A stretch of 64,000 bases of DNA from a virus. The notes beneath the pieces were generated by a model that worked only from the letters and a program-made list of their open reading frames with translations, did no database searches and was not told the origin of the DNA. Numbering within the stretch: position 1 is the first letter of the stretch; each line of letters opens with the position of its first letter. The DNA lies in IMG/VR virus record IMGVR_UViG_3300044825_002891, positions 25,132 through 89,131 of that record; one strand, written 5' to 3'. Of the stretch, positions 1 through 64,000 are shown in pieces. The position numbers and the translations under genes are program-made.

Positions 1-86
1 CGCGGTTCCGCAGGACGCAGATGCGGGAGACGGTCCTGCGCCACATCTCGGCCAACGTGATCGGGGAGAGCGATGCGACGGCGTAA
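1..86 (+). CDS. Partial CDS (3' end), hypothetical protein
   Basis: Frame starting at 3 reads RFRRTQMRETVLRHISANVIGESDATA, TAA at 84-86, overlapping the next start. Confidence 0.45.
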   Translation, partial: RFRRTQMRETVLRHISANVIGESDATA

Positions 87-795
87 GATCACCTTCCGCG
101 CGAGCGACCCCATCGTGGCCGAGGCGTTTCCCGTCCCTGGCCCCGCCGAGGTCAAGATTCCCTCGTGGTATCGGCGCCAAGAGAAATATACCGACGGTAA
201 GCGCAGAATGATGTCGGTTGGGCCCGGCGCTCGTATCAACCAGACTGTTAGGGCCTGCCCCGTGGTTCACGACACGATGATTGCTGGATATCTTATGTAT
301 CTGCCCAGTGATCTAATGGTCAGCCATGCCCCTAGCGGTGACGTGGTATTTGACGGAGCCTGCGGTTCGTTCTTCAACGTCACTGCACACCATGCCTCCC
401 AGCTGGATCAGTACCAGTACGATCGCAACGTCTACCGAGAGCACGTGTTCAAGTTTCAGATGGAGTGGGCGATCGACACTCCCAAGGGATACTCCATCCT
501 GCTTACGCACCCGATGTATCGAGACGACACACCGTTTCGTACATTGCCAGGCCTGATTGATACCGACGGCTACAGCGGTGCAATGAACGTCTTGTTTCTA
601 CTGCGCAGGGACTTCTCAGGAATCATTGCGCGAGAAACGCCGATTGCTCAGATTATCCCATTTCGCCGCGAAGACTGGGAGCATGAAGTGGCAGTCAGCG
701 ACAAAACTCAATGGTACGCCGACTATTACAAGTACGAGAGCAAGTTTCGGGGCGCTTATCGGCGCTGGGGATTTAGCAAGAAATACTGGGGATAA
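73..795 (+). CDS. Conserved phage protein, DUF6065-like / dUTPase-like beta fold
   Basis: Motifs IPSWY, TVRACP..D....GY, TPKGYS.L..HP, GLIDTD, PIAQIIPFRRE..W; SD GGAG upstream. Confidence 0.55.
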   Translation: MRRRKITFRASDPIVAEAFPVPGPAEVKIPSWYRRQEKYTDGKRRMMSVGPGARINQTVRACPVVHDTMIAGYLMYLPSDLMVSHAPSGDVVFDGACGSFFNVTAHHASQLDQYQYDRNVYREHVFKFQMEWAIDTPKGYSILLTHPMYRDDTPFRTLPGLIDTDGYSGAMNVLFLLRRDFSGIIARETPIAQIIPFRREDWEHEVAVSDKTQWYADYYKYESKFRGAYRRWGFSKKYWG

Positions 796-871
796 CGGCA
801 TACCTCATACGATGCTGTTAGTAGCGTGAACCTATTGAGGAGGGGTATTCTCAATAGGAAGGCGCTCCTTC

Positions 872-1387
872 ATGCTTGAAAATATCGACGACGGCATCCT
901 AGAACAGCCCCCGGAAGACGCGGGCTTTCGCACGTCTGAGGACTCTAAGAAGTCCTGCCGTTCTTGCCTGCACTACGAAGGTCGTTATTGCGACCTGTGG
1001 AACGCCAAGACAAAGCCCGCGATGGTGTGTGATGCGTGGGATGACTTCTCGGACTTCAAGCTAGCCATGTCGGATATGGAAACAGAAATCGACATGGAGT
1101 CAATGGAGTCCGAAGAGAACGACACAGATGGTCTCAACGATCGACAAGAGGCCATGTACGAGGTGTACGAGAAGATCGCGTACGTCTTCGGCAAGTGGAA
1201 CCAAAGCACCGGGGCCGACGGTGCTCACTACGTTGAGAAGTCCCCCTTCGAGGGGATGAACTGCGCCAACTGCGTTTTCTTCCGCGGTGGCCGCAAGTGC
1301 GAGATTGTTGACGGCGATATCGACCCAGGGGCTGTCTGCAAGCTCTGGATCGTTCCCGAAAAGCTTCTCCCCAACGAGAGTGAATGA
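872..1387 (+). CDS. Protein with two HiPIP-like Cys4 domains
   Basis: CRSCLHY...C...CDAW and CANCVFF...C...CKLW; acidic linker; SD AGGAAGG. Confidence 0.6.
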   Translation: MLENIDDGILEQPPEDAGFRTSEDSKKSCRSCLHYEGRYCDLWNAKTKPAMVCDAWDDFSDFKLAMSDMETEIDMESMESEENDTDGLNDRQEAMYEVYEKIAYVFGKWNQSTGADGAHYVEKSPFEGMNCANCVFFRGGRKCEIVDGDIDPGAVCKLWIVPEKLLPNESE

Positions 1388-3369
1388 CCAAGCCGCTTCC
1401 CAATGCGATTATCCCCGGCAGCAAGTCTCAACTTCGTGGCGTTGGTGGCCGCTTTGCGAACATGCCCGGCCGGGGAGACGATGCGATGCGGGCTGCAAGA
1501 GGAACCCTTCGCAAAAGAATCGGCAGCTCGCCAGATGGCAAGCCCCAAACCGGCTTTGACACATCCAATCTTCCCAACATTGCAGGAGCAAAGATTCTCC
1601 GCACGCCCAATCCGAACTGGTATCTCATGTCTGTTCGGATGGCAGCGCGAGCTAGCAGCCCCCAGCGGGGCCGCCGCAATGTTTTTTCTGGCAATCCTCA
1701 AGGAACTGCCAATGTGGCCTTCTACATTTCCAGGAAGGTCGTCGGCACCGAGGTCGTTGCGAACATTCTGCGTCAGCTTGATGCGGGCGACGCCATTCGC
1801 TCCATCGGTTACGTCGGGGTTCGCAAGTTTGCTCGTGCCGAGTTCTACAACCCATATCGCCAGATTTCGAGAATCATTCGAAGTCAGGCCCGATCCCTTT
1901 TTCCGCTTTTGACGGAGCAAGACGAGGAGGTGAAGCAGGTGGAGCTAGGAGAACTTTTCTGTTCGGACACAAGTGTCTCGGAGTCTGATGGCCTGATTTG
2001 GAAGGTGGCCCTTCCGGTCGGGGAGCTGAAGCTGTCTCCGGGCTGGGACGGCAAGCCTGTCCATCGTCCGCTTCGTGTTGTCGATGGCACTTCGGAAGAC
2101 CCGAAGGCGGCCATCGGCCTTCAGGACATTGTCGATGCGTTCGAGGAGGGGGCCGTGCAGCACGTTACGGTTCCGCTTTCCCACGCCGACAAGGTTCACG
2201 AGAACACCGGTTTTGTCCGCAAGCTCAAGGTTGTTGAGCTCCCGGACGGGCGCAGGGCCCTTTCCTGCGGCATCGAGTTCACAGAGCCCGAGATCCGCGA
2301 GAAGGTTAGGCGCGGCTCGATCGCCAATGTTTCGGTTGGCGTTCAGTTCGACTATCACAAGAAGGACACGGGCAAGCGCTACAAGGCCGCGCTTCAGCAC
2401 GTGGCCCTCACCAATCACCCGTGGGTTCCGGGCATGCCGCCGTTCGGCGCGCAGATGTCCGAGCAGACAGTGATCGTTCCGCTTGAACTGGCTGACGAGG
2501 TTGCTGAAGAGCACACCGATGAGCAGCCCGTGAGCTGGGATGAGACCCAGGGGATCTGGCATCGCCGCGATCTTCTGTGCGACGCCCTGGAAGAGGCCAG
2601 CGACTCGCTTGAGCTCGTTGACTTTGACCACTCTGTCGCCATCGTTCTCGGTGAGAACGGCGAGCAGATGCAGGTCCCGTACGTTGTCGAGGAGGGTAAA
2701 GCCCTCCTGGCCCTCAGTAACGCCACCCCCATTGAGGCTGAGACTGAGGATCCTGTTGTCGTCGAGGCCGAGGGGGAAACGGCCGGGGAGGAGGAGCAGC
2801 TCAATGAAGTCGTCGAAACAGAAGCTTCTACCCTTACCGACGAGAACCTTGCGGGTGTAACCGCAAGTGAGCCCAGTGAGCTTGAGACCGCGCAATCGGC
2901 GCGAGCTCAGCTCGTCACCGCCAACAAGAAGGAGGGAGGTGATCACATGAGCGACGAGATGATCGAGATGAGCGAGGATGTCAAGGCCAAGCTAGCCCGC
3001 CTAGAGGAGCTGGAGGCCAAGGTCCGCGAGTCGGAGGTCGAGGCCCGCGTTACGGAGCTGTCGGAGGCTGGTCTTGGCCAGTACCCCGGTTTCCTGAAGG
3101 CGGTTCGCGAGCTGATGCTTGCTGACGATGGCGGCCCGGCTGCGGTTCTCCTTTCGGAGGACAGCGGCGAGCGCACCGGCATCACCGTCACGGAGATCGT
3201 GGAGCGGCTGGTTGACGGCCTGCCCCGCGATGAGGAGGGCAGCTTCAAGCTGTCCGAGCAGCACATCGATGTCGGCGCAGTTGCGCCCGAGGTCGAGGAT
3301 TCGTCCACGTCCGAGGAGTCGGAGGCCGATGCGGCCGCCGCTGCTCGCGACTTCCTGTTCCAGCGTTAG
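1384..3369 (+). CDS. Prohead protease/scaffold protein (Mu gpI-like) with basic N-terminal extension
   Basis: VSVG and HVALTNHPWV protease motifs; very acidic C-terminus; directly precedes decoration and capsid genes. Confidence 0.8.
   Translation: MTKPLPNAIIPGSKSQLRGVGGRFANMPGRGDDAMRAARGTLRKRIGSSPDGKPQTGFDTSNLPNIAGAKILRTPNPNWYLMSVRMAARASSPQRGRRNVFSGNPQGTANVAFYISRKVVGTEVVANILRQLDAGDAIRSIGYVGVRKFARAEFYNPYRQISRIIRSQARSLFPLLTEQDEEVKQVELGELFCSDTSVSESDGLIWKVALPVGELKLSPGWDGKPVHRPLRVVDGTSEDPKAAIGLQDIVDAFEEGAVQHVTVPLSHADKVHENTGFVRKLKVVELPDGRRALSCGIEFTEPEIREKVRRGSIANVSVGVQFDYHKKDTGKRYKAALQHVALTNHPWVPGMPPFGAQMSEQTVIVPLELADEVAEEHTDEQPVSWDETQGIWHRRDLLCDALEEASDSLELVDFDHSVAIVLGENGEQMQVPYVVEEGKALLALSNATPIEAETEDPVVVEAEGETAGEEEQLNEVVETEASTLTDENLAGVTASEPSELETAQSARAQLVTANKKEGGDHMSDEMIEMSEDVKAKLARLEELEAKVRESEVEARVTELSEAGLGQYPGFLKAVRELMLADDGGPAAVLLSEDSGERTGITVTEIVERLVDGLPRDEEGSFKLSEQHIDVGAVAPEVEDSSTSEESEADAAAAARDFLFQR
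2947..3369 (+). CDS. Nested in-frame scaffold protein (internal start)
   Basis: Strong SD AAGGAGGGAGGTGA before in-frame ATG 2947 (MSDEMIEMSEDVKAKLARLEELE). Confidence 0.65.
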   Translation: MSDEMIEMSEDVKAKLARLEELEAKVRESEVEARVTELSEAGLGQYPGFLKAVRELMLADDGGPAAVLLSEDSGERTGITVTEIVERLVDGLPRDEEGSFKLSEQHIDVGAVAPEVEDSSTSEESEADAAAAARDFLFQR

Positions 3370-3394
3370 GCCAAAAGAAAGGAGGTAGCCCCTC

Positions 3395-3781
3395 ATGGCC
3401 TGGAATTTCGGTGTTTCGCACAGCTTCTACGACATCGAGGTCCTCAAGTACCCCCAGACGGGTCTTGTGACCAAGAGCGTCGTCATTGATGCGAATCAGA
3501 TCACACTCAACGCGGATCGCAACCAGCGGACAGTCGTCCCGGCTGGCACGATCATGCGTGTTTCGTCCGGCAACGCCAAGCAGGTGATGCCGTACAACGG
3601 CACCGGCACAATCGTCGGTGTTCTCTCGCGTTCGGTCGATATCATGACCAACGCCACAAATGGCGTCGAGCCCGGCGCGGTGTTCTTCCACGAGGCGATT
3701 TTCGCCACGAACGCCATCGTCGGCTTCACAGCCTACTCCGGCGCGCTTGCGTCGGCTCTACCCACCTGTAAGTTCGAGTAG
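3395..3781 (+). CDS. Head decoration protein
   Basis: 128 aa, VPAGTIM motif, position between scaffold and capsid, SD AAAGGAGGT. Confidence 0.75.
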   Translation: MAWNFGVSHSFYDIEVLKYPQTGLVTKSVVIDANQITLNADRNQRTVVPAGTIMRVSSGNAKQVMPYNGTGTIVGVLSRSVDIMTNATNGVEPGAVFFHEAIFATNAIVGFTAYSGALASALPTCKFE

Positions 3782-3802
3782 CTAGAAAGGAGGTGTCACA
3801 CC

Positions 3803-4855
3803 ATGGCTACTTTTGATCTCATGGATCAAGCGGTCCTCACGGACCTCATCAATCGTCCTCTAACCACACAGTTCGAGGACAACCCCCGTCTGGGCGACCT
3901 GATCGCCCCGACACGCAGCCTCGCTGGCCGTTCGGCCAAGCTCCGCGTGCGCCAGGCCCTAGCCTTCGGCAAGGGTCAGTTCCGCGCCCCGGACGGCACT
4001 CCGGCCCTCTACAAGGGGAACCAGACGTTCCGCGAGGAGATCATCGAGCTGGCTCTGCTGGAGGAAATGGAGCGCATTTCCGAAGAGCAGTACCTCTCGC
4101 TGAACTCCCCGGACGAGATGGTTCGCCGCGCGGCTGGTCTGGATATGGTCGAGCGCGGCCGCATCCTCCAGCTCCGCAACGAGCGCCTCACGGAGTGGAT
4201 GCGGTTCCAGGCGTTCTCGGGTGCTCTCACGATCACGTACCCGAGCGGCCAGGAGCTGTTCATCGACTACGGCCTTCAGGCCGTTCAGAAGCCGACTGCC
4301 TCCACCCCGTGGAGCACGGTCGCTTCGGCCGATCCGATCGCTGACATGCGCGCTTGGGCTTCCAAGCTCGCGGAGCTGTCGGGCTACTACGGTGTCCGCT
4401 TCCACATGTCGTCGGACACGTACGACCTGCTGGTTCGCAACACCACCGTCCGCAACCTGCTGACGGCGACGAACCGCTCGATGCTGATCCCGACCAAGCA
4501 GGACGTGCTCACGCTCCTGCGCGACGGGACCGACATCGTGATCTACGACAACGGCTTCCGCGATTCGGGCGTTGGTTCCGACCGCGGCGTGCCGAACAGC
4601 CTCACGCGCTTCCTGCCCTACGGCAAGGTGCTCGTTACAACCGAGTACTCCATCGAGGGTCAGAACATCGCTGAGACGCTGGACGGCCAGGTCGTCGTCA
4701 ACGACGGCGCCAACGGCCTGCGCATCGTGCAGGGCGCTGCCACCGAGACCATCACCGAGCCGATCAGCCACAACATGTTCATGCGTGTGGCCTCGGCCCG
4801 CATCCCTCGCCTCGTGTACCCGGAGTGCTTCCTCTGGGCGACGGTCGCGTCGTAG
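3803..4855 (+). CDS. Major capsid protein (lambda gpE-like, HK97 fold)
   Basis: 350 aa; EWMRFQAF.G, IDYG, W....ADPIAD pattern; SD AAAGGAGGT; strongly GC3-biased codons. Confidence 0.9.
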   Translation: MATFDLMDQAVLTDLINRPLTTQFEDNPRLGDLIAPTRSLAGRSAKLRVRQALAFGKGQFRAPDGTPALYKGNQTFREEIIELALLEEMERISEEQYLSLNSPDEMVRRAAGLDMVERGRILQLRNERLTEWMRFQAFSGALTITYPSGQELFIDYGLQAVQKPTASTPWSTVASADPIADMRAWASKLAELSGYYGVRFHMSSDTYDLLVRNTTVRNLLTATNRSMLIPTKQDVLTLLRDGTDIVIYDNGFRDSGVGSDRGVPNSLTRFLPYGKVLVTTEYSIEGQNIAETLDGQVVVNDGANGLRIVQGAATETITEPISHNMFMRVASARIPRLVYPECFLWATVAS

Positions 4856-4872
4856 GGAAGAGAGAAAGACTG

Positions 4873-5064
4873 ATGGCCCAGTCCAAGAAGACCACAAAAA
4901 AGCCCCCGCTTGGGTCCGGCGAGCGCTTCAAGGCTCTTGAAAAGAGCCTGAAGGGCAAAGTCCGCGATCCCAAGGCCGTGGCGGCCTCGATCGGGCGCAA
5001 GAAGTACGGCGCTACGAAGATGGCCAAGATGGCGGCTGCTGGTCGGAAGAAGAAGGCCAAGTGA
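4873..5064 (+). CDS. Small Lys/Ala-rich basic protein
   Basis: MAQSKKTTKK...AASIGRKKYGATKMAKMAAAGRKKKAK; ATG 4873 preferred over track start. Confidence 0.65.
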   Translation: MAQSKKTTKKPPLGSGERFKALEKSLKGKVRDPKAVAASIGRKKYGATKMAKMAAAGRKKKAK

Positions 5065-5095
5065 AAACCACGACTATCGGGAGGACATCCAAGCG

Positions 5096-5461
5096 ATGCC
5101 TTATGAAGTGATTTGCCCGGAAGGCACTTCGGTGACCATTCTCAAGGCGCTAAATGAGGTCAAGGATCTTGATGGAAGAGTGATTGGTTACGACCATCGC
5201 GCCGACTATCACGAGTCCGGTGATGTCCTCGACGATAACGAGGTCTCTCCGGTGCTTCTCGACCTCCTCGAAGCTGGCGATCCGCATGTCAACTCCATCC
5301 TCCGCAAGGTGGGTGCGAAGAAGGCCGCTGCGAAGCCGGTTGTCGAGGAGGTCGTGGAGCCGGAAGACGATGCTGACGAAGAGTCCCCGCTGCGTCTCCA
5401 GGTCGAGGGCAACCTCGAAGGGAAGACGGATCGGGCGACTCGTCGAACCGCGAAGAAGTAG
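5096..5461 (+). CDS. Hypothetical virion-module protein
   Basis: SD GGGAGG; operon-consistent ORF. Confidence 0.65.
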   Translation: MPYEVICPEGTSVTILKALNEVKDLDGRVIGYDHRADYHESGDVLDDNEVSPVLLDLLEAGDPHVNSILRKVGAKKAAAKPVVEEVVEPEDDADEESPLRLQVEGNLEGKTDRATRRTAKK

Positions 5462-5465
5462 GTAG

Positions 5466-6005
5466 ATGGCAACACCGACTGGACCCATTGCTTGGAGAGC
5501 GCGTTCTGAGATCCCCGCTACGTGGGATGCTCTCGTGCTGGCCTCGCAGTATGGAGATGTATCGATCAATCAGAGGCTTGATTACATCAAGTACTCGCTG
5601 TTCGGTACCTCTGTTGACCAGTCGCTAGAGGCCTCTCTCTACAACCCGGTCCAGCTCCTGCTGGCAGGAAAGATGCTCGCTATGGAGGTCATTCCTGCTG
5701 GTGCGGATTACTGGGCCGATCAGGCCATTGGATTCTCCGCCTCTGCGCGGTCTTCCAGTGAGAATGTCACGTACCCGGATAGAATCGCTTCTCTCTGGCG
5801 CGTGCACGCTCGTCTACTCGTGGAGTCGGAAAAGCTCAAGGCACAACTTGGGACATCCGGCACCGCGGGTATTCGGCCCACTCGGCGCATGATCGCCCCG
5901 AAGATCAACACCGAGACTCCGTTCCGCACAGCAGAGCCAATGACATTCCCGCGTCAGTACACTGACTGGGATGGCATTCCTAGCACGTCTAGGTTCATCG
6001 GATGA
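5466..6005 (+). CDS. Putative head-to-tail adaptor
   Basis: Size and synteny after the capsid gene. Confidence 0.5.
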   Translation: MATPTGPIAWRARSEIPATWDALVLASQYGDVSINQRLDYIKYSLFGTSVDQSLEASLYNPVQLLLAGKMLAMEVIPAGADYWADQAIGFSASARSSSENVTYPDRIASLWRVHARLLVESEKLKAQLGTSGTAGIRPTRRMIAPKINTETPFRTAEPMTFPRQYTDWDGIPSTSRFIG

Positions 6006-6619
6006 ACGTCCTAACTGATAGCAGCACTGGTCTAGAGCGTCTTGGGCGTGAGGTTGTTCTCATCCTCCACGCCAATCTCAATGACGAGCTAGAGACAGTT
6101 GAGGCTGAGTGGGGCCCGTACGATGAAGAGTACTCGTCTGTTGTGCACAAGCTCTACAACCCGACGACGCTGGAAAGAATCGAAGACGGTCGCTTCTATC
6201 TGGGCCACGTGCCCTCTCTGATTGAGGCCCCGATCGACGCCTTTCCGAACGTTTCGGTTATGGGCTACCAGGCGCAGAATGCGCCTGCAACAGGCATTGA
6301 CCTGTATTACGGAGTCGCGGTCAGCATCTTCATTGAGATTATGTGCAAGTCTGGTCCTTATCCTGACATCAACGTCGCCGTCAATGACGCTGGCGAGGAG
6401 ACGGTCAATCGGCGCATCACGCGCACCACAGACGCTGTGATTTCGGTTATCAACCGCAATCCCACTCTGAACGGGCTCGTGCAGCCGATCCAGACTCCGC
6501 CGAGTGTAACCATCTTCGATGTGTTCAAACGGCATCAGAATCGAGACCGCGGACCTCTGTTCTACTGGCAAGGCTCTCGTCTTGAGTACAGAGTCACACG
6601 CCTAATGAAGGGGTACTAA
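6002..6619 (+). CDS. Putative tail terminator / neck protein
   Basis: FPNVSV and NPTLNGLV motifs; ATGA overlap; precedes tail tube gene. Confidence 0.55.
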   Translation: MNVLTDSSTGLERLGREVVLILHANLNDELETVEAEWGPYDEEYSSVVHKLYNPTTLERIEDGRFYLGHVPSLIEAPIDAFPNVSVMGYQAQNAPATGIDLYYGVAVSIFIEIMCKSGPYPDINVAVNDAGEETVNRRITRTTDAVISVINRNPTLNGLVQPIQTPPSVTIFDVFKRHQNRDRGPLFYWQGSRLEYRVTRLMKGY

Positions 6620-6876
6620 TGGCGACCTATCGCTATGTTAGAAACGTAAAGCCGCAATGGGACCAGACCAAGAGCTTCTCTTGCGAGGATTCCAGCGGCA
6701 AGAAGGTCCTAGTCAATATGGGTGAGACGGTCGAACTCGATCCCAAGGCTGCAAAGGACCTCTCTGGGTACTTCGTTCTTGAGAAAATCAAGGAAGAGAG
6801 TGCCCCTGCTGTCGTAAACCTGAAGGCGCCCAACATCAAGGCGACCTTCAACGAATCACTGGAAGGTGGTGAGTAA
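6619..6876 (+). CDS. Hypothetical protein
   Basis: TAATG-coupled on both sides. Confidence 0.65.
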   Translation: MATYRYVRNVKPQWDQTKSFSCEDSSGKKVLVNMGETVELDPKAAKDLSGYFVLEKIKEESAPAVVNLKAPNIKATFNESLEGGE

Positions 6877-7478
6877 TGGCCGCGAATAACTTCTACCCCA
6901 CGTTCCTCGAAGACGAGGGTTTCATTCGTGGTCCGGCGCGTCTTATGTACTGCGCCGTGACACAGTCGTTCCCGACTGGCATCTCGCAGGTCGTCAACCT
7001 CTCGACGTACTCCGCGATGACGGGCTGGAACGACCTTGGCGCTACAAAGGGTGGCGTCCAGATCTCGATCAACAACACCGAAGAGTCGTTCGACGTGGAC
7101 CAGGTCTACGGCGACATCGACTCGCTCCCCACAGCGTGGGAGTGCTCGGTGTCCACGCAGCTCGCTGAGATGACGCTTGATCGTCTCACGTTCTGCTGGG
7201 AGGGCGGCCCGGTCACGACCTCGGGCGGCGAGAAGTCCATGGGCTACGGCACTCCTACGTCGTACACCCGCCGCCGCATTGCGGTGCTGTTCCAGCGCCC
7301 CAACGGCAAGATCCGCGCGTTCGTGTTCCGCAAGGTCCAGCGGTCCCCGCAGGAGTCCACGATCACGTTCAACAAGACCGGCGAGCAGCAGTCGGTGGCG
7401 GTGCGTTTCCGCGCCATCGCTGACCTCTCGGTCGCTGATGTCTACAGCCGGTTCTTCACGGCTTACGACCAGGTCTAA
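6876..7478 (+). CDS. Major tail (tube) protein
   Basis: GPARL, WNDLGATKGGV, DVDQ, LAEMTL motifs typical of siphovirus tail tube proteins. Confidence 0.85.
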   Translation: MAANNFYPTFLEDEGFIRGPARLMYCAVTQSFPTGISQVVNLSTYSAMTGWNDLGATKGGVQISINNTEESFDVDQVYGDIDSLPTAWECSVSTQLAEMTLDRLTFCWEGGPVTTSGGEKSMGYGTPTSYTRRRIAVLFQRPNGKIRAFVFRKVQRSPQESTITFNKTGEQQSVAVRFRAIADLSVADVYSRFFTAYDQV

Positions 7479-7490
7479 GGGGGATAGCTG

Positions 7491-7790
7491 ATGGCTCGCC
7501 CGAAGGCATACAACAACGGTCAGACGATCGCGTCGCTGCGCGATGAGGCCGCCGCCAACCCGCCCTCCCGCGGGAACGCTGCGGCTGGCTTCGGCGGCGC
7601 TCCGACGATGTCGTCCAACCCGATCGACTCCGGCGAGCGGTCTGTTGCTGCGGTCACTGGTGAGGTCTTCCCGACGCCTTACGGCGGCGGCGAGGCCATC
7701 ACCAAGCGCCCGACCCCTCGTCGTACGCGTGGCCAGTCCGGCTCCGGCGCTGCTGGTGCCGTCAACGGCTCCACAGCCCTGCCGAACTAG
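7491..7790 (+). CDS. Gly/Ala/Pro-rich hypothetical protein
   Basis: SD AAGGGGG; GC3-biased codons like the neighbouring tail gene. Confidence 0.55.
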   Translation: MARPKAYNNGQTIASLRDEAAANPPSRGNAAAGFGGAPTMSSNPIDSGERSVAAVTGEVFPTPYGGGEAITKRPTPRRTRGQSGSGAAGAVNGSTALPN

Positions 7791-7888
7791 GCATGGCATA
7801 CGAGCGGGACGCAAAGCGACCGCTTGCGACAATTGAATCAGCCGAACAAGGCGGTTCCTGTTGCTAGATCAAAATCACAAGCGAGAAA

Positions 7889-7927
7889 GCGAGGCGATCG
7901 GCTCCTAAGGGGGCCGGTCGCCTTCGC
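7889..7927 (+). terminator. Strong intergenic hairpin (terminator or processing site)
   Basis: GGCGATCGGCTCC-taa-GGGGGCCGGTCGCC stem with G-U pairs; weak U-tract. Confidence 0.5.
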
Positions 7928-7935
7928 ATACTGTC

Positions 7936-8559
7936 ATGGCAGCTGTCTACGGTTTCAACCTCAATACCTACGCTTCCGGCATCATAGATAGATTTGCCCT
8001 GAAGCTGTTTGAATACGGCATTGAGCAAACTCAGATTTCATCTGCCGTTCAGCGGGCAAAGGCCGAGTCCAGAAAAGAGTTTCTTGATTGGACCCGCAGA
8101 CAAGCTGAGCTTCTTAAAGAGAACATTTCGGACGCCGCACCGAAAAGAAGTGGCAACCTGTCTGAATCGCTTTATCTCGACCCAGACGGAGACAGCTGGG
8201 ATGTCAAGATTGACGAGAGGCGCGCACCTTACGCTAATATCGTTCTTGAGGGCCGCGGCGGGATTACGCCCAAGAATGCCCAGTATCTAGTTTTTCGCGA
8301 CACGCGCCTTAACAACTGGCGCCCAATGCGCAATCTTGCGCGTGTAAGCGGGGCCAACGCGGCAAAGTACCCCCACACCGGTAATCTCAGGACAACGCAC
8401 ACAATCCCGCGTGTTGGCGGGGCTCCGGCGATTGACTTTCCCGGAGAGGGCTTTGACAGCTGGCAATCGTTCTATCTTCCCAGCGAAGTTCAGCAGCTTC
8501 GCGAGGAGATTGTTTCGATTGTCATCAAGAATGGCGGCCGGGTAACCGGCCTGTCCTAG
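7936..8559 (+). CDS. HK97 gp10-like tail completion protein
   Basis: APKRSGNLSES and APYANIVLEG motifs. Confidence 0.7.
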   Translation: MAAVYGFNLNTYASGIIDRFALKLFEYGIEQTQISSAVQRAKAESRKEFLDWTRRQAELLKENISDAAPKRSGNLSESLYLDPDGDSWDVKIDERRAPYANIVLEGRGGITPKNAQYLVFRDTRLNNWRPMRNLARVSGANAAKYPHTGNLRTTHTIPRVGGAPAIDFPGEGFDSWQSFYLPSEVQQLREEIVSIVIKNGGRVTGLS

Positions 8560-8592
8560 TAGAAAACGAAACGACCTTAGAAGGAGGGCGTT

Positions 8593-9249
8593 GTGAGCGA
8601 CCAGGTTATTGAGAACGAGGAAGTCGAAGAGACTGAGCTCGAAGAGGACACCGAGGTGAGAGATTTCCTCGATGAGATTCAGCCGCGCGGTGCCATTCGC
8701 GAGTGGATCGTGCGCGACATTTCGGACGGGGCTCCGATTTACGAGCGCATGTACGTTCAGCGGCCTCTTTCGTACTTCGGCAAGATCGAGGTGTTTGGTC
8801 TGCTTGGGGCAACAGTTGACAAGGCCATGAGAGACGGTGTCAGCGTTGACTCCGTCGTTCAGATCGGGGATGTTTTCGCCGGTCAGTCGAGCAGCATTGA
8901 TTCTTTCATCGGCGGCATTGCCCGTCTCGCCATGTACGCGCCTGATCTTCTCATGGAGCTGTACTGCATTGCCCTTGCTGTCCCCCGTGGCGAGCGCGAG
9001 TGGGTTAAGTCGGTGTGGGAGCGCCCCACCACAGAAGGCGGTCTCAGCGATGAAGACGGCCTTGAGATTCTTCAGGTCTTCGTGGAGCAGAACGGGGAGG
9101 CGCTGCGGGATTTTTTCACCCAGAAGCTGCCCGGGGTGGCAAAGGATCTGATGGAGATGTTCGTGGATCAGCCGAAGAGCGCCCCCGCCGCCGCGTCACG
9201 GTCGTCGAAGCGCTCGAAGCCTACTCAGCGACGCACCCGGAGTCGATAG
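8593..9249 (+). CDS. Tail assembly chaperone (gpG-like)
   Basis: Upstream of tape measure; SD AAGGAGGG; internal slippery heptamer. Confidence 0.75.
   Translation: MSDQVIENEEVEETELEEDTEVRDFLDEIQPRGAIREWIVRDISDGAPIYERMYVQRPLSYFGKIEVFGLLGATVDKAMRDGVSVDSVVQIGDVFAGQSSSIDSFIGGIARLAMYAPDLLMELYCIALAVPRGEREWVKSVWERPTTEGGLSDEDGLEILQVFVEQNGEALRDFFTQKLPGVAKDLMEMFVDQPKSAPAAASRSSKRSKPTQRRTRSR
9111..9117 (+). other. Programmed -1 frameshift site T TTT TTC
   Basis: X XXY YYZ heptamer in frame (GAT TTT TTC); the -1 frame is open from 9117 to TAG 9563. Confidence 0.75.
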
Positions 9250-9563
9250 AAGAGTTGCTCAGCTGGCCCTGGAAGAGATTTGAGAAGTTCTACGAGGCGT
9301 TTGCCAAGCGGCAAATCGCTGAAGAACTGACGCAGCGCAAGTTGCTGCTTATCTCTGCTTTCTATTCCAATAGCAACTACGACGCAGAGGAAGTAAACAG
9401 AGAGGACATGGTCAGAAAGCTTGAGTCTGACTTTTCTGATCTGATTGCCAACATCTACGCGCCGGTCATTGATGTTGGCAGGGGCAGCAACGAGCCTGAT
9501 CTCGAAGATACGCCGTTCTTCAAGGCCATGAACGTCGATGGCGAGCATTTGATGGAGGCATAG
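9117..9563 (+). CDS. gpGT-like frameshift extension of the tail assembly chaperone
   Basis: -1 frame HPEAARGG...EALEAYSATHPESIEELLSWPWKRFEKFY; contains track ORF 9255-9563. Confidence 0.7.
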   Translation, partial: HPEAARGGKGSDGDVRGSAEERPRRRVTVVEALEAYSATHPESIEELLSWPWKRFEKFYEAFAKRQIAEELTQRKLLLISAFYSNSNYDAEEVNREDMVRKLESDFSDLIANIYAPVIDVGRGSNEPDLEDTPFFKAMNVDGEHLMEA

Positions 9564-12500
9564 TGGATATTGCTCGCATCAACGTAAACGGGGACTTTGA
9601 AGGCGACGACGATCGCAACATTGATGACATCATTCGCGACGGCGAAAAGCTGAAGAAGCAGGGTCTTGATGCCAAGCGTCTAGCTAAAGACATGAAGGAC
9701 CTGGAGGGTCAGGCGTTTGCAGACGCCATGGCTCACAACGCTGAGACGATCAAGTCCAACGAGAAGGTCAAGAAATCTAATCAAGACCTTGCCAATCAGC
9801 GCGCCAAAGAAATCGCCGCAAAAGAGCGCCTGACGCAGCTTGAGAAGGAATACGGCAAAGTCCAGGACGAGCGCGGCAAGAAAAGCTCTATTCGCAGCAA
9901 GAGAGACGCCGAGTTTGTTAAGCAGGAGATTGCCCTGCTTCGCGAGATTCGCGACATTCAAGAGCAGCTGGGAATCGTTGATGCTCGCAAGGCGCGCAGG
10001 CTTGAAGTTCTTGAGGCCAGCTTCGAGAAGTTTATTCAGCGGGCAAAAGAGGCTTACAAGACAGAAGAAGCCGGTGCCGCTGCGGTCGAGAAGGCTGAAA
10101 AGGCCATCAGGAAGAAAGCCAAGGCGACCGAGGATGCGACAAAGCAAACTGAGGATCTCTCGGACGCAGTTGATCAGCTCACCCTGAATCTTGAAGCTCA
10201 GGCGGAAGCAACAGACAAGCTAAACAGCGCGAGAGAAAAGCTTAGTAACGACGACGACGCCAGGGCAGCGAAGAGCCGCAACCGGGGTGGCGGCGGTGGT
10301 GGGACTATCCCACCAACAGCTCGGGGCGGCGCTGGCGGCGGTGCCGGTGGCGGGGGTCGCCCTCCCGGCGGGTTGCCCGACGAAGAAGACTTCAACTTTG
10401 ACTTCGAAGCGTACCTAAAGAAGATCCAGGAGCGCATCAATCAGACGATTGTCGAGCTCAGCACAGCAGAGGGCAGAAAGCTTCGTTTCTATCAGGACGA
10501 GCTTCGAATCCTTGCGGATCGAGAGAAGTTCGCTCGCCGGGCCATTGATCTTGAAGGAGCGCGAGCCCAGGCCCTCGGACAGGTTGAAGAGCTACGCCTC
10601 CGCATTCGAGAAGAGGGCCTAGACGCCTCCGCTATTCGCAGGCTGAAAAATGAGATTGATTCTCTTACGAGAAAAATCAACGAGGCCGACGAGGCTCTAA
10701 AGAACCAGCGCGGCAATGCTGATGGTCTTCGCGACGGTCTTCGTAGGGCCACATTCCAATCTCAGCAGCTTGTCGATAGAACTCGTGAGGATCTGGAGCT
10801 TCGCAGGGCCGCGATCGTCCAGCAACGAGAGCTGATCGATCAGACGATTGCCTATGCCAACGAGCGGGCTCAGGCCCTCCGGGCAAGCCAGGCGGAGTAC
10901 AACAGCACGGTCGCGCGACTTGAGGTTGAAAGAGAGATTCGCCGCATTGGCGAAAGCACAAGAGCTCTGGGCATTCAGCGCGCACGAGAGGCTGTTCTAA
11001 CTCAGCGTGAGCTTGAGCGCGTTTCGCAGCTGTCTGAAGACCTCCAGATCAGAAGCGAAGAAGTTCTCCAGCGCTCTTTTGCTATCGAGGCCACCTATGC
11101 GCTCAGCAGAAAGGACGCGCTAGACGACCTCACTGTTCGCCTACAAGCCCTGAAAGAGGCGCGGGACATTGTTTCGGATCCGGCAGCGATCAAAACGCTT
11201 TCGACCGAGATTGCTCGGGTCGAGGATCAGCTTGATGAGGTTAACAGAAGATACGCTAGTGGTCGCGCCAATATCGAGGCAATCAACGAGGCAGTTCAAA
11301 GAACGATTGCCAGATCGTCTCGTGTCCTGTCGGTCGTTCGAGAGCAAAACACTGCGTACGAAGAGCAGCGCCAGCTGGCGGAGGCCACCACGCGCGGCTT
11401 GCGTCAGGACATTAGATCTCAGCGCCTAAGGCTAGATAACCTTCTTGCTGAGACGGCCAGCCTTGAAGCGCAACGTCAGATTCGCAAGGCTATTGCCGAC
11501 CTTGATGATGCTGAAAGGCGCAGACAGCGCGATGTGCGCCGCGGCGACTTTTCAGAGGCGCAGGCAAACAGGCTTCTAGAAGAAGCTGGCGAGGCGATTC
11601 TTAATGCAACCAGGGCTCGCGAGCAGGCCGTAAAGACAGAGCGCGAATACAACCTTGAGATTTCGCGCCAGAAAGTTCTGATCGTTGAGATCCAGCGCCT
11701 TCTGTCTGACCGCGATCCTCTTTTCAAAGGCGGCTTTTCCACAACTGAGATCGATAAGTTCGAGGTTGCTCTTGAGAAGCTGCGCAGAGAGCTGGAGGAC
11801 ACGGCAGATGCTGGCGGCTCCCTTGACGGCGTAAACCGCAGGCTGCGGCGCTTCCGCGATGACCTTGAGCAGTCCAGGGTCCCGCTAAATCGCTTCGAGC
11901 TAGCTCTTACGCGACTGCGCGATCGCCTCGGATTCCTTGGCCGCGCGTTTAGTGCCCTTGACTCCCAGAGTCGTGGCTTCAGCCTCTTCACATCTCTTGC
12001 GACGGTCATCATTGAGCCGCTGGCCGCAGTTGTTGTTCAGCTTGCTGGTGGTCTGCTTGCCGTTGCATCTAGTGCCGTGGCGGCAGGAGGTGCGCTGGGT
12101 GGCGCTCTTGTTGCGGGCGTTGCACAGGCAATCCCAGCGATTACGCTGCTCGCGGCTGGATTCAAGAGCCTCATCGATGTTGTCCAGATTTCCAACCGGC
12201 AGCGCCAGGACGAGGCGAGCAACCTTGCTCGCGAGGCGCGTGGTGTAGGCGGCGCGGCGGATGGGGTTAATCGCCTCAAGGATGCAAACGACAATCTTGT
12301 CGAAGCGCAGCGCAGACTTAGTGATGCTCGACGGCAAGCAATCAGGGATCTTGAAGATCTTGCTGACAAAGAGAGACAAGCCGAGCTTGCCTCTAGGTCC
12401 GCATCCATTTCGGTTATTGAAGCTCAGATCGCTCTCGACCAGGCTCGCTCCACTGGCAGTGCGCTTGATATTCGTCGCGCTGAAATCGAACTTGCCGGAG

Positions 12501-15500
12501 CAAGAATCAGTGAGCGCCAGGCAGAGCGAGACGTAGGCCGCACCCGCTTTGACGCCGCAACTCAGCGCCGCGAAGGCGTCGAGAACAACGATCAGGTTAT
12601 TGCAGCTAAGCGCGCCCTTGCATCTGCCGAAAGGCAACTTGCCGATGCCCGCGTAGGCGGAGCCTCTGCTGCCAGTGCGCTGTCTCAAGCAACCGCTCGT
12701 CTTGATGAGCAAATCAAAATGCTCTCTCCTGGTCAGAGGGAGCTCCTTGACGGCATCAACGAGCTGCGCAAAGTCTTCCGTTCCGGCCCGTTCGTAGAAA
12801 TCCGCGACATCATCTTGCAGCCGTTTATTGCGGCGACAGACGCGCTGATCGGCCTTGGCCAAGACAGCGCCCTGGTTGGAAGCTTTAAGGCTCTTGCAAC
12901 CTCGATCTCGGAAACTCTCGGCGGTGCGATTAACAGCCTGTTTAGCCCGCGCGCTAGAGACTTTATCTTCTTCATCAACGGCCAGGCCAGCGGCAACGTG
13001 CGCATCCTTGGAGAGGGCTTTGCTTCTCTCGGGTCGATTATCGAGAAGATCTCCGTAGCCGCGGCCCCTGTCCTTAGAGACCTACTAATCGGAATCGTAG
13101 ACACCTTTGACAGGATTGACGACAGCCTTACGGAATCCGGCCTCAAGGGATTCTTTGACACCTCCCAAGACGCGCTCAATGCATTTGGTCAAGTGGTTGA
13201 GGAGACATTCCTTCTTCTCAAGAATCTCTTTGAGCTTTCTGCTCCGACCGGCAACACGCTTGTTTCTACGTTTGCAACATTCCTGCGCGGAATCAATCAG
13301 CAGCTTTCCGACCCGTCTCGCAGAAGAGAGATTCGTCGCTGGTTTGAGGAGGTTGGTCGTGGAACAGCTGCTTTCGCATCCGCACTCAAGGACCTCACCG
13401 TCGCCATTTTCGGCGGCCTCAATCCCGACAGACTCAGACAGTTCTCTGTCGTTATCTCGGATATCCTGGCGCCTGCAATCAGGACGCTGATTGATTTCAG
13501 TGGAAAGCTGGTTTCGGTCTTTGCCCTACTTGAAAGAGTCCCCCTTGCGTCAGAGCTAACCGCCCTCGCGATCGCCACAGTTGTTCTTGGAAAGACATTC
13601 ACAACCATTCTTGGGATTGTCGGTCTTCTGCAAACAGCAGTGTTCGGACTCGCTAGCGCACTTGGCACACTGAGCACCGTTTCCCGCGGAACTGCTGCTG
13701 CCAACGCCATGGGCGGGCTGAGCGCTGTTCTCGTGGGCGCTAATGGTCAGATGACACAAACAACAAGCGGTGCCCTAAAGGCCCAGGGCGCGCTTGGCGG
13801 GCTTGGGCGGGCGGCGGGTCCCATGAGGGTTCTTGGGCAGGCCGTAAGCCGCCTCGGCCCCTATGGCCTCGCTGCTGGTATTGGGCTCACTCTGTTTGGC
13901 GATGCTCTTTTCCAGCTTATCCCCGGGCTTGAAACTGTTGAGGACAAGGCAAACAGAGCCCGCGAAGCGCTGCTCGCGCTAGATGAGGCAGCAAGTCAAA
14001 ACGCAGACGCCGCGCTCGACCTGCAAGAGGCGGAAGCGTCTCGCAGAAGGGCTGATAACACCCTTGACGAAGCCCGCGCGGCAAGGCAGCAAGCGGCACT
14101 GCGCCTCAGAAACGCGGAAAATAAGCAGGAAAGAGAGGCCGCGAGGCGCGATCTTGAGTCCGCCAGGATTTCCGTTATTGAAGCTCGCAACGGGGTTGAC
14201 AGAGCTGATAAGCGTCTAAGAGATGCTCAAAACCGTGCCCGCCAGGTTCAGAGCGAATCTGATAGAGCTGCTGCGGCCGCGGCCAAAACTCTCAGGGAGG
14301 CTTTTGACGCCGGGCCCAATGTCCAGCTCCAGGGTAGAAACGAAGAGACGGGTCTACCGATTAGGCAGATTCTGACTCCGGATCAACGCCTTAAGAATCT
14401 CAAGCAGCTTGTGGGTGATGATGAGGACTTCAAAGCTCTTGATGAGTACACCCAAGCTAAGTACATCGCGATTCTTGAAAACATTCTTGATCAGAAGGGC
14501 AAGATTCCTGAAGAAAGGCTAGAGCTTGTCTTCAAGGCTGTTGCCGACAACAAGAGCATTTCTGACATCCTTGCTCTTCTCGACATCAAAATCCCCAAGG
14601 GCCTCAATGTAGATGTCCTGTTTGACCAGGAAAGAATCGCAGCAGAGGCCACGGCGGCTGGCAAGAGCATCGAAGAGCTGTTCCTCATGAAGATCGATCG
14701 CATCAACGCTGTCGTTGCTGCGGTAGAACTTAACGAGGCTTCCCCCGGCAGGCCCGCCCCGGCCAGGGCGTTTGCCGACGGCGGAATCGTCAGGGCATCG
14801 CCGGGTGGCGTTGTTATCAAGGCCGCCGAGGATGGTTACGACGAGTTCGTAATCACAACAGACCCCACGAAAAAAGAGAAGTCCAAGAATCTCCTGCGTA
14901 GGGCCGCAAGAGCAGTCCTGGCTGGCAACAATGAAAACGACCAGTACGGGATTTCTGAGGGTGATCCCCCTAGCCTCCGGGGCAGAGGAAGAAGGGGTGG
15001 CGGATCTGCCGGGCCCGCCGCGCGCAACCCGCTTGCCGCGTTCTTCACCATGTTCAACACGGCAGAGAGGCTGGACGCAGCTGACATTCCGTATTCGTGG
15101 GGCGGCGGTCACACCACACCCGCTCGGCCGACGCCGGGGATTAAGTCTGACGGCAAAGACGGTTCGAATATCGTCGGCCTTGACTGCTCGTCTAGTGTTT
15201 CCGCTGTTCTTCAGTCCGCTATCCCGAGCTTCCCGACCATTACATCGGGCGAGTTCCCGGGCCAGTCTGCTCTTTCTCCCGGCCGCGGCCTAGTCACAAT
15301 CTGGTCCAACAACAAGCACGTCTTCATGACGTTTGGCGCAGAGGACTGGGGCACCAATAGTGGGGAGCCCGGCAATGGTCCTGGCTTCCACGATCACTCT
15401 AAGGGTGGGTACACACCAAGCCACCCCGACTTCCTCGGTCCCGGAACAAGAGACCAGTCCCTCTTTGGCCGCGTGTACAAGTCCCTGCGCGGGGCGGACT

Positions 15501-17377
15501 ATTCGGCAATCAACAACGTGCAGGGCGAGTTTGAGTCCCTCGGTCGCACCGCAAGAAACTTTAACCAGGAGTTTGGCGCTGTTGCTGGCGATGGTGGTGG
15601 CTTCTTCAACTCGGCCGCCCGAAGCATTCTCTCCAACGCTTTCAAAAACTTCCAGCAGTTCCAGTACGGAGGAGAGGTTCAAGGCCGACGTGGCCAGGCT
15701 GTTCCTGTTATCGCTCACGCGGGCGAATACGTTCTTACTGAAGAGGAGACAAGAAGGGCAAGAAGCGGTCAGCAGTCTCGCACGCTAGTTGACTCGTTTG
15801 TCAAGACGATTGAAAAGGCGTTCGAAGACGCAAAGCCGATCGTGGCAACGGCGTTCAAAAGACTCTTTCAGTCTGTCGGCATTGGACTTGAACGCGACGG
15901 GCGCCAGACCGGGGTAAGAAGCCTTATCCCCAACCTGGACCTGCGTCCCGGCAAGCCCGGCGGCGGAGTAAACATCCTTACTGCGGTGAGCCAGTTCATT
16001 CAGGGCGGCTACGACGCAGAAACGGACAAGCAGGCTAGTCTTGTTCTGAACACCTCTCCCAAGAAGTTTGGCGAGGCGCTCAAGAAGGTTTCTGACAAGG
16101 TCGCTGGATACCTTGAGAGTATTCTAAGCGCCGCTCAAAACCGCATTGCTGAAGCGCAGCGGAGCAATCAGGGTCTTGCTGACAGGCTACAAACTGACCA
16201 GCTGAGCAACTCGGGCTCGTTTGACCAGGGGTCGGGACTCTTCAGGTTTGTCGGCGGGTTTGCCCAGCAGCAGGGGGATTCAGCCGCCGATATCGCCCTG
16301 GAGCGCGAGTCCCTTATTGGGCAGCGCAGCAATCTAATCGCCGCAAGAAACGCGATTCAAGGTCTGATCAGCCAAACCGCCACAACAATCGCTGGCCTAG
16401 AGGGCAAGCTGAACTCTCTTAGGGCTGCGAGGGCTCGCCTTGTCACAGAAAAAAATCAAGTAAAGGGTCAATCCCCAGCTAAGAAAAGAGAGCGCGCCCG
16501 CATTCAGCGCCTGATCGACGCAGTCGATGCCGAAATCAAGTCCGTTGAGGATCAGATTCAGGCGGCAAAGGCCACTCAGCAGCAACTTGAGTCTGACCTT
16601 ACCGGCACAAATGCTCAAATCACCCAAACAGAAAGCCAGATTGCCGACACCCAGGGTCGTCAGATTGACGCCCTTATTGCGCAGGCGACAAGCGGTAGAT
16701 ACTCCGCCGAAACAGCAAAGGGATTCTTTGACCAGGCCGAGCAACTAGCGATCGCGTCTAACGATCAGCAGCGCCTGGCCGCGATTAGAGCCGCAAGATT
16801 TAACTTTGGTCAGTCGCAGTTCGGCGGTCTTATTGGCGAGCAGCAGGCAAGGGTCCGACTTGCCGAGGCTACCGGGAATGAGGCTGAGAGAAGGGCCGGA
16901 CTTCAAGAGATCGGCAGACTTCTAGCCGAGCAAGCAGAAGCTGTGAGGGGCGAGATCGCGCGCCTCGAAGCAGAGGGTGTTGACCTCAACAGCCCCGAGC
17001 TGATTAATCTGAGAACAACACTCACCAACCTGAATCTTGCAATCAAGGACAACACAGACGCACTTAACGGCACCACCACCCAGAACTTCAGCTCTACAGC
17101 TTGGCAGCTATTCCGCCGCGCCATCTTCGGGGGTGAAAATCAACTTCTCCAGGGCTTCTCAGGCGTCGGCGGGATTGACAATGCTACGCGATCGATTACA
17201 ACACCAGCAGTCTCGCCTGATATGGTTTACATCATGCCTGCTGGTGGACCCGGCTCTTCTACCAATAGCAACACCAGCACGACTAACATCACCGTCAACG
17301 TCAGCGAGGCTGAGCCCGGGATGGATCCGACCTATCTTGCTGGCGCCCTGGCCTTCGCACTGGATGGTAAGCCGTAA
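9563..17377 (+). CDS. Tape measure protein with C-terminal-half NlpC/P60-like peptidase domain
   Basis: 2604 aa, coiled-coil and hydrophobic segments; PYSWGGGH...LDCSSSVS...HVFM; FADGG / FQYGG..HAGEYV motifs. Confidence 0.92.
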   Translation: MDIARINVNGDFEGDDDRNIDDIIRDGEKLKKQGLDAKRLAKDMKDLEGQAFADAMAHNAETIKSNEKVKKSNQDLANQRAKEIAAKERLTQLEKEYGKVQDERGKKSSIRSKRDAEFVKQEIALLREIRDIQEQLGIVDARKARRLEVLEASFEKFIQRAKEAYKTEEAGAAAVEKAEKAIRKKAKATEDATKQTEDLSDAVDQLTLNLEAQAEATDKLNSAREKLSNDDDARAAKSRNRGGGGGGTIPPTARGGAGGGAGGGGRPPGGLPDEEDFNFDFEAYLKKIQERINQTIVELSTAEGRKLRFYQDELRILADREKFARRAIDLEGARAQALGQVEELRLRIREEGLDASAIRRLKNEIDSLTRKINEADEALKNQRGNADGLRDGLRRATFQSQQLVDRTREDLELRRAAIVQQRELIDQTIAYANERAQALRASQAEYNSTVARLEVEREIRRIGESTRALGIQRAREAVLTQRELERVSQLSEDLQIRSEEVLQRSFAIEATYALSRKDALDDLTVRLQALKEARDIVSDPAAIKTLSTEIARVEDQLDEVNRRYASGRANIEAINEAVQRTIARSSRVLSVVREQNTAYEEQRQLAEATTRGLRQDIRSQRLRLDNLLAETASLEAQRQIRKAIADLDDAERRRQRDVRRGDFSEAQANRLLEEAGEAILNATRAREQAVKTEREYNLEISRQKVLIVEIQRLLSDRDPLFKGGFSTTEIDKFEVALEKLRRELEDTADAGGSLDGVNRRLRRFRDDLEQSRVPLNRFELALTRLRDRLGFLGRAFSALDSQSRGFSLFTSLATVIIEPLAAVVVQLAGGLLAVASSAVAAGGALGGALVAGVAQAIPAITLLAAGFKSLIDVVQISNRQRQDEASNLAREARGVGGAADGVNRLKDANDNLVEAQRRLSDARRQAIRDLEDLADKERQAELASRSASISVIEAQIALDQARSTGSALDIRRAEIELAGARISERQAERDVGRTRFDAATQRREGVENNDQVIAAKRALASAERQLADARVGGASAASALSQATARLDEQIKMLSPGQRELLDGINELRKVFRSGPFVEIRDIILQPFIAATDALIGLGQDSALVGSFKALATSISETLGGAINSLFSPRARDFIFFINGQASGNVRILGEGFASLGSIIEKISVAAAPVLRDLLIGIVDTFDRIDDSLTESGLKGFFDTSQDALNAFGQVVEETFLLLKNLFELSAPTGNTLVSTFATFLRGINQQLSDPSRRREIRRWFEEVGRGTAAFASALKDLTVAIFGGLNPDRLRQFSVVISDILAPAIRTLIDFSGKLVSVFALLERVPLASELTALAIATVVLGKTFTTILGIVGLLQTAVFGLASALGTLSTVSRGTAAANAMGGLSAVLVGANGQMTQTTSGALKAQGALGGLGRAAGPMRVLGQAVSRLGPYGLAAGIGLTLFGDALFQLIPGLETVEDKANRAREALLALDEAASQNADAALDLQEAEASRRRADNTLDEARAARQQAALRLRNAENKQEREAARRDLESARISVIEARNGVDRADKRLRDAQNRARQVQSESDRAAAAAAKTLREAFDAGPNVQLQGRNEETGLPIRQILTPDQRLKNLKQLVGDDEDFKALDEYTQAKYIAILENILDQKGKIPEERLELVFKAVADNKSISDILALLDIKIPKGLNVDVLFDQERIAAEATAAGKSIEELFLMKIDRINAVVAAVELNEASPGRPAPARAFADGGIVRASPGGVVIKAAEDGYDEFVITTDPTKKEKSKNLLRRAARAVLAGNNENDQYGISEGDPPSLRGRGRRGGGSAGPAARNPLAAFFTMFNTAERLDAADIPYSWGGGHTTPARPTPGIKSDGKDGSNIVGLDCSSSVSAVLQSAIPSFPTITSGEFPGQSALSPGRGLVTIWSNNKHVFMTFGAEDWGTNSGEPGNGPGFHDHSKGGYTPSHPDFLGPGTRDQSLFGRVYKSLRGADYSAINNVQGEFESLGRTARNFNQEFGAVAGDGGGFFNSAARSILSNAFKNFQQFQYGGEVQGRRGQAVPVIAHAGEYVLTEEETRRARSGQQSRTLVDSFVKTIEKAFEDAKPIVATAFKRLFQSVGIGLERDGRQTGVRSLIPNLDLRPGKPGGGVNILTAVSQFIQGGYDAETDKQASLVLNTSPKKFGEALKKVSDKVAGYLESILSAAQNRIAEAQRSNQGLADRLQTDQLSNSGSFDQGSGLFRFVGGFAQQQGDSAADIALERESLIGQRSNLIAARNAIQGLISQTATTIAGLEGKLNSLRAARARLVTEKNQVKGQSPAKKRERARIQRLIDAVDAEIKSVEDQIQAAKATQQQLESDLTGTNAQITQTESQIADTQGRQIDALIAQATSGRYSAETAKGFFDQAEQLAIASNDQQRLAAIRAARFNFGQSQFGGLIGEQQARVRLAEATGNEAERRAGLQEIGRLLAEQAEAVRGEIARLEAEGVDLNSPELINLRTTLTNLNLAIKDNTDALNGTTTQNFSSTAWQLFRRAIFGGENQLLQGFSGVGGIDNATRSITTPAVSPDMVYIMPAGGPGSSTNSNTSTTNITVNVSEAEPGMDPTYLAGALAFALDGKP

Positions 17378-18228
17378 TGGACTTTTACGGAACCCTTGGC
17401 CTCGAAGCAGAAATCGTTTTCAACAACCTTCTGCTGAATCGGCGCATGGTCGATGTGGGGACTGGCCCACGCTACAGAATCACCGACATTGGTGGTCTTG
17501 ACGACGCGGATGTTAGGGACGCCCGTGAAGTCAACCCCATGCGAGATGGGGAAATGGCACTTCCCGCCTACTACGGCGGACGAACTATTACCATGACCGG
17601 GCGCATCCTCGCAAGAAATGTTGCCGAGATGCGAACGATGCAGACACAGCTCAAGAGGGCATTTTCGGTTCTGGAAGAATCGCGACTCAGGTTTTACAAC
17701 AGTTCTGGCTCAACTGATTACATCTACATCAATGTCCGCAAGTCGGCCCCGATTCAAATGCGGGAGGCGCAGGTCAATGCTCAGCCCTACAGAGACTTTC
17801 TAATCACCCTCAGAGCTTCTGATCCGCGCTTCTACAGTAGCGCTACCAACACGTTTGCCGCCTCTGGCTCCGGCCTCGCTACAACCTTCACGTCGATTAA
17901 TCCAGGTGAAGCAAATAGCGACCCGATCATTCGCATGACCGGACCTCTTTACCCAACCACCTTTGGCACCACCGCCCAGGCCGCGATTGCCAATCTTGAC
18001 TCGGGTCAGTCGTTAAACCTCTCTTTCCCATCGACCGCCCTAATGGCGTCAACTGCGTATGCAGAGATCAACTGCGGCACGCGCAAAGTAAACGGCAGCA
18101 TCAACTACTCGAATGTTCTTGGCGGCTCCGTGTTTCCGCAGGTGATCTCTGGCACAAATACGTTTTACGTTGCTGGATTCACCGGCACGGGAAGCGTTAG
18201 CGTTTTCTACAAGAGCTCCTGGATGTAG
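17377..18228 (+). CDS. Distal tail protein (Dit-like)
   Basis: GGRTITMTG and LRASDPRFYS motifs; follows tape measure. Confidence 0.8.
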   Translation: MDFYGTLGLEAEIVFNNLLLNRRMVDVGTGPRYRITDIGGLDDADVRDAREVNPMRDGEMALPAYYGGRTITMTGRILARNVAEMRTMQTQLKRAFSVLEESRLRFYNSSGSTDYIYINVRKSAPIQMREAQVNAQPYRDFLITLRASDPRFYSSATNTFAASGSGLATTFTSINPGEANSDPIIRMTGPLYPTTFGTTAQAAIANLDSGQSLNLSFPSTALMASTAYAEINCGTRKVNGSINYSNVLGGSVFPQVISGTNTFYVAGFTGTGSVSVFYKSSWM

Positions 18229-18231
18229 ACC

Positions 18232-19512
18232 GTGGCGCTTCCGTACTGGAAAGTGCTGCTGCTCAACAGAGCAACGATGCAGAAGATCGGTGAGTTCACC
18301 CAGTTTTCCTCTGCCTCCTATAGCAAGCGGCTGAACTCCGCTGGAAGCGCCTCTATTTCCTGCTCCCTGGAGGATCCGGTATCGCAGGCAATCGTACCGC
18401 TAGCGACTGTTCTTGCGTTTGAGAGAAACGGTCACATTGTGTGGTCTGGGCCGATTATCAACCGCGATGATTCCCTTCCAAATAGGTCGGTTTCAGCCCA
18501 GGCTGTAGGCTTTTTCGACGTGCTGATGAAGCGCGTATTCCGGCAGAACAGAACTGCGTTTACAAATGTAGACGCCGGACAGATCGCTCAGGCCATCATT
18601 TCTGAGGCAAACGCCCAAAGCCCAACTGGGATCACGATCACGTCTATTGACACTACCGTTCCACGGACACGAACTTATTCTAGATTCTCTTCGATGGGTC
18701 AGGCGATCGTGGAGCTTTCTCAGGTCGAGAACGGTTTTGACTTTGAAGTTGTTGGAACCGAGTTCAGGGTTTACGCCAACCAAGGCGTGGACAGAAGCGC
18801 CTCGGCGGCAGCTGGTGTAGACCAGGTGGTTCTCGGTGTGCAGGCGGCGACCCAGAACGTCGCTACCTTTAGTCGAAAGATCGACACCAGCTCTTTCACA
18901 AATCGCGTGGCAGCGATTACAACGGGAAGCATTGAAGTTGTAGAAGACACCGATAGCGTGACTCAGTACGGTCTTTACGAGGTGTCCCAAAGCCTGGGCC
19001 CCGTCTCTTCTGACGTTGGCCGAGCCTATGCCGCCGCAGAGGTGGCAGTGCGCGGACTGCCGATTGAAACAATCACAGTATCCCTTCTGCCGACCGACGA
19101 AGACGAACGGGTGCCACGCTTTGATGGCAACGGCAACGACGACGATAGCTACTTTGGCCTGGGCGACAAGCTCCGCGTGGTCGTGCAGGACCCTGACCTG
19201 CCTCTAATCGACCAGGCTTTCCGGGTTTTCGGGGCTACTGTAAGCCTCGATGCAAATGGCGTAGAGAGACTTTCGGATCTACAACTAGCGGCGCCCCTCA
19301 GAACGAACATCTCTACCACCGGTATGGTTTTCAGAGATACCGGCGGCCTCTATACGGCCACCAATGCCGGTAACCCGGATACAACCATCACTGTTGCTGG
19401 CGACGGCTACACGGTTCTGAGCATTCCCTATGTGAATGTTTCGACAACCTCTTCGTGGATCGTCGGGGACGCCGTCTATTCTATTCTCGGTCTAACAACG
19501 GTGCTTGATTGA
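18232..19512 (+). CDS. Minor tail / baseplate hub protein
   Basis: VWSGPI, GFDFEV and LGDKLRV motifs of actinophage hub proteins. Confidence 0.75.
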   Translation: MALPYWKVLLLNRATMQKIGEFTQFSSASYSKRLNSAGSASISCSLEDPVSQAIVPLATVLAFERNGHIVWSGPIINRDDSLPNRSVSAQAVGFFDVLMKRVFRQNRTAFTNVDAGQIAQAIISEANAQSPTGITITSIDTTVPRTRTYSRFSSMGQAIVELSQVENGFDFEVVGTEFRVYANQGVDRSASAAAGVDQVVLGVQAATQNVATFSRKIDTSSFTNRVAAITTGSIEVVEDTDSVTQYGLYEVSQSLGPVSSDVGRAYAAAEVAVRGLPIETITVSLLPTDEDERVPRFDGNGNDDDSYFGLGDKLRVVVQDPDLPLIDQAFRVFGATVSLDANGVERLSDLQLAAPLRTNISTTGMVFRDTGGLYTATNAGNPDTTITVAGDGYTVLSIPYVNVSTTSSWIVGDAVYSILGLTTVLD

Positions 19513-20236
19513 CATGAGAAGAGCTGGCTACACAAACCCGATGGTTACGCCCATTACGTGGACAGACAACACCGTTGTTGGGCACAGCGACCTGAACTAC
19601 TACCTTCGTGACAACATTTTTGCGATCGAAAATCGCGCGACCCCGATTACCCAGGATATTATCCACTACACTCATCCCGCAACCGTTACGGTGACAAACG
19701 GGAGGGCACTTCTTCACGGCCCGATGAGCGCGGTCAACCTTCTTGGCCTGTCAGACTTTTCGCCCAACATCGCCCTTTCCGTAGACGCAAGTGTTTCTTT
19801 TGACAACGTCACGGCCAGCGCTGTCTCCGTTGAAGCCATCTTGAAGTTCAATGACATTGAACTTACATCCGACGCCGGGTTCAGCTATTACAAGTACAAG
19901 ATGTTCCGGATCCCCGAGGCAGCCCTGCTCAACCTTGCTAAGGAGCCGACGATCGGATACACCAACTACGTAAGTGGTGTGCATCTCGGCAACACCGACT
20001 ACGCGTTCTGGAGCGGTTACGTTAGAAATGACGTTTTGGGGAACAACCCATTTGTTCTTACAAAGCCTATGTATAGCGCGAGGCCAATGCTTTTGATTTC
20101 GGCCACAAACGGCTCTGTAGACCTGAAGTACTCGTCGTGGGCTCTGCGGTTCAGGGCTAATGTTGCCGTAACTGTTCAAAACCCCGCAACCAACTACGAT
20201 CCTGGTGTCGGCATTTACGGCGGGTCTGCTGTCTGA
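19505..20236 (+). CDS. Minor tail protein
   Basis: N-terminal TW...LN.YLRDN motif; beta-rich. Confidence 0.6.
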   Translation: MIDMRRAGYTNPMVTPITWTDNTVVGHSDLNYYLRDNIFAIENRATPITQDIIHYTHPATVTVTNGRALLHGPMSAVNLLGLSDFSPNIALSVDASVSFDNVTASAVSVEAILKFNDIELTSDAGFSYYKYKMFRIPEAALLNLAKEPTIGYTNYVSGVHLGNTDYAFWSGYVRNDVLGNNPFVLTKPMYSARPMLLISATNGSVDLKYSSWALRFRANVAVTVQNPATNYDPGVGIYGGSAV

Positions 20237-20802
20237 TGTATACCAACCCTCACTTCTACGAATCTGGCCAGACGGTTAACGCAAGCCGCCTCAACTCTGA
20301 TGCGCGCGATAACGTCAATGCTATCTATAGCCTGGCTACCAACACTGAAAGTCTGCTGAACCCCCTTGTTAGTGGAATCATCAGCTATTCCTCCGATCTG
20401 GCCCTGGACACCATCGGCACCTACACAACTGGCCAGTTTGTCGGCTGCGTGGGTTTGGAAAAAACTGCCGATCGCACATTTAATGTCCGAAGAGAGTGGC
20501 GCGTTTCGATTGCCTACACTATGGCTACAAACTCTGTGAATGGCACAACGGTAGGGCTCCACGCCAGAAGAATCGGATGGATGGGGCGTCCGTACTCCAC
20601 AGACAGCAACCCGTATTCAACCCAGATTTACTCTGGACCCACAGTTACATCGATGGGAAAGAAGTTCCACGTATCCTCTTGGCAGAGCATGGCCTATATG
20701 GACGATGAGGTTTGGGAGATATATGTATCCGGGGTTTCGGATGACTACCCATTTGCAACATTCTCCAACCTTCACGTTTGTTTTCAGGTCAAGGATTACT
20801 AA
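20236..20802 (+). CDS. Minor tail protein
   Basis: YTNP...LNSDARDN N-terminal motif; TGATG coupling. Confidence 0.6.
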   Translation: MYTNPHFYESGQTVNASRLNSDARDNVNAIYSLATNTESLLNPLVSGIISYSSDLALDTIGTYTTGQFVGCVGLEKTADRTFNVRREWRVSIAYTMATNSVNGTTVGLHARRIGWMGRPYSTDSNPYSTQIYSGPTVTSMGKKFHVSSWQSMAYMDDEVWEIYVSGVSDDYPFATFSNLHVCFQVKDY

Positions 20803-21545
20803 TGTTCATTGCGCCAAGAACATGGAAGGCGGCTGAATCCGCCATTCGTCACGAGTCTTTTAACTCGGGCTTGCCTGGAAACCTTGAAGCCTTTAGACCG
20901 CTAATGACCAGGCGCGTAGGGATTGCAACAAAAAGTAGCGAGGTTGTTTACCTCCAGCGTGGCTCGAACACAACGACTGTTAGCTCCACAAACTACTTTG
21001 ACGGCGGCGTATACGGTGAGGACAACCCCACAGAGCAGCTTCTCGGCAGCGGGATGGTTACAACGGCATATAGTCCGGTAAATCCGCCCTGCGTGCTGTG
21101 GGTGCCCTTCAAAGCTCTAAATGCCGCAAAGAAGTCTTCCGAGAGCATCTACATTCAGGTTCGACTAAACGCCCAATATGCTCCGATCGATCCGTATAAC
21201 AATATCTATCCGATTACGGGGTCGCTAATCGAGTACGAGTACCTTGGTTCCGAAGCGGATTCCTCCCCGGCATCAAATATATTTTCAAGTCTCGGCTGGA
21301 GCTCTTCGCTTTCTTCAAACACTCGATCAAGCGCGTCAAGAATCTACTTGGCAACAGGAGAATCGCTTCTCGATACATCTGCAATGTCAACAACAGACGT
21401 TTCTCTAGCAGCGTTCAGATTCAGACTGAAGCAGTATGTAATCCCATTGACGCCGCCGCCCTCCGTTGGGCCAAGGATCTTCTATTTCCCGGGCCCGGAT
21501 ATTCTCACCGACTTCCTCATTCGTGTTGACGTGGTGGTGAGGTAA
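20802..21545 (+). CDS. Minor tail protein
   Basis: TAATG-coupled ATG 20802; APRTW...FNS..PGNL N-terminal motif. Confidence 0.6.
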   Translation: MFIAPRTWKAAESAIRHESFNSGLPGNLEAFRPLMTRRVGIATKSSEVVYLQRGSNTTTVSSTNYFDGGVYGEDNPTEQLLGSGMVTTAYSPVNPPCVLWVPFKALNAAKKSSESIYIQVRLNAQYAPIDPYNNIYPITGSLIEYEYLGSEADSSPASNIFSSLGWSSSLSSNTRSSASRIYLATGESLLDTSAMSTTDVSLAAFRFRLKQYVIPLTPPPSVGPRIFYFPGPDILTDFLIRVDVVVR

Positions 21546-22066
21546 TGACAAGAAACATTCAGAGATCTGATTTTCTTGACATCTTTAAAAGCACAAACAC
21601 CGTCGTAGACGATGTCACTCGTCGCAATCCCAATGTGCTCGTATCAAACCCCACCCGAAACACGACAACGGGTGCCGTTGAGAATCGCGCCATTACGATC
21701 ACCACACTAGCGCCAGCTTGGTACGAGGTTGTTGTGCTCAACCAGACTATGGCTGTCTTTGGTGGGCCAATCGAGATTCGTTCCAGGGTCAAGGTCACTG
21801 CGATCGCCAGCAATACATACCTAAACCTGTCTTTTGGCGTTGACGGAGCGGAGGTCACGGGCAACCGATACGGCCTCGCAAGAATCGACTCGCTCGACTT
21901 CAACCCGGTTCTTGAGTACAGCCACATCGTGACCGGCATTCCGGCAGGGACACACAAGTTCTCTATTTTCGCCAGCGTAGAGTCTAGGTCTGGCAGTGGC
22001 TCGGGGTTTTCCGCAACCCTGACTCAAGGCATTGCTGAGCGCATCATCGTCAAAGAGGTCAAGTAA
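21545..22066 (+). CDS. Minor tail protein
   Basis: Beta-rich, GIPAGTHKF motif; translationally coupled. Confidence 0.6.
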   Translation: MTRNIQRSDFLDIFKSTNTVVDDVTRRNPNVLVSNPTRNTTTGAVENRAITITTLAPAWYEVVVLNQTMAVFGGPIEIRSRVKVTAIASNTYLNLSFGVDGAEVTGNRYGLARIDSLDFNPVLEYSHIVTGIPAGTHKFSIFASVESRSGSGSGFSATLTQGIAERIIVKEVK

Positions 22067-22611
22067 TGGGCTGGACAACACCCGCAACGTGGGCTAGCGG
22101 TGACTGGAATCTCCAGATCCGCGACAACCTCCAGTACCTATACCAGGACCTGATTCCGGCAGGCACAATCATGGCCTACTGCTCGTCTTCTCCGCCGACG
22201 GGTTTCCTCTTGTGCAACGCAACGGCGGTAACCAACGTCGCCCCGTACACCAACCTATATGCTGTGCTACCAGGTAGCGGCACGAAGTACACGCCGGACC
22301 TTCGCGATCGTTTCATTGTCGGCGCGGGAAGCTCTTACGCGAACACCAATACTGGCGGCGCCGCTTCCCAAACACACAGCCACACCGAGGGAAACCTTAC
22401 AGCCCGATATTTGATGGGCAGCAATGGCGTCAACTATTACCAGGATCGCGGCACAAGCGGCTGGTATACAACAGCTGTGTCCGGCAACAACTACAGCGGC
22501 TCTGTTCAGGGTCCGCTTGGAAGCGGCGCTGCTGTGGCTGGCTCTACTGGCGACGTGACACTAGACAACCGTCCGCCCTACTACGCACTAACGTACATCA
22601 TCAAGTATTGA
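22066..22611 (+). CDS. Tail collar-domain fibre protein
   Basis: IPAGTIMAY, PTGFLLCN, PDLRDRFIVGAG and NRPPYYALTYIIK motifs. Confidence 0.85.
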   Translation: MGWTTPATWASGDWNLQIRDNLQYLYQDLIPAGTIMAYCSSSPPTGFLLCNATAVTNVAPYTNLYAVLPGSGTKYTPDLRDRFIVGAGSSYANTNTGGAASQTHSHTEGNLTARYLMGSNGVNYYQDRGTSGWYTTAVSGNNYSGSVQGPLGSGAAVAGSTGDVTLDNRPPYYALTYIIKY

Positions 22612-24043
22612 TCTTGAGACCGTCTGCGGCGTAGACCTCAAGACTGCGTTTCATCCACTGCTTGTATAGCGGTTCGACGTTCCTGTCTACAAAGTCGTAG
22701 ACGATCGCGTCTTTCTTACGGGGATCGGATCGCTCAACCCGGCCAACTTGCTGGCGAATCACAGCAGAGTTCTTGGTGGGCCACACGAGGTACAGCCTGT
22801 CCAGAATCGGAATGTCAAGCGCCTCGTCAGCGATCGTAGAGAAGATCACGCACTGGCCCGACTCAGCTTCCCTGGCAACTCGCATCCGCTCCTCTGTGCT
22901 CTCTTTGCCGGTCAGCATGAACAGGCGCGTGGGGTCAAACACCTCAAACCTCATCACTTCGTTGCGCAACGCATGCAGGTGATCTAAGCGCTTGGAAAGC
23001 ACGAGGTTCGAAGAGTCATAGTTGCCCTTGATCCTGCGCGCGATCAGCGCATTTCTGTCCTCGTCCTGGATTAGAGCGGCAAGCATCTGCTGGTAGTTGT
23101 TCTGATGCCTATGCTTGCCGCTCTTTTCGCACCCAGGAATCTCACAGGAGTCGTCTGCGTAGTGCGTTGACCAGTAGCCGAACGAAAAGTCGGTCTGCAC
23201 CCTCACTACGCTGGGCTTCATAAGGAGTCCGCTCTCGACAAGATCCTTCTTGTCGGTCTTGTGGATGATCGGACCAAGAACGCTGTATGCCATCTCAAGA
23301 AGGCCATTGTCTCTGTCGGGAGTTGCCGACACGCCAATGCGCCACATTGCTGGAAATGCGTTCATTACAGAGAAGAACGTGCTTGCCGTAACGTGATGGC
23401 ACTCGTCAAGACAGACGAAACCCCACTGAGCAAACCACTCGTCGGGCATTTCGCCAATCTTGTTGGCGAGGGTTTGGTTGAGGGCGATCGTGATTGGCTG
23501 AGACTCATCCCACTGACCATCGCCAATAACTCCTGGCCTGAACCCAAGGAATCTCTCACACCTGTCTGCCCACTGAGAGGCGATGTTGGTGGTGTTGACA
23601 ATCACCAGCGCCTTTTGCTGGGTCTTGGATATGGCAGCTAGTGTCGTGACGGTCTTACCGGACCCAGGAGGAGCCTCGTAAATGCCCGCACCAAAGTCGA
23701 GAATTTTCTGTACCGCTTCCTCCTGGTGCGGTCTCAGATCTGATAAGAGCTGCGGTACAGAGACTTCATTGAAAGCGGTGCAATCTTCTAGCTTCACTTC
23801 AATGTCGCAGTACTCAAGGTAGCTGAGCAGGTGCGGCAGAACGCCTCTGGGCACAAGTAAGGCGTCATCTTCTTCGAAGTAGATGTAGATCTTCTTCGGG
23901 ATGTTGAACCAACCCGGGATCTTCTGCTTCTTAGCATTCTCTCTTTCCGGATTGTCAATGGAAAGAGTGTCTTCAATCTGGCTCTTGATATGCCAGGGAA
24001 GACCAGTTATCGAAACTATGTTGTCAACTTTGCAGGTTACCAT
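22601..24043 (-). CDS. SF2 DNA helicase (UvsW/ResIII-like)
   Basis: LRPHQ, APPGSGKT, DECHH, SATPDR and QQVGRVER motifs. Confidence 0.9.
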   Translation of the reverse strand: MVTCKVDNIVSITGLPWHIKSQIEDTLSIDNPERENAKKQKIPGWFNIPKKIYIYFEEDDALLVPRGVLPHLLSYLEYCDIEVKLEDCTAFNEVSVPQLLSDLRPHQEEAVQKILDFGAGIYEAPPGSGKTVTTLAAISKTQQKALVIVNTTNIASQWADRCERFLGFRPGVIGDGQWDESQPITIALNQTLANKIGEMPDEWFAQWGFVCLDECHHVTASTFFSVMNAFPAMWRIGVSATPDRDNGLLEMAYSVLGPIIHKTDKKDLVESGLLMKPSVVRVQTDFSFGYWSTHYADDSCEIPGCEKSGKHRHQNNYQQMLAALIQDEDRNALIARRIKGNYDSSNLVLSKRLDHLHALRNEVMRFEVFDPTRLFMLTGKESTEERMRVAREAESGQCVIFSTIADEALDIPILDRLYLVWPTKNSAVIRQQVGRVERSDPRKKDAIVYDFVDRNVEPLYKQWMKRSLEVYAADGLKINT

Positions 24044-24216
24044 CAGAGAAAGTCTCTTGTACTTCCACTGATGTTTCCTTTGACAAGTCTTTCGACGATT
24101 GAAGAACTGTTAGCACCTTTCTTTTGAGGTGCTACTTGGAAGTCTGGATAGATCGTCTTTTTCCAGACTCTTCCATCAGAGTCAATCCAGTCGAATGTTG
24201 TGGGATTTTCGAGCAT
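24043..24216 (-). CDS. Small hypothetical protein (57 aa)
   Basis: MLENPTTFDWIDSDGRVWKK...; TGATG-coupled to helicase; below track cutoff. Confidence 0.5.
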   Translation of the reverse strand: MLENPTTFDWIDSDGRVWKKTIYPDFQVAPQKKGANSSSIVERLVKGNISGSTRDFL

Positions 24217-24326
24217 GTCTAACCAATAAAGGGAACGCGAGCTGCGTCCGTCGTTTTGGCTCTAGCGCTACACCCAGTGAAAGGCCCGGGCTGCCGTCCT
24301 AGCTCCTCTACGACTTCTTGGGCGGC

Positions 24327-24387
24327 AGTATGGCACACATCGCGGACATGTCCAACGACTTGCGTCCGGGGTGCCATCGTGTATGAT
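24327..24387. promoter_or_regulatory. Back-to-back divergent sigma70-type promoters
   Basis: Minus: TTGGAC-N17-CATACT with TGn extension (24355-24327); plus: TTGCGT-N16-TATGAT (24360-24387); palindrome GGACATGTCC at 24344-24353. Confidence 0.55.
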
Positions 24388-24440
24388 GCCTCGGCAACGT
24401 GCCAAGCGAACGTGCGAGGCACAGACAGACCGGAGGAACG

Positions 24441-24683
24441 ATGAAGGAAGACACCATCCCCACGGGGACCGACGGACGCCCTCTCGCCAAGGTGACGATG
24501 GGCGCGGAAGAAAAGATCGGTCTCCCCAACTACAGCAACGTCACCCTAAACGGTTGGGTCACGCGCTACGTGGAGGATACGCCCGAGGCGATCGATGCCG
24601 GGCTTCGCGAGTGCGTTGCTGCCGTGGAGGCTGTGATCGCAGAGGAGCGCCAGGCAGTTCTGGCGATGGTCCAGGGCAAGTAG
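24441..24683 (+). CDS. Hypothetical protein
   Basis: SD GGAGG before ATG 24441; first gene of the replication operon. Confidence 0.65.
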   Translation: MKEDTIPTGTDGRPLAKVTMGAEEKIGLPNYSNVTLNGWVTRYVEDTPEAIDAGLRECVAAVEAVIAEERQAVLAMVQGK

Positions 24684-24687
24684 CCTA

Positions 24688-25977
24688 GTGGCCGACTTCG
24701 ACCAGCTGCTGATCAACAAGCTGGCACAGACGCAGTCTCTAGAGCAGGCCATCGCAGTCGGCGTAACGCCGTCGATGTTCTCCTCAGACGACTGTCGCAA
24801 TCTGTGGCTGGCGATGGTTGATCACTTCACCAAGTACAAGACATCGCCCTCGATGGTTGCCCTCAATGAGATGGCACCATCTGCGGCCCCGAACTTCCAC
24901 CCTGAGCTTGTCCAAGAGCCGCTGGAGTACGTCCTCGACGGCTTCATGAAGCAGGCTCGCCGCAGAGCAGCAATGCTGCATGTCCGCAATCTTGCCGAGG
25001 CTGTGGACACCCCGGAGAGAGCGGCCTCGATCGAAGAAGAGTTCATGGCTGCTGCCAGAGACATGGGGCAGATGTTCATCTCCAGTCGTGTGGCTAAGTT
25101 CAGCGACGTTCGAGAGCGCATTAGGACATACCACGAACAGGCATGGTCTCGTACGACAAACGGGATCCTGTACGGGATTCCCTCGATCGACGAGGTTACC
25201 AACGGCATCCAGTCCCACGAGTACGTCACCGTCTCAGGCTGGAGCGGGACGGGCAAGTCCACGCTCACGATGTTCATTCTGTTCAACGCCTGGAAGCAGG
25301 GCAAGACGCCGCTTCTTTTCTCGCTTGAGATGGAGAGCGACGCGATCATGCGCAAGTTCGATACGCTCAAGACCAACTTCAGCTACAACAACCTCAAGCG
25401 CTTTGATCTCTCCGAAGAGGAGCGGGAAAAGTGGGAGGCTGCTGCGGACGAGATTGAGCAGGCGAAGTCCGACATTATCGTGATCGATGACGTTGGTCGC
25501 TGCACTGTCGAGCGCGTCTACAGCGAGATGCAGCGATACCAGCCCGATATCGTGGCGATCGACTACATCACGCTGATGGAGACGACGCGCAAGACCAACG
25601 CCCACTGGGAGGCGGTCACGCAGATCACGCGCGACTTGAAGCTCACAGCTAGGGACCTGAACATCCCCATCATCGGGGTCGCTCAGACAAATGCTGTATC
25701 CGATGGCGACTACAAGGGTTCTAACATCGCCTACTCCAAGAGCATTGTCCGCGACTCAGACGTGATGTTCGATCTGTTCTGCGATGACGAGATGCGCGCT
25801 GCCAAGAAGATGCAGCTTCGTCTTGTCAAGAACAGGGACGGCCGCGCGCTCAACACAGATCTTCTGTGGGATGTTGAACACATGCGCTTCGAGCCGTGGC
25901 TGGAGTCCATGGCATTCACCCAGACGGAGCAGTTCAAGGCTCTGGTTGGAGGGGGTGATGATGGACTTCAGGGTTGA
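24688..25977 (+). CDS. dnaB: Replicative DNA helicase
   Basis: GWSGTGKST Walker A, FSLEM, IDYITLM, VAQTN and VKNRDG motifs. Confidence 0.92.
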   Translation: MADFDQLLINKLAQTQSLEQAIAVGVTPSMFSSDDCRNLWLAMVDHFTKYKTSPSMVALNEMAPSAAPNFHPELVQEPLEYVLDGFMKQARRRAAMLHVRNLAEAVDTPERAASIEEEFMAAARDMGQMFISSRVAKFSDVRERIRTYHEQAWSRTTNGILYGIPSIDEVTNGIQSHEYVTVSGWSGTGKSTLTMFILFNAWKQGKTPLLFSLEMESDAIMRKFDTLKTNFSYNNLKRFDLSEEEREKWEAAADEIEQAKSDIIVIDDVGRCTVERVYSEMQRYQPDIVAIDYITLMETTRKTNAHWEAVTQITRDLKLTARDLNIPIIGVAQTNAVSDGDYKGSNIAYSKSIVRDSDVMFDLFCDDEMRAAKKMQLRLVKNRDGRALNTDLLWDVEHMRFEPWLESMAFTQTEQFKALVGGGDDGLQG

Positions 25978-27004
25978 TGTGATCGAGTTTCTGGAGATCA
26001 ACAACGTCAAGAACATCAGCGTTCGGGGCGACGAAGTCATGTTCTCCTGCCCTTTTCCCGGCCACAAGCATGGGGATAAGAGCCCAAGCGCCTCCATGAA
26101 CGCCAGCAATACGGCCTGGCTCTGCTTCGGCTGTGGTCGCAGGGGCAATGCCGCGACGTTTCTTGCGGAGATCGAAGAGTGTTCTGTCTTCTCCGCTCGA
26201 AAGTGGCTGCGCGAGTACTTCGGCAACGGCTTCAGAGAGCCCCTGAGCACGCTTGCTGCCGAGATCGACGACATGTTCACCGAACAGAGTGACGAGGTGG
26301 AAGAGGTCAATCAGCCCATTCCCGAAGAGCTGATGCACGACTACCTCATGAACTGGAAGCTCGTTGCGTCGGATCCCGATGCTCGCGACAAGGTCCCCGG
26401 GATCACCTACCTGCTTGACCGTGGGTTTTCACCAACCACCTTGATGAACTACGACGTTGGTTACGACACGCGCGATGAGCGAATCGTGCTAAGTGTCCGG
26501 AACCTCGAAGGCGAGCTGATCGGCATCAAGGGACGCGCGGTTCGGGCCGAGCAACAGCCGCGCTACCGCGTGTACGGGCGGCCCAGGATTGATTACAAGC
26601 CCTACAGCACCGGAGAGGTCGTGTATCTCGGTAATGTCGCGCAGGGTCGCGGCGACATCATCGTATGCGAGGGAGAACTGAACGCTCTCAAGATGCACGA
26701 GTTCGGCCACCTGAACGCGGTCGGTATCTCCGGCGCATCGTTCACCAAGGGTCACGCCGACATCATCGCCAAGATCGCAGACAGGGCGATCCTGTACTTC
26801 GATTCCGACCATGCAGGGCTCGCGGGAGCTCTCACGGCGGCCGACCTGCTAGTTTCCCGCATACCCGTACTCATTGTCCCGCCGCACGAGCGAGACGCGG
26901 CAGACAGCACCAAGGAAGAGGTAGATGACCTGATAAACAGAGCCAAGACCATTCTCGACCCAGCGAACGACTACCTTACACCCCTTACCAAGGAGCAAGC
27001 ATGA
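25958..27004 (+). CDS. dnaG: DNA primase (CHC2 zinc finger + TOPRIM)
   Basis: CPFPGH..DKSPS..CFGC; VCEGELN; YFDSDHAG; start reassigned to ATG 25958/25961 after GGAGG. Confidence 0.9.
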   Translation: MMDFRVDVIEFLEINNVKNISVRGDEVMFSCPFPGHKHGDKSPSASMNASNTAWLCFGCGRRGNAATFLAEIEECSVFSARKWLREYFGNGFREPLSTLAAEIDDMFTEQSDEVEEVNQPIPEELMHDYLMNWKLVASDPDARDKVPGITYLLDRGFSPTTLMNYDVGYDTRDERIVLSVRNLEGELIGIKGRAVRAEQQPRYRVYGRPRIDYKPYSTGEVVYLGNVAQGRGDIIVCEGELNALKMHEFGHLNAVGISGASFTKGHADIIAKIADRAILYFDSDHAGLAGALTAADLLVSRIPVLIVPPHERDAADSTKEEVDDLINRAKTILDPANDYLTPLTKEQA

Positions 27005-27726
27005 GCTTCGACTTCACCAAAGTGCACGACGCCAGCAAGGCGATCGCGGATCGCGCCCAGGGTTTCTCCGGGCCCCGCAACTTCATCTACTTCCGCCTGC
27101 CGAACGACGGCGATGCGGCGAACGTGCGGTTCATCTCCGCCGAGGCGGCCTTCTGCCACTCGGTCACGATGCCGAACAAGAAGTACCCGGACTGGATCCC
27201 CTCGCTGGACCAGAGCCAGCCGTACGTGGACGTGACCAGCGAGTGCCCGATGGCCCAGGCCGGGCTGCGGCGTGCCCTGCGCGGCTGGATCAGCCTGGTC
27301 TGGCGCGACGCGCCGCTGTACAAGCGCGACGATGACGGGCGGATGATGAAGGACCAGTTCGGCAACCTCATCCAGGTCGGTGAGCAGGACCAGATCGCCG
27401 TCTGGACGGTCGGCATCCAGGTCATGGAGAACATGGCTGAGATCAACGCCCAGTACAAGGGCCTGTCCTCGCGCGACTTCAAGGTCAAGCGCAAGGGTCA
27501 GGGCCTCAAGACCAGCTGGACGATCGTGCCCGCTGATGTGGACGCCGGTCCCCAGGCCCTCTCGAAGGAGGACGAGGCGCTCATCGAGAACGCCCCGGAC
27601 CTCAAGGAGTTCAGCACCCCGCCGGAGCGCGAGAAGCTGCTGGCCATGATCTCCGGTGCGCCCGATCAGGGCGGCGCCAACATGGAGGCCGCCATGGCCA
27701 CCAACCCGTTCATGCGGAAGCGCTGA
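27001..27726 (+). CDS. Putative single-stranded DNA-binding protein
   Basis: YFRL..DGD...VRF and RDFKVKRKGQGLKTSW motifs; strongly GC3-biased; replication operon. Confidence 0.65.
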   Translation: MSFDFTKVHDASKAIADRAQGFSGPRNFIYFRLPNDGDAANVRFISAEAAFCHSVTMPNKKYPDWIPSLDQSQPYVDVTSECPMAQAGLRRALRGWISLVWRDAPLYKRDDDGRMMKDQFGNLIQVGEQDQIAVWTVGIQVMENMAEINAQYKGLSSRDFKVKRKGQGLKTSWTIVPADVDAGPQALSKEDEALIENAPDLKEFSTPPEREKLLAMISGAPDQGGANMEAAMATNPFMRKR

Positions 27727-27733
27727 TCGGACT

Positions 27734-27816
27734 GCCCGGGTGGCGGAATCGGTAGACGCGCCAGGTTTAGGTCCTGGTACCCATCGGGTGTGGAGGTTCA
27801 AGTCCTCTCCCGGGCA
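27734..27816 (+). tRNA. tRNA-Leu(TAG)
   Basis: GCCCGGG/CCCGGGC acceptor, CCAGG-TT TAG GT-CCTGG anticodon arm, long variable arm, GGTTCAAGT T-loop; CCA not encoded. Confidence 0.95.
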
Positions 27817-27820
27817 TTAG

Positions 27821-30800
27821 ATGTTTACTCACCTACACAGACACAGCGAGTTCTCCGTGCTGGATGGCATGGGCACAGCAGACGACTACGCCGAGCGGGC
27901 AGCCGCTATTGGCCAGCATGCCCTTGCGCTAACCGACCACGGAACCATGGGCGGCGCCCTGCACCACATTCAGGCTTGCGCTAGAAACGACATCTTTCCG
28001 ATCGTGGGCGTCGAGGCGTACTACAAGCCCAATCGAGCCCCACACGATCAGACAAACAGGGACTACTACCACACTGTTCTTCTTGCTAAGAACATGACCG
28101 GGTGGCGCAATCTGCTGGCGCTCACCAGTGCGTCGTACAGAGACGACGCCTTCTACTACAAGCCCATCATTGACGATGAGATGCTGAAAGCGCACAGCGA
28201 GGGCATCGTGGCGTCCTCCGCCTGCATGGCCGGATTCCTTGCCAAGTCCATCTTCGCCGGAGACAGCACTGGTGCCGCGTCGTATATCAAGAAGATGCAG
28301 TCGATCTTCAAGGACGATTTCTACTTTGAGATCATGCCGAACACTGTGCCCGATCAGAGGCAGCTGAACGCTGAGATCGTATCGCTTGGCTGGCAGCACG
28401 GCATTCCGGTCGTAGCCACCACCGACGCACACTATGCCTGTGCTGACTGGGCCGCTACACACAAGATCCTTGTCGAGCACATCTATCAGCACGAGGATGG
28501 AACATTGTTCCTCATGAGCGAAGATGAGGTGCGGCAGGCGTTTGCAACCAATCATCCTGACCTACCCTCTGAGGTCATTGACCAGGCAATCAAGAACTCT
28601 GGCGAGATTGTGTCTCGCTGCAACATCTACACGATCAGCAAGCGCCCCAAGTACCCCCGCACCGCTACGCCAGAGATGGCGCGTAAGAAGTTGCAGGACT
28701 GGTGCGACGAGGGTATGGATAGACTCCTTAGTCAGTCTCGTGTAACGGCTGGGAAGGCTGACTCGTACCGTGAGCGTGTGCAGTACGAGCTTGATGTGTT
28801 TGAGAACAACGGCGTTCTCGACTACTTCGTCATTGTTGGTGACCTCGTTCGCTGGGCTAAGGAAAACGGCATCCAGGTTGGTGTCGGACGCGGCTCAGCG
28901 GCAGGCTGTCTTGTCTCCTACCTGATTGGAATCACAGGCATTGATCCGATATCGCACGGTCTACTGTTCGAACGATTCCTCAATCCTGAGCGCAAAGGCA
29001 TGCCTGACATCGACATTGATTTCGACTCAGAGGGCCGTGAAAGAGTCAAGCAATATCTTCGGGACAGGTGGGGAGAAGATCATGTTGCTGACATCATCAC
29101 CTACCAGACGTATGGCGCCCGTAGTGCAATCAAGAAAGTTTCCGCTTCGCTGAAGCTGCCTTTTGAGGCAACCAATCGCCTTACCGAAACCATCGGTGAC
29201 GAGGGCAGTCTCCTGGATCTGCGCGAGGTGAACGAGCACCTTGACAGGTGGGCCAATGACCACCCAGATGCGTGGCAGCACGCGCTCAGGCTTGAGGGTC
29301 AGACCAGCGCCGAGAGCAAGCACGCTGCTGGTGTGATTGTCACCGACAAGCCGATCGAGGAATACATGCCCACCATGCGGGCCCGGGACGGCTCCAAGAC
29401 GACCGCATGGAGCGATCGTGCCGAGTTCCCGATCATCAGCGCCTACGGTTTTCTGAAGATCGATCTCCTCGGCCTGGCGGCTCTTTCGCGATGGTCCATG
29501 TGCTGTGATCTGATCCGGCAGAACCATGGCGTCGAGGTTGATCTGAACCATCGTCCGGAGCCCGTGTGCTGGGACCCCTCTGCTGGCGACCCGGACATCC
29601 TCCAGCGGTTCCAGTACGACACGATCGGCGTCTTCCAGGCAGAGACATTTGGGATTTCAAGTGTTCTGCGACAGATGAAGTGCGACCACTTCAACGACAT
29701 TGCAGCAGCGATTTCGCTGTTCCGGCCGGGCCCGATGGATAATATCCCTGCCTACTGTGCCCGCAAGCTTGGCAGGGAGCCCGTCAGCTACCTTCATGAC
29801 GACCTTGAGCCGATCCTAGGAGAGACCTTCGGGCTCTATGTCTACCAGGAGCAGGCCATGCAGATCGCTCAGGTCATGGCTGGCTGGACTCTTGGCGAGG
29901 CCGACACGTTGCGCAAGGCTATCGGCAAGAAGGACGCCAAGCTGATGGCCTCTTTGAAGGGTAAGTTCATCGAAGGTTGCCTTGGCCGTGGCCATAGTAA
30001 GGGTTTGGCCGAATCCCTATGGAAGGAGAACGAGGCGTCCCAGCGCTATGCCTTCAATAAGAGCCACGCTGTCAGCTATGCCGCCGCCGCCTACACTGAT
30101 ATGTGGCTGAAGCATCACTACCCCGCTGAGTTCTACACGGCGCTGATCTCAACTGTTCCGAAAGCCAAGCGCAACGAGAAGGTGCCGAAGATTCTTCGGG
30201 CAGTGCAGGCTAGCGGCATCAAGCTGCTTGCGCCCGACATCAACAAGAGTGAGGCAGACTTCTCCACCGACGGTACTGCCATCCGCTTTGGTCTCTTGTC
30301 AATCAAGGGCTTTGGTGAGGGGGCCGCAAACGAAATACTCGAAAAGCGCCCGTTCTCCAGCGCCGAGGATCTTGAGCAGAGAGTTGCGCCTAGGAAGTGC
30401 AACTCGGCCAACAGGAAGGCAATGCTTGAGTGCGGGGCGCTTGATGACTTTGGTGCTCGCGACGATTGGTCTCAGCAGGATCGCATTCGTACTGAGATTG
30501 AGAAGTTGGGATTTTCGATCAGCCGTGACGTGACAGAGCTCATCGATACAGTGAGGCAGCTGTGTCACTCCCCGCTTGAGATCGAGGATATGGCTGACGA
30601 GGAAGAGTGTGTGATCGGCGGCGAGATTGTCGAGGTCAAGCAGATCAACACCAAGCGTGGCGAGATGATGGCTTTTGTGACGTTTGCGGTCGGCCAGGAT
30701 TCTTATCGGGCTACGTTCTTCCCGCCTTCATTTTCAAAGTACGCGTCGCTGCTTGAGCAGGGCCAGTGGGTCATGGTCAACGGTCGAAAGGACGATCGCG

Positions 30801-30889
30801 GCGGCGTCAAGGCACAGGTGGCGTGCTTTGTGGACGAGTTAGTCAAAGAAGTAAAGAAACATGAACTGGAGGAAGTAGGTGCCCGTTGA
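27821..30889 (+). CDS. dnaE: DNA polymerase III alpha subunit
   Basis: PHP HLHRHSEFSVLDG / TDHG, GRGSAAGCLV, PDIDIDF, FNKSHA, C-terminal OB fold. Confidence 0.96.
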   Translation: MFTHLHRHSEFSVLDGMGTADDYAERAAAIGQHALALTDHGTMGGALHHIQACARNDIFPIVGVEAYYKPNRAPHDQTNRDYYHTVLLAKNMTGWRNLLALTSASYRDDAFYYKPIIDDEMLKAHSEGIVASSACMAGFLAKSIFAGDSTGAASYIKKMQSIFKDDFYFEIMPNTVPDQRQLNAEIVSLGWQHGIPVVATTDAHYACADWAATHKILVEHIYQHEDGTLFLMSEDEVRQAFATNHPDLPSEVIDQAIKNSGEIVSRCNIYTISKRPKYPRTATPEMARKKLQDWCDEGMDRLLSQSRVTAGKADSYRERVQYELDVFENNGVLDYFVIVGDLVRWAKENGIQVGVGRGSAAGCLVSYLIGITGIDPISHGLLFERFLNPERKGMPDIDIDFDSEGRERVKQYLRDRWGEDHVADIITYQTYGARSAIKKVSASLKLPFEATNRLTETIGDEGSLLDLREVNEHLDRWANDHPDAWQHALRLEGQTSAESKHAAGVIVTDKPIEEYMPTMRARDGSKTTAWSDRAEFPIISAYGFLKIDLLGLAALSRWSMCCDLIRQNHGVEVDLNHRPEPVCWDPSAGDPDILQRFQYDTIGVFQAETFGISSVLRQMKCDHFNDIAAAISLFRPGPMDNIPAYCARKLGREPVSYLHDDLEPILGETFGLYVYQEQAMQIAQVMAGWTLGEADTLRKAIGKKDAKLMASLKGKFIEGCLGRGHSKGLAESLWKENEASQRYAFNKSHAVSYAAAAYTDMWLKHHYPAEFYTALISTVPKAKRNEKVPKILRAVQASGIKLLAPDINKSEADFSTDGTAIRFGLLSIKGFGEGAANEILEKRPFSSAEDLEQRVAPRKCNSANRKAMLECGALDDFGARDDWSQQDRIRTEIEKLGFSISRDVTELIDTVRQLCHSPLEIEDMADEEECVIGGEIVEVKQINTKRGEMMAFVTFAVGQDSYRATFFPPSFSKYASLLEQGQWVMVNGRKDDRGGVKAQVACFVDELVKEVKKHELEEVGAR

Positions 30890-31901
30890 TCCCGCTAAAT
30901 ATGAGGAAGCCGCAGCGGCGATTCGCAAGCGGTATGGACAGAGCGCATTGTCCGCCGCTAGTGACGCCCCGAGTGTTGCCAGGATTCCCACCGGCTCGAT
31001 CGAGCTTGACTATGCGACTGGAGGCGGAGTGCCCATCGGCCGCTTTTCTCGCTTCTACGGTGGCTATTCGTCTGGCAAGAGCCTCGCGTGCTGGAACGTA
31101 ATCAAGAACGCGCAGCAGCAAGGTCTGCTCTGCGCGTACTACGACGCCGAGAAGCAGTTTGATCCTAACTTCGTGGGTCGGCTGGGCGTTGACATCGACA
31201 AGCTGATCATTGTCGAGGGCTCCATCATCGAGGATATCTGCCTGAAGATGGAGGCACTGATGGGCTCGGTTCACCTGCACGTCATCGACTCAGCGTCTCA
31301 ATGCATCTCCATTCATGAGATGGAGGCGGACCTCGAAAAGGAGCGCATGGGCGGCTCGGCCCGCTTCTGGTCTGCCGGTCTCAAGCGGGTAAGTGAGATG
31401 ATGGAGGCCAGTCCCGAAGGCAACACAGTCATTCTTGTCGATCAGGTGCGCGACGTGTTTGGCATGCCGGGCGCTAATCCCAAGCCCCCTGGCGGAAGGT
31501 TCATCGAACACCTGTCCAGCATGAGTCTGTTTTTCCGCCGCGGCTCGTGGCTGTATCGCGACCCCGATGGCGTGCTTACCGACGACTCGCAGAAGAAGGC
31601 AACCCTATCGGGTCTTGCTGAAGCTGACGGCATTGAGACGCAGATTCGCGTAGAGAAAAGCCGTGTCTGTAGGCCGTTCCGATCGGCCCGCGTAAGGATT
31701 GACTTTGCCGACATGGCATACGACCTGGGTTTCGAGCTTTCCAAGGCAGCTGTGTTCTTCGGTGTAGTTGAGCGCAACGGCGCTTGGTTCACCATCCCTG
31801 GTGGCGAGAAGTTTCAGGGCGAGAAGAAGCTTCGTCAGGCAATCCTTGAGGACAAGAAGCTCCAGAAGGTGATTCGAGAGGCGGTCGCAAATGCTGATTG
31901 A
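30879..31901 (+). CDS. recA: RecA-like recombinase
   Basis: IPTGSIELD..TGGGVP.GR, GGYSSGKS, VIDS, PGGR, GAWF and FQG motifs. Confidence 0.9.
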   Translation: MPVDPAKYEEAAAAIRKRYGQSALSAASDAPSVARIPTGSIELDYATGGGVPIGRFSRFYGGYSSGKSLACWNVIKNAQQQGLLCAYYDAEKQFDPNFVGRLGVDIDKLIIVEGSIIEDICLKMEALMGSVHLHVIDSASQCISIHEMEADLEKERMGGSARFWSAGLKRVSEMMEASPEGNTVILVDQVRDVFGMPGANPKPPGGRFIEHLSSMSLFFRRGSWLYRDPDGVLTDDSQKKATLSGLAEADGIETQIRVEKSRVCRPFRSARVRIDFADMAYDLGFELSKAAVFFGVVERNGAWFTIPGGEKFQGEKKLRQAILEDKKLQKVIREAVANAD

Positions 31902-32196
31902 GGACAAGGCCAACGAGCTGCGTAATGTCGAGGACCTTTGGCCCGACATTAAAGAGCACATTGCAAGCGCTGCGGTTGATGCAATGATGTCCTTGCGATC
32001 GTTCTCTGGCTCCGTTGAGCACGCTGACGTGCTTGCTGATCTTGAGCGCAAGTACCGCAAGGGAGACGAGGAGTACAACAGAGAATGGCTGAACATGAGC
32101 CTGGCAGACCTGGAGCAGGAGGTCTACCAAGAACTTCTCGATCTCGTCGTCTATCACGCGTTGATTCGCGCGAGGTTCAAGCTTGTCCAGCAGTAA
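31891..32196 (+). CDS. Helical protein, possibly MazG-like nucleotide pyrophosphohydrolase fold
   Basis: KY.KG..EY and EVYQELLDLVVY motifs. Confidence 0.45.
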   Translation: MLIEDKANELRNVEDLWPDIKEHIASAAVDAMMSLRSFSGSVEHADVLADLERKYRKGDEEYNREWLNMSLADLEQEVYQELLDLVVYHALIRARFKLVQQ

Positions 32197-32580
32197 AGAA
32201 ATCGGTGACGAGTGGAGGCGGAACTCGCCAGAAAGATTGGCGGGAGGAAAGTCGCTGCCTCTGGCGCGAAGTGGCATTCTAAGCTTGACGTACGCGGCCG
32301 AAGAACTATCTGGTCAGCAAAGGCGACAGAGGCAGCAAGTTTTAGAGTTGACGCTGACATGCTTAGAGAGATGCGTGGCAGCGTTGCGACTCCGGGCGCG
32401 CTAGGTCTTGACGTAACCCCGATTCTTGCCGTGCGGACGGGCACCGGAGACGAGGTGGTGGTGATTCAGATTGACGACTTCCTTGCTCTGATGTCGTCCG
32501 AGGAAAGTTATGGCGGGCCTCAGATCAAACCCAAGAGCAGAGATCGATCCCCACAGCTATTCAGAGAAAGCGACGACTAA
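32183..32580 (+). CDS. Hjc-like PD-(D/E)xK Holliday junction resolvase (frameshift near codon 11)
   Basis: SD GAGG + TTG 32183 gives MSSSKEIGDEW; the -1 frame continues EAELARKIGGRKVAASGA...KLDV...SAK. Confidence 0.6.
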
Positions 32581-33546
32581 GTGGCAGTGAGTAGATTTGA
32601 AATGTTCGCTGAGCTTGGTCTCATCAAGGTTGTTGAGCCAACTACTCAGGCTGCATACGAAACTGTTGCCGAAAACGAATGGCGCTCAGAGTTCACAGAG
32701 GCGCCGCATGGACAGCCATGGCACACCTCGTTTCACGCCTCGCAGTTTCCCGGCGGGGACGACAGGGCGTGCCCCAGAAAAGCCATGTACTCGCTAATGA
32801 ACGTGCCCAGGCCAAAGCCGATCGACAGGGGCGGCAGGACCGTCATGGCCGCTGGCCGCGGGATCGAGTACGAGCTTGTCAAGACTTTCCATGATGCTGG
32901 AGTGCTTCTTTCGGCTGACCCCGACAATCCCGTTCAGACGGGCTTCGTGGATGCCGAGCATTGGCTCACAGGCAACACCGATGCCGTGATTCTTCCGGCG
33001 GGCTGGAGCAAGGGTCATGTGGTTGAGGTCAAGTCCAAAGACCATGATGTCGTGACTGCCATGAGAAATGGCGAGAGGGGCCCAGACCCGGAGCACGTTC
33101 GGCAGGTCAAGACTTACATTGGTATGGCCAACGAGGCAAGCGCCGAGCTGTGGCCTGAGCTTGAGCCGGTGGACACAGGCAGCATCTTCTACCTCAGTCG
33201 CAACAGGCCATCAATCACCGCCGAGTTCTTCTTTCACATGGACGAGGAGATCCTTGCCGACGGCAAGGTCAAGCTCGCCCAATGGCAACAGTGGTTTATC
33301 GACGACCACCTTCCGCCCCGTCCAATCGACTGGATGTGGACTGAGGAGCCCTGCAAATACTGCCAGTACAAGAATCTCAAGCTAAAAGACGGGTCTAGGG
33401 CGGGTTGCAAGGAAGACAACGTGCTCAAGATCGATCGCCTGTCCCAGTCAACCGCTATTCAGTTTGCATCTGAGCTCAACACCGACTATGACTACGACCT
33501 GGCGAAGGCCGCTGTGCTCGCCAGATGGGAGAAGAGGGATGGATGA
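32581..33546 (+). CDS. Cas4-like PD-(D/E)xK exonuclease
   Basis: CPRK, GNTD, VEVKS, QVKTY and CKYC...C motifs (Fe-S type Cys arrangement). Confidence 0.8.
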   Translation: MAVSRFEMFAELGLIKVVEPTTQAAYETVAENEWRSEFTEAPHGQPWHTSFHASQFPGGDDRACPRKAMYSLMNVPRPKPIDRGGRTVMAAGRGIEYELVKTFHDAGVLLSADPDNPVQTGFVDAEHWLTGNTDAVILPAGWSKGHVVEVKSKDHDVVTAMRNGERGPDPEHVRQVKTYIGMANEASAELWPELEPVDTGSIFYLSRNRPSITAEFFFHMDEEILADGKVKLAQWQQWFIDDHLPPRPIDWMWTEEPCKYCQYKNLKLKDGSRAGCKEDNVLKIDRLSQSTAIQFASELNTDYDYDLAKAAVLARWEKRDG

Positions 33547-34366
33547 AGTCAGACTTTCAGTAGACCAGGCAACGGCGATCATTGCAGAAGCGAAGAACGA
33601 TGGGTCGTACTCTGATCCGATGCCGGTTGATGAGCGCGAGAGAATCGCAGAGGCAACAGCGATCTATCAGCAGGCGGTGAACGCCGCCAAGAACGATGTC
33701 AAGATCGATGCTGTGTACAGGATCATCGCCATTGCGCACGACGAAGACGCCCCGTTCAGCGTTCCGGAACCTGAAACAGAAGAGGTCGAAAACACCCCCG
33801 AGGAGCCTGTTGAGAAGCAGGAGCTGGACTTCGTGATGGAAGAGCCCGCCCAGGAAGCTCCCAAGCCCGCAAAGAAGCCGAAGAAGCCTGCGCCAAAGCA
33901 GGAGGATCAGCGCATGCAGATCGATGATTTCTTCGCCAAGGAGCGACTGCCCATTCCGGCTAGCCCAGACTGGGAGATCACTCCGGTCCCCGCTGATCTC
34001 ACGACGCTATCCGATGTTGAAATGCGGCGCATGCATGGCCAGTATCACGCCTACTACGTCCGCGCCGCCTACCTCCTGGCCCAGGAAGAGAACGATCTCA
34101 ATGTGGCCGAGCACGAGCACGAGACAGCTTTTGCAATGGCGATTAGAGACATTGGTGGTGACAAGATCACCGCTGCCAAGACTGAGGCCGCACTTGCTCC
34201 GGAAGTTCTTAAGTGGAAAAAGAAAGTGCTTGAGCACTCTGCTGCCGTAAAGCAGCTGAAGGCTCTTGCCGCTATCTACGACTCGACCTGCAACAGGCTG
34301 AGTCGCGAGTGGACCATGCGCTCTGACGAGCGCTCGACATCCGGCAATCTGTTCAGCAACAGGTAG
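33539..34366 (+). CDS. Hypothetical protein with C-terminal coiled coil (possible recombination mediator)
   Basis: ATG 33539 overlapping the previous gene; helical C-terminus ending LSREWTMR. Confidence 0.6.
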   Translation: MDEVRLSVDQATAIIAEAKNDGSYSDPMPVDERERIAEATAIYQQAVNAAKNDVKIDAVYRIIAIAHDEDAPFSVPEPETEEVENTPEEPVEKQELDFVMEEPAQEAPKPAKKPKKPAPKQEDQRMQIDDFFAKERLPIPASPDWEITPVPADLTTLSDVEMRRMHGQYHAYYVRAAYLLAQEENDLNVAEHEHETAFAMAIRDIGGDKITAAKTEAALAPEVLKWKKKVLEHSAAVKQLKALAAIYDSTCNRLSREWTMRSDERSTSGNLFSNR

Positions 34367-34375
34367 GAGAAGAGG

Positions 34376-34528
34376 ATGACCAAGCAGGAAACAAATCAAA
34401 CGCTGTTGAGAATCACAGGGGTCATGGTTCTCAGCGTGTTTGCCGTGGTCTTCAGTGTGTTCTTTGGGCTGCTTGCCCGGATCACATGGGAGGGTTTCTC
34501 CTGGGGCTGGAGTCTTTTCGGCCTGTGA
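34376..34528 (+). CDS. Small membrane protein (50 aa)
   Basis: SD AGGAGA; hydrophobic ITGVMVLSVFAVVFSVFFGLLA; GTGA overlap with ruvC. Confidence 0.6.
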   Translation: MTKQETNQTLLRITGVMVLSVFAVVFSVFFGLLARITWEGFSWGWSLFGL

Positions 34529-35010
34529 TTGCCGGTATTGATGTCTCGACAAAGTCGATCGCGCTTGTTGTGCTGTCGTCCAAGACCGGTGACATTTCAA
34601 GGTTCGACGAGTTCTTGATTCCTGACCTGAGGAAACTAGGCGGAAACAAGGCTGAGCGCTGCCGAGTCATTGCAGAGACTGGGTTCCCGGCCGCACTAAA
34701 GCGAGTGACGGTTGTGTATGTCGAACAGCCGATGGGGAGGCAAGTGAAGGGGGTCGCGGAGGTTGAAAGGGTGGTCGGGTCTGTTATTGCCTCGGTCCCC
34801 AAAAAGACTTCCGTAAGCCTGATCACGCCAGCAGAGTGGAAGAAAGCAGTTGGTCTCAAGGGCAATGCTCAGAAAGACGACATCAGGGCGTTTGCCGATG
34901 AGCTCTATCCAGTGCTTTCTGAGTCAAGCCAAGATCTGCACGACGCTGCGCTGATTGCGCGATCGTGCTTCGTGGAAGGAGGAAGAGTTGGCGTCCAAGA
35001 AGATTGCTGA
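34525..35010 (+). CDS. ruvC: RuvC-like Holliday junction resolvase
   Basis: IAGID.S, VYVEQP, TPAEWKK..GLKGNAQK and DLHDAALIA motifs. Confidence 0.85.
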   Translation: MIAGIDVSTKSIALVVLSSKTGDISRFDEFLIPDLRKLGGNKAERCRVIAETGFPAALKRVTVVYVEQPMGRQVKGVAEVERVVGSVIASVPKKTSVSLITPAEWKKAVGLKGNAQKDDIRAFADELYPVLSESSQDLHDAALIARSCFVEGGRVGVQEDC

Positions 35011-35365
35011 CATGGCTCGACAGTGTCCGCCCAACGACAAGCATCACAGAAACGACTTTGCACCAAGGTCGCATGATCACCTCTTGCCAGTTGGTCCGTT
35101 CAGGATGTGGCTCACGCATCTTATGAACGAGCAAAGCATGCAGATAACGGAGCTGGCAGAGCTTGTTCAGCTCAACGAAAGAAGCTTGAGAAGAATCCTG
35201 GGCACGCCGTCAAAAGCCAAGTCCGGCAAAATGAAAGTCCAGCAGGAAGTCTCTCTTGATGTTGTTGACTGGGCCCTCACAAAGGCTGACGGATATACCC
35301 AGCTGTGGCATCTCTACCCGGAGCTGTACGAGACTACTGATTCCGATATAGAGATTTCTGCTTGA
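34988..35365 (+). CDS. Helix-turn-helix DNA-binding protein
   Basis: ITELAELVQLNERSLRRIL HTH; SD GGAGG before TTG 34988. Confidence 0.6.
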   Translation: MASKKIADMARQCPPNDKHHRNDFAPRSHDHLLPVGPFRMWLTHLMNEQSMQITELAELVQLNERSLRRILGTPSKAKSGKMKVQQEVSLDVVDWALTKADGYTQLWHLYPELYETTDSDIEISA

Positions 35366-35386
35366 CACCGCAACAATGCTCATGTA

Positions 35387-35836
35387 ATGCAAATCTCTGA
35401 CGAGGAACGCAAGCGCCGCTCCCAGATGGCACGGGAGCTTCACGCTCAAGGCAAGTTCGGTGGCAGGCAGCCGGGTTCTGGCAGGCCAAAGAAGAAGCGC
35501 GCGTCTGAGATTGTTGCAGAGCAGGCTCGTGTCGAAGCAGAGAACATCATCGAGGTGTTCCGTGACTCGATCCGCTCAGACAATCCTGCCAGCGTGCGCC
35601 TCAATGCGGCCCGTGAGTGGCTCAAGATCGAACAATCAGAGGCCGATTTACAGCTGCGCGAAGAGCGCCAGCTAGAGGGACTTTCTACAAACCAGCTGGT
35701 TGAGATGATCATGGGCAGACTTACCCGTGTTCAGGAGTTTGGTGGAGTGCTTCCGGAAGAACTAGCCGGTTTTCTTGAAGGTCCAGACGAAGAGACCCAG
35801 GTCGTAGAAGCTGAGTCTGTAGAGGTCGAAGAGTAG
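35387..35836 (+). CDS. terS: Terminase small subunit (putative)
   Basis: GGRQPGSGRPKK and VRLNAAREWL motifs; directly precedes the large subunit. Confidence 0.7.
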   Translation: MQISDEERKRRSQMARELHAQGKFGGRQPGSGRPKKKRASEIVAEQARVEAENIIEVFRDSIRSDNPASVRLNAAREWLKIEQSEADLQLREERQLEGLSTNQLVEMIMGRLTRVQEFGGVLPEELAGFLEGPDEETQVVEAESVEVEE

Positions 35837-37629
35837 TGTCCGACCAGATGCGGGAGGCGCTGGGCCAGCTTTCCAAGCAGGAGCTGCTGGAGCTGGCCAA
35901 GATGGCGGCTGTTATTGAGCAGCGTGTGGTGTCTGGCGCCCCCATGAATGACGACGAGCTGCATACGTGGGTCAAGTCAGAGCTTGGCGTTGATATCCCC
36001 AGGGAGGCAGTGTGCGATGGACATCATGCGCCGTTCGATTTCGTCGCTGACTTCTTCTTTGAGCGTCAAAATAGTGGGATTGTTGTTGCTAATCGAGGTG
36101 GCTCGAAAACATTCGGTGTTGCGATCCTCCACTATCTCAACGGCAAGTTCAAGGCAGGGATCGAGGGGTTTACCTTCGGCGCCACCGAGGCCCAGTCCAA
36201 GCGTGCCTACGCCCACCTCAAGGATCTCATCCGCAAGAAGAATGATGACGAGATTGAATCGTCTCTGGAGTCGATGACCAAGTGGAAGAACGGCTCTAGC
36301 GTCGAAATCGTTCCCGGTACCATTCGCGCTGTCAACGGCCCACACCCTCAGGTTGTGCACGCCGATGAGGTCGAGCTCATGGACGAGGATGTGTTCTACG
36401 AGTCCCGCAACATGGCGCAGTCCAAGACGATCGACGGGCGTTTTCTTCGTGCTCAGAACATCATCACGTCTACGCGCAAGAGAGCCGCTGGTCTAATGCA
36501 GAGGCTTGTCGATGAAGTGATGGATGCGGAGCTTCAGGGAAAAGAGCCGCCATACAAGCTCTACACCTGGTGCATCTTCGAGACAGCTCAGAACGTGCCT
36601 AACTGTCAGAAGGCAAACCCGGATCTTCCTCCGGGCAAGCGTTGCCCCTGCGACACAATCAAGAGAGGCAAGCTCGACGGCGGCGTTGATCGCACGCTTG
36701 CTGATGTCTGCAATGGCAGGCTCGCCAGATCCCAGGGATGGATCGACTTCGACGATGTGATCAAGCTGTTTCTCTCTAACACTCCTGAAATGTGGGAGGC
36801 CCAGCAGGAGTGCAAGAAGCCTTCCACGTCCGGCATGGTCGTGCCCTCTTTTACCAGAGAGCGGCACTGCATCAAGAACTTCGAGGTGGACCCGGGCAAC
36901 GGTCCTATTTACCAGGGTATTGACTTCGGCGGAACAAACCCGCATGCCGTCCTGTTTGTGCAAGTGCTAGAGCATGAAGTAGATGTGGAGATGTGGAGCG
37001 GCGGAACAAAGCGCTTGCGCCAGGGAACCCATGTTTACTTCGATGAGATCTACAAGGCCGAGATCAGCAACAACAAGCTTGCTGACCTGATTTGCGATCG
37101 TGAGCTTGCGTGGCGCAAGGCAGCACCCGGATTCAAGGTCCACTCCCGTTTCTGCGACCCCCAGGGCAAGGCTGCGAGGCTTGACCTCAGAAACCACAAC
37201 CCGCCACTCCCCAGTGTTTGGTACACAACCAGAGATGTACGAGAGCACATCAAGCTGGTAAACGAGCTGTACAACGACGACATGATCGTTATTGATGCCA
37301 GCAGATGCCTCATGATGGTTGAAGAAATCGAGGCATGGCATTACCCCAAAGGTCGATCGTCCTCTGTCGATGATCCGGAGATTCCGGTCAACGACTTCGA
37401 TCATGCAATGTCCGCAATGCGTTACTCCATTGCGAATATCGCACGTATGGCCGGTAGATCGACCGCGGCGCTAGCCCCGATTTCAAGTGGTAGCGGTCAC
37501 ACAACTGCAAGTTTCTTACGGGACGTGCAGAAAAGTATCTCTACAGGCACGTATAGAAACTCGAATTCCACAAGGCTTCCGAGGTCTGAACGCTGGCGCG
37601 CGACCTTCGGTAGCGATAGACTGGAGTAG
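35836..37629 (+). CDS. terL: Terminase large subunit
   Basis: ANRGGSKT, HADEVE, GIDFGGTNP, FCDP and DHAMSAMRY motifs. Confidence 0.92.
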   Translation: MSDQMREALGQLSKQELLELAKMAAVIEQRVVSGAPMNDDELHTWVKSELGVDIPREAVCDGHHAPFDFVADFFFERQNSGIVVANRGGSKTFGVAILHYLNGKFKAGIEGFTFGATEAQSKRAYAHLKDLIRKKNDDEIESSLESMTKWKNGSSVEIVPGTIRAVNGPHPQVVHADEVELMDEDVFYESRNMAQSKTIDGRFLRAQNIITSTRKRAAGLMQRLVDEVMDAELQGKEPPYKLYTWCIFETAQNVPNCQKANPDLPPGKRCPCDTIKRGKLDGGVDRTLADVCNGRLARSQGWIDFDDVIKLFLSNTPEMWEAQQECKKPSTSGMVVPSFTRERHCIKNFEVDPGNGPIYQGIDFGGTNPHAVLFVQVLEHEVDVEMWSGGTKRLRQGTHVYFDEIYKAEISNNKLADLICDRELAWRKAAPGFKVHSRFCDPQGKAARLDLRNHNPPLPSVWYTTRDVREHIKLVNELYNDDMIVIDASRCLMMVEEIEAWHYPKGRSSSVDDPEIPVNDFDHAMSAMRYSIANIARMAGRSTAALAPISSGSGHTTASFLRDVQKSISTGTYRNSNSTRLPRSERWRATFGSDRLE

Positions 37630-37631
37630 TA

Positions 37632-40067
37632 ATGGCAGTTGACCCACTGGACCGCGTGCGCCAAATGTCTGAGGCGAAGCGCAGGCAGCTCACAACCGAT
37701 CGCGGTCCCACTTCGCGTCAGCGCTCTGTCGATTATACGACATTTTACAGGCTTGGTACAAGCACGCTGGAAGAGTGGAACTGGACAAGCATTCCGCTTT
37801 CCAAGATTTACCAGATGCGCTGTGACCCGATGCTGGCTTTCGGACTTCAGTTCATCAAGGTGCCGCTGGTTCGCGCCCCCTGGTACATCGAGTGCGAGGA
37901 CGCCAAGATCGCCGCGTTCGTTGACGGTGCCCTGCGCGAGATCTGGAACAGCTTTGTCTTCCAGTACACCAACTGCTACGACTTCGGCTACTCCCCTATC
38001 ATCAAGAACTTTGCTTTCGCCAAGCCCAACTGGATGTATGTGGACCCCACGGACATGCGGGAGCCGGAGAAGAAAGCTTGGGACAACGGCAACATTGACG
38101 CCATTGTTTGGAAGCCGTTCACGGGTGTCGCCCCGGAGCACGCGATGCCGAAGTGGAACTCAAGCGGTGAGTTTGACGGTTTCCTGTGGAGTAACCCCGG
38201 TGTGATCGCCGGTACGTTCAGCGAGGATGATTCCTACAAGGTCCCGGTTGATCGCGCTTTGTGGGCCACAAACCAGAAAGAGAAAGTCTTCGGGTCGCTG
38301 TATGGCGAGTCCATGCTGACTCCCGCCTACCGCTACTGGTGGTCGTACTGGTTCCGAATGGCCCTGGCCGACCGCGCGTTCGAGCGGCACGTTGACCCGG
38401 CAATGGTCGTCTACTTCCCGCCCGACCCCGTTATCGATGACGAGACTGGCGAAGAGCTCAATGTCCGGGCTTCTGCGATCAGTGTGTTTGAGCAGGCTCG
38501 TTCGGGTTCTACCATTGCTCTCCCCAACAGCAGACTCACGGATCCAGAGGGCAAGCCCGGCGATCGTGAGTGGGCTTGGGAGCAGCTGCGTTCTGATACG
38601 AACTTCCAGGCGCTTGCCGAGTCGCTTGATTATCTCGATGTGATGAAGCTGCGCTCCCTCGCTGTTCCAGAGCAGGCCCTCATCGAGGGCTCTGGCGGCA
38701 CGTCGAGCCGTAATGTTGCGGCCCAGATGGGCGACAAGCTCTTTGAGAGCCAGTACGTCCGCATGCTGGAGATTGACGAGCACTGCAATCGCTACCTGAT
38801 TCCGCAGCTGGTTGCGCTCAACTTCCCCGAGTACACTGGCACAGTGCGCAAGGTGACGAGAGGCTTCGCCTCCACAGACATCGACCTCGCCCGTCAGCTT
38901 CTTCAGCTAATCGGCCAGACCAACCCGGCCGAGCTGAACATGGTTGACATCCGCGAGATCCTGTCCCAGTACCACATTCCTCTCTACACAGAGACTGAAG
39001 TGATGGCTCGTATCCGCGAGACCGAGGCCAAGCAGGCCGAGCAGGAGATCATCGGTGAGCTGAACATTGATGAGATTCCTGAGGCCGAGGGTGCTGGTGG
39101 CGACGTGCGAGACTCCATGGCCCCGATGGAGGCGACCGGTGACACCCCGCAGGGTGGCAGCCCGCCCCCGACCCGTGGCGTCATGGCCGGGCCCGGTCAC
39201 ATCAAGGACGTGACAGACGAGTGGGGCCGCTACATTCAGCCGCGCGAGGTCATCACTCTTGCCGACACCGACTTCCGCTCTTCCATGCAGAAGTACTACC
39301 CGGCCATGGAAGATCCGGAAACGATCGAGGCCAGCGTTGAGGTCCAGGAGATCTGGGATCGCACCTTCCGCAACGCCTACAACGACATTGTTGATCTGGT
39401 TGCGTCTATCGGCCTCGCTGATCAGCCCAACGATGAGCAGGAGCAGACCCTGCGCCAGGCCCTAGAGGAGAACTTCAAGAAGGGCGCTACGGCATCGGCT
39501 GCGATTCTCGCTCTTCTCATGCTTCGCTCTGGGCGCAACACCGCCATTGCCGTGGGCTACCCGCCCAGCGAGCTTGGTGAGTTTGACGCCGCCTCCGAGT
39601 GGAACGCGCAGAACTCCGAGAACCTGCCCAGTCTTCTTGCCGAGACAACCCTTGAGGACATCAAGACCTTTCTTAAGAACGCCAAGGGAACCACGCCCTC
39701 TGAGATTTCTGCTGAGTTTCGCGAGAAGTTTCGTAACTACCCTGATTGGAAAAGCCAGCGGGTTGCCCGCGGCGAATCCACCCGGGCCTACAGAATGGCC
39801 CAAATCCTTGCCGCCCAGGAGCTAGGCGCCCAGAAGCTCCGCGCCTCTGATGCGAGCAACGGAACAGACTTCTCCACTGATCAGCACTGCATCGATCGCC
39901 ATGGCAAGGAGTACACGATTGCTGAGGCAATCGAGGAAACGCTGAGCATGTCCCACCCGAACTGTACACTTCACTGGACTCCTGTACCGAGCAACATCGC
40001 GTATGCTTCGGAGCAACGAACAGGTAACTGGTGGTCTGCCGCGCTGCGGCACGTACTGAAAGGGTAA
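37632..40067 (+). CDS. Portal protein (Mu gp29/DUF935-like) fused to a MuF-like minor head domain
   Basis: YGESML..AY..W and NRYLIPQLV portal motifs; C-terminal RVARGE and HPNC motifs. Confidence 0.8.
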   Translation: MAVDPLDRVRQMSEAKRRQLTTDRGPTSRQRSVDYTTFYRLGTSTLEEWNWTSIPLSKIYQMRCDPMLAFGLQFIKVPLVRAPWYIECEDAKIAAFVDGALREIWNSFVFQYTNCYDFGYSPIIKNFAFAKPNWMYVDPTDMREPEKKAWDNGNIDAIVWKPFTGVAPEHAMPKWNSSGEFDGFLWSNPGVIAGTFSEDDSYKVPVDRALWATNQKEKVFGSLYGESMLTPAYRYWWSYWFRMALADRAFERHVDPAMVVYFPPDPVIDDETGEELNVRASAISVFEQARSGSTIALPNSRLTDPEGKPGDREWAWEQLRSDTNFQALAESLDYLDVMKLRSLAVPEQALIEGSGGTSSRNVAAQMGDKLFESQYVRMLEIDEHCNRYLIPQLVALNFPEYTGTVRKVTRGFASTDIDLARQLLQLIGQTNPAELNMVDIREILSQYHIPLYTETEVMARIRETEAKQAEQEIIGELNIDEIPEAEGAGGDVRDSMAPMEATGDTPQGGSPPPTRGVMAGPGHIKDVTDEWGRYIQPREVITLADTDFRSSMQKYYPAMEDPETIEASVEVQEIWDRTFRNAYNDIVDLVASIGLADQPNDEQEQTLRQALEENFKKGATASAAILALLMLRSGRNTAIAVGYPPSELGEFDAASEWNAQNSENLPSLLAETTLEDIKTFLKNAKGTTPSEISAEFREKFRNYPDWKSQRVARGESTRAYRMAQILAAQELGAQKLRASDASNGTDFSTDQHCIDRHGKEYTIAEAIEETLSMSHPNCTLHWTPVPSNIAYASEQRTGNWWSAALRHVLKG

Positions 40068-40120
40068 AACCGTGAAGAAAAACACGAAAGTCAAGAAGCC
40101 GACCAAGAAGAAGTACTGAG

Positions 40121-42442
40121 ATGCAGCGCATCGCGCTGTGCATCATGGTTGGTGATGGCACCAGCCATGATGACTGGAACCGGCTGATCGCCTCTGTCGA
40201 GGACAACGTAGACTCCATCTACGTTGGCTACACAGAGGATGACGCAAGTAAGTTTCCCTTTCGCACGACCGACAACATGGTGGTCCAGGCCATTGGCTGG
40301 GACCAGGACTTCGGCCGCGCCCGTAACGAAAACCTCGCCATGGTTGACCGGTCAAAGTACGACTGGATCATGTGGCTCGATTCCGACGACGAGCTAGTCA
40401 ACGGGGACAAGCTCAAGGATCTTCTTCAAAAGGCCAACCCGCGCGTCGGGCTGGTCTTCATGAAGTATTGGTACGCGTTCAATCACGAGACCGACGAGGT
40501 TGTGGTTGAGCAGTACAGGGAGCGCATTTGGCGGGCCCACATTCCCATGAGATGGGACTACATGATCCACGAGGTGGCACACTTCCCGCCCGGCACGGCT
40601 ATGGCCAAGCCGGAAACGGACGTGATTGTCAAGCACTGGCGCGATCTTCTTAGCGAAGACAATCAGAAGGCTCGCAGGCGCAACAGGGAGCTTCTGGCCG
40701 AGGCGCAGAGGCGAGACCCTGACGAGCCGCGATATCACATCTACCTGGCTCACGAGGTTTTTGCCGAGTACCAGGCCCAGAAGAACGATGGCAAGCTGAC
40801 GGCCGCCGCTGTACTGCGCGACACTCGCCGTCTCTACGAGACGTACCTGCGTAAGTACTCCGACATTGAGGGCGACGATCCTTACATGGCGAACTGCCGC
40901 CTTGCGGACTGTCTGCGCGAGCAGCAGCTCTGGAACGAGGCTGTTGATCGCGATCTTCAGGGCATCAAGATGCGCCCCAACTTTCCGGAGGCGTATGTCG
41001 GCATTGCCTTGAGCTTCCTCTCCACCGGCCAGAACGAACTGGCTATTGAGTGGTCCAACAAGGCCCTCCAGTGTGGCCCGCGGGAGAACTTCCTGTCCGC
41101 CCACGAAGTTCAGGGCAATGCCTATGCCCCGTACTTCGTGATCGCGAACTCCTACGAGCGCATGCAAGACTGGGAGAAGGCGGCCGAGGCTTATCAAGCC
41201 TGCATGGACATTAGTCCCCATCTCAACGACTACGCGGGCAAGATCGCTGAGATGAGGGCCAATGCCGAGGTCCAGAAGGTTGCCGACGAAGAGCGCAAGA
41301 AGGTCTTTGGCAAGGACATGGGCAAGAGCATCTGCTTTGTTACCAAGCCGCTGTTTGAGCCCTGGCATCCAGATCTAATCGACAAGGATGGCTCTGGTGG
41401 TACGGAGGCTTGCGTCATTGAGGTGGCCAAGCGCTTCGCCCGGGATGGTTGGCGCGTGGCGATCTTCGGCTCTCCCGGCGCCCTGCGCGGACAGACCAGA
41501 GACGGTGTTGAGTACTGGGATACGGCGCGGGACTACGACGTGTCAGAGCCCTTCACCATCACTGTCTCCGTGCGAGCTCCCGACATCTTCGACGCCAACC
41601 TCAACTCCAAGAAGACCATTCTGTGGATGCATGATGTAAGCGTTGGGGATGTCCAGGTGGGCCCGTGGGGCGACCGCTTCCAGCGCTTTGACCTCATGCT
41701 TGGCGTGAGTGAGTGGCACGCTAACCACCTCAAGAAGGTGTACGACGTAGATCCCCGCAAGGTCAGCTACATCTACAACGGTTTCAACAAGGACATGTTC
41801 TCGTCTGGCGCGAGTGAGAAGAAGCCATTCTCCATGGCATACGCCTCTAGTCCTGATCGCGGCCTTGAGAACCTCCTGGAGATCTGGCCTGTTGTCAAGA
41901 AGCACTACCCCGAGGCCACCCTGGATGTCTTCTATGGCTGGCACAGCATCGACAAGATTCTCTCCACGCGGCCGAACCATCCCCTGCGTTTCCTGAAGCA
42001 GCGCATTGAGGCGCTGTTTCTTGAGGTCAACGAGGACAACTCGATCACGTGGCACGATCGCGTGTCCCGCGCAGAGCTTGCCAAGCACTACGCAAGCACA
42101 TCGGTGTGGGCATATCCCACCGCATTCTGCGAGACCTTCTGCATCACGGCACTTGAAATGCAGGCTGCCGGTGTGATCCCCGTGACCACGCAGCTCGCCG
42201 CGCTAAACGAGACCGTGGCCTGCAAGGAGCTGCTGATCCCCGGTCATGCTGGCAACGCTGACTATCGCAAGCGCTTCATGCAGAACCTTCAGATGGTCTT
42301 TGAGTCCGAGGATCACGTCAGGGACTACTGGATCGCAGAGGGCAGGGCTCATGTTGAGAGCTTCGCTTGGGACACGGTGTTCGAGTCCTGGAGACAGGTT
42401 GCGGCCAAACTTACATCGGATCGCGTACTGACTCTAGTCTAG
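40121..42442 (+). CDS. Multidomain glycosyltransferase (GT2 - TPR - GT4)
   Basis: DFGRARN, WLDSDD and IHE (GT2); TPR-like helices; GGTE, YASSPDRGL and ETFCITALE (GT4). Confidence 0.9.
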   Translation: MQRIALCIMVGDGTSHDDWNRLIASVEDNVDSIYVGYTEDDASKFPFRTTDNMVVQAIGWDQDFGRARNENLAMVDRSKYDWIMWLDSDDELVNGDKLKDLLQKANPRVGLVFMKYWYAFNHETDEVVVEQYRERIWRAHIPMRWDYMIHEVAHFPPGTAMAKPETDVIVKHWRDLLSEDNQKARRRNRELLAEAQRRDPDEPRYHIYLAHEVFAEYQAQKNDGKLTAAAVLRDTRRLYETYLRKYSDIEGDDPYMANCRLADCLREQQLWNEAVDRDLQGIKMRPNFPEAYVGIALSFLSTGQNELAIEWSNKALQCGPRENFLSAHEVQGNAYAPYFVIANSYERMQDWEKAAEAYQACMDISPHLNDYAGKIAEMRANAEVQKVADEERKKVFGKDMGKSICFVTKPLFEPWHPDLIDKDGSGGTEACVIEVAKRFARDGWRVAIFGSPGALRGQTRDGVEYWDTARDYDVSEPFTITVSVRAPDIFDANLNSKKTILWMHDVSVGDVQVGPWGDRFQRFDLMLGVSEWHANHLKKVYDVDPRKVSYIYNGFNKDMFSSGASEKKPFSMAYASSPDRGLENLLEIWPVVKKHYPEATLDVFYGWHSIDKILSTRPNHPLRFLKQRIEALFLEVNEDNSITWHDRVSRAELAKHYASTSVWAYPTAFCETFCITALEMQAAGVIPVTTQLAALNETVACKELLIPGHAGNADYRKRFMQNLQMVFESEDHVRDYWIAEGRAHVESFAWDTVFESWRQVAAKLTSDRVLTLV

Positions 42443-42534
42443 TCTGGTACCAATGTTGATTAGTAAGACGTTTCTTGTATTTCCGGGGCTTTTCTTCTTC
42501 ATTCTTGTCCATTCTTTGATGTTGTAGGAGTCCC

Positions 42535-42777
42535 ATGTCTGCTGAAGACGTGGAGCGTCTGTACAGGATGCTCAGTGAGTTGCGAGACGAGGTTCAGGGC
42601 TACAGGGCAGACCTAAACGGGCGCCTGAGGGCTCTGGAAAAGGCAGAGGCCGGTCGCAGGGGGCAGGAAACTGCCAGCTCCATGTCGAAAGCACAGATCG
42701 CAACCTGGGTCGGCGTCGCTGTCGGTATCGGGTCCCTCTGCACTGCTATTCTTACTCAAGTGCTCAACCAGATCTGA
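42535..42777 (+). CDS. Coiled-coil protein with one C-terminal transmembrane helix (lysis cassette)
   Basis: SD AGGAG; coiled coil followed by IATWVGVAVGIGSLCTAIL. Confidence 0.7.
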   Translation: MSAEDVERLYRMLSELRDEVQGYRADLNGRLRALEKAEAGRRGQETASSMSKAQIATWVGVAVGIGSLCTAILTQVLNQI

Positions 42778-42788
42778 AGGAGAAAGAC

Positions 42789-42968
42789 GTGAGTGCTGTA
42801 TCGCCTAAGGTGAGTGCCGCCACAGCGGCCGCGGCGGGGGTTGGCATCCTGGTGTGGGCCATCTCTGAGTTCGCTGGTGTCAGCGTTCCTGCCGAAGTGC
42901 AGGCCGCCCTGATTACGATCGCCGTCTTCGCTGCTGGTTGGCTGAAGACCGATCCGGATCGTCTCTGA
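42789..42968 (+). CDS. Holin (actinophage-type, two TM)
   Basis: MSAVSPKVSAATAAAAGVGILVWAI...VPAEVQAALITIAVFAAGWLK; SD AAGGAG; not in track. Confidence 0.75.
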   Translation: MSAVSPKVSAATAAAAGVGILVWAISEFAGVSVPAEVQAALITIAVFAAGWLKTDPDRL

Positions 42969-42971
42969 TCC

Positions 42972-43685
42972 ATGACGAAGAACAGAGCAGTCAAGACAGC
43001 ACTCGCGGGCTTTGCTCGCGTTCACGGCATTCCCGTTCCCGATGGTTTCAGCCATCGCACGGACTCCTTCGGTCGCCCCGCGTTCGAGCTGGTCAAGCGG
43101 GTTCAGGCCAAGGCCGGGCTAAAGCCCGACGGTGCCGTTGGCCCCTACACGCTTCTGGCGATCGGCAACTACCTTCCGGGGCGCACTGGCGAGAAGGCCA
43201 TGTGGTCCATGATCGCCATGGTTGGCCCGCTGGAGACCGGCGGCAACAACATCGGCTCTTCTGTTCAGGCCATTCAGAAGCTGGGTAGCGATCTCAACCC
43301 CGGCGCGTGGCCTTGGTGTGCGGCCACCACAAGCTGGGCTCTGAGGTGCGCGGGTTGGGAGCACTGGGGTGCTTTCGTCCGCAACGAGCCTGAGGCTTGG
43401 GTGCAGGGATGGGTCAACGCGGCCCGAAACAAGAAGTACAACATGCGTCTGGTCGATTGGCGCATGACTCGTCCTGGTGACTTCATCGCCATGAACTTCG
43501 ACTCGTCCGAACCGTACGATCACATCGGCATCTCTCGTAGTCGCGCGCGCCTGTCTTCTGGGACCATCCTGACCGCAGAGGGGAATACCTCTAATGGCCA
43601 GGCTGGGTCGCAGGATGACGGAGGTGGTCTGTGGCTGCGCGAGCGGCCCGCGACAAAGCCGACGCTGTTCGTTCGAGTGGACTGA
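42972..43685 (+). CDS. Endolysin (peptidoglycan-binding + CHAP-like amidase)
   Basis: LKPDGAVGPYT; WPWCAA, DHIGI and EGNT motifs. Confidence 0.85.
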   Translation: MTKNRAVKTALAGFARVHGIPVPDGFSHRTDSFGRPAFELVKRVQAKAGLKPDGAVGPYTLLAIGNYLPGRTGEKAMWSMIAMVGPLETGGNNIGSSVQAIQKLGSDLNPGAWPWCAATTSWALRCAGWEHWGAFVRNEPEAWVQGWVNAARNKKYNMRLVDWRMTRPGDFIAMNFDSSEPYDHIGISRSRARLSSGTILTAEGNTSNGQAGSQDDGGGLWLRERPATKPTLFVRVD

Positions 43686-43733
43686 ACCGTATTACTACTG
43701 GTTCGCCGGTAGCCGAACGGGAGGATATACAAC

Positions 43734-45002
43734 TTGGAATGGAACGACCATACCCGGAAACTCCTGCTTTCCTGCAAGACAGACGAAGACCTCAAGAAGA
43801 ACTTCCCCACAGAGAAACTATCTAACCTCAAGAGACGGCGCAGAGAGTTCCGCAGAGACGATGGTCTCCCCAGCGACACCGACTCGATCGGTAGACTGGC
43901 CAAGCTTCTAGAAGACGCTGACATTCCCCTTGAGGAGATCAAGTCTGTCAAGAAGGTGCGCCTGAACGAGTGGCAGATGGCGCACAAGGACGACAACGGC
44001 GAGGCTGTCGTTACTGATCTCAAGTCGGCCCAGATTGTTATTGAGCCGCGCTGGATCGACGGACCCGAGTGGCCTGTGGTTCAGCCCGCCAAGCCGACCG
44101 TCATCAAGCCCGCCAAGGTTCAGAAGAAGGACCTGACTACAAAGACAGCAGTCGTGCTGCCCGATCCTCAGATCGGTTACAGACGGGACATCCTGAGGGA
44201 GGACTATGACCCGTTCCACGATGAGCAGGCTATGGACGTTGCCCTGCAAGTCGTGAAGGAAACGCAGCCCGACGTGATTGTCAACCTGGGTGATCTGGTT
44301 GACCTGCCTGAGTTCTCCAGGCACCCGCAAGAGCCGGGCTTCGCCCGCACAACACAGCGCTCTATTGACAGAGCCCACGAGTGGCTGGCTCAGCAGCGCG
44401 CAAGCTCTCCTGACGCGCAGATTGTTCTGCTTGAGGGCAACCACGACAGGCGCCTTGAGAAGGCTATCGTGCAGAACGCTCAGTCTGCGTTTGGTCTACA
44501 GAGAGCCAACGTGCCCGAGAGCTGGCCCGTTCTTTCCCTGCCTTTCCTGCTGCGCATGGACGAGCTGGGCGTTGAGTACATCGAAGGCTATCCCGCCAAC
44601 ATCTTCTGGATCAATGACAACCTGGCCTGTATCCACGGCCACAAGTCTCGCTCCGGCGGATCAACCGCTGCGGCTGTGGTTGGGGATGAGCGATCGTCCA
44701 TCATCTTCGGACACATTCACAGAATCGAGCTCCAGCACCAAACGCGCCGAATAAGATCTGGTTCGAAGAACAATCTCGCTGCGTGTCCGGGCTGCCTGTG
44801 CCGTATCGACGGCGCGGTCCCGGGCTTCAAGTCGTCCACTGACATCTACGGGCGCCCTGTGCAGTCGTGGGAGAACTGGCAGCAGGGGATCGCTGTGGTG
44901 TCTTACGAAGAGGGAGACGGGTTCTTCCATGTGGAGCTTGTCCCCATCCATGGCGGGACCTGCATCTTCCGCGGCAAGACATACACGGCAACGCAGCTGT
45001 AA
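43734..45002 (+). CDS. Calcineurin-like metallophosphoesterase
   Basis: DPQ, LGDLVD, GNHD, HGH and GHIHR motifs. Confidence 0.88.
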   Translation: MEWNDHTRKLLLSCKTDEDLKKNFPTEKLSNLKRRRREFRRDDGLPSDTDSIGRLAKLLEDADIPLEEIKSVKKVRLNEWQMAHKDDNGEAVVTDLKSAQIVIEPRWIDGPEWPVVQPAKPTVIKPAKVQKKDLTTKTAVVLPDPQIGYRRDILREDYDPFHDEQAMDVALQVVKETQPDVIVNLGDLVDLPEFSRHPQEPGFARTTQRSIDRAHEWLAQQRASSPDAQIVLLEGNHDRRLEKAIVQNAQSAFGLQRANVPESWPVLSLPFLLRMDELGVEYIEGYPANIFWINDNLACIHGHKSRSGGSTAAAVVGDERSSIIFGHIHRIELQHQTRRIRSGSKNNLAACPGCLCRIDGAVPGFKSSTDIYGRPVQSWENWQQGIAVVSYEEGDGFFHVELVPIHGGTCIFRGKTYTATQL

Positions 45003-45055
45003 GGTCTAGGGAGCACTCGCGCGACATCACGGTGTCACACCACACAGGAGCCATC

Positions 45056-45250
45056 ATGCTAGGCGCACCCAGACTTCCTTCCAACACAGAGATCACCAGC
45101 CTCAAGGGCTCGGAGAAGCGTTACTCCATGGCTCTGTTCACATGGCGCTGCCTCGCGTGCCACTCCTGCCAGGGCGGGCAGTACACGTCGTGGCACGGGG
45201 CGCGCGGGGCCGCTGAGATCCACCGCAAGGTGCACCACAGTGGTGGATAA
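45056..45250 (+). CDS. Small zinc-finger-like protein
   Basis: SD AGGAG; CLAC...H...H pattern. Confidence 0.45.
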   Translation: MLGAPRLPSNTEITSLKGSEKRYSMALFTWRCLACHSCQGGQYTSWHGARGAAEIHRKVHHSGG

Positions 45251-45737
45251 CGGGTTCGACACTCCGGTCGGCTGCGAGTGCGGAGACTGCAAGCGGTGCA
45301 AGAACCGCCTCAGGGCAGCGCGCTGGCGTGAAGCCAACCGCGAACGTGTTGATGCCTACAACAACGATCCAGCTGTGCGCGAGCGTAAGTACAAGACCAG
45401 CAGGGCTTGGAAAGAGCAGAACCCAGAGCGTGTCTCTGAGTACAGCAAAGAGTACAAGCAGCGCTCAGATGTGCGACAAAAGATTGCAGAACAGTGCCGC
45501 GTGGACAGACAGACTCCGGGTCTGCGCGAGAAGATCCGCGCACGCGAGACTGCCCGCGATGCGATCAAGCGCGGCAAGATGACACGGCGACCATGCGTGG
45601 AGTGCGGCGCCCCAGAGACAGAGGCGCACCATGAGGACTACTCCCGCCCTCTTGATGTGACCTTCCTCTGTCGGGCCTGCCACCTTGCCCTACATCAGTC
45701 CGCGAGGCAGGACTCGAACCTGCGACCCTCCGCTTAG
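45240..45737 (+). CDS. HNH endonuclease-like protein
   Basis: CVECG...AHHEDYSRPLDV..LCRACH...H motif; basic helical repeats. Confidence 0.8.
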   Translation: MVDNGFDTPVGCECGDCKRCKNRLRAARWREANRERVDAYNNDPAVRERKYKTSRAWKEQNPERVSEYSKEYKQRSDVRQKIAEQCRVDRQTPGLREKIRARETARDAIKRGKMTRRPCVECGAPETEAHHEDYSRPLDVTFLCRACHLALHQSARQDSNLRPSA

Positions 45738-45771
45738 AAGGCGGACGCTCTATCCACTGAGCTACTCGCGG
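45699..45771 (-). tRNA. tRNA-Arg(TCT)
   Basis: CCGCGAG/CTCGCGG acceptor, TCCGC-CT TCT AA-GCGGA anticodon arm, GGTTCGAGT T-loop. Confidence 0.95.
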
Positions 45772-45779
45772 TACGTGGC

Positions 45780-46220
45780 CTAGTCCACAAGCAGAGGAGC
45801 CACGGCCAGCGCGCGACCGGTGCAGCCCCATGCGTAGGGGCCGTACTTGTCGATGATGCGCTGGGCGTGGATCATCTGCTGTGCGGGCGTGGCTTCCTGG
45901 ATGGTGGGCGCAAGATCTCGCCCGTCGATGCCGTCCTCAGTCCACAGGGGAGCGAAGACACCAAGCCCGCCCGGATACGTGGGGCCCGGGTGGTGCCAGT
46001 TGATGCCCCACTCGTAGCCCTTCTGCCATGAGCCGTCCTTGCGCTGCTTCTCAGGCGGCGCGGGCTGCTCACAGCGGCCGATGGCGACAAAAAAGTCTCT
46101 GTTGGCGGGGTACAGCTCTGTTGCCATCTCATGCAGTGCCTGCGCGGGGGCTGGGCGCTCTGCGGACGCCACGGGGGCAAGCACAAGCATGGCAAGACAC
46201 ACGGCTATGAAGTTACGCAC
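45780..46220 (-). CDS. Secreted Rpf-like (resuscitation-promoting factor) lytic transglycosylase
   Basis: Signal peptide MRNFIAVCLAMLVLAPVASA; AIGRCE...NW...YPGGLG...W...ATPAQQ..A..I..YG..AWGC; SD GAGGAG before GTG 46220. Confidence 0.72.
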   Translation of the reverse strand: MRNFIAVCLAMLVLAPVASAERPAPAQALHEMATELYPANRDFFVAIGRCEQPAPPEKQRKDGSWQKGYEWGINWHHPGPTYPGGLGVFAPLWTEDGIDGRDLAPTIQEATPAQQMIHAQRIIDKYGPYAWGCTGRALAVAPLLVD

Positions 46221-46230
46221 TGCTCTCTCC

Positions 46231-46872
46231 TCAGGTGTAGTTGCGCTTGACGAGATCGTACACGGTCTGATGTGCCCAATAGCGTGCGCCATTGGGGGTC
46301 GGAACTTCTGCGCGGCTCAGGTGCTCTGCTATCTGTCTGAATGTGAAACCACGCTCGCGCATCTCCCGGACCATGTGCTTGATCTCATCTGGGATCTGCG
46401 TCTGGCTGCCGATCACCACACCCTGGCGCTTGCGCTCAGCCATGCCCTCCTTCGTGCGCATGCTGATCATGTCCCGCTCAAACTCAGCGAACGAGGCAAG
46501 GATGTTGGCAAGCAGCTTGCCGAAGGGTGTGGAGAAGTCAATGTCCGGCTCAAGGATGATCAGGCGCCAGCCCTCGCGCTGCGAGGCGGCCATGATGTCT
46601 GAAAAGTCCTTGATCGATCGCGACAGGCGGTCAAGCTTGGTCACCATGATGCCCGCAACCTCACCTGAGCGCACCATGCTCAGGCATCGCTCAAGTCCGG
46701 GCCTGCTCATGTTCTTGCCGCTGTAGCCGTCGTCGGCAACGATCTCAACGAGGTCAAGATCGCGGTACTCGCACGCGCGGGTGATGGACGCCCTCTGAGC
46801 GTCCATCCCCGCACCATGCGCTGCCTGATCGGCCGTCGAGACTCTGATGTAGCCGACCACGCTGTCGCTCAC
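46231..46872 (-). CDS. Small serine recombinase (resolvase/invertase family)
   Basis: GYIRVST..Q, SG...RPGL, KLDRLSRS and AEFER..I..RT motifs; C-terminal HTH; GTG 46872. Confidence 0.9.
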   Translation of the reverse strand: MSDSVVGYIRVSTADQAAHGAGMDAQRASITRACEYRDLDLVEIVADDGYSGKNMSRPGLERCLSMVRSGEVAGIMVTKLDRLSRSIKDFSDIMAASQREGWRLIILEPDIDFSTPFGKLLANILASFAEFERDMISMRTKEGMAERKRQGVVIGSQTQIPDEIKHMVREMRERGFTFRQIAEHLSRAEVPTPNGARYWAHQTVYDLVKRNYT

Positions 46873-47231
46873 GTCAGCCTGCTCCCGTCGGCCATGATCT
46901 GCGAGGGCTCGTCGCGCGTGAGCTTGAAGTCCGTGTTGCCATTCTCTTCCGCGTGACGCTGACACTCGCGGGCGTGATTTCCCTCCAGTGCCATCCAGGT
47001 GCGGATGTCCACCTCGGCCTCGTCGCCAGAGACCCACTCTGCGGTGAGCGACTGGAAGAACCCAGCGTGGTCGTCGTGACACCCGAACATGACCGTGAAG
47101 CCCAAAGCGTCTTCCGCGAGGGTGACGAACGCATCTGGAACCTCGGCCTGCATGCGTCCGTTGATGTGGTGGAACGCGCGAAGGGCGTCCGGGTACTCGT
47201 CGTATGATCGTGCGTAGAAGCTGTAGTGCAT
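46869..47231 (-). CDS. Hypothetical protein
   Basis: Coupled ORF, start MHYSFY. Confidence 0.6.
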   Translation of the reverse strand: MHYSFYARSYDEYPDALRAFHHINGRMQAEVPDAFVTLAEDALGFTVMFGCHDDHAGFFQSLTAEWVSGDEAEVDIRTWMALEGNHARECQRHAEENGNTDFKLTRDEPSQIMADGSRLT

Positions 47232-47235
47232 GGTG

Positions 47236-47460
47236 CTAGTCCCCCAGATGGGTTGGCTTGAGCCCGTTGTGGTCAAGCAGGTTGCGGGCGTGGTCGTTGT
47301 CCTGCTTGATCGCGAGCATGGACATGGTCTCGTAGAGCCCGATCAGACCACGCAACATGTCAGGGTTGCGTAGACCCTGGGCATGAGCGTAGCGGGTGAA
47401 CAGGCTCTTCGTCTCCGCATCTACGCTGCGGATGAGGAAGTTGGATCTGTCGTCTGTCAT
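47236..47460 (-). CDS. Ribbon-helix-helix-like DNA-binding protein
   Basis: NFLIRSVDAETKSLFTRYAHAQG pattern; ATGA coupling. Confidence 0.55.
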   Translation of the reverse strand: MTDDRSNFLIRSVDAETKSLFTRYAHAQGLRNPDMLRGLIGLYETMSMLAIKQDNDHARNLLDHNGLKPTHLGD

Positions 47461-47594
47461 CTCCACCACACACGCTTTCTGTCGCGCTTGCTGCGACGTG
47501 TCTTGTCATGCCGCGGGCGCGGATCCATGAGTGCTGCTAGAACCATCAGACACACGATGAACACGGCCCAGTATTCGATGACCAAGTCCATCAT
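47457..47594 (-). CDS. Small membrane protein (45 aa)
   Basis: YWAVFIVCLMVLAAL followed by a basic tail; coupled on both sides. Confidence 0.5.
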   Translation of the reverse strand: MMDLVIEYWAVFIVCLMVLAALMDPRPRHDKTRRSKRDRKRVWWR

Positions 47595-47800
47595 CGTCGC
47601 CTCGTGATCACGTAGTGCTCGGTCATGCCAGCTCCGGGAATGCCCGTCCTGCCCACGTACGTGACATCACCGCGCTTGTTCATGAGCGCGTGTGCCTCGC
47701 TCGTGCAGGACGTGACGTGCTCCGTGTCACCAATCCACACGTATGCGAGGCTGCCGAAGTCAGGCCGCGTGATCGTGGCCTGTATCTCTGCCCTAGTCAC
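47591..47800 (-). CDS. Hypothetical protein
   Basis: GTG 47800; coupled. Confidence 0.5.
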   Translation of the reverse strand: MTRAEIQATITRPDFGSLAYVWIGDTEHVTSCTSEAHALMNKRGDVTYVGRTGIPGAGMTEHYVITRRR

Positions 47801-48131
47801 GATCGTGGATGAGGCTGAACCACACGGCGATGGGGCGCTTGTGGGCCTCGGGGCGGGTTGTGGGCCTGTACGTGCCGCTGGACCTGATCCAGCCGTGCCG
47901 CGATGCGATGCGCATGACGGCACCCAGCGCCCGGTACTCGTGCGTGTCCACGCCCGGGTAGGTGCTGCGCAGGGTCTCCCACACGTCGTCCGTCGTGAGC
48001 GTGGCCTTGCGGACAGCTGTGGCCCGCACGGCCGTGATCGCGCTCCGCAGCCATGCGGGGTCCGCCGCCTGCTCCACGCGCATGAGCGCGTGCTCCAGGC
48101 TCTCGGGGGATCTGGGGTTCAGAGTGTCCAT
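47793..48131 (-). CDS. Conserved phage protein (winged-helix-like)
   Basis: TTDDVW...RALGAVM..A...GWI...H.RP..VW.S pattern. Confidence 0.65.
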   Translation of the reverse strand: MDTLNPRSPESLEHALMRVEQAADPAWLRSAITAVRATAVRKATLTTDDVWETLRSTYPGVDTHEYRALGAVMRIASRHGWIRSSGTYRPTTRPEAHKRPIAVWFSLIHDRD

Positions 48132-48142
48132 GTGTCTGCCTC

Positions 48143-48592
48143 TCACGGGATGTGGATGTTGACGATCTGGTGCAGGTACACCTTGACGGGGGTGATGCCC
48201 ACGCTGTCCGTCTCCGGGAAGTACTCGGACACGGTGATGTACGGCTCGTGGTCGCCCGCGGACCAGTCCGCCCCCTGCAACTTGAAGCCGCCCTCAGGCC
48301 GGAAGCACTGGAACGAGTGCAGCTCGCCCGTGCCCGGGTGCTGGATCGTGAGCACGAACGTGAACACGTCGCGCGCCGCGTTGAGGAAGCCCAGCAGCAG
48401 GCCCTTGTACATGGGGTCGTCCAGCGGGCAGTCGCCCCCGTACGTGAAGCTCCAGCGCATGCGCTCGGGCTCCTGATTCATGTGCTCCGCGACCACGCCC
48501 CCGTTCGTTGCGGAGGTCTGATACAGGACGCGGGTGAACTCCTTGGCCAGAGGGTCGTTGCTCGTGGCGAGGGTGTCGATGTCATTGCTCAT
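48143..48592 (-). CDS. Hypothetical protein
   Basis: SD AAGGAG; GC3-biased. Confidence 0.65.
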   Translation of the reverse strand: MSNDIDTLATSNDPLAKEFTRVLYQTSATNGGVVAEHMNQEPERMRWSFTYGGDCPLDDPMYKGLLLGFLNAARDVFTFVLTIQHPGTGELHSFQCFRPEGGFKLQGADWSAGDHEPYITVSEYFPETDSVGITPVKVYLHQIVNIHIP

Positions 48593-48674
48593 GACGTGTG
48601 CTCCTTGTCTGTTGCTTGTGCAACGGTTGAGGGGGAGAGGGTGCGCACACACCCCCTCCCCCTGTGCGTACGGG

Positions 48675-49952
48675 CTAGACGCCCGCCAGCGCGTACTCGT
48701 CCTTGAGGATCGCGAACGCCTTGTTCTTGAGCGGGCTGTCCTCCACGCTGCGCAGCAGGGCCTTCTCGGCCTTGCGCTCGCCGCGCTGCGGGGCCTGCCA
48801 GTCCGCGTAGTCCGCCACGGCGTTGTACGCGCCCCAGACGGTCCCGCGGATGTTCGCGAGGTCGTCGTCGTGCTTGTACGTGTGCGCGATCAGCTCGCGC
48901 GTCTCCGTGGCGATCGTGAGCGACCGCTTGTACCCGCGGTCGTCCGTCTGCCCGTCCTTGGGCGTGGGCAGGGGCACCAGCGTCTTGACGAACCGCTCGA
49001 ACGCGGCGTCGTCGATGCGCGTGGTGATCATGGCGTTGGCCATGTCCTCCCACAGGTCCATGTAGCCCACGGTCAGCTGGAGCGTGCGCCGCGCGTCGTC
49101 CAGGTGCATCTTGACGTTGCGGCGGTGCTGCACCTTCCACTGGCGCAGGCAGCCCTCCAGCGGGATCGTCATGCCGTTCGTGCAGGCGAGGCGGAACGGG
49201 GCGACCGTGATGGTCACGGACAGGCCGCCGTCCCAGCCGTTGGACAGGAAGCCCAGCGGGATGCACTTCTCGTCCTCGTCCCCGCCCACGACGATCTCGC
49301 GCGAGAACTGCGCGAGCCCGTAGATGCGGCGGCCGCCGTCGATCTCACCCGCGCCCAGCCACTTGGCGGACCCGTCGTCCACGAGGTCGTCCATGAACGT
49401 GAACGCCTCCCAGTTCTGCGGGCCGCGCCAGTTCTTGCCGACGACGCCCAGCACCTCGCCGTTGTCGCCGCGCACGTTCGCGACGAAGCGCGAGGCGCGC
49501 AGGGTGTCCGGGTCGCTGCTGGCGTCCGGGTTGACCTCGCCCTTGTCGTCCATGCCGACGAGGTGCGCGTACACGGGGTACTGCGTGACCGTCCAGTCCA
49601 GACCCGCGATCTGCATGGCCTCGGCCGTGGTCCTCACGTTGCCCGGGATCACCTTGCCGGTGTCCCAGCCCCGGATCTTCTTGCCCTTGAGCATGCGCAG
49701 GGACGCGGGGCTGTGCACGCCGCCGCCGCGGCCCACGTCCTCCGCGCTGGCGTCGCGCATCCAGAGGTAGATGCCCCCGCCGGGGGAGTGCTGCTCCCAG
49801 TCGATGCCCTTGTGATCCAGCGCGAAGCCGGACGTGGGCGGCACGGGGGGCTCCTCCGGCTTGGGGTCGTGCGCCGGGGGCTCCTCGGTCGGCTGCCACG
49901 CGTGGGTGGTGCCGGTGTTGAGGTTGATGATGGGCGGGAAGTTCTCGTTCAT
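48675..49952 (-). CDS. DUF932 (phage/plasmid-like) protein with N-terminal extension
   Basis: AGLDWTV, LGVVG...QN.EAF, GGRR, N..DG, RLACTN and GTVWGAYNAV..Y.D motifs. Confidence 0.85.
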   Translation of the reverse strand: MNENFPPIINLNTGTTHAWQPTEEPPAHDPKPEEPPVPPTSGFALDHKGIDWEQHSPGGGIYLWMRDASAEDVGRGGGVHSPASLRMLKGKKIRGWDTGKVIPGNVRTTAEAMQIAGLDWTVTQYPVYAHLVGMDDKGEVNPDASSDPDTLRASRFVANVRGDNGEVLGVVGKNWRGPQNWEAFTFMDDLVDDGSAKWLGAGEIDGGRRIYGLAQFSREIVVGGDEDEKCIPLGFLSNGWDGGLSVTITVAPFRLACTNGMTIPLEGCLRQWKVQHRRNVKMHLDDARRTLQLTVGYMDLWEDMANAMITTRIDDAAFERFVKTLVPLPTPKDGQTDDRGYKRSLTIATETRELIAHTYKHDDDLANIRGTVWGAYNAVADYADWQAPQRGERKAEKALLRSVEDSPLKNKAFAILKDEYALAGV

Positions 49953-50011
49953 GATGGTCTGTCTCCTTGTTTGAGACGGTTGGTGGGCTTACTTAGCCCT
50001 GTGGATTGGGG

Positions 50012-50040
50012 ACTCTAGGCGGGGCCGATCCCGATGTCAA
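50012..50040 (-). promoter_or_regulatory. Sigma70-type promoter with an inverted repeat around the -35
   Basis: TTGACA-N17-TAGAGT; TCCCGAT-N5-ATCGGGA palindrome spans the -35. Confidence 0.75.
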
Positions 50041-50079
50041 ATCGGGACCGGCGATCCCGCAGCTAGAGCCAAATGCTGG

Positions 50080-50340
50080 CTAGAACCAGCGGGGGGTGGG
50101 GGTCTTCGGGGAGCGGGGCTTCAGGTGCGCCTCGCCCCAGTGCGCCTTGAGCGTGTCCTGCACCTCGTCGCGCAGGCGCTGGCCGTACTGCCTGTACTCG
50201 TCCGACAGGTGGTAGTTGTTGTCCATGTAGACGCGGCTCTCGCCCGGGAGCGGGTTGCCCACTCGGGCGTTCCCGCGCACGACGCGCATGAGCAGGTTGG
50301 CGCGCTTCTTGCGCGCCTTGCGTGCGGTCTGCTTGGCCAT
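50080..50340 (-). CDS. Basic hypothetical protein
   Basis: SD AAGGAGG; MAKQTARKARKKR. Confidence 0.6.
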   Translation of the reverse strand: MAKQTARKARKKRANLLMRVVRGNARVGNPLPGESRVYMDNNYHLSDEYRQYGQRLRDEVQDTLKAHWGEAHLKPRSPKTPTPRWF

Positions 50341-50342
50341 GA

Positions 50343-50558
50343 TCAGTCCTCCTTGTCCCACCACATCATGATGGGCGTTGCGTTGCGGGGCGGGCTGTAC
50401 TCGAACCTGATCGCCCACTCACGGGCGATGTCCTTGGCCTGCTCCTTGGTGTCGGCCCAGATGCGCTTCTGCACACCGTTGGCCCAGGTGCACGTGTACG
50501 AGCGCTTGCCGCGCCCGTTCAGTGCGTTGCTGATCTGTGTGTCAGTGATCAGACTCAT
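50343..50558 (-). CDS. Hypothetical protein
   Basis: SD GGAGGAG; MSLITDTQ. Confidence 0.6.
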   Translation of the reverse strand: MSLITDTQISNALNGRGKRSYTCTWANGVQKRIWADTKEQAKDIAREWAIRFEYSPPRNATPIMMWWDKED

Positions 50559-50613
50559 GTGACTCCTCCGTGAAGTTTTGATTGCAGTGTGCTTGCTGTG
50601 CTCACACATGGGC

Positions 50614-51183
50614 CTAGACGAGGCCCATGGCATGAGCCTCAGTTACCAGATCTCGGCGCTTCTTCGCACCCAGCTTCTTGTGCACCATCGAACGATGAGA
50701 CTCTACAGTCCTTACAGACAGGTGCATCTCACTGGCAACCTCGGCGTTTTCCAGACCAAGCGCAATGAATCTCAGAACCTGTCTTTCCCTGCTGGACAGG
50801 CTCAGCGGCCCAGTTTCCTCAATCATGTCGATCGCCAGTCGCGGACAGATGTAGCGATCCCCACGCAATGCGTGCTGGATAGCCTCCTCAAGGACCAGCG
50901 GTGTGCTGTGGCCGTAGACGTACGACAGCACTCCCATGCCCGCGCTGTCTGTGATTCTGTTGGCATCAGAGCCCGGCAGGATTGCGACGATGGGGGTTTT
51001 GTCCCCAAGGTCGTTGAGCTCGTCTTGCATGGACATGTGGGTGTCCAGTTCGATCACAATCACCTCAGCTGAGCCATTCAGGTCCACCATGTGGTGATTG
51101 CCAATGTCTGCAATGAGCATGCTCAGTGCCGCCTTGCTCAGGGTAGTGTGGCCTACTACCGCCACCCGCATCTGTCTGTCCAT
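50614..51183 (-). CDS. NarL/LuxR-family response regulator with degenerate receiver domain
   Basis: LSSRERQVLRFIALGLENAEVASEMHLSVRTVESHR LuxR HTH; receiver-like N-terminus. Confidence 0.85.
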   Translation of the reverse strand: MDRQMRVAVVGHTTLSKAALSMLIADIGNHHMVDLNGSAEVIVIELDTHMSMQDELNDLGDKTPIVAILPGSDANRITDSAGMGVLSYVYGHSTPLVLEEAIQHALRGDRYICPRLAIDMIEETGPLSLSSRERQVLRFIALGLENAEVASEMHLSVRTVESHRSMVHKKLGAKKRRDLVTEAHAMGLV

Positions 51184-51185
51184 GA

Positions 51186-51548
51186 TCAGATCCCACCTTC
51201 CGGCCACAGAGCGTTCTGCATGCTGTCCAGCATGGGGCCCACGAAGTGCGCCCACACGGACTCCATGCCGCTGACGCCCGCCCATTCGTCCAGACGCACG
51301 GCCACGTTCATGTAGTCCACGCCCGTGCGATCGGACAGGATGCCAACCGCGCGGCGCAGGATGGGGTCATCCAGCACACCGCCCTCGGCGTACAGGGATG
51401 CCTCGCGCTCGGTGGCTTGCCGCACGTGCAGGCCGCCCTCGTTCTGCGGATCGCTGTCGGCCTTGTAGTTGACGCAATCGTCCTCGTAGTCAGACCAGAA
51501 CACGGGCTGCTTGAGGTACGGGTCCCACACGAAGTATGTCTCGCTCAC
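51186..51548 (-). CDS. Acidic hypothetical protein
   Basis: SD GAGGAGG; GTG 51548. Confidence 0.6.
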   Translation of the reverse strand: MSETYFVWDPYLKQPVFWSDYEDDCVNYKADSDPQNEGGLHVRQATEREASLYAEGGVLDDPILRRAVGILSDRTGVDYMNVAVRLDEWAGVSGMESVWAHFVGPMLDSMQNALWPEGGI

Positions 51549-52033
51549 GATGCCTCCTCGGCATGTTGTGTGTCCTGCACGAACAGGATCTCGTCCCAGT
51601 CCTCCTGTTGGATGTCCGGCAGGGATGCCATGAACAGCTCCGTCTGATGCGCAAGCATCTTGCGCACTTTCGCGAGCTGATCCGGGCCTTTGGGCTTGAT
51701 GCGCTTCATGCACCGCTTGGGTCCAGTGCACAGGACGTGCAGCACGAAGCGATCGATGCCAGCATCTCTGGCCATGGACATGATCTCGCGCCTCGCAGAT
51801 GTCTGCGTGTTGTTGGCGTCGATGATGATGTCCTCATCAGCCTTGATGCTTTCCAGCATGTCCTTGTACGCGCGCTGCCACTGACCTGGGCCCATGCGCG
51901 GCCCGTCGGCAACGTCCTCTGCGTACTTGGACAGTTCGATCAGGTACGCATCTTCGGGCAGGTTGTCATGCTCCTCTGCGTACGTTGTCTTGCCAGCCGA
52001 TGGCAGGCCCATGATCATGTGGAGCTCTGCCAT
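51545..52033 (-). CDS. P-loop kinase (AAA_33 / polynucleotide kinase-like)
   Basis: GLPSAGKTT, IIIDANN and C..R motifs. Confidence 0.75.
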   Translation of the reverse strand: MAELHMIMGLPSAGKTTYAEEHDNLPEDAYLIELSKYAEDVADGPRMGPGQWQRAYKDMLESIKADEDIIIDANNTQTSARREIMSMARDAGIDRFVLHVLCTGPKRCMKRIKPKGPDQLAKVRKMLAHQTELFMASLPDIQQEDWDEILFVQDTQHAEEAS

Positions 52034-52284
52034 CAGCGCATGTCCTCGGGCTCGCATGCGATCCCGTTGTCGTTTGCATCGATGTCCGTCCTGTCATCGT
52101 CACCGATGTAGAACGGCATGCCATCACTGACGTACTCGCACCTGTCGTGCACGATGTCAGCGGGCGGCTTGACGTTGAGGTCGGGCTTTGTGGTGAACTT
52201 GCCCCACAGCCAGATGACTGCGAAGACGATGCCAACCACAAGCGCCGTGCGCTCAAGGGCCTTGCCGAAGCCGATGTTACTCAT
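52033..52284 (-). CDS. Membrane protein with Excalibur-like Ca-binding motif
   Basis: TM ALVVGIVFAVIWLW; C-terminal DANDNGIACE. Confidence 0.6.
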   Translation of the reverse strand: MSNIGFGKALERTALVVGIVFAVIWLWGKFTTKPDLNVKPPADIVHDRCEYVSDGMPFYIGDDDRTDIDANDNGIACEPEDMR

Positions 52285-52561
52285 CGGGCTCACCCCTGTA
52301 CATCAGCTCCACGCACCCGTCAGCGCTGTCGTGAACGACAGTCCTGTCCCAGTCCTCGTTGGGATTGTGCAGGGGCACGTAGATGCCATGCTCATCATGG
52401 CCGTGGTAGTCCATGCAGGCGAGGTGGCCTTCGGAGTCCACCCACATGTCTGTGCCGTCATCCGCAGGCCCGTTCGTGTAGGGCTGGATGTGGGCATTGC
52501 AGCGGTTGCACCTGACCATGGACTTGGATGCAGCGATGCTTGCCTGTGCGGTCACAGCCAT
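52277..52561 (-). CDS. Cys/His-containing hypothetical protein
   Basis: CNRC...W...C...H.P; TGATG coupling. Confidence 0.55.
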   Translation of the reverse strand: MAVTAQASIAASKSMVRCNRCNAHIQPYTNGPADDGTDMWVDSEGHLACMDYHGHDEHGIYVPLHNPNEDWDRTVVHDSADGCVELMYRGEPDE

Positions 52562-52884
52562 CAGTCGTCCTCCTCCTCGCTGTCCCACTCCACGTACGAG
52601 TCGTCCTCGTCCGTGTCCTCGGTGAACACGATCTCCACGGACACGATGCGCGTCCCGTCGAACGTGCCGTACACGGGGAACCGCCCGTCGCCCACGCCGG
52701 TCTCCGTGGACACGGCGAGGCCACCCAAGTCGGGCCCACACGAGCGCTTGTCGCCACAGGTCACGTCGATCGTGTCCCCGTAGTGCTTCTCCGTGTACGC
52801 ATCCCCGATCACGTAGCACGGATCCACGAGCATGATCTGGCCGCTGTCCACGGCGCAGTGTCCGATCAGTCTGGAGTCAGACAT
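52561..52884 (-). CDS. DUF4241-like protein
   Basis: VDSGQIMLVDPCY and TGVGDGRFPVY motifs. Confidence 0.65.
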   Translation of the reverse strand: MSDSRLIGHCAVDSGQIMLVDPCYVIGDAYTEKHYGDTIDVTCGDKRSCGPDLGGLAVSTETGVGDGRFPVYGTFDGTRIVSVEIVFTEDTDEDDSYVEWDSEEEDD

Positions 52885-52887
52885 CTT

Positions 52888-53325
52888 TCAGCCCTCCTTG
52901 GGCGTGTTGTTGTTCGCAAGCATGTCCTGCTTGCGCCACCCGACCACGTACACGTAGCCGCCGCGGGGCCATCCGACGAGGATGCCGTAGTCGTCCTCGT
53001 ACAGGATGTGCTGCTTGGTGTCGTTGTGGGGCATGCTGATCCACGTGCGGATCGTGTCGCCCGTGAGGCTGTCCACGTGCGTCTCAGCGTAGCCGCCAGC
53101 AAGCTTGAGAGCCCGGTTGGCAGCGTGGATCAGGGCGTTGCCCCTGTCGTCGCCACGCTGGAGCCAGTGGATGAACTCCTGCCTGCCCTCGCATCCGTCG
53201 TCACCGACGACCTCCTGCCTGTCCCACACGATGTCGCAGGGCCAGATCCACCGGCCCGTGTAGTGGAACTCAGCAGCCTCAGGCGCCTTGGCGATGCCCG
53301 CCGTGGGTTCGTAGGTGATGGTCAT
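52888..53325 (-). CDS. Hypothetical protein
   Basis: SD GAGGAGGG; GC3-biased. Confidence 0.65.
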   Translation of the reverse strand: MTITYEPTAGIAKAPEAAEFHYTGRWIWPCDIVWDRQEVVGDDGCEGRQEFIHWLQRGDDRGNALIHAANRALKLAGGYAETHVDSLTGDTIRTWISMPHNDTKQHILYEDDYGILVGWPRGGYVYVVGWRKQDMLANNNTPKEG

Positions 53326-53328
53326 GTG

Positions 53329-53676
53329 TCAGCCCTCCTCAGGCATGTTGTGCGGGTTGTTCCACCCGCGCTTGTTGGCGCACTCGTCACAGACGGGCAC
53401 ACCCTGGCACTGCGGGTAGTCGCTGCGCCAGTCGTCCAGCACGGCATCGCCGCACAGGTCGCACTCGACGGCGAGGCAGTCCGCGCAGATGTAGCCCATC
53501 AGCACGTGCTTGCCGTCACCGCTGTCGGCATCGGAGGGCACACGGTTCACGTACTTGCCCGTGCCCCACGACACATCACACCCGCAGTGGGTGCAATGCT
53601 CTCCGATGTCGATGACCCCGTTGGAGCGCAGGGTGCCAGACACCCGGACGCCCTCCTGTGTGGTCGTTGTGGCCAT
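53329..53676 (-). CDS. Zinc-finger protein (four CxxC pairs)
   Basis: CTHC, CADC, CDLC and CDEC; VNRVP motif. Confidence 0.65.
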   Translation of the reverse strand: MATTTTQEGVRVSGTLRSNGVIDIGEHCTHCGCDVSWGTGKYVNRVPSDADSGDGKHVLMGYICADCLAVECDLCGDAVLDDWRSDYPQCQGVPVCDECANKRGWNNPHNMPEEG

Positions 53677-53879
53677 CAGTCCTCCCTCTCCATCATTGCC
53701 GTGACCTCGTTGATCACGGACAGCAGTTGCCTGCGGTGCCAGCGCATGGTGTCCCACGACTTGGTGAGCACGCACAGGACATCCGCGGGCAGCCCGGGGT
53801 GATCCAAGCCCAGCTGTGTGAGCCTGTCCACGAGGTTGTCGTACTTGTCGTCGTCGCTGAGCGTGTGCCATTCGGCCAT
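53676..53879 (-). CDS. Hypothetical protein
   Basis: Coupled ORF with SD. Confidence 0.6.
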   Translation of the reverse strand: MAEWHTLSDDDKYDNLVDRLTQLGLDHPGLPADVLCVLTKSWDTMRWHRRQLLSVINEVTAMMERED

Positions 53880-53880
53880 G

Positions 53881-54087
53881 TCAGTTGTCCTCCTCGTCCG
53901 TGTAGTCGTCTGCGTCGTCCGTGGGCTTGTCCCACGACGTGGGTTCTGCGCCCTTGTCCAGCGCGCACTGCGTCACGCCGTCCTCGCCCCACAGGAAGCA
54001 GATGCCCTCTGCGGTGTGTCGGAGCATCTCTGCGATCACATCGTCGTCCTTGCGGACTACGACTGTGTACGTCACGTGCTCGCTCAC
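53881..54087 (-). CDS. Acidic hypothetical protein
   Basis: SD GGAGGTG; GTG 54087. Confidence 0.55.
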   Translation of the reverse strand: MSEHVTYTVVVRKDDDVIAEMLRHTAEGICFLWGEDGVTQCALDKGAEPTSWDKPTDDADDYTDEEDN

Positions 54088-54088
54088 A

Positions 54089-54835
54089 TCACACCTCCAC
54101 GTGCTCGCCCGTCGCGCTGTACACGAACGGGGTCTTGACCATGGCCCGCAGGCGGGCGTTGGACACAGCCTTGGCCCGCAGGCCCACGACGTGGGCAGCG
54201 GGGTCAAGGAACCGCAGGTCGGACGCATCGCCGTCCACGACAGGGAACCCGTGGAACATGCGCGGCAGCGCCTCGCCCTTGAGCGTGTCGAAGACCACAG
54301 CGATGTTGTGGCCCATGGACAGCGCGTCCATGCACGCCTCCATGTTGAACCCGGACGCGCTGTAGGTCAGGTGATACCTGTCCGTGCTGACGCGCTCCGT
54401 GACGGGGTACTTGGTGTAGTCGTAGAACACCACGTCGTCCGCGAAGGCGTCGATCACAGTGGTCTTGACCCCATCGATCAGCATGGGCGTGCGCTCCCAC
54501 GGGATGTCGCTGAAGGTGTTCAGGCGCACGCAGGGCACGAGCCCCTCGCGCTCGCACTTGCGGATGTGCGCGAACAGGTCCTTCGCAAGCAGCGCAGCGA
54601 AGGTGTCCCTGTCGTCGAAGAACAGGTTGGTCCTGCGGATGCGCGCCGCCACGGTCGCGGGCATGCTGCCGTGACCCGTGTGTGCAACGCAGGGGTCAGA
54701 GCACCACTCGTTGTGGTGCTTGCACACGTTGCGCCCGGACATGCGTGCCGGGGCGAGCATGAGGCTCGTGATGAGGTACTTGGTCTTGCCGTTGGTCTTG
54801 GCCAACTTGGCGTTCGATGTGGACAGGAGTGTCAT
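54089..54835 (-). CDS. GP88-family protein (radical-SAM-like Cys motif)
   Basis: NAKL.K, C......C...C, RLN..SD, FYDYTK, YHLTYS and GD.SDLRFLD motifs. Confidence 0.8.
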   Translation of the reverse strand: MTLLSTSNAKLAKTNGKTKYLITSLMLAPARMSGRNVCKHHNEWCSDPCVAHTGHGSMPATVAARIRRTNLFFDDRDTFAALLAKDLFAHIRKCEREGLVPCVRLNTFSDIPWERTPMLIDGVKTTVIDAFADDVVFYDYTKYPVTERVSTDRYHLTYSASGFNMEACMDALSMGHNIAVVFDTLKGEALPRMFHGFPVVDGDASDLRFLDPAAHVVGLRAKAVSNARLRAMVKTPFVYSATGEHVEV

Positions 54836-54944
54836 GTGAGTGCCCTCCTTGGGCTAGTTGATGTGCGGTCATCCGCACGTTTCCCACAGGAGACCCGCCA
54901 CCGACCTGTGTCGGTGACGGGACCATCCTGAGGGGAGAGCCACC

Positions 54945-54974
54945 ACCGTAGCAGATGCCACGGGGACCCCGCAA
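54945..54974 (-). promoter_or_regulatory. Sigma70-type promoter with a structured leader
   Basis: TTGCGG-N18-TACGGT with TGn extension; 12-bp stem CCCGTCACCGAC/GTCGGTGGCGGG in the leader. Confidence 0.55.
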
Positions 54975-54982
54975 CTTTGGCT

Positions 54983-55420
54983 CTACTGCGGGGCTTTCGG
55001 CGTGGGCTGCCGGACACCGTAGGCGATGGGGAGCACCTGCTCGGCCGCGCTCGCGGCGCTGTCGTCGATGTCCGCCTCCCACATGCCCAGCGCGGGCTCG
55101 CCCTTGCGCACCTCGGCGTACTTGAGCCTGTGCATGGACATGGGCCCGTCGGCCAGCCTGCACACGTGCGCCCGGATCAGGTCCGCGCCCGTGACCTCGT
55201 GCGCCCACAGCACGGGGTACTCGCTGTTGGGGCAGTCGTTGGGCATCCAGCACTCGTCCACGAAGGACACCATCTCCTTGTCCCCCGCGGTCTCTGCGTC
55301 CGCGCCGATGATGCCCAGCAGGCGCCGCAGTTCCTCGACAGCCTCCTCGTGCGTGTCCCCGGGGATCACGCATGCGAGCATGACCGTCTGAAAGATCTTG
55401 GGCTTGTCCGTGTTGTCCAT
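54983..55420 (-). CDS. Hypothetical protein
   Basis: TGATG-coupled; SD GGAGG. Confidence 0.6.
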   Translation of the reverse strand: MDNTDKPKIFQTVMLACVIPGDTHEEAVEELRRLLGIIGADAETAGDKEMVSFVDECWMPNDCPNSEYPVLWAHEVTGADLIRAHVCRLADGPMSMHRLKYAEVRKGEPALGMWEADIDDSAASAAEQVLPIAYGVRQPTPKAPQ

Positions 55421-55683
55421 CACATGTCCTCCATGTCGATGTTGGCCTGTGCGATCGCATCCCACACGATCTGATTGATGAGACTGCCGATGAACTCGTC
55501 GTCATCACCCTTGCGCCATGCGACTGTCGTGCGCACGGCTTCCCACTCGTCGTCTGTGATCTGACGACCCACAGCGTCGGACACGTCCTCGCGTCCGCGC
55601 ACGAACATGAGCAGATTGTGCTTCTGCTGTGTCTTCACAGCCTCAGCGATCCACTCGGGCATGCTGTCTTCGACCGCGCTCAT
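55420..55683 (-). CDS. Hypothetical protein
   Basis: ITDDEW motif; coupled. Confidence 0.6.
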   Translation of the reverse strand: MSAVEDSMPEWIAEAVKTQQKHNLLMFVRGREDVSDAVGRQITDDEWEAVRTTVAWRKGDDDEFIGSLINQIVWDAIAQANIDMEDM

Positions 55684-55684
55684 G

Positions 55685-55885
55685 TCACACCCCCTGCGTG
55701 CAGCCGATGGCCGCCCTGTCGTACTCACACGCGAATCGCTCCGCGTCGCACCACGCGGACTCGCCGCGGAACACGCGCGCCCTCTTGCGCCCTGCGTCGG
55801 AGCACACGGTGACCCTGTAGGTCTCCCATGCGCTCGTGTCTTGACGCACGATCACACGATCGGACTCGTAGATTGTCTTGAGCAC
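55685..55885 (-). CDS. Hypothetical protein
   Basis: F.GESAW.DAER.A motif; SD GAGGAGG. Confidence 0.6.
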   Translation of the reverse strand: MLKTIYESDRVIVRQDTSAWETYRVTVCSDAGRKRARVFRGESAWCDAERFACEYDRAAIGCTQGV

Positions 55886-55886
55886 G

Positions 55887-56237
55887 TCACACCTCCTCGG
55901 TGTCGTTGATGCCTATCGTGGACAGGGCGTTGGACACCCAGTCCTTGTGCAGGGACGTGGAGTCCCCGTCGTCGTCCAGCGGGCCCATGACGATCATGTT
56001 GCCCGCGATCCAGTCGTCCGGGTAGATGGCTCCGTCCGCGTGTGCGATCTGTGATGCCACCACGTTGCGGGACAGGCCCTTGAGCTTGCCCTCTTCGTTG
56101 ACGTACGCGGTGACACCTTCGATCGGCACACCCTCAAGCCAGCCCCCGACGATGGCCACAAGGTCATCGTACGTGGGCTGTGCCTGGACGGTGTGCTCCT
56201 GCACACCTTCGGGGGTGATGATTGCGTAGCGGAACAC
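55887..56237 (-). CDS. DUF3846-family protein
   Basis: L..IVGGWLE, YVNEEGKL.GL..N..A and D.IAG motifs. Confidence 0.8.
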   Translation of the reverse strand: MFRYAIITPEGVQEHTVQAQPTYDDLVAIVGGWLEGVPIEGVTAYVNEEGKLKGLSRNVVASQIAHADGAIYPDDWIAGNMIVMGPLDDDGDSTSLHKDWVSNALSTIGINDTEEV

Positions 56238-56238
56238 C

Positions 56239-56712
56239 TCAGACCTCCTGTGGGCTGTTGATGGACGACAGTTCGGACAGGGTGGGCCCCACGTCGTCCA
56301 CGTGGGACCATCGCTCCCCGATGTCCTCGGAGATGCGGGACTTGGACAGGGCCTCGTGCATGGCCAGCCCGATGTTCGTGCAGTGCTTGTGCACCCACTC
56401 CCACGGGTGCTCGCAGCCGTCCGCGATCGTCATGTCCCACAGGGCCTTCGTGCCCGGGTCCATGGGCTCCGTGTAGTCGCCCACGACGATGATGCGATCG
56501 CCCGCCCAGCGCCCGGCCACCTTGAGCATGGCCTCGTCGGACAGGTCCACGTCGCCGCCGCCGCGCATGTGGGAGCAGGACAGGAGGACGAACAGGGACG
56601 CGGGCATGCCCGTGTTCCAGATGTTCTCCACCATCTTCATGCCTGCGCCCACGTCCCACGGACGCACGTACTCGCGCTTGTCGATGTTGACAGGGATGTG
56701 GTACTGGCCCAT
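56239..56712 (-). CDS. Conserved hypothetical protein
   Basis: MGQYH..VN.DKRE, G.K..E and GRWAGDRI.VVGDY motifs. Confidence 0.7.
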   Translation of the reverse strand: MGQYHIPVNIDKREYVRPWDVGAGMKMVENIWNTGMPASLFVLLSCSHMRGGGDVDLSDEAMLKVAGRWAGDRIIVVGDYTEPMDPGTKALWDMTIADGCEHPWEWVHKHCTNIGLAMHEALSKSRISEDIGERWSHVDDVGPTLSELSSINSPQEV

Positions 56713-56713
56713 G

Positions 56714-56956
56714 TCAGATCACCTCCTCGGTGTTGTTGATGCGACCGCACCCGCCGCACTCTTTGTACGGGGTCTGAATCTCCCACACACCGAAGTCAAT
56801 CGGGTTGTCCTCGTGTGTGGAGCACTCGGGTGGCAGGTACGCGCGCAGTTGCTGGCAGTCGTTCAGCGCGCCGTCGTGACTCTCGTACGGGCCAAGCACA
56901 GCCTGCACAGAGTCATCACCCCTCTGGCGATTGTCGGTCTTGATGATGACCCACAT
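56714..56956 (-). CDS. Hypothetical protein
   Basis: V.GPY motif; C-terminal CGGC. Confidence 0.6.
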   Translation of the reverse strand: MWVIIKTDNRQRGDDSVQAVLGPYESHDGALNDCQQLRAYLPPECSTHEDNPIDFGVWEIQTPYKECGGCGRINNTEEVI

Positions 56957-56958
56957 GA

Positions 56959-57267
56959 TCAGACTTCCACCTTCTCCACGCAGGACAGGGGCACCGTGAC
57001 GATGCCGCTGAAGCGCCCCTGTGCCTGACCCTCCGCGGGCCTGACGGCCACGCGGGACCGCTTGACCTCCACCACGATGCCGCGCTTGCCGTTGATGTAC
57101 GCGGGGCGCAGGCCCGACAGGCGCACGCTGTCGCCCGTGTTCAGCGATGCTTTCGTGATGCTCGCGCGCACGTCCCTGAGGACGCTCTGGCGATGGCGCA
57201 CGGCGTCAGCGATCGTGTCCAGATCGCTGTCGTACGTGCCGTTCATGATGAGCGTGCTGATGTCCAT
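56959..57267 (-). CDS. SH3/KOW-like hypothetical protein
   Basis: GDSVRL...RP.YING..G.V motif. Confidence 0.65.
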   Translation of the reverse strand: MDISTLIMNGTYDSDLDTIADAVRHRQSVLRDVRASITKASLNTGDSVRLSGLRPAYINGKRGIVVEVKRSRVAVRPAEGQAQGRFSGIVTVPLSCVEKVEV

Positions 57268-57303
57268 GTTCTTACCTCTCTGTCGCTTCTGTGCGACGGT
57301 TGC

Positions 57304-57702
57304 TTACTTGCTGAGCTTGTGCGCACCTGCGCACATCCACTTGCGCGGAATGACGTGGGCGACCAACAGGGCCGTCACGTCATCCGCAGCGAACAGGTCC
57401 CGCATGCACACGGAACCCTGCCACCAGTCGTCCCACGTGGGGATCAGACCGAAGTCCTCGTACATGTGCTGCTCACCGATGAGCCGCACAGACACGCGCT
57501 TGCCGTCGCTGTTGGTCAACGTGCGACCGAACAGGCTCACGGCCATGTCGATGCCCTCCGCGTGATGACGACAGGCGCGGTGTCGGAAGTCCGACAGCCA
57601 CACCTTCGTGATGTCGAAGAAGTCATGGACAAGGAAGTAGTCCTCCCATGTGCCTCCGAACATGCGCGCGGAGGACAGGGCGTGATCGTCAGGGCTGGCC
57701 AT
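57304..57702 (-). CDS. DUF6915-like protein
   Basis: HA.SSAR.FGG..EDY..H..FD.TK, RHRA.RHH..GI and EQH..ED.G.IP motifs. Confidence 0.8.
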   Translation of the reverse strand: MASPDDHALSSARMFGGTWEDYFLVHDFFDITKVWLSDFRHRACRHHAEGIDMAVSLFGRTLTNSDGKRVSVRLIGEQHMYEDFGLIPTWDDWWQGSVCMRDLFAADDVTALLVAHVIPRKWMCAGAHKLSK

Positions 57703-58124
57703 CAGATGCCAAACCCGAACTTGCTCAGGTGGGGCACGTACTCGCTGCCGTCCATGCGCACCTTGCCGTCGCGCACGTCGTACTCCAGCGTGCCATGCAC
57801 GTAGTATTCGCCTGCGAAGGTGTAGTACTTGTCGTACACGGGCTGTTCGATCAGGTCAGCCATCTTGTTGGCCTGTCGCCGTCCCGGGGACAAGGTTTTG
57901 CTCTCCCACTTGCCGGTCTTGGGGTTGTGCATCATGGCCTCGTACGTGCGCTTGCACCACGTGGGGTTCGTCTCCTCGCGGCCGTCTGCGTACGTGACCG
58001 TGATGCTGTCCACGCCGCCCTCGTCGTTGCCGCCGCTGTAGTCAATCATGCACTTGACCACACCCTGCACTTCCAGCGCCCTGAGGGCCCTCTGCTTGTC
58101 GAACTTGCTGTCGAACATGCTCAT
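57702..58124 (-). CDS. DUF6878-like protein
   Basis: YSGGNDEGGV motif; coupled to the DUF6915-like gene; SD AGGAG. Confidence 0.65.
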   Translation of the reverse strand: MSMFDSKFDKQRALRALEVQGVVKCMIDYSGGNDEGGVDSITVTYADGREETNPTWCKRTYEAMMHNPKTGKWESKTLSPGRRQANKMADLIEQPVYDKYYTFAGEYYVHGTLEYDVRDGKVRMDGSEYVPHLSKFGFGI

Positions 58125-58194
58125 CTGAATGTCTCCTGCCACGCATGTGGCCATTGCCCCGGGGCACCATTGCCCCGGGGCTGTGTCGCATGCC

Positions 58195-58785
58195 TCAGGC
58201 GTTGAGGAATGCGTCGATGTCGTTCTGCGTGGGGTCGTTGTGCTCGCTGTCCCACAGCAGGTACACGGCCTTGTGGACCTCCACCGTGTCGCGCACGTGC
58301 TTGGCCGTGTAGATCCCACCCTCCGGCTGGGTGCGCATCCACTTGACCCACTCGTTCAGGGTCTTGTGGCCCCAGTTGGCGCTGTAGCCGATGAACATGG
58401 ACAGCATCCACGCGGACAGGTGCGTGCCCTTGTTCGGCTTGTCCGGGGCCGTGTACACGCCCGTGTTCTCGTCGTACGTGCCCACGTCGTTCAGGCACGG
58501 CCTGCCCACGAACACCTCGAACGTGCGCATGCGCCCGTACATCTCGGCCACGTTGTCCTCCGTGACCTTGCCGATGCCCGTGAGCATGAGCACGCCCGCG
58601 AAGGGCGGCCCCATGAACGACTCCCCGTGCATGATGTTGTCCAGCAGTTGCACGATCGGGGGCTGCTGCTCCCACTCGGGCGTCTCCCACACGGTCGTGG
58701 TCACGTCGGGGGTGTCGATGCTGTCCCAGATGGGCTTGAGCATCTTGTACGCGGGCGTGTCGCCCCAGTTGCAGGTCAGAGGCAT
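58195..58785 (-). CDS. Hypothetical protein
   Basis: MPL..NW, GIG.VTEDN..E...R and FIG..AN motifs; SD AAGGAG. Confidence 0.7.
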   Translation of the reverse strand: MPLTCNWGDTPAYKMLKPIWDSIDTPDVTTTVWETPEWEQQPPIVQLLDNIMHGESFMGPPFAGVLMLTGIGKVTEDNVAEMYGRMRTFEVFVGRPCLNDVGTYDENTGVYTAPDKPNKGTHLSAWMLSMFIGYSANWGHKTLNEWVKWMRTQPEGGIYTAKHVRDTVEVHKAVYLLWDSEHNDPTQNDIDAFLNA

Positions 58786-58856
58786 TGCCTCTCTCCTTCC
58801 TGCCGCATGTGCGGCTGTGCCCCCGGCTCCTGTGCCGGGGACAGTTGTGGTGTGTG

Positions 58857-59153
58857 TCAGACGATCCGGGCGCCGCCGCCGCGCTTGTCGCGGTGGTAGC
58901 GCATGTTGATGCCCAGCACGCGCAGGGCCTTGTTCACGCCGTTCTGATCGGACACAGAGCCGCGCCCCGTGTTGACGCGGGTCAGCGTGGAGCCCGCCTC
59001 GCTCTCCAGCCACTCCAGCATGCAAGTGCTGTAGTGCCACAGTTGAAACACATCGTCCATGAGGGCGCTGCCCTCGCGGTTGACCACACGGGTGACGCGC
59101 CACGGGCCTGCCTCGCCCTCGCGTGCCTCCACAATGCTTTCGATGCTGCTCAC
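58857..59153 (-). CDS. Hypothetical protein
   Basis: HY.T.ML and GSVSDQNG.N motifs; SD AAGGAGG. Confidence 0.65.
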   Translation of the reverse strand: MSSIESIVEAREGEAGPWRVTRVVNREGSALMDDVFQLWHYSTCMLEWLESEAGSTLTRVNTGRGSVSDQNGVNKALRVLGINMRYHRDKRGGGARIV

Positions 59154-59434
59154 GACAGGACCTCCTTGTCCTCGCGGATGTACACCTGGGCGAGGCCCGT
59201 GTCCATGTGGATCTCGTTCTCCTCCGACGAGCACATGTACTGCTCGCGGATGTCCAACACGACCCAGCGCGCGTCGGCCAGTCGCTCCGCCTCGCGCTCC
59301 ATGTCCTCGTGCGTGAGGCCCTTGAGCCACACGCTGGGGCCCGTGGCGGGCCACAGAACCATGTCGAACAGGTCCACGCCCACGTGCTCGGGCTTGCGCG
59401 CGTCCCCGCTGTGGGGGCTGATCTTGGTGCTCAC
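59150..59434 (-). CDS. Hypothetical protein
   Basis: SD AAGGAG; GTG 59434. Confidence 0.6.
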   Translation of the reverse strand: MSTKISPHSGDARKPEHVGVDLFDMVLWPATGPSVWLKGLTHEDMEREAERLADARWVVLDIREQYMCSSEENEIHMDTGLAQVYIREDKEVLS

Positions 59435-59513
59435 TTGCTGTCTCCTTCCGTCGCACTCCTGTGTGCGACGTGCCCGGGGGCATCCAAGCCCCCGGGCGGT
59501 CGTGTGTGTTGGG

Positions 59514-59750
59514 CTAGAAGCCCATGTCCTCCATCGCGCATGCGATGGCGTCGATGTCATCACCCATGATCTCGTGCATGATCGCGGCCGTGCTGGCCGT
59601 GTCCTTCAGCGGGAAGCCCCGCTTGCGGTGCCTCTCGCAGCACGAGCACTTGACGATCGTGCTGTCCTTGACGGTCAGCCCGTATGCCTCGGGCTCGTGC
59701 AGGCAGTCGATCTCGTGCGGCTCTCCGCACGTGATGCAGTACAGGTCCAT
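59514..59750 (-). CDS. Small zinc-binding protein
   Basis: MD.YC..CGEP...LH, CSCC and GDD.D....MED motifs. Confidence 0.65.
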   Translation of the reverse strand: MDLYCITCGEPHEIDCLHEPEAYGLTVKDSTIVKCSCCERHRKRGFPLKDTASTAAIMHEIMGDDIDAIACAMEDMGF

Positions 59751-59767
59751 GTGTCTGTCCTCCTGTC

Positions 59768-59983
59768 CTAGAAGTTGCCGTCGCACATGTAGTGCATGCG
59801 CTCGTTGCGGCCGTACACGATGACCTTGGCCTTGCACGTGTGGGCGACCTTGCGGGCGCACACGATCGCGCTGTCGAGGTCAGCGAAGTCGCCCTCGGCC
59901 AGCGTGCGCGTGAACTTGTTCATGCGCCCGTTCACGTTCGTGATGTCCAGGTACAGGGGCTTGCTGTGGGTCTTGCGGGCCAT
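59768..59983 (-). CDS. Hypothetical protein
   Basis: SD GGGAGG. Confidence 0.55.
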   Translation of the reverse strand: MARKTHSKPLYLDITNVNGRMNKFTRTLAEGDFADLDSAIVCARKVAHTCKAKVIVYGRNERMHYMCDGNF

Positions 59984-60030
59984 GATGGCCTCCCTCCTGC
60001 CGCTTCTGTGCGGCTGTCGTGTGGGTGTGT

Positions 60031-60237
60031 TCACTTGCGCCGTGCGGGCTGCACGGTGCGCGGCCTCTGGCCGATGTCGGGGTCGCACACCTTCGCGGTG
60101 CGCTTGGTCTTGCATCGCATGGGCTGCGGTGCCGAACGGACAGGTGTGTCCTCGTACACAGTGACCGTGACGAACGCGCCGTCCCGGTACACGAGCCTGT
60201 GCCCCACAATCTGGGGCTGTCGCTTGCGTCGTCGCAT
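60031..60237 (-). CDS. Small basic hypothetical protein
   Basis: SD AAAGGA; MRRRKRQP; first ORF downstream of the ncRNA candidate. Confidence 0.5.
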   Translation of the reverse strand: MRRRKRQPQIVGHRLVYRDGAFVTVTVYEDTPVRSAPQPMRCKTKRTAKVCDPDIGQRPRTVQPARRK

Positions 60238-60282
60238 GTGAGTCCTTTCTGTAGGTGATTGCGACGTGATGTGTTGATGTGA

Positions 60283-60422
60283 AGGCATGTGCTGGAATCG
60301 AACCAGCGAGCAGCCGCGGGGGACTATCGCGATTGTGTGTGCACTCTTGGGTGCGTGCGCTCCATGCGCTTGTGCGTGTCCGTACCGTGGTGTGTCTGCG
60401 CCCCGCCTTGGGGTCACATGCC
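60283..60422 (-). ncRNA. tRNA-like module with expanded anticodon domain
   Basis: 7-bp acceptor GGCAUGU/ACAUGCC, D-like arm CCCC-AAGGC-GGGG, T-arm GCUGG-UUCGAUU-CCAGC; ~90-nt insert in place of the anticodon arm. Confidence 0.7.
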
Positions 60423-61019
60423 GTGTTGTCTTGCCGGTGTATGTGCTGACGTGTGCAGACATGCAGAAACCGCCGTGAGAGACAACAGCCTCACAGCGGG
60501 TGTGTATGCACTTCCCTTGTCCTTAGGCCCACACATGCACGACGGTCAGTCATCACATGTAGGGATCACGCAGGCAGGCACGGGCTAGCCGCGTCAGATG
60601 GCCTGCGATGTATGCCGATGTAGCCGCGCTCCGCCTGTGCACAAAGACACCACAGGCGACGGGCCTCGTCGCATACATGTTCCCGATACGCCGCGCACAC
60701 ACTTCACACGGCGCCCTCATTCTCCTGTCATGTGTGGGACAGGGTGCTGGGCTACCAGCGGCAGGTCTGCGGGCTGTGTGTGGGAGTCGCTGCGACGACT
60801 ACAACCACACACATGAGGCCCTTGTGGGACAACAGCCTGCTCCGCATGTCCGTGTGTGCGTCGCTGCCGGGGCAGCGGACTGACCGCAAGTGTGCGCTTG
60901 CGGCCTGTGGGGCGGGCCTTGAGCCTCGGTCCCCGTACACACGTGGAGTGCGGATGTTCGTGTGTCGCACGTCGCTGGGGAGCGGGGCTGACCCCGCCGC
61001 CGACAGCGACCACCGAACG
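60283..61019 (-). ncRNA. Candidate ~740-nt structured non-coding RNA
   Basis: Follows a promoter, lacks a convincing ORF, many nested 6-10 bp stems, ends in the tRNA-like module. Confidence 0.55.
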
Positions 61020-61025
61020 GCCCGC

Positions 61026-61054
61026 AGAGTATCACTCCCCCGGCAGGCCGTCAA
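61026..61054 (-). promoter_or_regulatory. Leftward sigma70-type promoter
   Basis: TTGACG-N17-TACTCT with TGn extension. Confidence 0.75.
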
Positions 61055-61567
61055 GTTTGGCTCAACCAAGCGGCATTCCCGGGGCTCCCCTCCCCCACGC
61101 GCACGCAGGCACACACAACGCAGTCACGCACACACGCTGCGTGTGTGTCATCTGATGAATCAGCATGTACGCGAGAGCGCGCATGTATGACACATGCACA
61201 CGTGTCCGCGCCCGCAGACAGGAATGCACGTGTGCCCGCACACGCGAGCTCGCGCGCACATGTGCGTGTCCAGGCACAGGCACACGTGTCCACACGCGCG
61301 ATCGCGCACGAATGAGCCTAATACAATCTGGTCGCGCCTACACGACGCATGTGCGTACGAATGAGCCTAATAACTTCTGGTCGCGGGTACACAGGGCGCC
61401 CGCACGTTCATGTACGCGCATGTATGTGCGCAGGGGGAGAGAGTGTGACACAGTGCATCATGTGTGCGCGTGCGTGCGTGCACACGAATGAGCCTATTGT
61501 CCTCTGGTCGCGCGCCCGAGCGCGCACGCACACGCGAGAGACAGAGAGACCGAGGGCCGATAGTACG

Positions 61568-61639
61568 ACGCGCACACGCACATACGCACACATGTACGCA
61601 CGTGCGCGCGTGTGCACACATGTGTACGTGTGTGTACGC
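61568..61639. repeat. Perfect 72-bp alternating purine-pyrimidine tract
   Basis: Checked base by base; shorter RY tracts occur throughout 61090-62200. Confidence 0.9.
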
Positions 61640-61684
61640 CCCGACGGTGAGACTTTGGCTCAACCATGCGGCTTCCGCGGAGTG

Positions 61685-61693
61685 TGCTACGCT
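61685..61693 (+). promoter_or_regulatory. Rightward extended -10 promoter
   Basis: TGcTACGCT followed by the same initial transcribed sequence as the leftward promoter. Confidence 0.6.
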
Positions 61694-61742
61694 GCGGGCC
61701 GTTCGGTGATCCCCACCGACGAAGTGCCAAGGAGGCACACAG

Positions 61743-61976
61743 ATGGACATCAGACTACACACACAGACGCACGCGGCTGCGACAGAGGTTCGTCATCGCC
61801 TGATCCGGCAGGGCCACTACCTCACGGGCGCAGGCGAACTGATCCTGCGGGACACGGCGGAGTTCTTCGCCACGCATGGCGCGCACGTCGCGGAGGGCAG
61901 GCGCATGACGTGGCAGTCCGACGACATCAATCGGCTGCACCTGTGCATGCTCGACAACATCATGTACGCAGCCTGA
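61743..61976 (+). CDS. Hypothetical protein
   Basis: SD AAGGAGG; GC3-biased. Confidence 0.65.
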   Translation: MDIRLHTQTHAAATEVRHRLIRQGHYLTGAGELILRDTAEFFATHGAHVAEGRRMTWQSDDINRLHLCMLDNIMYAA

Positions 61977-62253
61977 CACGCAAGCGCGACACACGCCCGC
62001 GCCATGAGTGAGCCTATTCATTCATGGTCGCGGGCGTTTGTGTGTCTGCGTATGTGTGGCAGGAATGAGCCTAATAGTTTCTGGTCGCAGGCGCAGATCA
62101 TGCACACACACGCACACACAGAAAGACCCCGACCGTGGGGGGGTGTGCGCGTGACGTATACATACGCGTCGCGTCGCGTTTCGTCTGCGACGTGTGCACG
62201 GCGGGCGGCGGGCCCCGACCGTGGGCCCCGGAAGCGGCGCCAGCGCTGGCGAC

Positions 62254-62282
62254 TTGCGGCCCGGGCCCCGGTCGTGTATCGT
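62254..62282 (+). promoter_or_regulatory. Sigma70-type promoter
   Basis: TTGCGG-N17-TATCGT upstream of the 62333 gene. Confidence 0.6.
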
Positions 62283-62332
62283 CCCTACCGTCAGCAATGA
62301 CGCTGACACAGAGTCATAGGAGACTCACTCAC

Positions 62333-63040
62333 ATGTTCAGCATCGATCAGATCGCACAGGCCGCTGCCAACGCCGCGTACGACGCGGTGATGGCGCTCGC
62401 GGAGGGCCACACGGCCCCGGCGGCCCCGGCCCTGCCCACGCAGGCCCCGGCCCCGCAGGCGGCCCCGGCGCAGGCCACGGGCACGGACGGCGCCGCGGAT
62501 GCGTTCGCGGCCTTCCGGCTCGCGTTCGGTGTCACGTCGTCCGTGTGGCGCGCGGTGGCCCCGAAGGGCTCCGACGTGCGGGCGCAGGTGCGGGCCGCCT
62601 ACGTGGGCGGCTTCGATCGGCAGGCCCACAAGGGCAACGGGGCGCAGGCGCTCGCGGCCTTCGGCGCCAACGTCCCCGCGATGCAGGCGCTCGCGGCGGC
62701 CGTCAACGCGGCGGCCGGTGTCCCCGCGGCGGCCCTGCAGGCGCAGGCGGCCGTGACGCAGCCGCAGGCCCCGCAGGCGGCCCTGTGGGGGATGCCCGCG
62801 GAGCAGGCCCCGGAGCAGGCCCCGCAGGCGACGAAGCCCCAGCCCACGGGCACGGTGGCCCTCAACGGCCTGAAGCGCTACGCCAAGTCGCAGGGCTGGC
62901 CGATCCCGAAGCGGGCCGCGGACGTGCCGGGCACCGTGTACGGGGCCGCGTTCGGGTACGTCGAGGCGCAGCGGGCGCAGGGCCTCCCCTGCGACGCGGA
63001 CGCGGTGGCCACGTACATGGCGAGCGTCCTGCAGAAGTAG
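62333..63040 (+). CDS. Ala/Pro/Gln-rich protein with possible Lsr2-like C-terminal domain
   Basis: SD AGGAG; near-exclusive GC3; LKRYAKSQGWPIPKRAADVP. Confidence 0.7.
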   Translation: MFSIDQIAQAAANAAYDAVMALAEGHTAPAAPALPTQAPAPQAAPAQATGTDGAADAFAAFRLAFGVTSSVWRAVAPKGSDVRAQVRAAYVGGFDRQAHKGNGAQALAAFGANVPAMQALAAAVNAAAGVPAAALQAQAAVTQPQAPQAALWGMPAEQAPEQAPQATKPQPTGTVALNGLKRYAKSQGWPIPKRAADVPGTVYGAAFGYVEAQRAQGLPCDADAVATYMASVLQK

Positions 63041-63117
63041 CCCGCCGCCTGTCGGTTACAGGGTCCCTGTGCACAGCGCACAGGGGCCCTGTCCGACAGG
63101 GGACCGGCTGACAGACA

Positions 63118-63149
63118 GGGCCCCGGGTCAGTTCCCCGGGGCCCTTTTT
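63118..63149 (+). terminator. Intrinsic terminator
   Basis: GGGCCCCGGG-tcagttc-CCCGGGGCCC followed by TTTTT. Confidence 0.85.
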
Positions 63150-63505
63150 GTTGGGTTCAGGGGGTCCTTGTTCCCCAAACTCTCATAGGTACAGCCAGGC
63201 CCCCGGGTGCCGCATGAATCCTTGTGTTGCTGCTACTGCTATCTAGTAACTAGGAGCTGTATTGGGAACCTCTTAGGGGGCCGATTTGGGGCGTTTTGGA
63301 GGCCGCGTGTGGGGTAGTACTGCCGAGATATATGCAGGTTCTTACGGGGCACGCTAGGGGCCTTAAAACGGGCCCTGAATCAGTACCCCACGTCATTGAT
63401 ATCGGTACAGTGGCCTAGCTGTACCCCAGGGGGGTCTCAGAAATATGATATACAGCGACGTATAACGTGTATGTACAACGTCATACAATGTTCATGCACT
63501 GGATA

Positions 63506-63538
63506 TCGAGCACTTGTTCGAAAGATCGTGTGTATGAT
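63506..63538 (+). promoter_or_regulatory. Putative LexA (SOS) box upstream of a TATGAT -10 element
   Basis: TCGAGC-ACTT-GTTCGA (one mismatch to TCGAAC-N4-GTTCGA) at 63506-63521; TATGAT at 63533-63538. Confidence 0.5.
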
Positions 63539-63566
63539 CTTGCTCAGCATCATCTAGTTCATACAG

Positions 63567-63638
63567 TGGGCGGTAGCTCAACGGCAGAGCAATCGGCTGT
63601 TAACCGATTGGTTGGAGGTTCGAATCCTCCCCGCCCAG
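63567..63638 (+). tRNA. tRNA-Asn(GTT)
   Basis: TGGGCGG/CCGCCCA acceptor, ATCGG-CT GTT AA-CCGAT anticodon arm, GGTTCGAAT T-loop. Confidence 0.95.
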
Positions 63639-63762
63639 CTCTGTGCTAGGGTCCCGGGCATGAGTCAGGATGACTATGGCCATGGTCTCCTTGAGGGGGC
63701 CCAGCGACAGTACATTTTTGCCATGCTTCACGTTGGCATGATGTATCAGTGCGAGGTGAACA

Positions 63763-63960
63763 TTGTTTGACGATGACCTGAAATGGCGCGTTGTCGAGGT
63801 GCCCCAGCGGGTAGCTGATGACCAGATTCCCTACTCGGACTACTTCATCACGGAGTACGATACGGCCGTGGCTCAGATCATCGGGGACCGCGAGACCGCG
63901 TATCAGATCGTCAAGCGATTGAATCAATGGGAGGAGCAGGAACGTGAGCGCACAGACTAA
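63763..63960 (+). CDS. Hypothetical protein
   Basis: SD GAGGTG; A..IV..LN motif. Confidence 0.55.
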   Translation: MFDDDLKWRVVEVPQRVADDQIPYSDYFITEYDTAVAQIIGDRETAYQIVKRLNQWEEQERERTD

Positions 63961-64000
63961 GAGCTTGGATAGCGTCTACCCGGAGACGTGCCCTCATTGC
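63944..64000 (+). CDS. Partial CDS (5' end) with CxxC
   Basis: SD GGAGG; GTG...CPHC, runs off the window. Confidence 0.4.
   Translation, partial: MSAQTKSLDSVYPETCPHC

Follow-up and report, generated by a model that had tools for sequence, protein, structure and literature searches.

A candidate large structured phage RNA with a built-in tRNA-like 3' module at the start of an early transcript

Can a stretch of phage DNA that follows an early promoter and holds no credible gene encode a large structured RNA? Large, intricately folded non-coding RNAs are rare; the known phage cases, such as GOLLD and ROOL, are few and their functions are unexplained. The question is raised by the 89-kb genome of a phage (IMG/VR record IMGVR_UViG_3300044825_002891) that has genes for capsid, portal and DnaE as well as its own DnaB and primase. 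The 64,000 nt analyzed, positions 25,132 to 89,131 of that record, are called the window here. A first-pass annotation had described window positions 60283-61019 as gene-free and folded, and had proposed that a new RNA, large and structured, is encoded here, one that opens the early transcript and includes a tRNA-like module at its 3' end. The observation was confirmed, with at least 25 helices and a tRNA-shaped 3' module. The proposal is supported: folding z-scores, covariation and non-translation, the three checks named along with it, all came out in its favor, and no Rfam family matched. The results are presented below together with the coordinates of the features (Table 1). For comparison we used L003, an uncultured relative and the only diverged one fetched. 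In the 13 kb compared, no DNA of the two phages matches better than the RNA region (79.6% identity over 840 nt, 682 bits); conservation begins at the promoter and stops where the tRNA-like acceptor stem has its 3' end, at the discriminator base.

The promoter had been called near-consensus, a description that suits its -35 box but not its -10 box. The latter matches TATAAT at only three of six positions, which explains why a sigma-70 consensus scan returned no promoter-like site in 59500-62400. The promoter is kept in L003 (TTGACA, 18 nt, TACCTT), and a rightward promoter mirrors its -10 box together with the first bases transcribed: the genome has two, and only two, copies of GCGGGCCGTTCGGTG, one per strand. 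Downstream of the promoter and the RNA lies a ~14-kb leftward gene block. The first early gene encodes a 68-aa protein for which no Pfam family was found, and its L003 homologue begins 35 nt past the tRNA-like module of that phage. The CAAUCACCUA box is identical in L003 (alignment columns 810-819), and the ~20 nt preceding it are unrelated. The one terminator-like site in 59500-62400 falls within the RNA but on the plus strand; between the RNA and the first early gene, the scan of this interval showed none.

In agreement with the earlier claim that the region holds no credible gene, none of the 12 ORFs tested on both strands of 60238-61190 had a gene-like codon bias; their GC3 was 0.51-0.77, compared to 0.84-0.99 in three genes just downstream. 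Across the RNA, the two phages are separated by nine indels of 1-2 nt, which break the frame, and their substitutions are distributed over the codon phases as 48/52/44, with no codon periodicity. Because of the frame-breaking indels, the aperiodic substitutions and the flat GC3, coding is excluded, and the stretch is judged not to be translated.

Compared with dinucleotide shuffles, the minus strand of the stretch had a folding energy z of -3.35 (none of 20 shuffles as low) and, in a second run, of -2.48 (1 of 60), versus -1.26 and -1.10 for the plus strand. For L003 the values were -4.73 sense and -2.76 antisense; thus, the sense strand beats its controls in both phages. Read on the minus strand, the 169 pairs of the curated structure include 16 G-U pairs in the window and 18 in L003, and the T-loop UUCGAUU is correct only in this reading. 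The antisense fold gathers a similar number of double changes (18-19 in the single-sequence test described below), so that double changes do not decide the strand. It is the G-U pairs, the z-scores and the context, with the T-loop sequence among them, that assign the RNA to the minus strand.

Covariation between the two phages is strong. All 169 curated pairs are standard in both members of the alignment of the window and L003 (A5). While 139 are invariant, the 30 variable pairs comprise 21 changed on both sides and nine with a compatible one-sided change, and none is broken; when the partners were slid as a control, 0-4 double changes were counted. Of the 25 helices, 16 have one or more compensated pairs. 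These counts come from a structure that was chosen from the same sequences on which it was scored; the sequences at hand were two full ones and a third, near-identical variant. A less biased test took the fold of the window by itself and scored this on L003, yielding 22 doubly compensated pairs against 2-5 in slid controls; 36 of the 71 variable pairs were broken, indicating that much of the raw minimum-energy fold is wrong. A natural variant that had been left out of structure building (a 3507-nt contig from run X13) varies at six pairs, of which two are doubly compensated, three compatible and one, closing a loop, broken. Its remaining six substitutions and one deletion are all in unpaired columns, and among the differences listed for it none falls between 60190 and 60697. 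Judged from these comparisons, at least 25 helices are maintained by compensatory evolution.

Nine helices had been proposed from the window alone, and seven of these are kept in L003. Six have compensatory changes (60884-90/60897-903, 60776-83/60805-12, 60632-39/60651-58, 60608-15/60671-78, 60569-75/60601-07 and 60470-79/60490-99), and one, 60841-46/60949-54, is invariant. The stem at 60470-79/60490-99 has 11 bp with two G-U pairs rather than the proposed 10 bp. The other two helices are weaker. One A-A mismatch, read off the alignment, interrupts 60715-20/60813-18 in L003, while 60971-77/61004-10, part of the best fold found for the window itself, is not kept in that form in L003, which is 48% identical in this region and pairs differently. 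This is the variable 5' end of the RNA: over the first 50 alignment columns, corresponding to the P1 region, identity with L003 is 48%. The closing helices of P2 are invariant between the two phages, and at 60854 the X13 variant turns a G-C pair of this domain into G-U. The P7-P9 region (60569-60714, helices 10-15) has seven doubly compensated pairs in total.

Table 1. Features of the candidate RNA and of its surroundings, in window positions
Feature	Position	Strand	Remarks
Early leftward promoter	61026-61054	minus	-35 TTGACG (61054-61049), 17-nt spacer, -10 TACTCT (61031-61026); putative function
Whole non-coding RNA, ~737 nt	60283-61019	minus	5' end placed from the promoter; 3' end is the discriminator of the tRNA-like module
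P1, 5' variable hairpin region	60958-61009	minus	hairpin kept, two doubly compensated pairs; exact pairing uncertain
Domain P2	60841-60954	minus	closing helix 60949-60954/60841-60846 plus 60937-60942/60854-60859, around P2b and P2c
P2b hairpin	60883-60904	minus	two doubly compensated pairs
P2c hairpin	60860-60880	minus	one doubly compensated pair
Central block	60724-60840	minus	46-nt stretch identical in both phages with the first AGGCUGUUGUC, then P4, P5 and P6
P4 hairpin	60776-60812	minus	two doubly compensated pairs
P5 hairpin	60746-60759	minus	invariant between window and L003; two doubly compensated pairs in the X13 variant
P6 hairpin	60724-60743	minus	
P7 hairpin	60688-60714	minus	X13 changes fit a local hairpin
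Branched arm P8/P8a/P8b	60608-60678	minus	
Arm P9/P9a	60569-60607	minus	P9a loop holds the palindrome GGCUAGCC
P10, 15-bp hairpin	60528-60563	minus	identical in both phages
P12	60507-60511/60453-60457	minus	encloses P11; one doubly compensated pair
P11	60470-60499	minus	loop with the second CUGUUGUC; one doubly compensated and one one-sided change
GACAACA, candidate pseudoknot partner	60425-60431	minus	just 5' of the tRNA-like module; complements GUUGUC of both motif copies
tRNA-like module	60283-60422	minus	7-bp acceptor 60416-60422/60284-60290, T arm 60291-60307, discriminator 60283
10-nt box CAAUCACCUA	60252-60261	minus	past the tRNA-like module, ahead of the first early gene's ribosome-binding site
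First early gene, 68-aa basic protein	60034-60237	minus	starts 45 nt after the tRNA-like module; GC3 0.84

Candidate pairings over longer distances were also considered. The RNAalifold pairs 315-321/601-607 and 327-339/565-576 (alignment columns) were rejected, since they are broken by the X13 changes, which agree instead with a local hairpin at P7. A loop-loop pairing, 270-277/537-544, covaries between the two phages, but it was set aside because the X13 variant contradicts it at column 276. The repeated motif reported by the first-pass annotation is present: GGCTGTTGTC occurs twice in the RNA (60481, 60828), and a third copy lies once elsewhere in the 89-kb genome. Its candidate pseudoknot partner, GACAACA, is invariant except for the last base (GACAACG in L003). 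Because the GUUGUC and GACAAC bases themselves do not vary, covariation neither supports nor excludes this pairing. In the P9a loop, the conserved palindrome GGCUAGCC at 60579-60593 gives no more than a hint of homo-oligomeric assembly.

The 3' module is tRNA-shaped, having an acceptor stem, a D arm with GG, a canonical T arm and an elbow. The acceptor has 7 bp, the D arm 4 bp with the loop AAGGC, and the T arm reads GCUGG-UUCGAUU-CCAGC. No anticodon arm (7-nt loop, conserved anticodon) is present; a stem that closes a ~85-nt three-way junction takes its place, and because of this branched insertion the module cannot decode. Position 8, usually U in tRNAs, is G, and the base before the acceptor is C. 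The copies in the window and in L003 each fold alone into the tRNA-like shape, and doubly compensated pairs are found in the acceptor (one), the D arm (one) and the inner helices (three). Within the window, GGTTCGATTCC occurs without mismatch only at the module and is an exact match to the GTTCRANYC-type T-arm motif. With a relaxed score and introns allowed, ARAGORN found the module at the homologous place in both phages, with different 'anticodons' (Val(cac) in the window, Glu(ttc) in L003) and with 'introns' at non-canonical positions. At default settings ARAGORN returned nothing at the module, which is also below the threshold of the tRNA family: an Rfam scan at gathering thresholds gave only the three real tRNAs of the window.

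We compared the RNA with known families using Rfam 15 (4227 families, permissive filters). No family, the GOLLD, ROOL, OLE and raiA models included, matched window positions 60200-61100 at E<=10. For L003 there were four chance-level rows (E 1.7-6.9, 9-16 bits), three to microRNA models and one to a T-loop fragment of tmRNA. In tmRNA, the anticodon arm of a tRNA-like domain with acceptor and T arm is replaced by a large structured insertion, which is where the likeness to the phage module lies. The third acceptor pair here, however, is C-G and not the G-U pair of alanine identity (G3-U70), and most of the phage RNA is outside the tRNA-like domain, not within it. ARAGORN called no tmRNA or tag peptide, no Rfam tmRNA match was found in the window, and Rfam left a single trace, in L003, where 17 nt of T-loop matched at 9.4 bits. 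MALAT1/mascRNA and YrlA offer another likeness: there, a tRNA mimic either directs the processing of a long non-coding RNA at its end or serves as a module for protein docking. These RNAs are eukaryotic or small and stand-alone, unlike the phage RNA, and the corresponding Rfam models gave no match.

With ~737 nt, 25 helices, a phage genome as its source and an integral tRNA-like module, the RNA fits the description of a large ornate phage RNA. It equals GOLLD and ROOL in size, is strongly conserved, and occurs in lake metagenomes of many studies. GOLLD is likewise large (often >800 nt) and ornate, occurs in phages and prophages, was discovered in lake metagenomes and frequently has tRNAs as neighbors; ROOL is a tRNA-associated phage and prophage RNA of comparable size. 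A preprint (bioRxiv 10.1101/2024.12.08.627333) reports that the GOLLD linker sometimes carries tRNAs and that the 5' part is variable and the 3' part conserved, and that ROOL, ~600-660 nt, lies near tRNA islands and has no known protein partner. The phage RNA differs from both in having no Rfam match. It carries a non-decoding mimic fixed at its 3' end, whereas GOLLD has a real tRNA in the linker, and ROOL has another habitat and host range and no integral tRNA-like module. Searches of full-text literature gave no description of the RNA; it might be listed in the supplementary tables of PMC10690425, in which 10,006 candidate viral RNAs drawn from IMG/VR are catalogued.

For the 3' module, a close parallel is found in the t-elements of plant mitochondria. 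Forner et al. (PMC1920247) used the motif GGTTCRANYCC to find these non-canonical tRNA-like folds inside mRNA leaders and trailers, and linked them to RNase Z and RNase P cuts at the ends of mRNA leaders. The same text equates t-element ends with transcript ends attributed to RNase Z/RNase P, the cox1 t-element being the 3' end of the leader RNA. The GGTTCGATTCC of the phage module fits GGTTCRANYCC, and the module is a non-canonical cloverleaf inside a longer transcript, as in a t-element-type signal. In contrast to the organellar, stand-alone t-elements of ~70-75 nt, the phage module has an 85-nt branched insertion and is attached to a 600-nt ornate RNA, and its cleavage is putative.

On balance we favor the reading that 60283-61019 is a genuine non-coding RNA of an uncatalogued family, made leftward from the early promoter as the opening stretch of the early operon message and probably released by processing. 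Host RNA polymerase would make the RNA early in infection, and the first ~740 nt of the early leftward transcript would become a stable RNA once host tRNA-processing enzymes recognize the tRNA-like module. RNase P would cut 5' of G60422, and RNase Z, or exonucleases, and the CCA-adding enzyme would act after 60283. By analogy with the plant mitochondrial t-elements, these cuts would separate the folded RNA from the message that follows and leave it with two defined ends. The released RNA, with or without the tRNA mimic, might then work in trans while the host is taken over, either as a scaffold for a factor that binds the tRNA shape or as its decoy; this is the least certain step of the model. 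Tentatively, the RNA might represent a new class of large ornate phage RNA in which the mimic is a permanent working part and more than a cleavage signal. The 600-nt body might present it to a host factor that reads tRNA shape, such as a tRNA-cleaving defense nuclease, a modification enzyme or the ribosome, or the RNA might form a multimer, as GOLLD and ROOL do, that displays the mimics. If so, it would be an RNA machine for host takeover or counter-defense in the first minutes of infection. Expression has been sampled in RNA libraries: pieces of the stretch are present in two metatranscriptome assemblies, which is weak evidence. Contigs from runs X19 and X20 have good matches within 58500-62500 only at 60710-60994. 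The flanking genes had no cover there, which by the rule of the method counts as no finding, and the runs were selected with the RNA stretch itself. This RNA-library support consists of three short assembled contigs from runs chosen for holding the stretch, and DNA contamination is possible.

Would the 740 nt rather stay on the early message as a cis-acting 5' leader? They would then control, for example, termination resistance, message stability or translation of the first gene, and the tRNA-like part would be a protein-binding or stabilizing element, not a cleavage signal. The RNA does lie directly between the early promoter and the ~14-kb gene block with no terminator-like site between, and is followed by the conserved 10-nt box just before the first ribosome-binding site. 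However, the antitermination RNAs put and nut are tens of nucleotides long, far from 740, and conservation stops exactly at the discriminator, as it would for a processed end. In addition, a complete acceptor-T minihelix with its elbow is what tRNA-processing enzymes recognize, according to PMC1920247, and a leader role is unlikely in our judgment. A replication primer or origin-associated RNA, a folded transcript processed to prime DNA synthesis like ColE1 RNA II, would find some context in the adjoining 1-kb gene-poor zone, with its divergent promoters, purine-pyrimidine tracts and five bipartite 26-bp repeats (possible iterons), and in the phage-encoded DnaE, DnaB and primase. It is nevertheless quite improbable: a phage with its own primase has no need of priming by RNA polymerase, the RNA points away from the repeat zone, and the origin is putative. 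To our knowledge, ColE1-type priming makes no use of a tRNA-like end.

A very divergent GOLLD or ROOL member that the Rfam models miss would share with the RNA its size, its ornate fold, its source in a phage, its occurrence in lakes and its link to tRNA; GOLLD sometimes has tRNAs in the linker, and its 3' region is conserved and its 5' region variable (bioRxiv 10.1101/2024.12.08.627333). We see very little chance that the RNA is such a member, given that none of the 4227 Rfam families matched 60200-61100 at E<=10 with permissive filters, nor did these two families match L003. Equally, we give scarcely any credence to the view that there is no RNA here, only an element acting at the DNA level (an attachment site, or sites for packaging or binding) or several small translated ORFs in a row. 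When a phage carries the 3' part of a tRNA, this can be an attachment-site remnant; the phage has a serine recombinase gene (46234-47082, Pfam), and the region can be read as ORFs of 40-120 codons. But serine recombinases do not typically use tRNA 3' ends, and the 5' acceptor strand and D arm, needless in such a remnant, covary with their partners. Moreover, the G-U pairs and the one-sided G-U-compatible changes fit only a single-stranded minus-strand RNA, and the indels, substitution phases and GC3 described above argue against translation. The favored RNA is approachable by experiment, having a defined place as the first product of the early promoter, and its tRNA-shaped end predicts specific RNase P and RNase Z cuts and a class of binding partners.

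Among 60 phage proteins, a Pfam scan found no RNA ligase, Ro/TROVE protein, nucleotidyltransferase or RNase, and gene 62333-63037 had no Pfam match at E<=0.01. The phage encodes two AAA_33/KTI12-like kinases, which cannot be tied to the RNA. A distant blastn search of 59500-62500 against 50,697 GenBank phage records gave no match, nor did tblastn of the neighboring protein P0010, and tblastn of the terminase gave one record, a Microcystis phage at 27% identity; from these near-empty results, we deduce that the phage has no cultured relative. Four terminase-related virus records (fragments, 6-35% complete) were without the RNA (BLAST E 0.07-0.28; one nhmmer --max row, E=7.7). A protein scan of genome contigs found none, and a pattern match there, in a Chloroflexia MAG, was a 21-nt chance match. 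Two further candidates were rejected, a T-arm motif in record L027 that is inside a long coding stretch and a second 30-nt match in the L003 record that is in coding sequence. In viral contigs, an exact 24-mer from the RNA was found in no stretch, and two exact 19-mers were found only in the L003 record, which was also the only one recovered by scans with the 194-aa early protein, its 18-row alignment and a 78-aa zinc protein. The 194-aa protein has 16 homologues (ENA, Logan, JGI, NCBI). A metagenome scan recovered the same phage again (L006, 99.9% identical to L003) and a 1.2-kb fragment, and the RNA stretch itself is present in freshwater metagenomes of 15 studies.

The RNA, a candidate noncoding transcript, lies between a leftward block of small genes and a ~1-kb gene-poor zone with divergent promoters. 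The virus record is 89,131 bp long, with two ends that overlap by 121 bp; the window makes up its final 64 kb. A Pfam scan of the phage proteins identified a major capsid protein, a Mu-type portal, DnaE, DnaB, primase, and RecA. Among 50,697 GenBank phage records, the RNA region and a neighboring protein had no match, and the terminase matched a single record at 27% identity; thus, we deduce that the phage has no cultured relative.

No recognized RNA family was found; the first-pass annotation had seen no sequence match to GOLLD or ROOL. With Rfam 15 (4227 models), the only matches at gathering score in the whole window were the three real tRNAs, and 60200-61100 gave nothing at E<=10. L003 (IMGVR_UViG_3300010885_043431), from an uncultured phage and the one diverged relative obtained by a protein-anchored scan, gave four rows (E 1.7-6.9, 9-16 bits), of which three were to microRNA models and the fourth was to a tmRNA model that matched 17 nt at the T-loop. 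We found no description of the RNA in the literature searched on large structured phage RNAs and tRNA-like noncoding RNAs; it may be listed among the candidate viral RNAs catalogued on a large scale from IMG/VR (PMC10690425).

Gene order is the same in L003: tRNA, high-GC gene, repeats and purine-pyrimidine zone, promoter, RNA, and small basic protein. The neighboring 194-aa protein is 47-51% identical, and the RNA aligns from end to end, with substitutions at 144 of the 734 ungapped columns (80% identity). It is the longest and top-scoring DNA match between the phages in the 13 kb compared (79.6%, 840 nt, 682 bits, versus 258 bits for the second best). Conservation runs from the promoter to the final base of the tRNA-like acceptor stem, with identity of 48% over the first 50 nt and 86-94% in the core. 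Consistent with the earlier claim that no credible gene follows the promoter, GC3 was 0.51-0.77 in the 12 ORFs tested in the region versus 0.84-0.99 in the next three genes. Because the alignment contains nine indels of 1-2 nt and substitutions are spread 48/52/44 by codon phase, which argues against translation as small ORFs, we conclude on sequence grounds that the conserved entity is not a protein.

RNAalifold on the window and L003 predicted 209 pairs, of which 24 were changed on both sides. A curated structure, limited to local helices stable across folding settings, holds 169 pairs in 25 helices. Every one is a standard pair in both sequences: 139 are invariant, 21 carry two-sided changes, 9 have a one-sided change accommodated by G-U, and there are no broken pairs. 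With all 3' partners slid by 1-3 columns, only 0-4 double changes were seen and 22-54% of cells paired; the ~50% pairing at a 2-column slide arises because the RNA is rich in CACA/GUGU. Seven of the nine helices drawn in the first-pass annotation are kept in L003, six with compensatory changes; of the other two, which are weaker, one has a single mismatch in L003 and the 5'-most is not conserved as drawn. The repeat GGCUGUUGUC and the GACAACA motif, proposed as possible pseudoknot partners, are present in the RNA.

Because the two sequences that score the curated structure had also served to select it, two further checks were run. The window folded alone and scored on L003 gave 22 doubly compensated pairs versus 2-5 in slid controls, together with 36 broken pairs, indicating that the raw single-sequence fold is partly wrong. 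The second check used a third natural variant, X13, left out of the modeling; it comes from a wastewater metagenome run, in a contig of 3507 nt with identity of about 97% across 59677-61114. Among the differences listed (about 5 of the contig's 41 may be missing), six pairs are changed within the RNA: two show double compensation and belong to hairpin P5, where the window and L003 do not vary, three are still paired, and one, a loop-closing pair, is lost. The other listed changes in the RNA, six substitutions and one deletion, all fall in unpaired columns. Roughly 550 nt of genes just downstream contain 19 of the listed differences, and none of those listed lies between 60190 and 60697.

Watson-Crick compensation looks alike on either strand, and scoring of the antisense fold likewise gave 18-19 double changes, so compensation makes no strand call. 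Sense folding was stronger against shuffles, with z-scores of -3.35 and -2.48 versus -1.26 and -1.10 for antisense in the window, and -4.73 versus -2.76 in L003. The curated helices contain 16-18 G-U pairs, and the nine one-sided changes are workable only through G-U. These features, with the orientation of the promoter and downstream genes and the T-loop sequence, indicate an RNA on the minus strand.

The built-in tRNA-like 3' module that had been proposed is borne out, since this segment of each phage folds alone into the same shape: a 7-bp acceptor stem, a two-base linker, a 4-bp D arm with an AAGGN loop, a 5-bp T stem with the loop UUCGAUU, and one discriminator base. The anticodon-arm position is taken by a stem that closes an ~85-nt three-way junction and is unrelated in sequence between the phages. 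Compensated pairs number one in the acceptor stem (its first, G-C to A-U), one in the D arm, and three in the inner helices. ARAGORN needed a relaxed score with introns allowed to detect the module in either phage, and the anticodons it gave differed; the Rfam tRNA model gave it no score. Given these results and the replaced anticodon arm, the module is a tRNA mimic that retains an acceptor-T minihelix and elbow but cannot decode. Its third acceptor pair is C-G, so the identity mark of tmRNA and alanine is absent.

The stretch is present in 20 of the 24 public runs listed, from 15 studies and nearly all freshwater metagenomes; five of these 20 are possible sources of this assembly. Four runs were compared with the window. 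A freshwater run (X18) has the stretch at 99% or more, X13 has the variant, and two metatranscriptome assemblies have three short contigs with X13-type letters, one of 207 nt (60737-60944) and two of 151 nt (60710-60861 and 60844-60994). These contigs show presence in RNA libraries of two studies, which falls short of proof of transcription and has no bearing on where the RNA ends lie.

The near-consensus promoter proposed for the RNA stands in part: its boxes are present and kept in L003, but only 3 of the 6 bases of the -10 box agree with the E. coli consensus, and a promoter consensus scan called none in 59500-62400. At the divergent promoters stands GCGGGCCGTTCGGTG, which has just these two copies in the 89-kb genome, one on each strand, and a direct copy of TTTGGCTCAACCA adjoins each. 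Alternating tracts fill the space between these promoters in both phages. The bipartite repeats might serve as operators, as iterons, or as promoters for a different polymerase. In X13, a 677-bp segment is swapped for 173 other letters, a natural cassette swap beside the promoter zone of the RNA.

Coordinates of the RNA and of features in its phage
Feature	Window position	Strand	L003 position	Remarks
The RNA	60283-61019	minus		~737 nt; 5' end placed from promoter
tRNA-like module	60283-60422	minus	6961-7102	3' end of the RNA; discriminator base 60283
Hairpin P5	60746-60759	minus
Promoter of the RNA	61054-61026	minus		-35 TTGACG, 17-nt spacer, -10 TACTCT
CAAUCACCUA box	60252-60261	minus		10 nt, identical in L003, surroundings unrelated; between module and ribosome-binding site of first early gene
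Leftward gene block	60237 to about 45780			Small genes, strong GC3 bias
Divergent promoters	61011-61031; 61688-61708	minus; plus		-10 box and first transcribed bases common to both
Bipartite 26-bp repeats	61310-62088		5149-5222; 6052-6130	Five, co-oriented; on minus strand GCGACCAGA, 8 variable bases, AGGCTCATTC; four kept in L003, either side of small rightward gene
Alternating tracts	61090-61650		5760-6300	Long, mixed purine-pyrimidine (CA/TG/CG steps)
Segment replaced in X13	61385-62063
77-aa gene	61743-61976	plus		Within replaced segment
High-GC gene	62333-63037	plus		Kept in L003
Serine recombinase	46234-47082	minus		283 aa; Resolvase E 1e-41, partial Recombinase domain
tRNA-Arg	45698-45771			Adjoins recombinase gene
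P-loop kinase	genome 622-1185			AAA_33/KTI12-like, E 7e-19
P-loop kinase	51548-52057	minus		AAA_33/KTI12-like, E 4e-13
Metallophosphoesterase	43734-44999

The genome comparison establishes a conserved, compensated, strand-specific fold that ends in a tRNA mimic and comes first after a conserved promoter; a terminator scan found no terminator-like site between the RNA and the first gene. We propose, as the most likely course, that an early transcript begins near 61019 and folds while being made, that RNase P would cut 5' of G60422, and that RNase Z or exonucleases would trim after 60283. The cuts would part the RNA from the downstream message, whose new 5' end would fall some 45 nt upstream of the start codon (35 nt in L003), just ahead of the conserved CAAUCACCUA box. 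The precedent is the plant mitochondrial t-element, a noncanonical cloverleaf with a GGTTCRANYCC motif, whose ends coincide with those mapped for leaders and mRNAs, CCA-like additions included (PMC1920247); the module has the same motif. A leader that stays attached to the message and acts in cis is unlikely.

For the ornate body, we favor, with low confidence, a trans-acting role as scaffold or decoy in host takeover, based on early timing and analogy with GOLLD and ROOL, described in bioRxiv 10.1101/2024.12.08.627333 as phage RNAs linked to tRNAs that form RNA-only cages. That the RNA is itself a hidden relative of either is very improbable, and Rfam was silent across it. Slightly less remote, yet still quite improbable, is a replication-primer RNA beside a possible origin, iterons being one reading of the nearby repeats. 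Least probable is a DNA element or small ORFs, which would have to accommodate the strand-specific fold and the frame-indifferent changes.

The early block has the serine recombinase gene at its far end, which may mean a temperate phage or one with an invertase. The two separate kinase genes make RNA-end repair possible, since polynucleotide and tRNA kinases share their fold; a scan of 60 phage proteins showed no RNA ligase. The high-GC gene (73% in that kilobase) had no Pfam match at E<=0.01; Ala, Pro, and Gln abound in its product, and a strong hairpin lies 3' of the gene.
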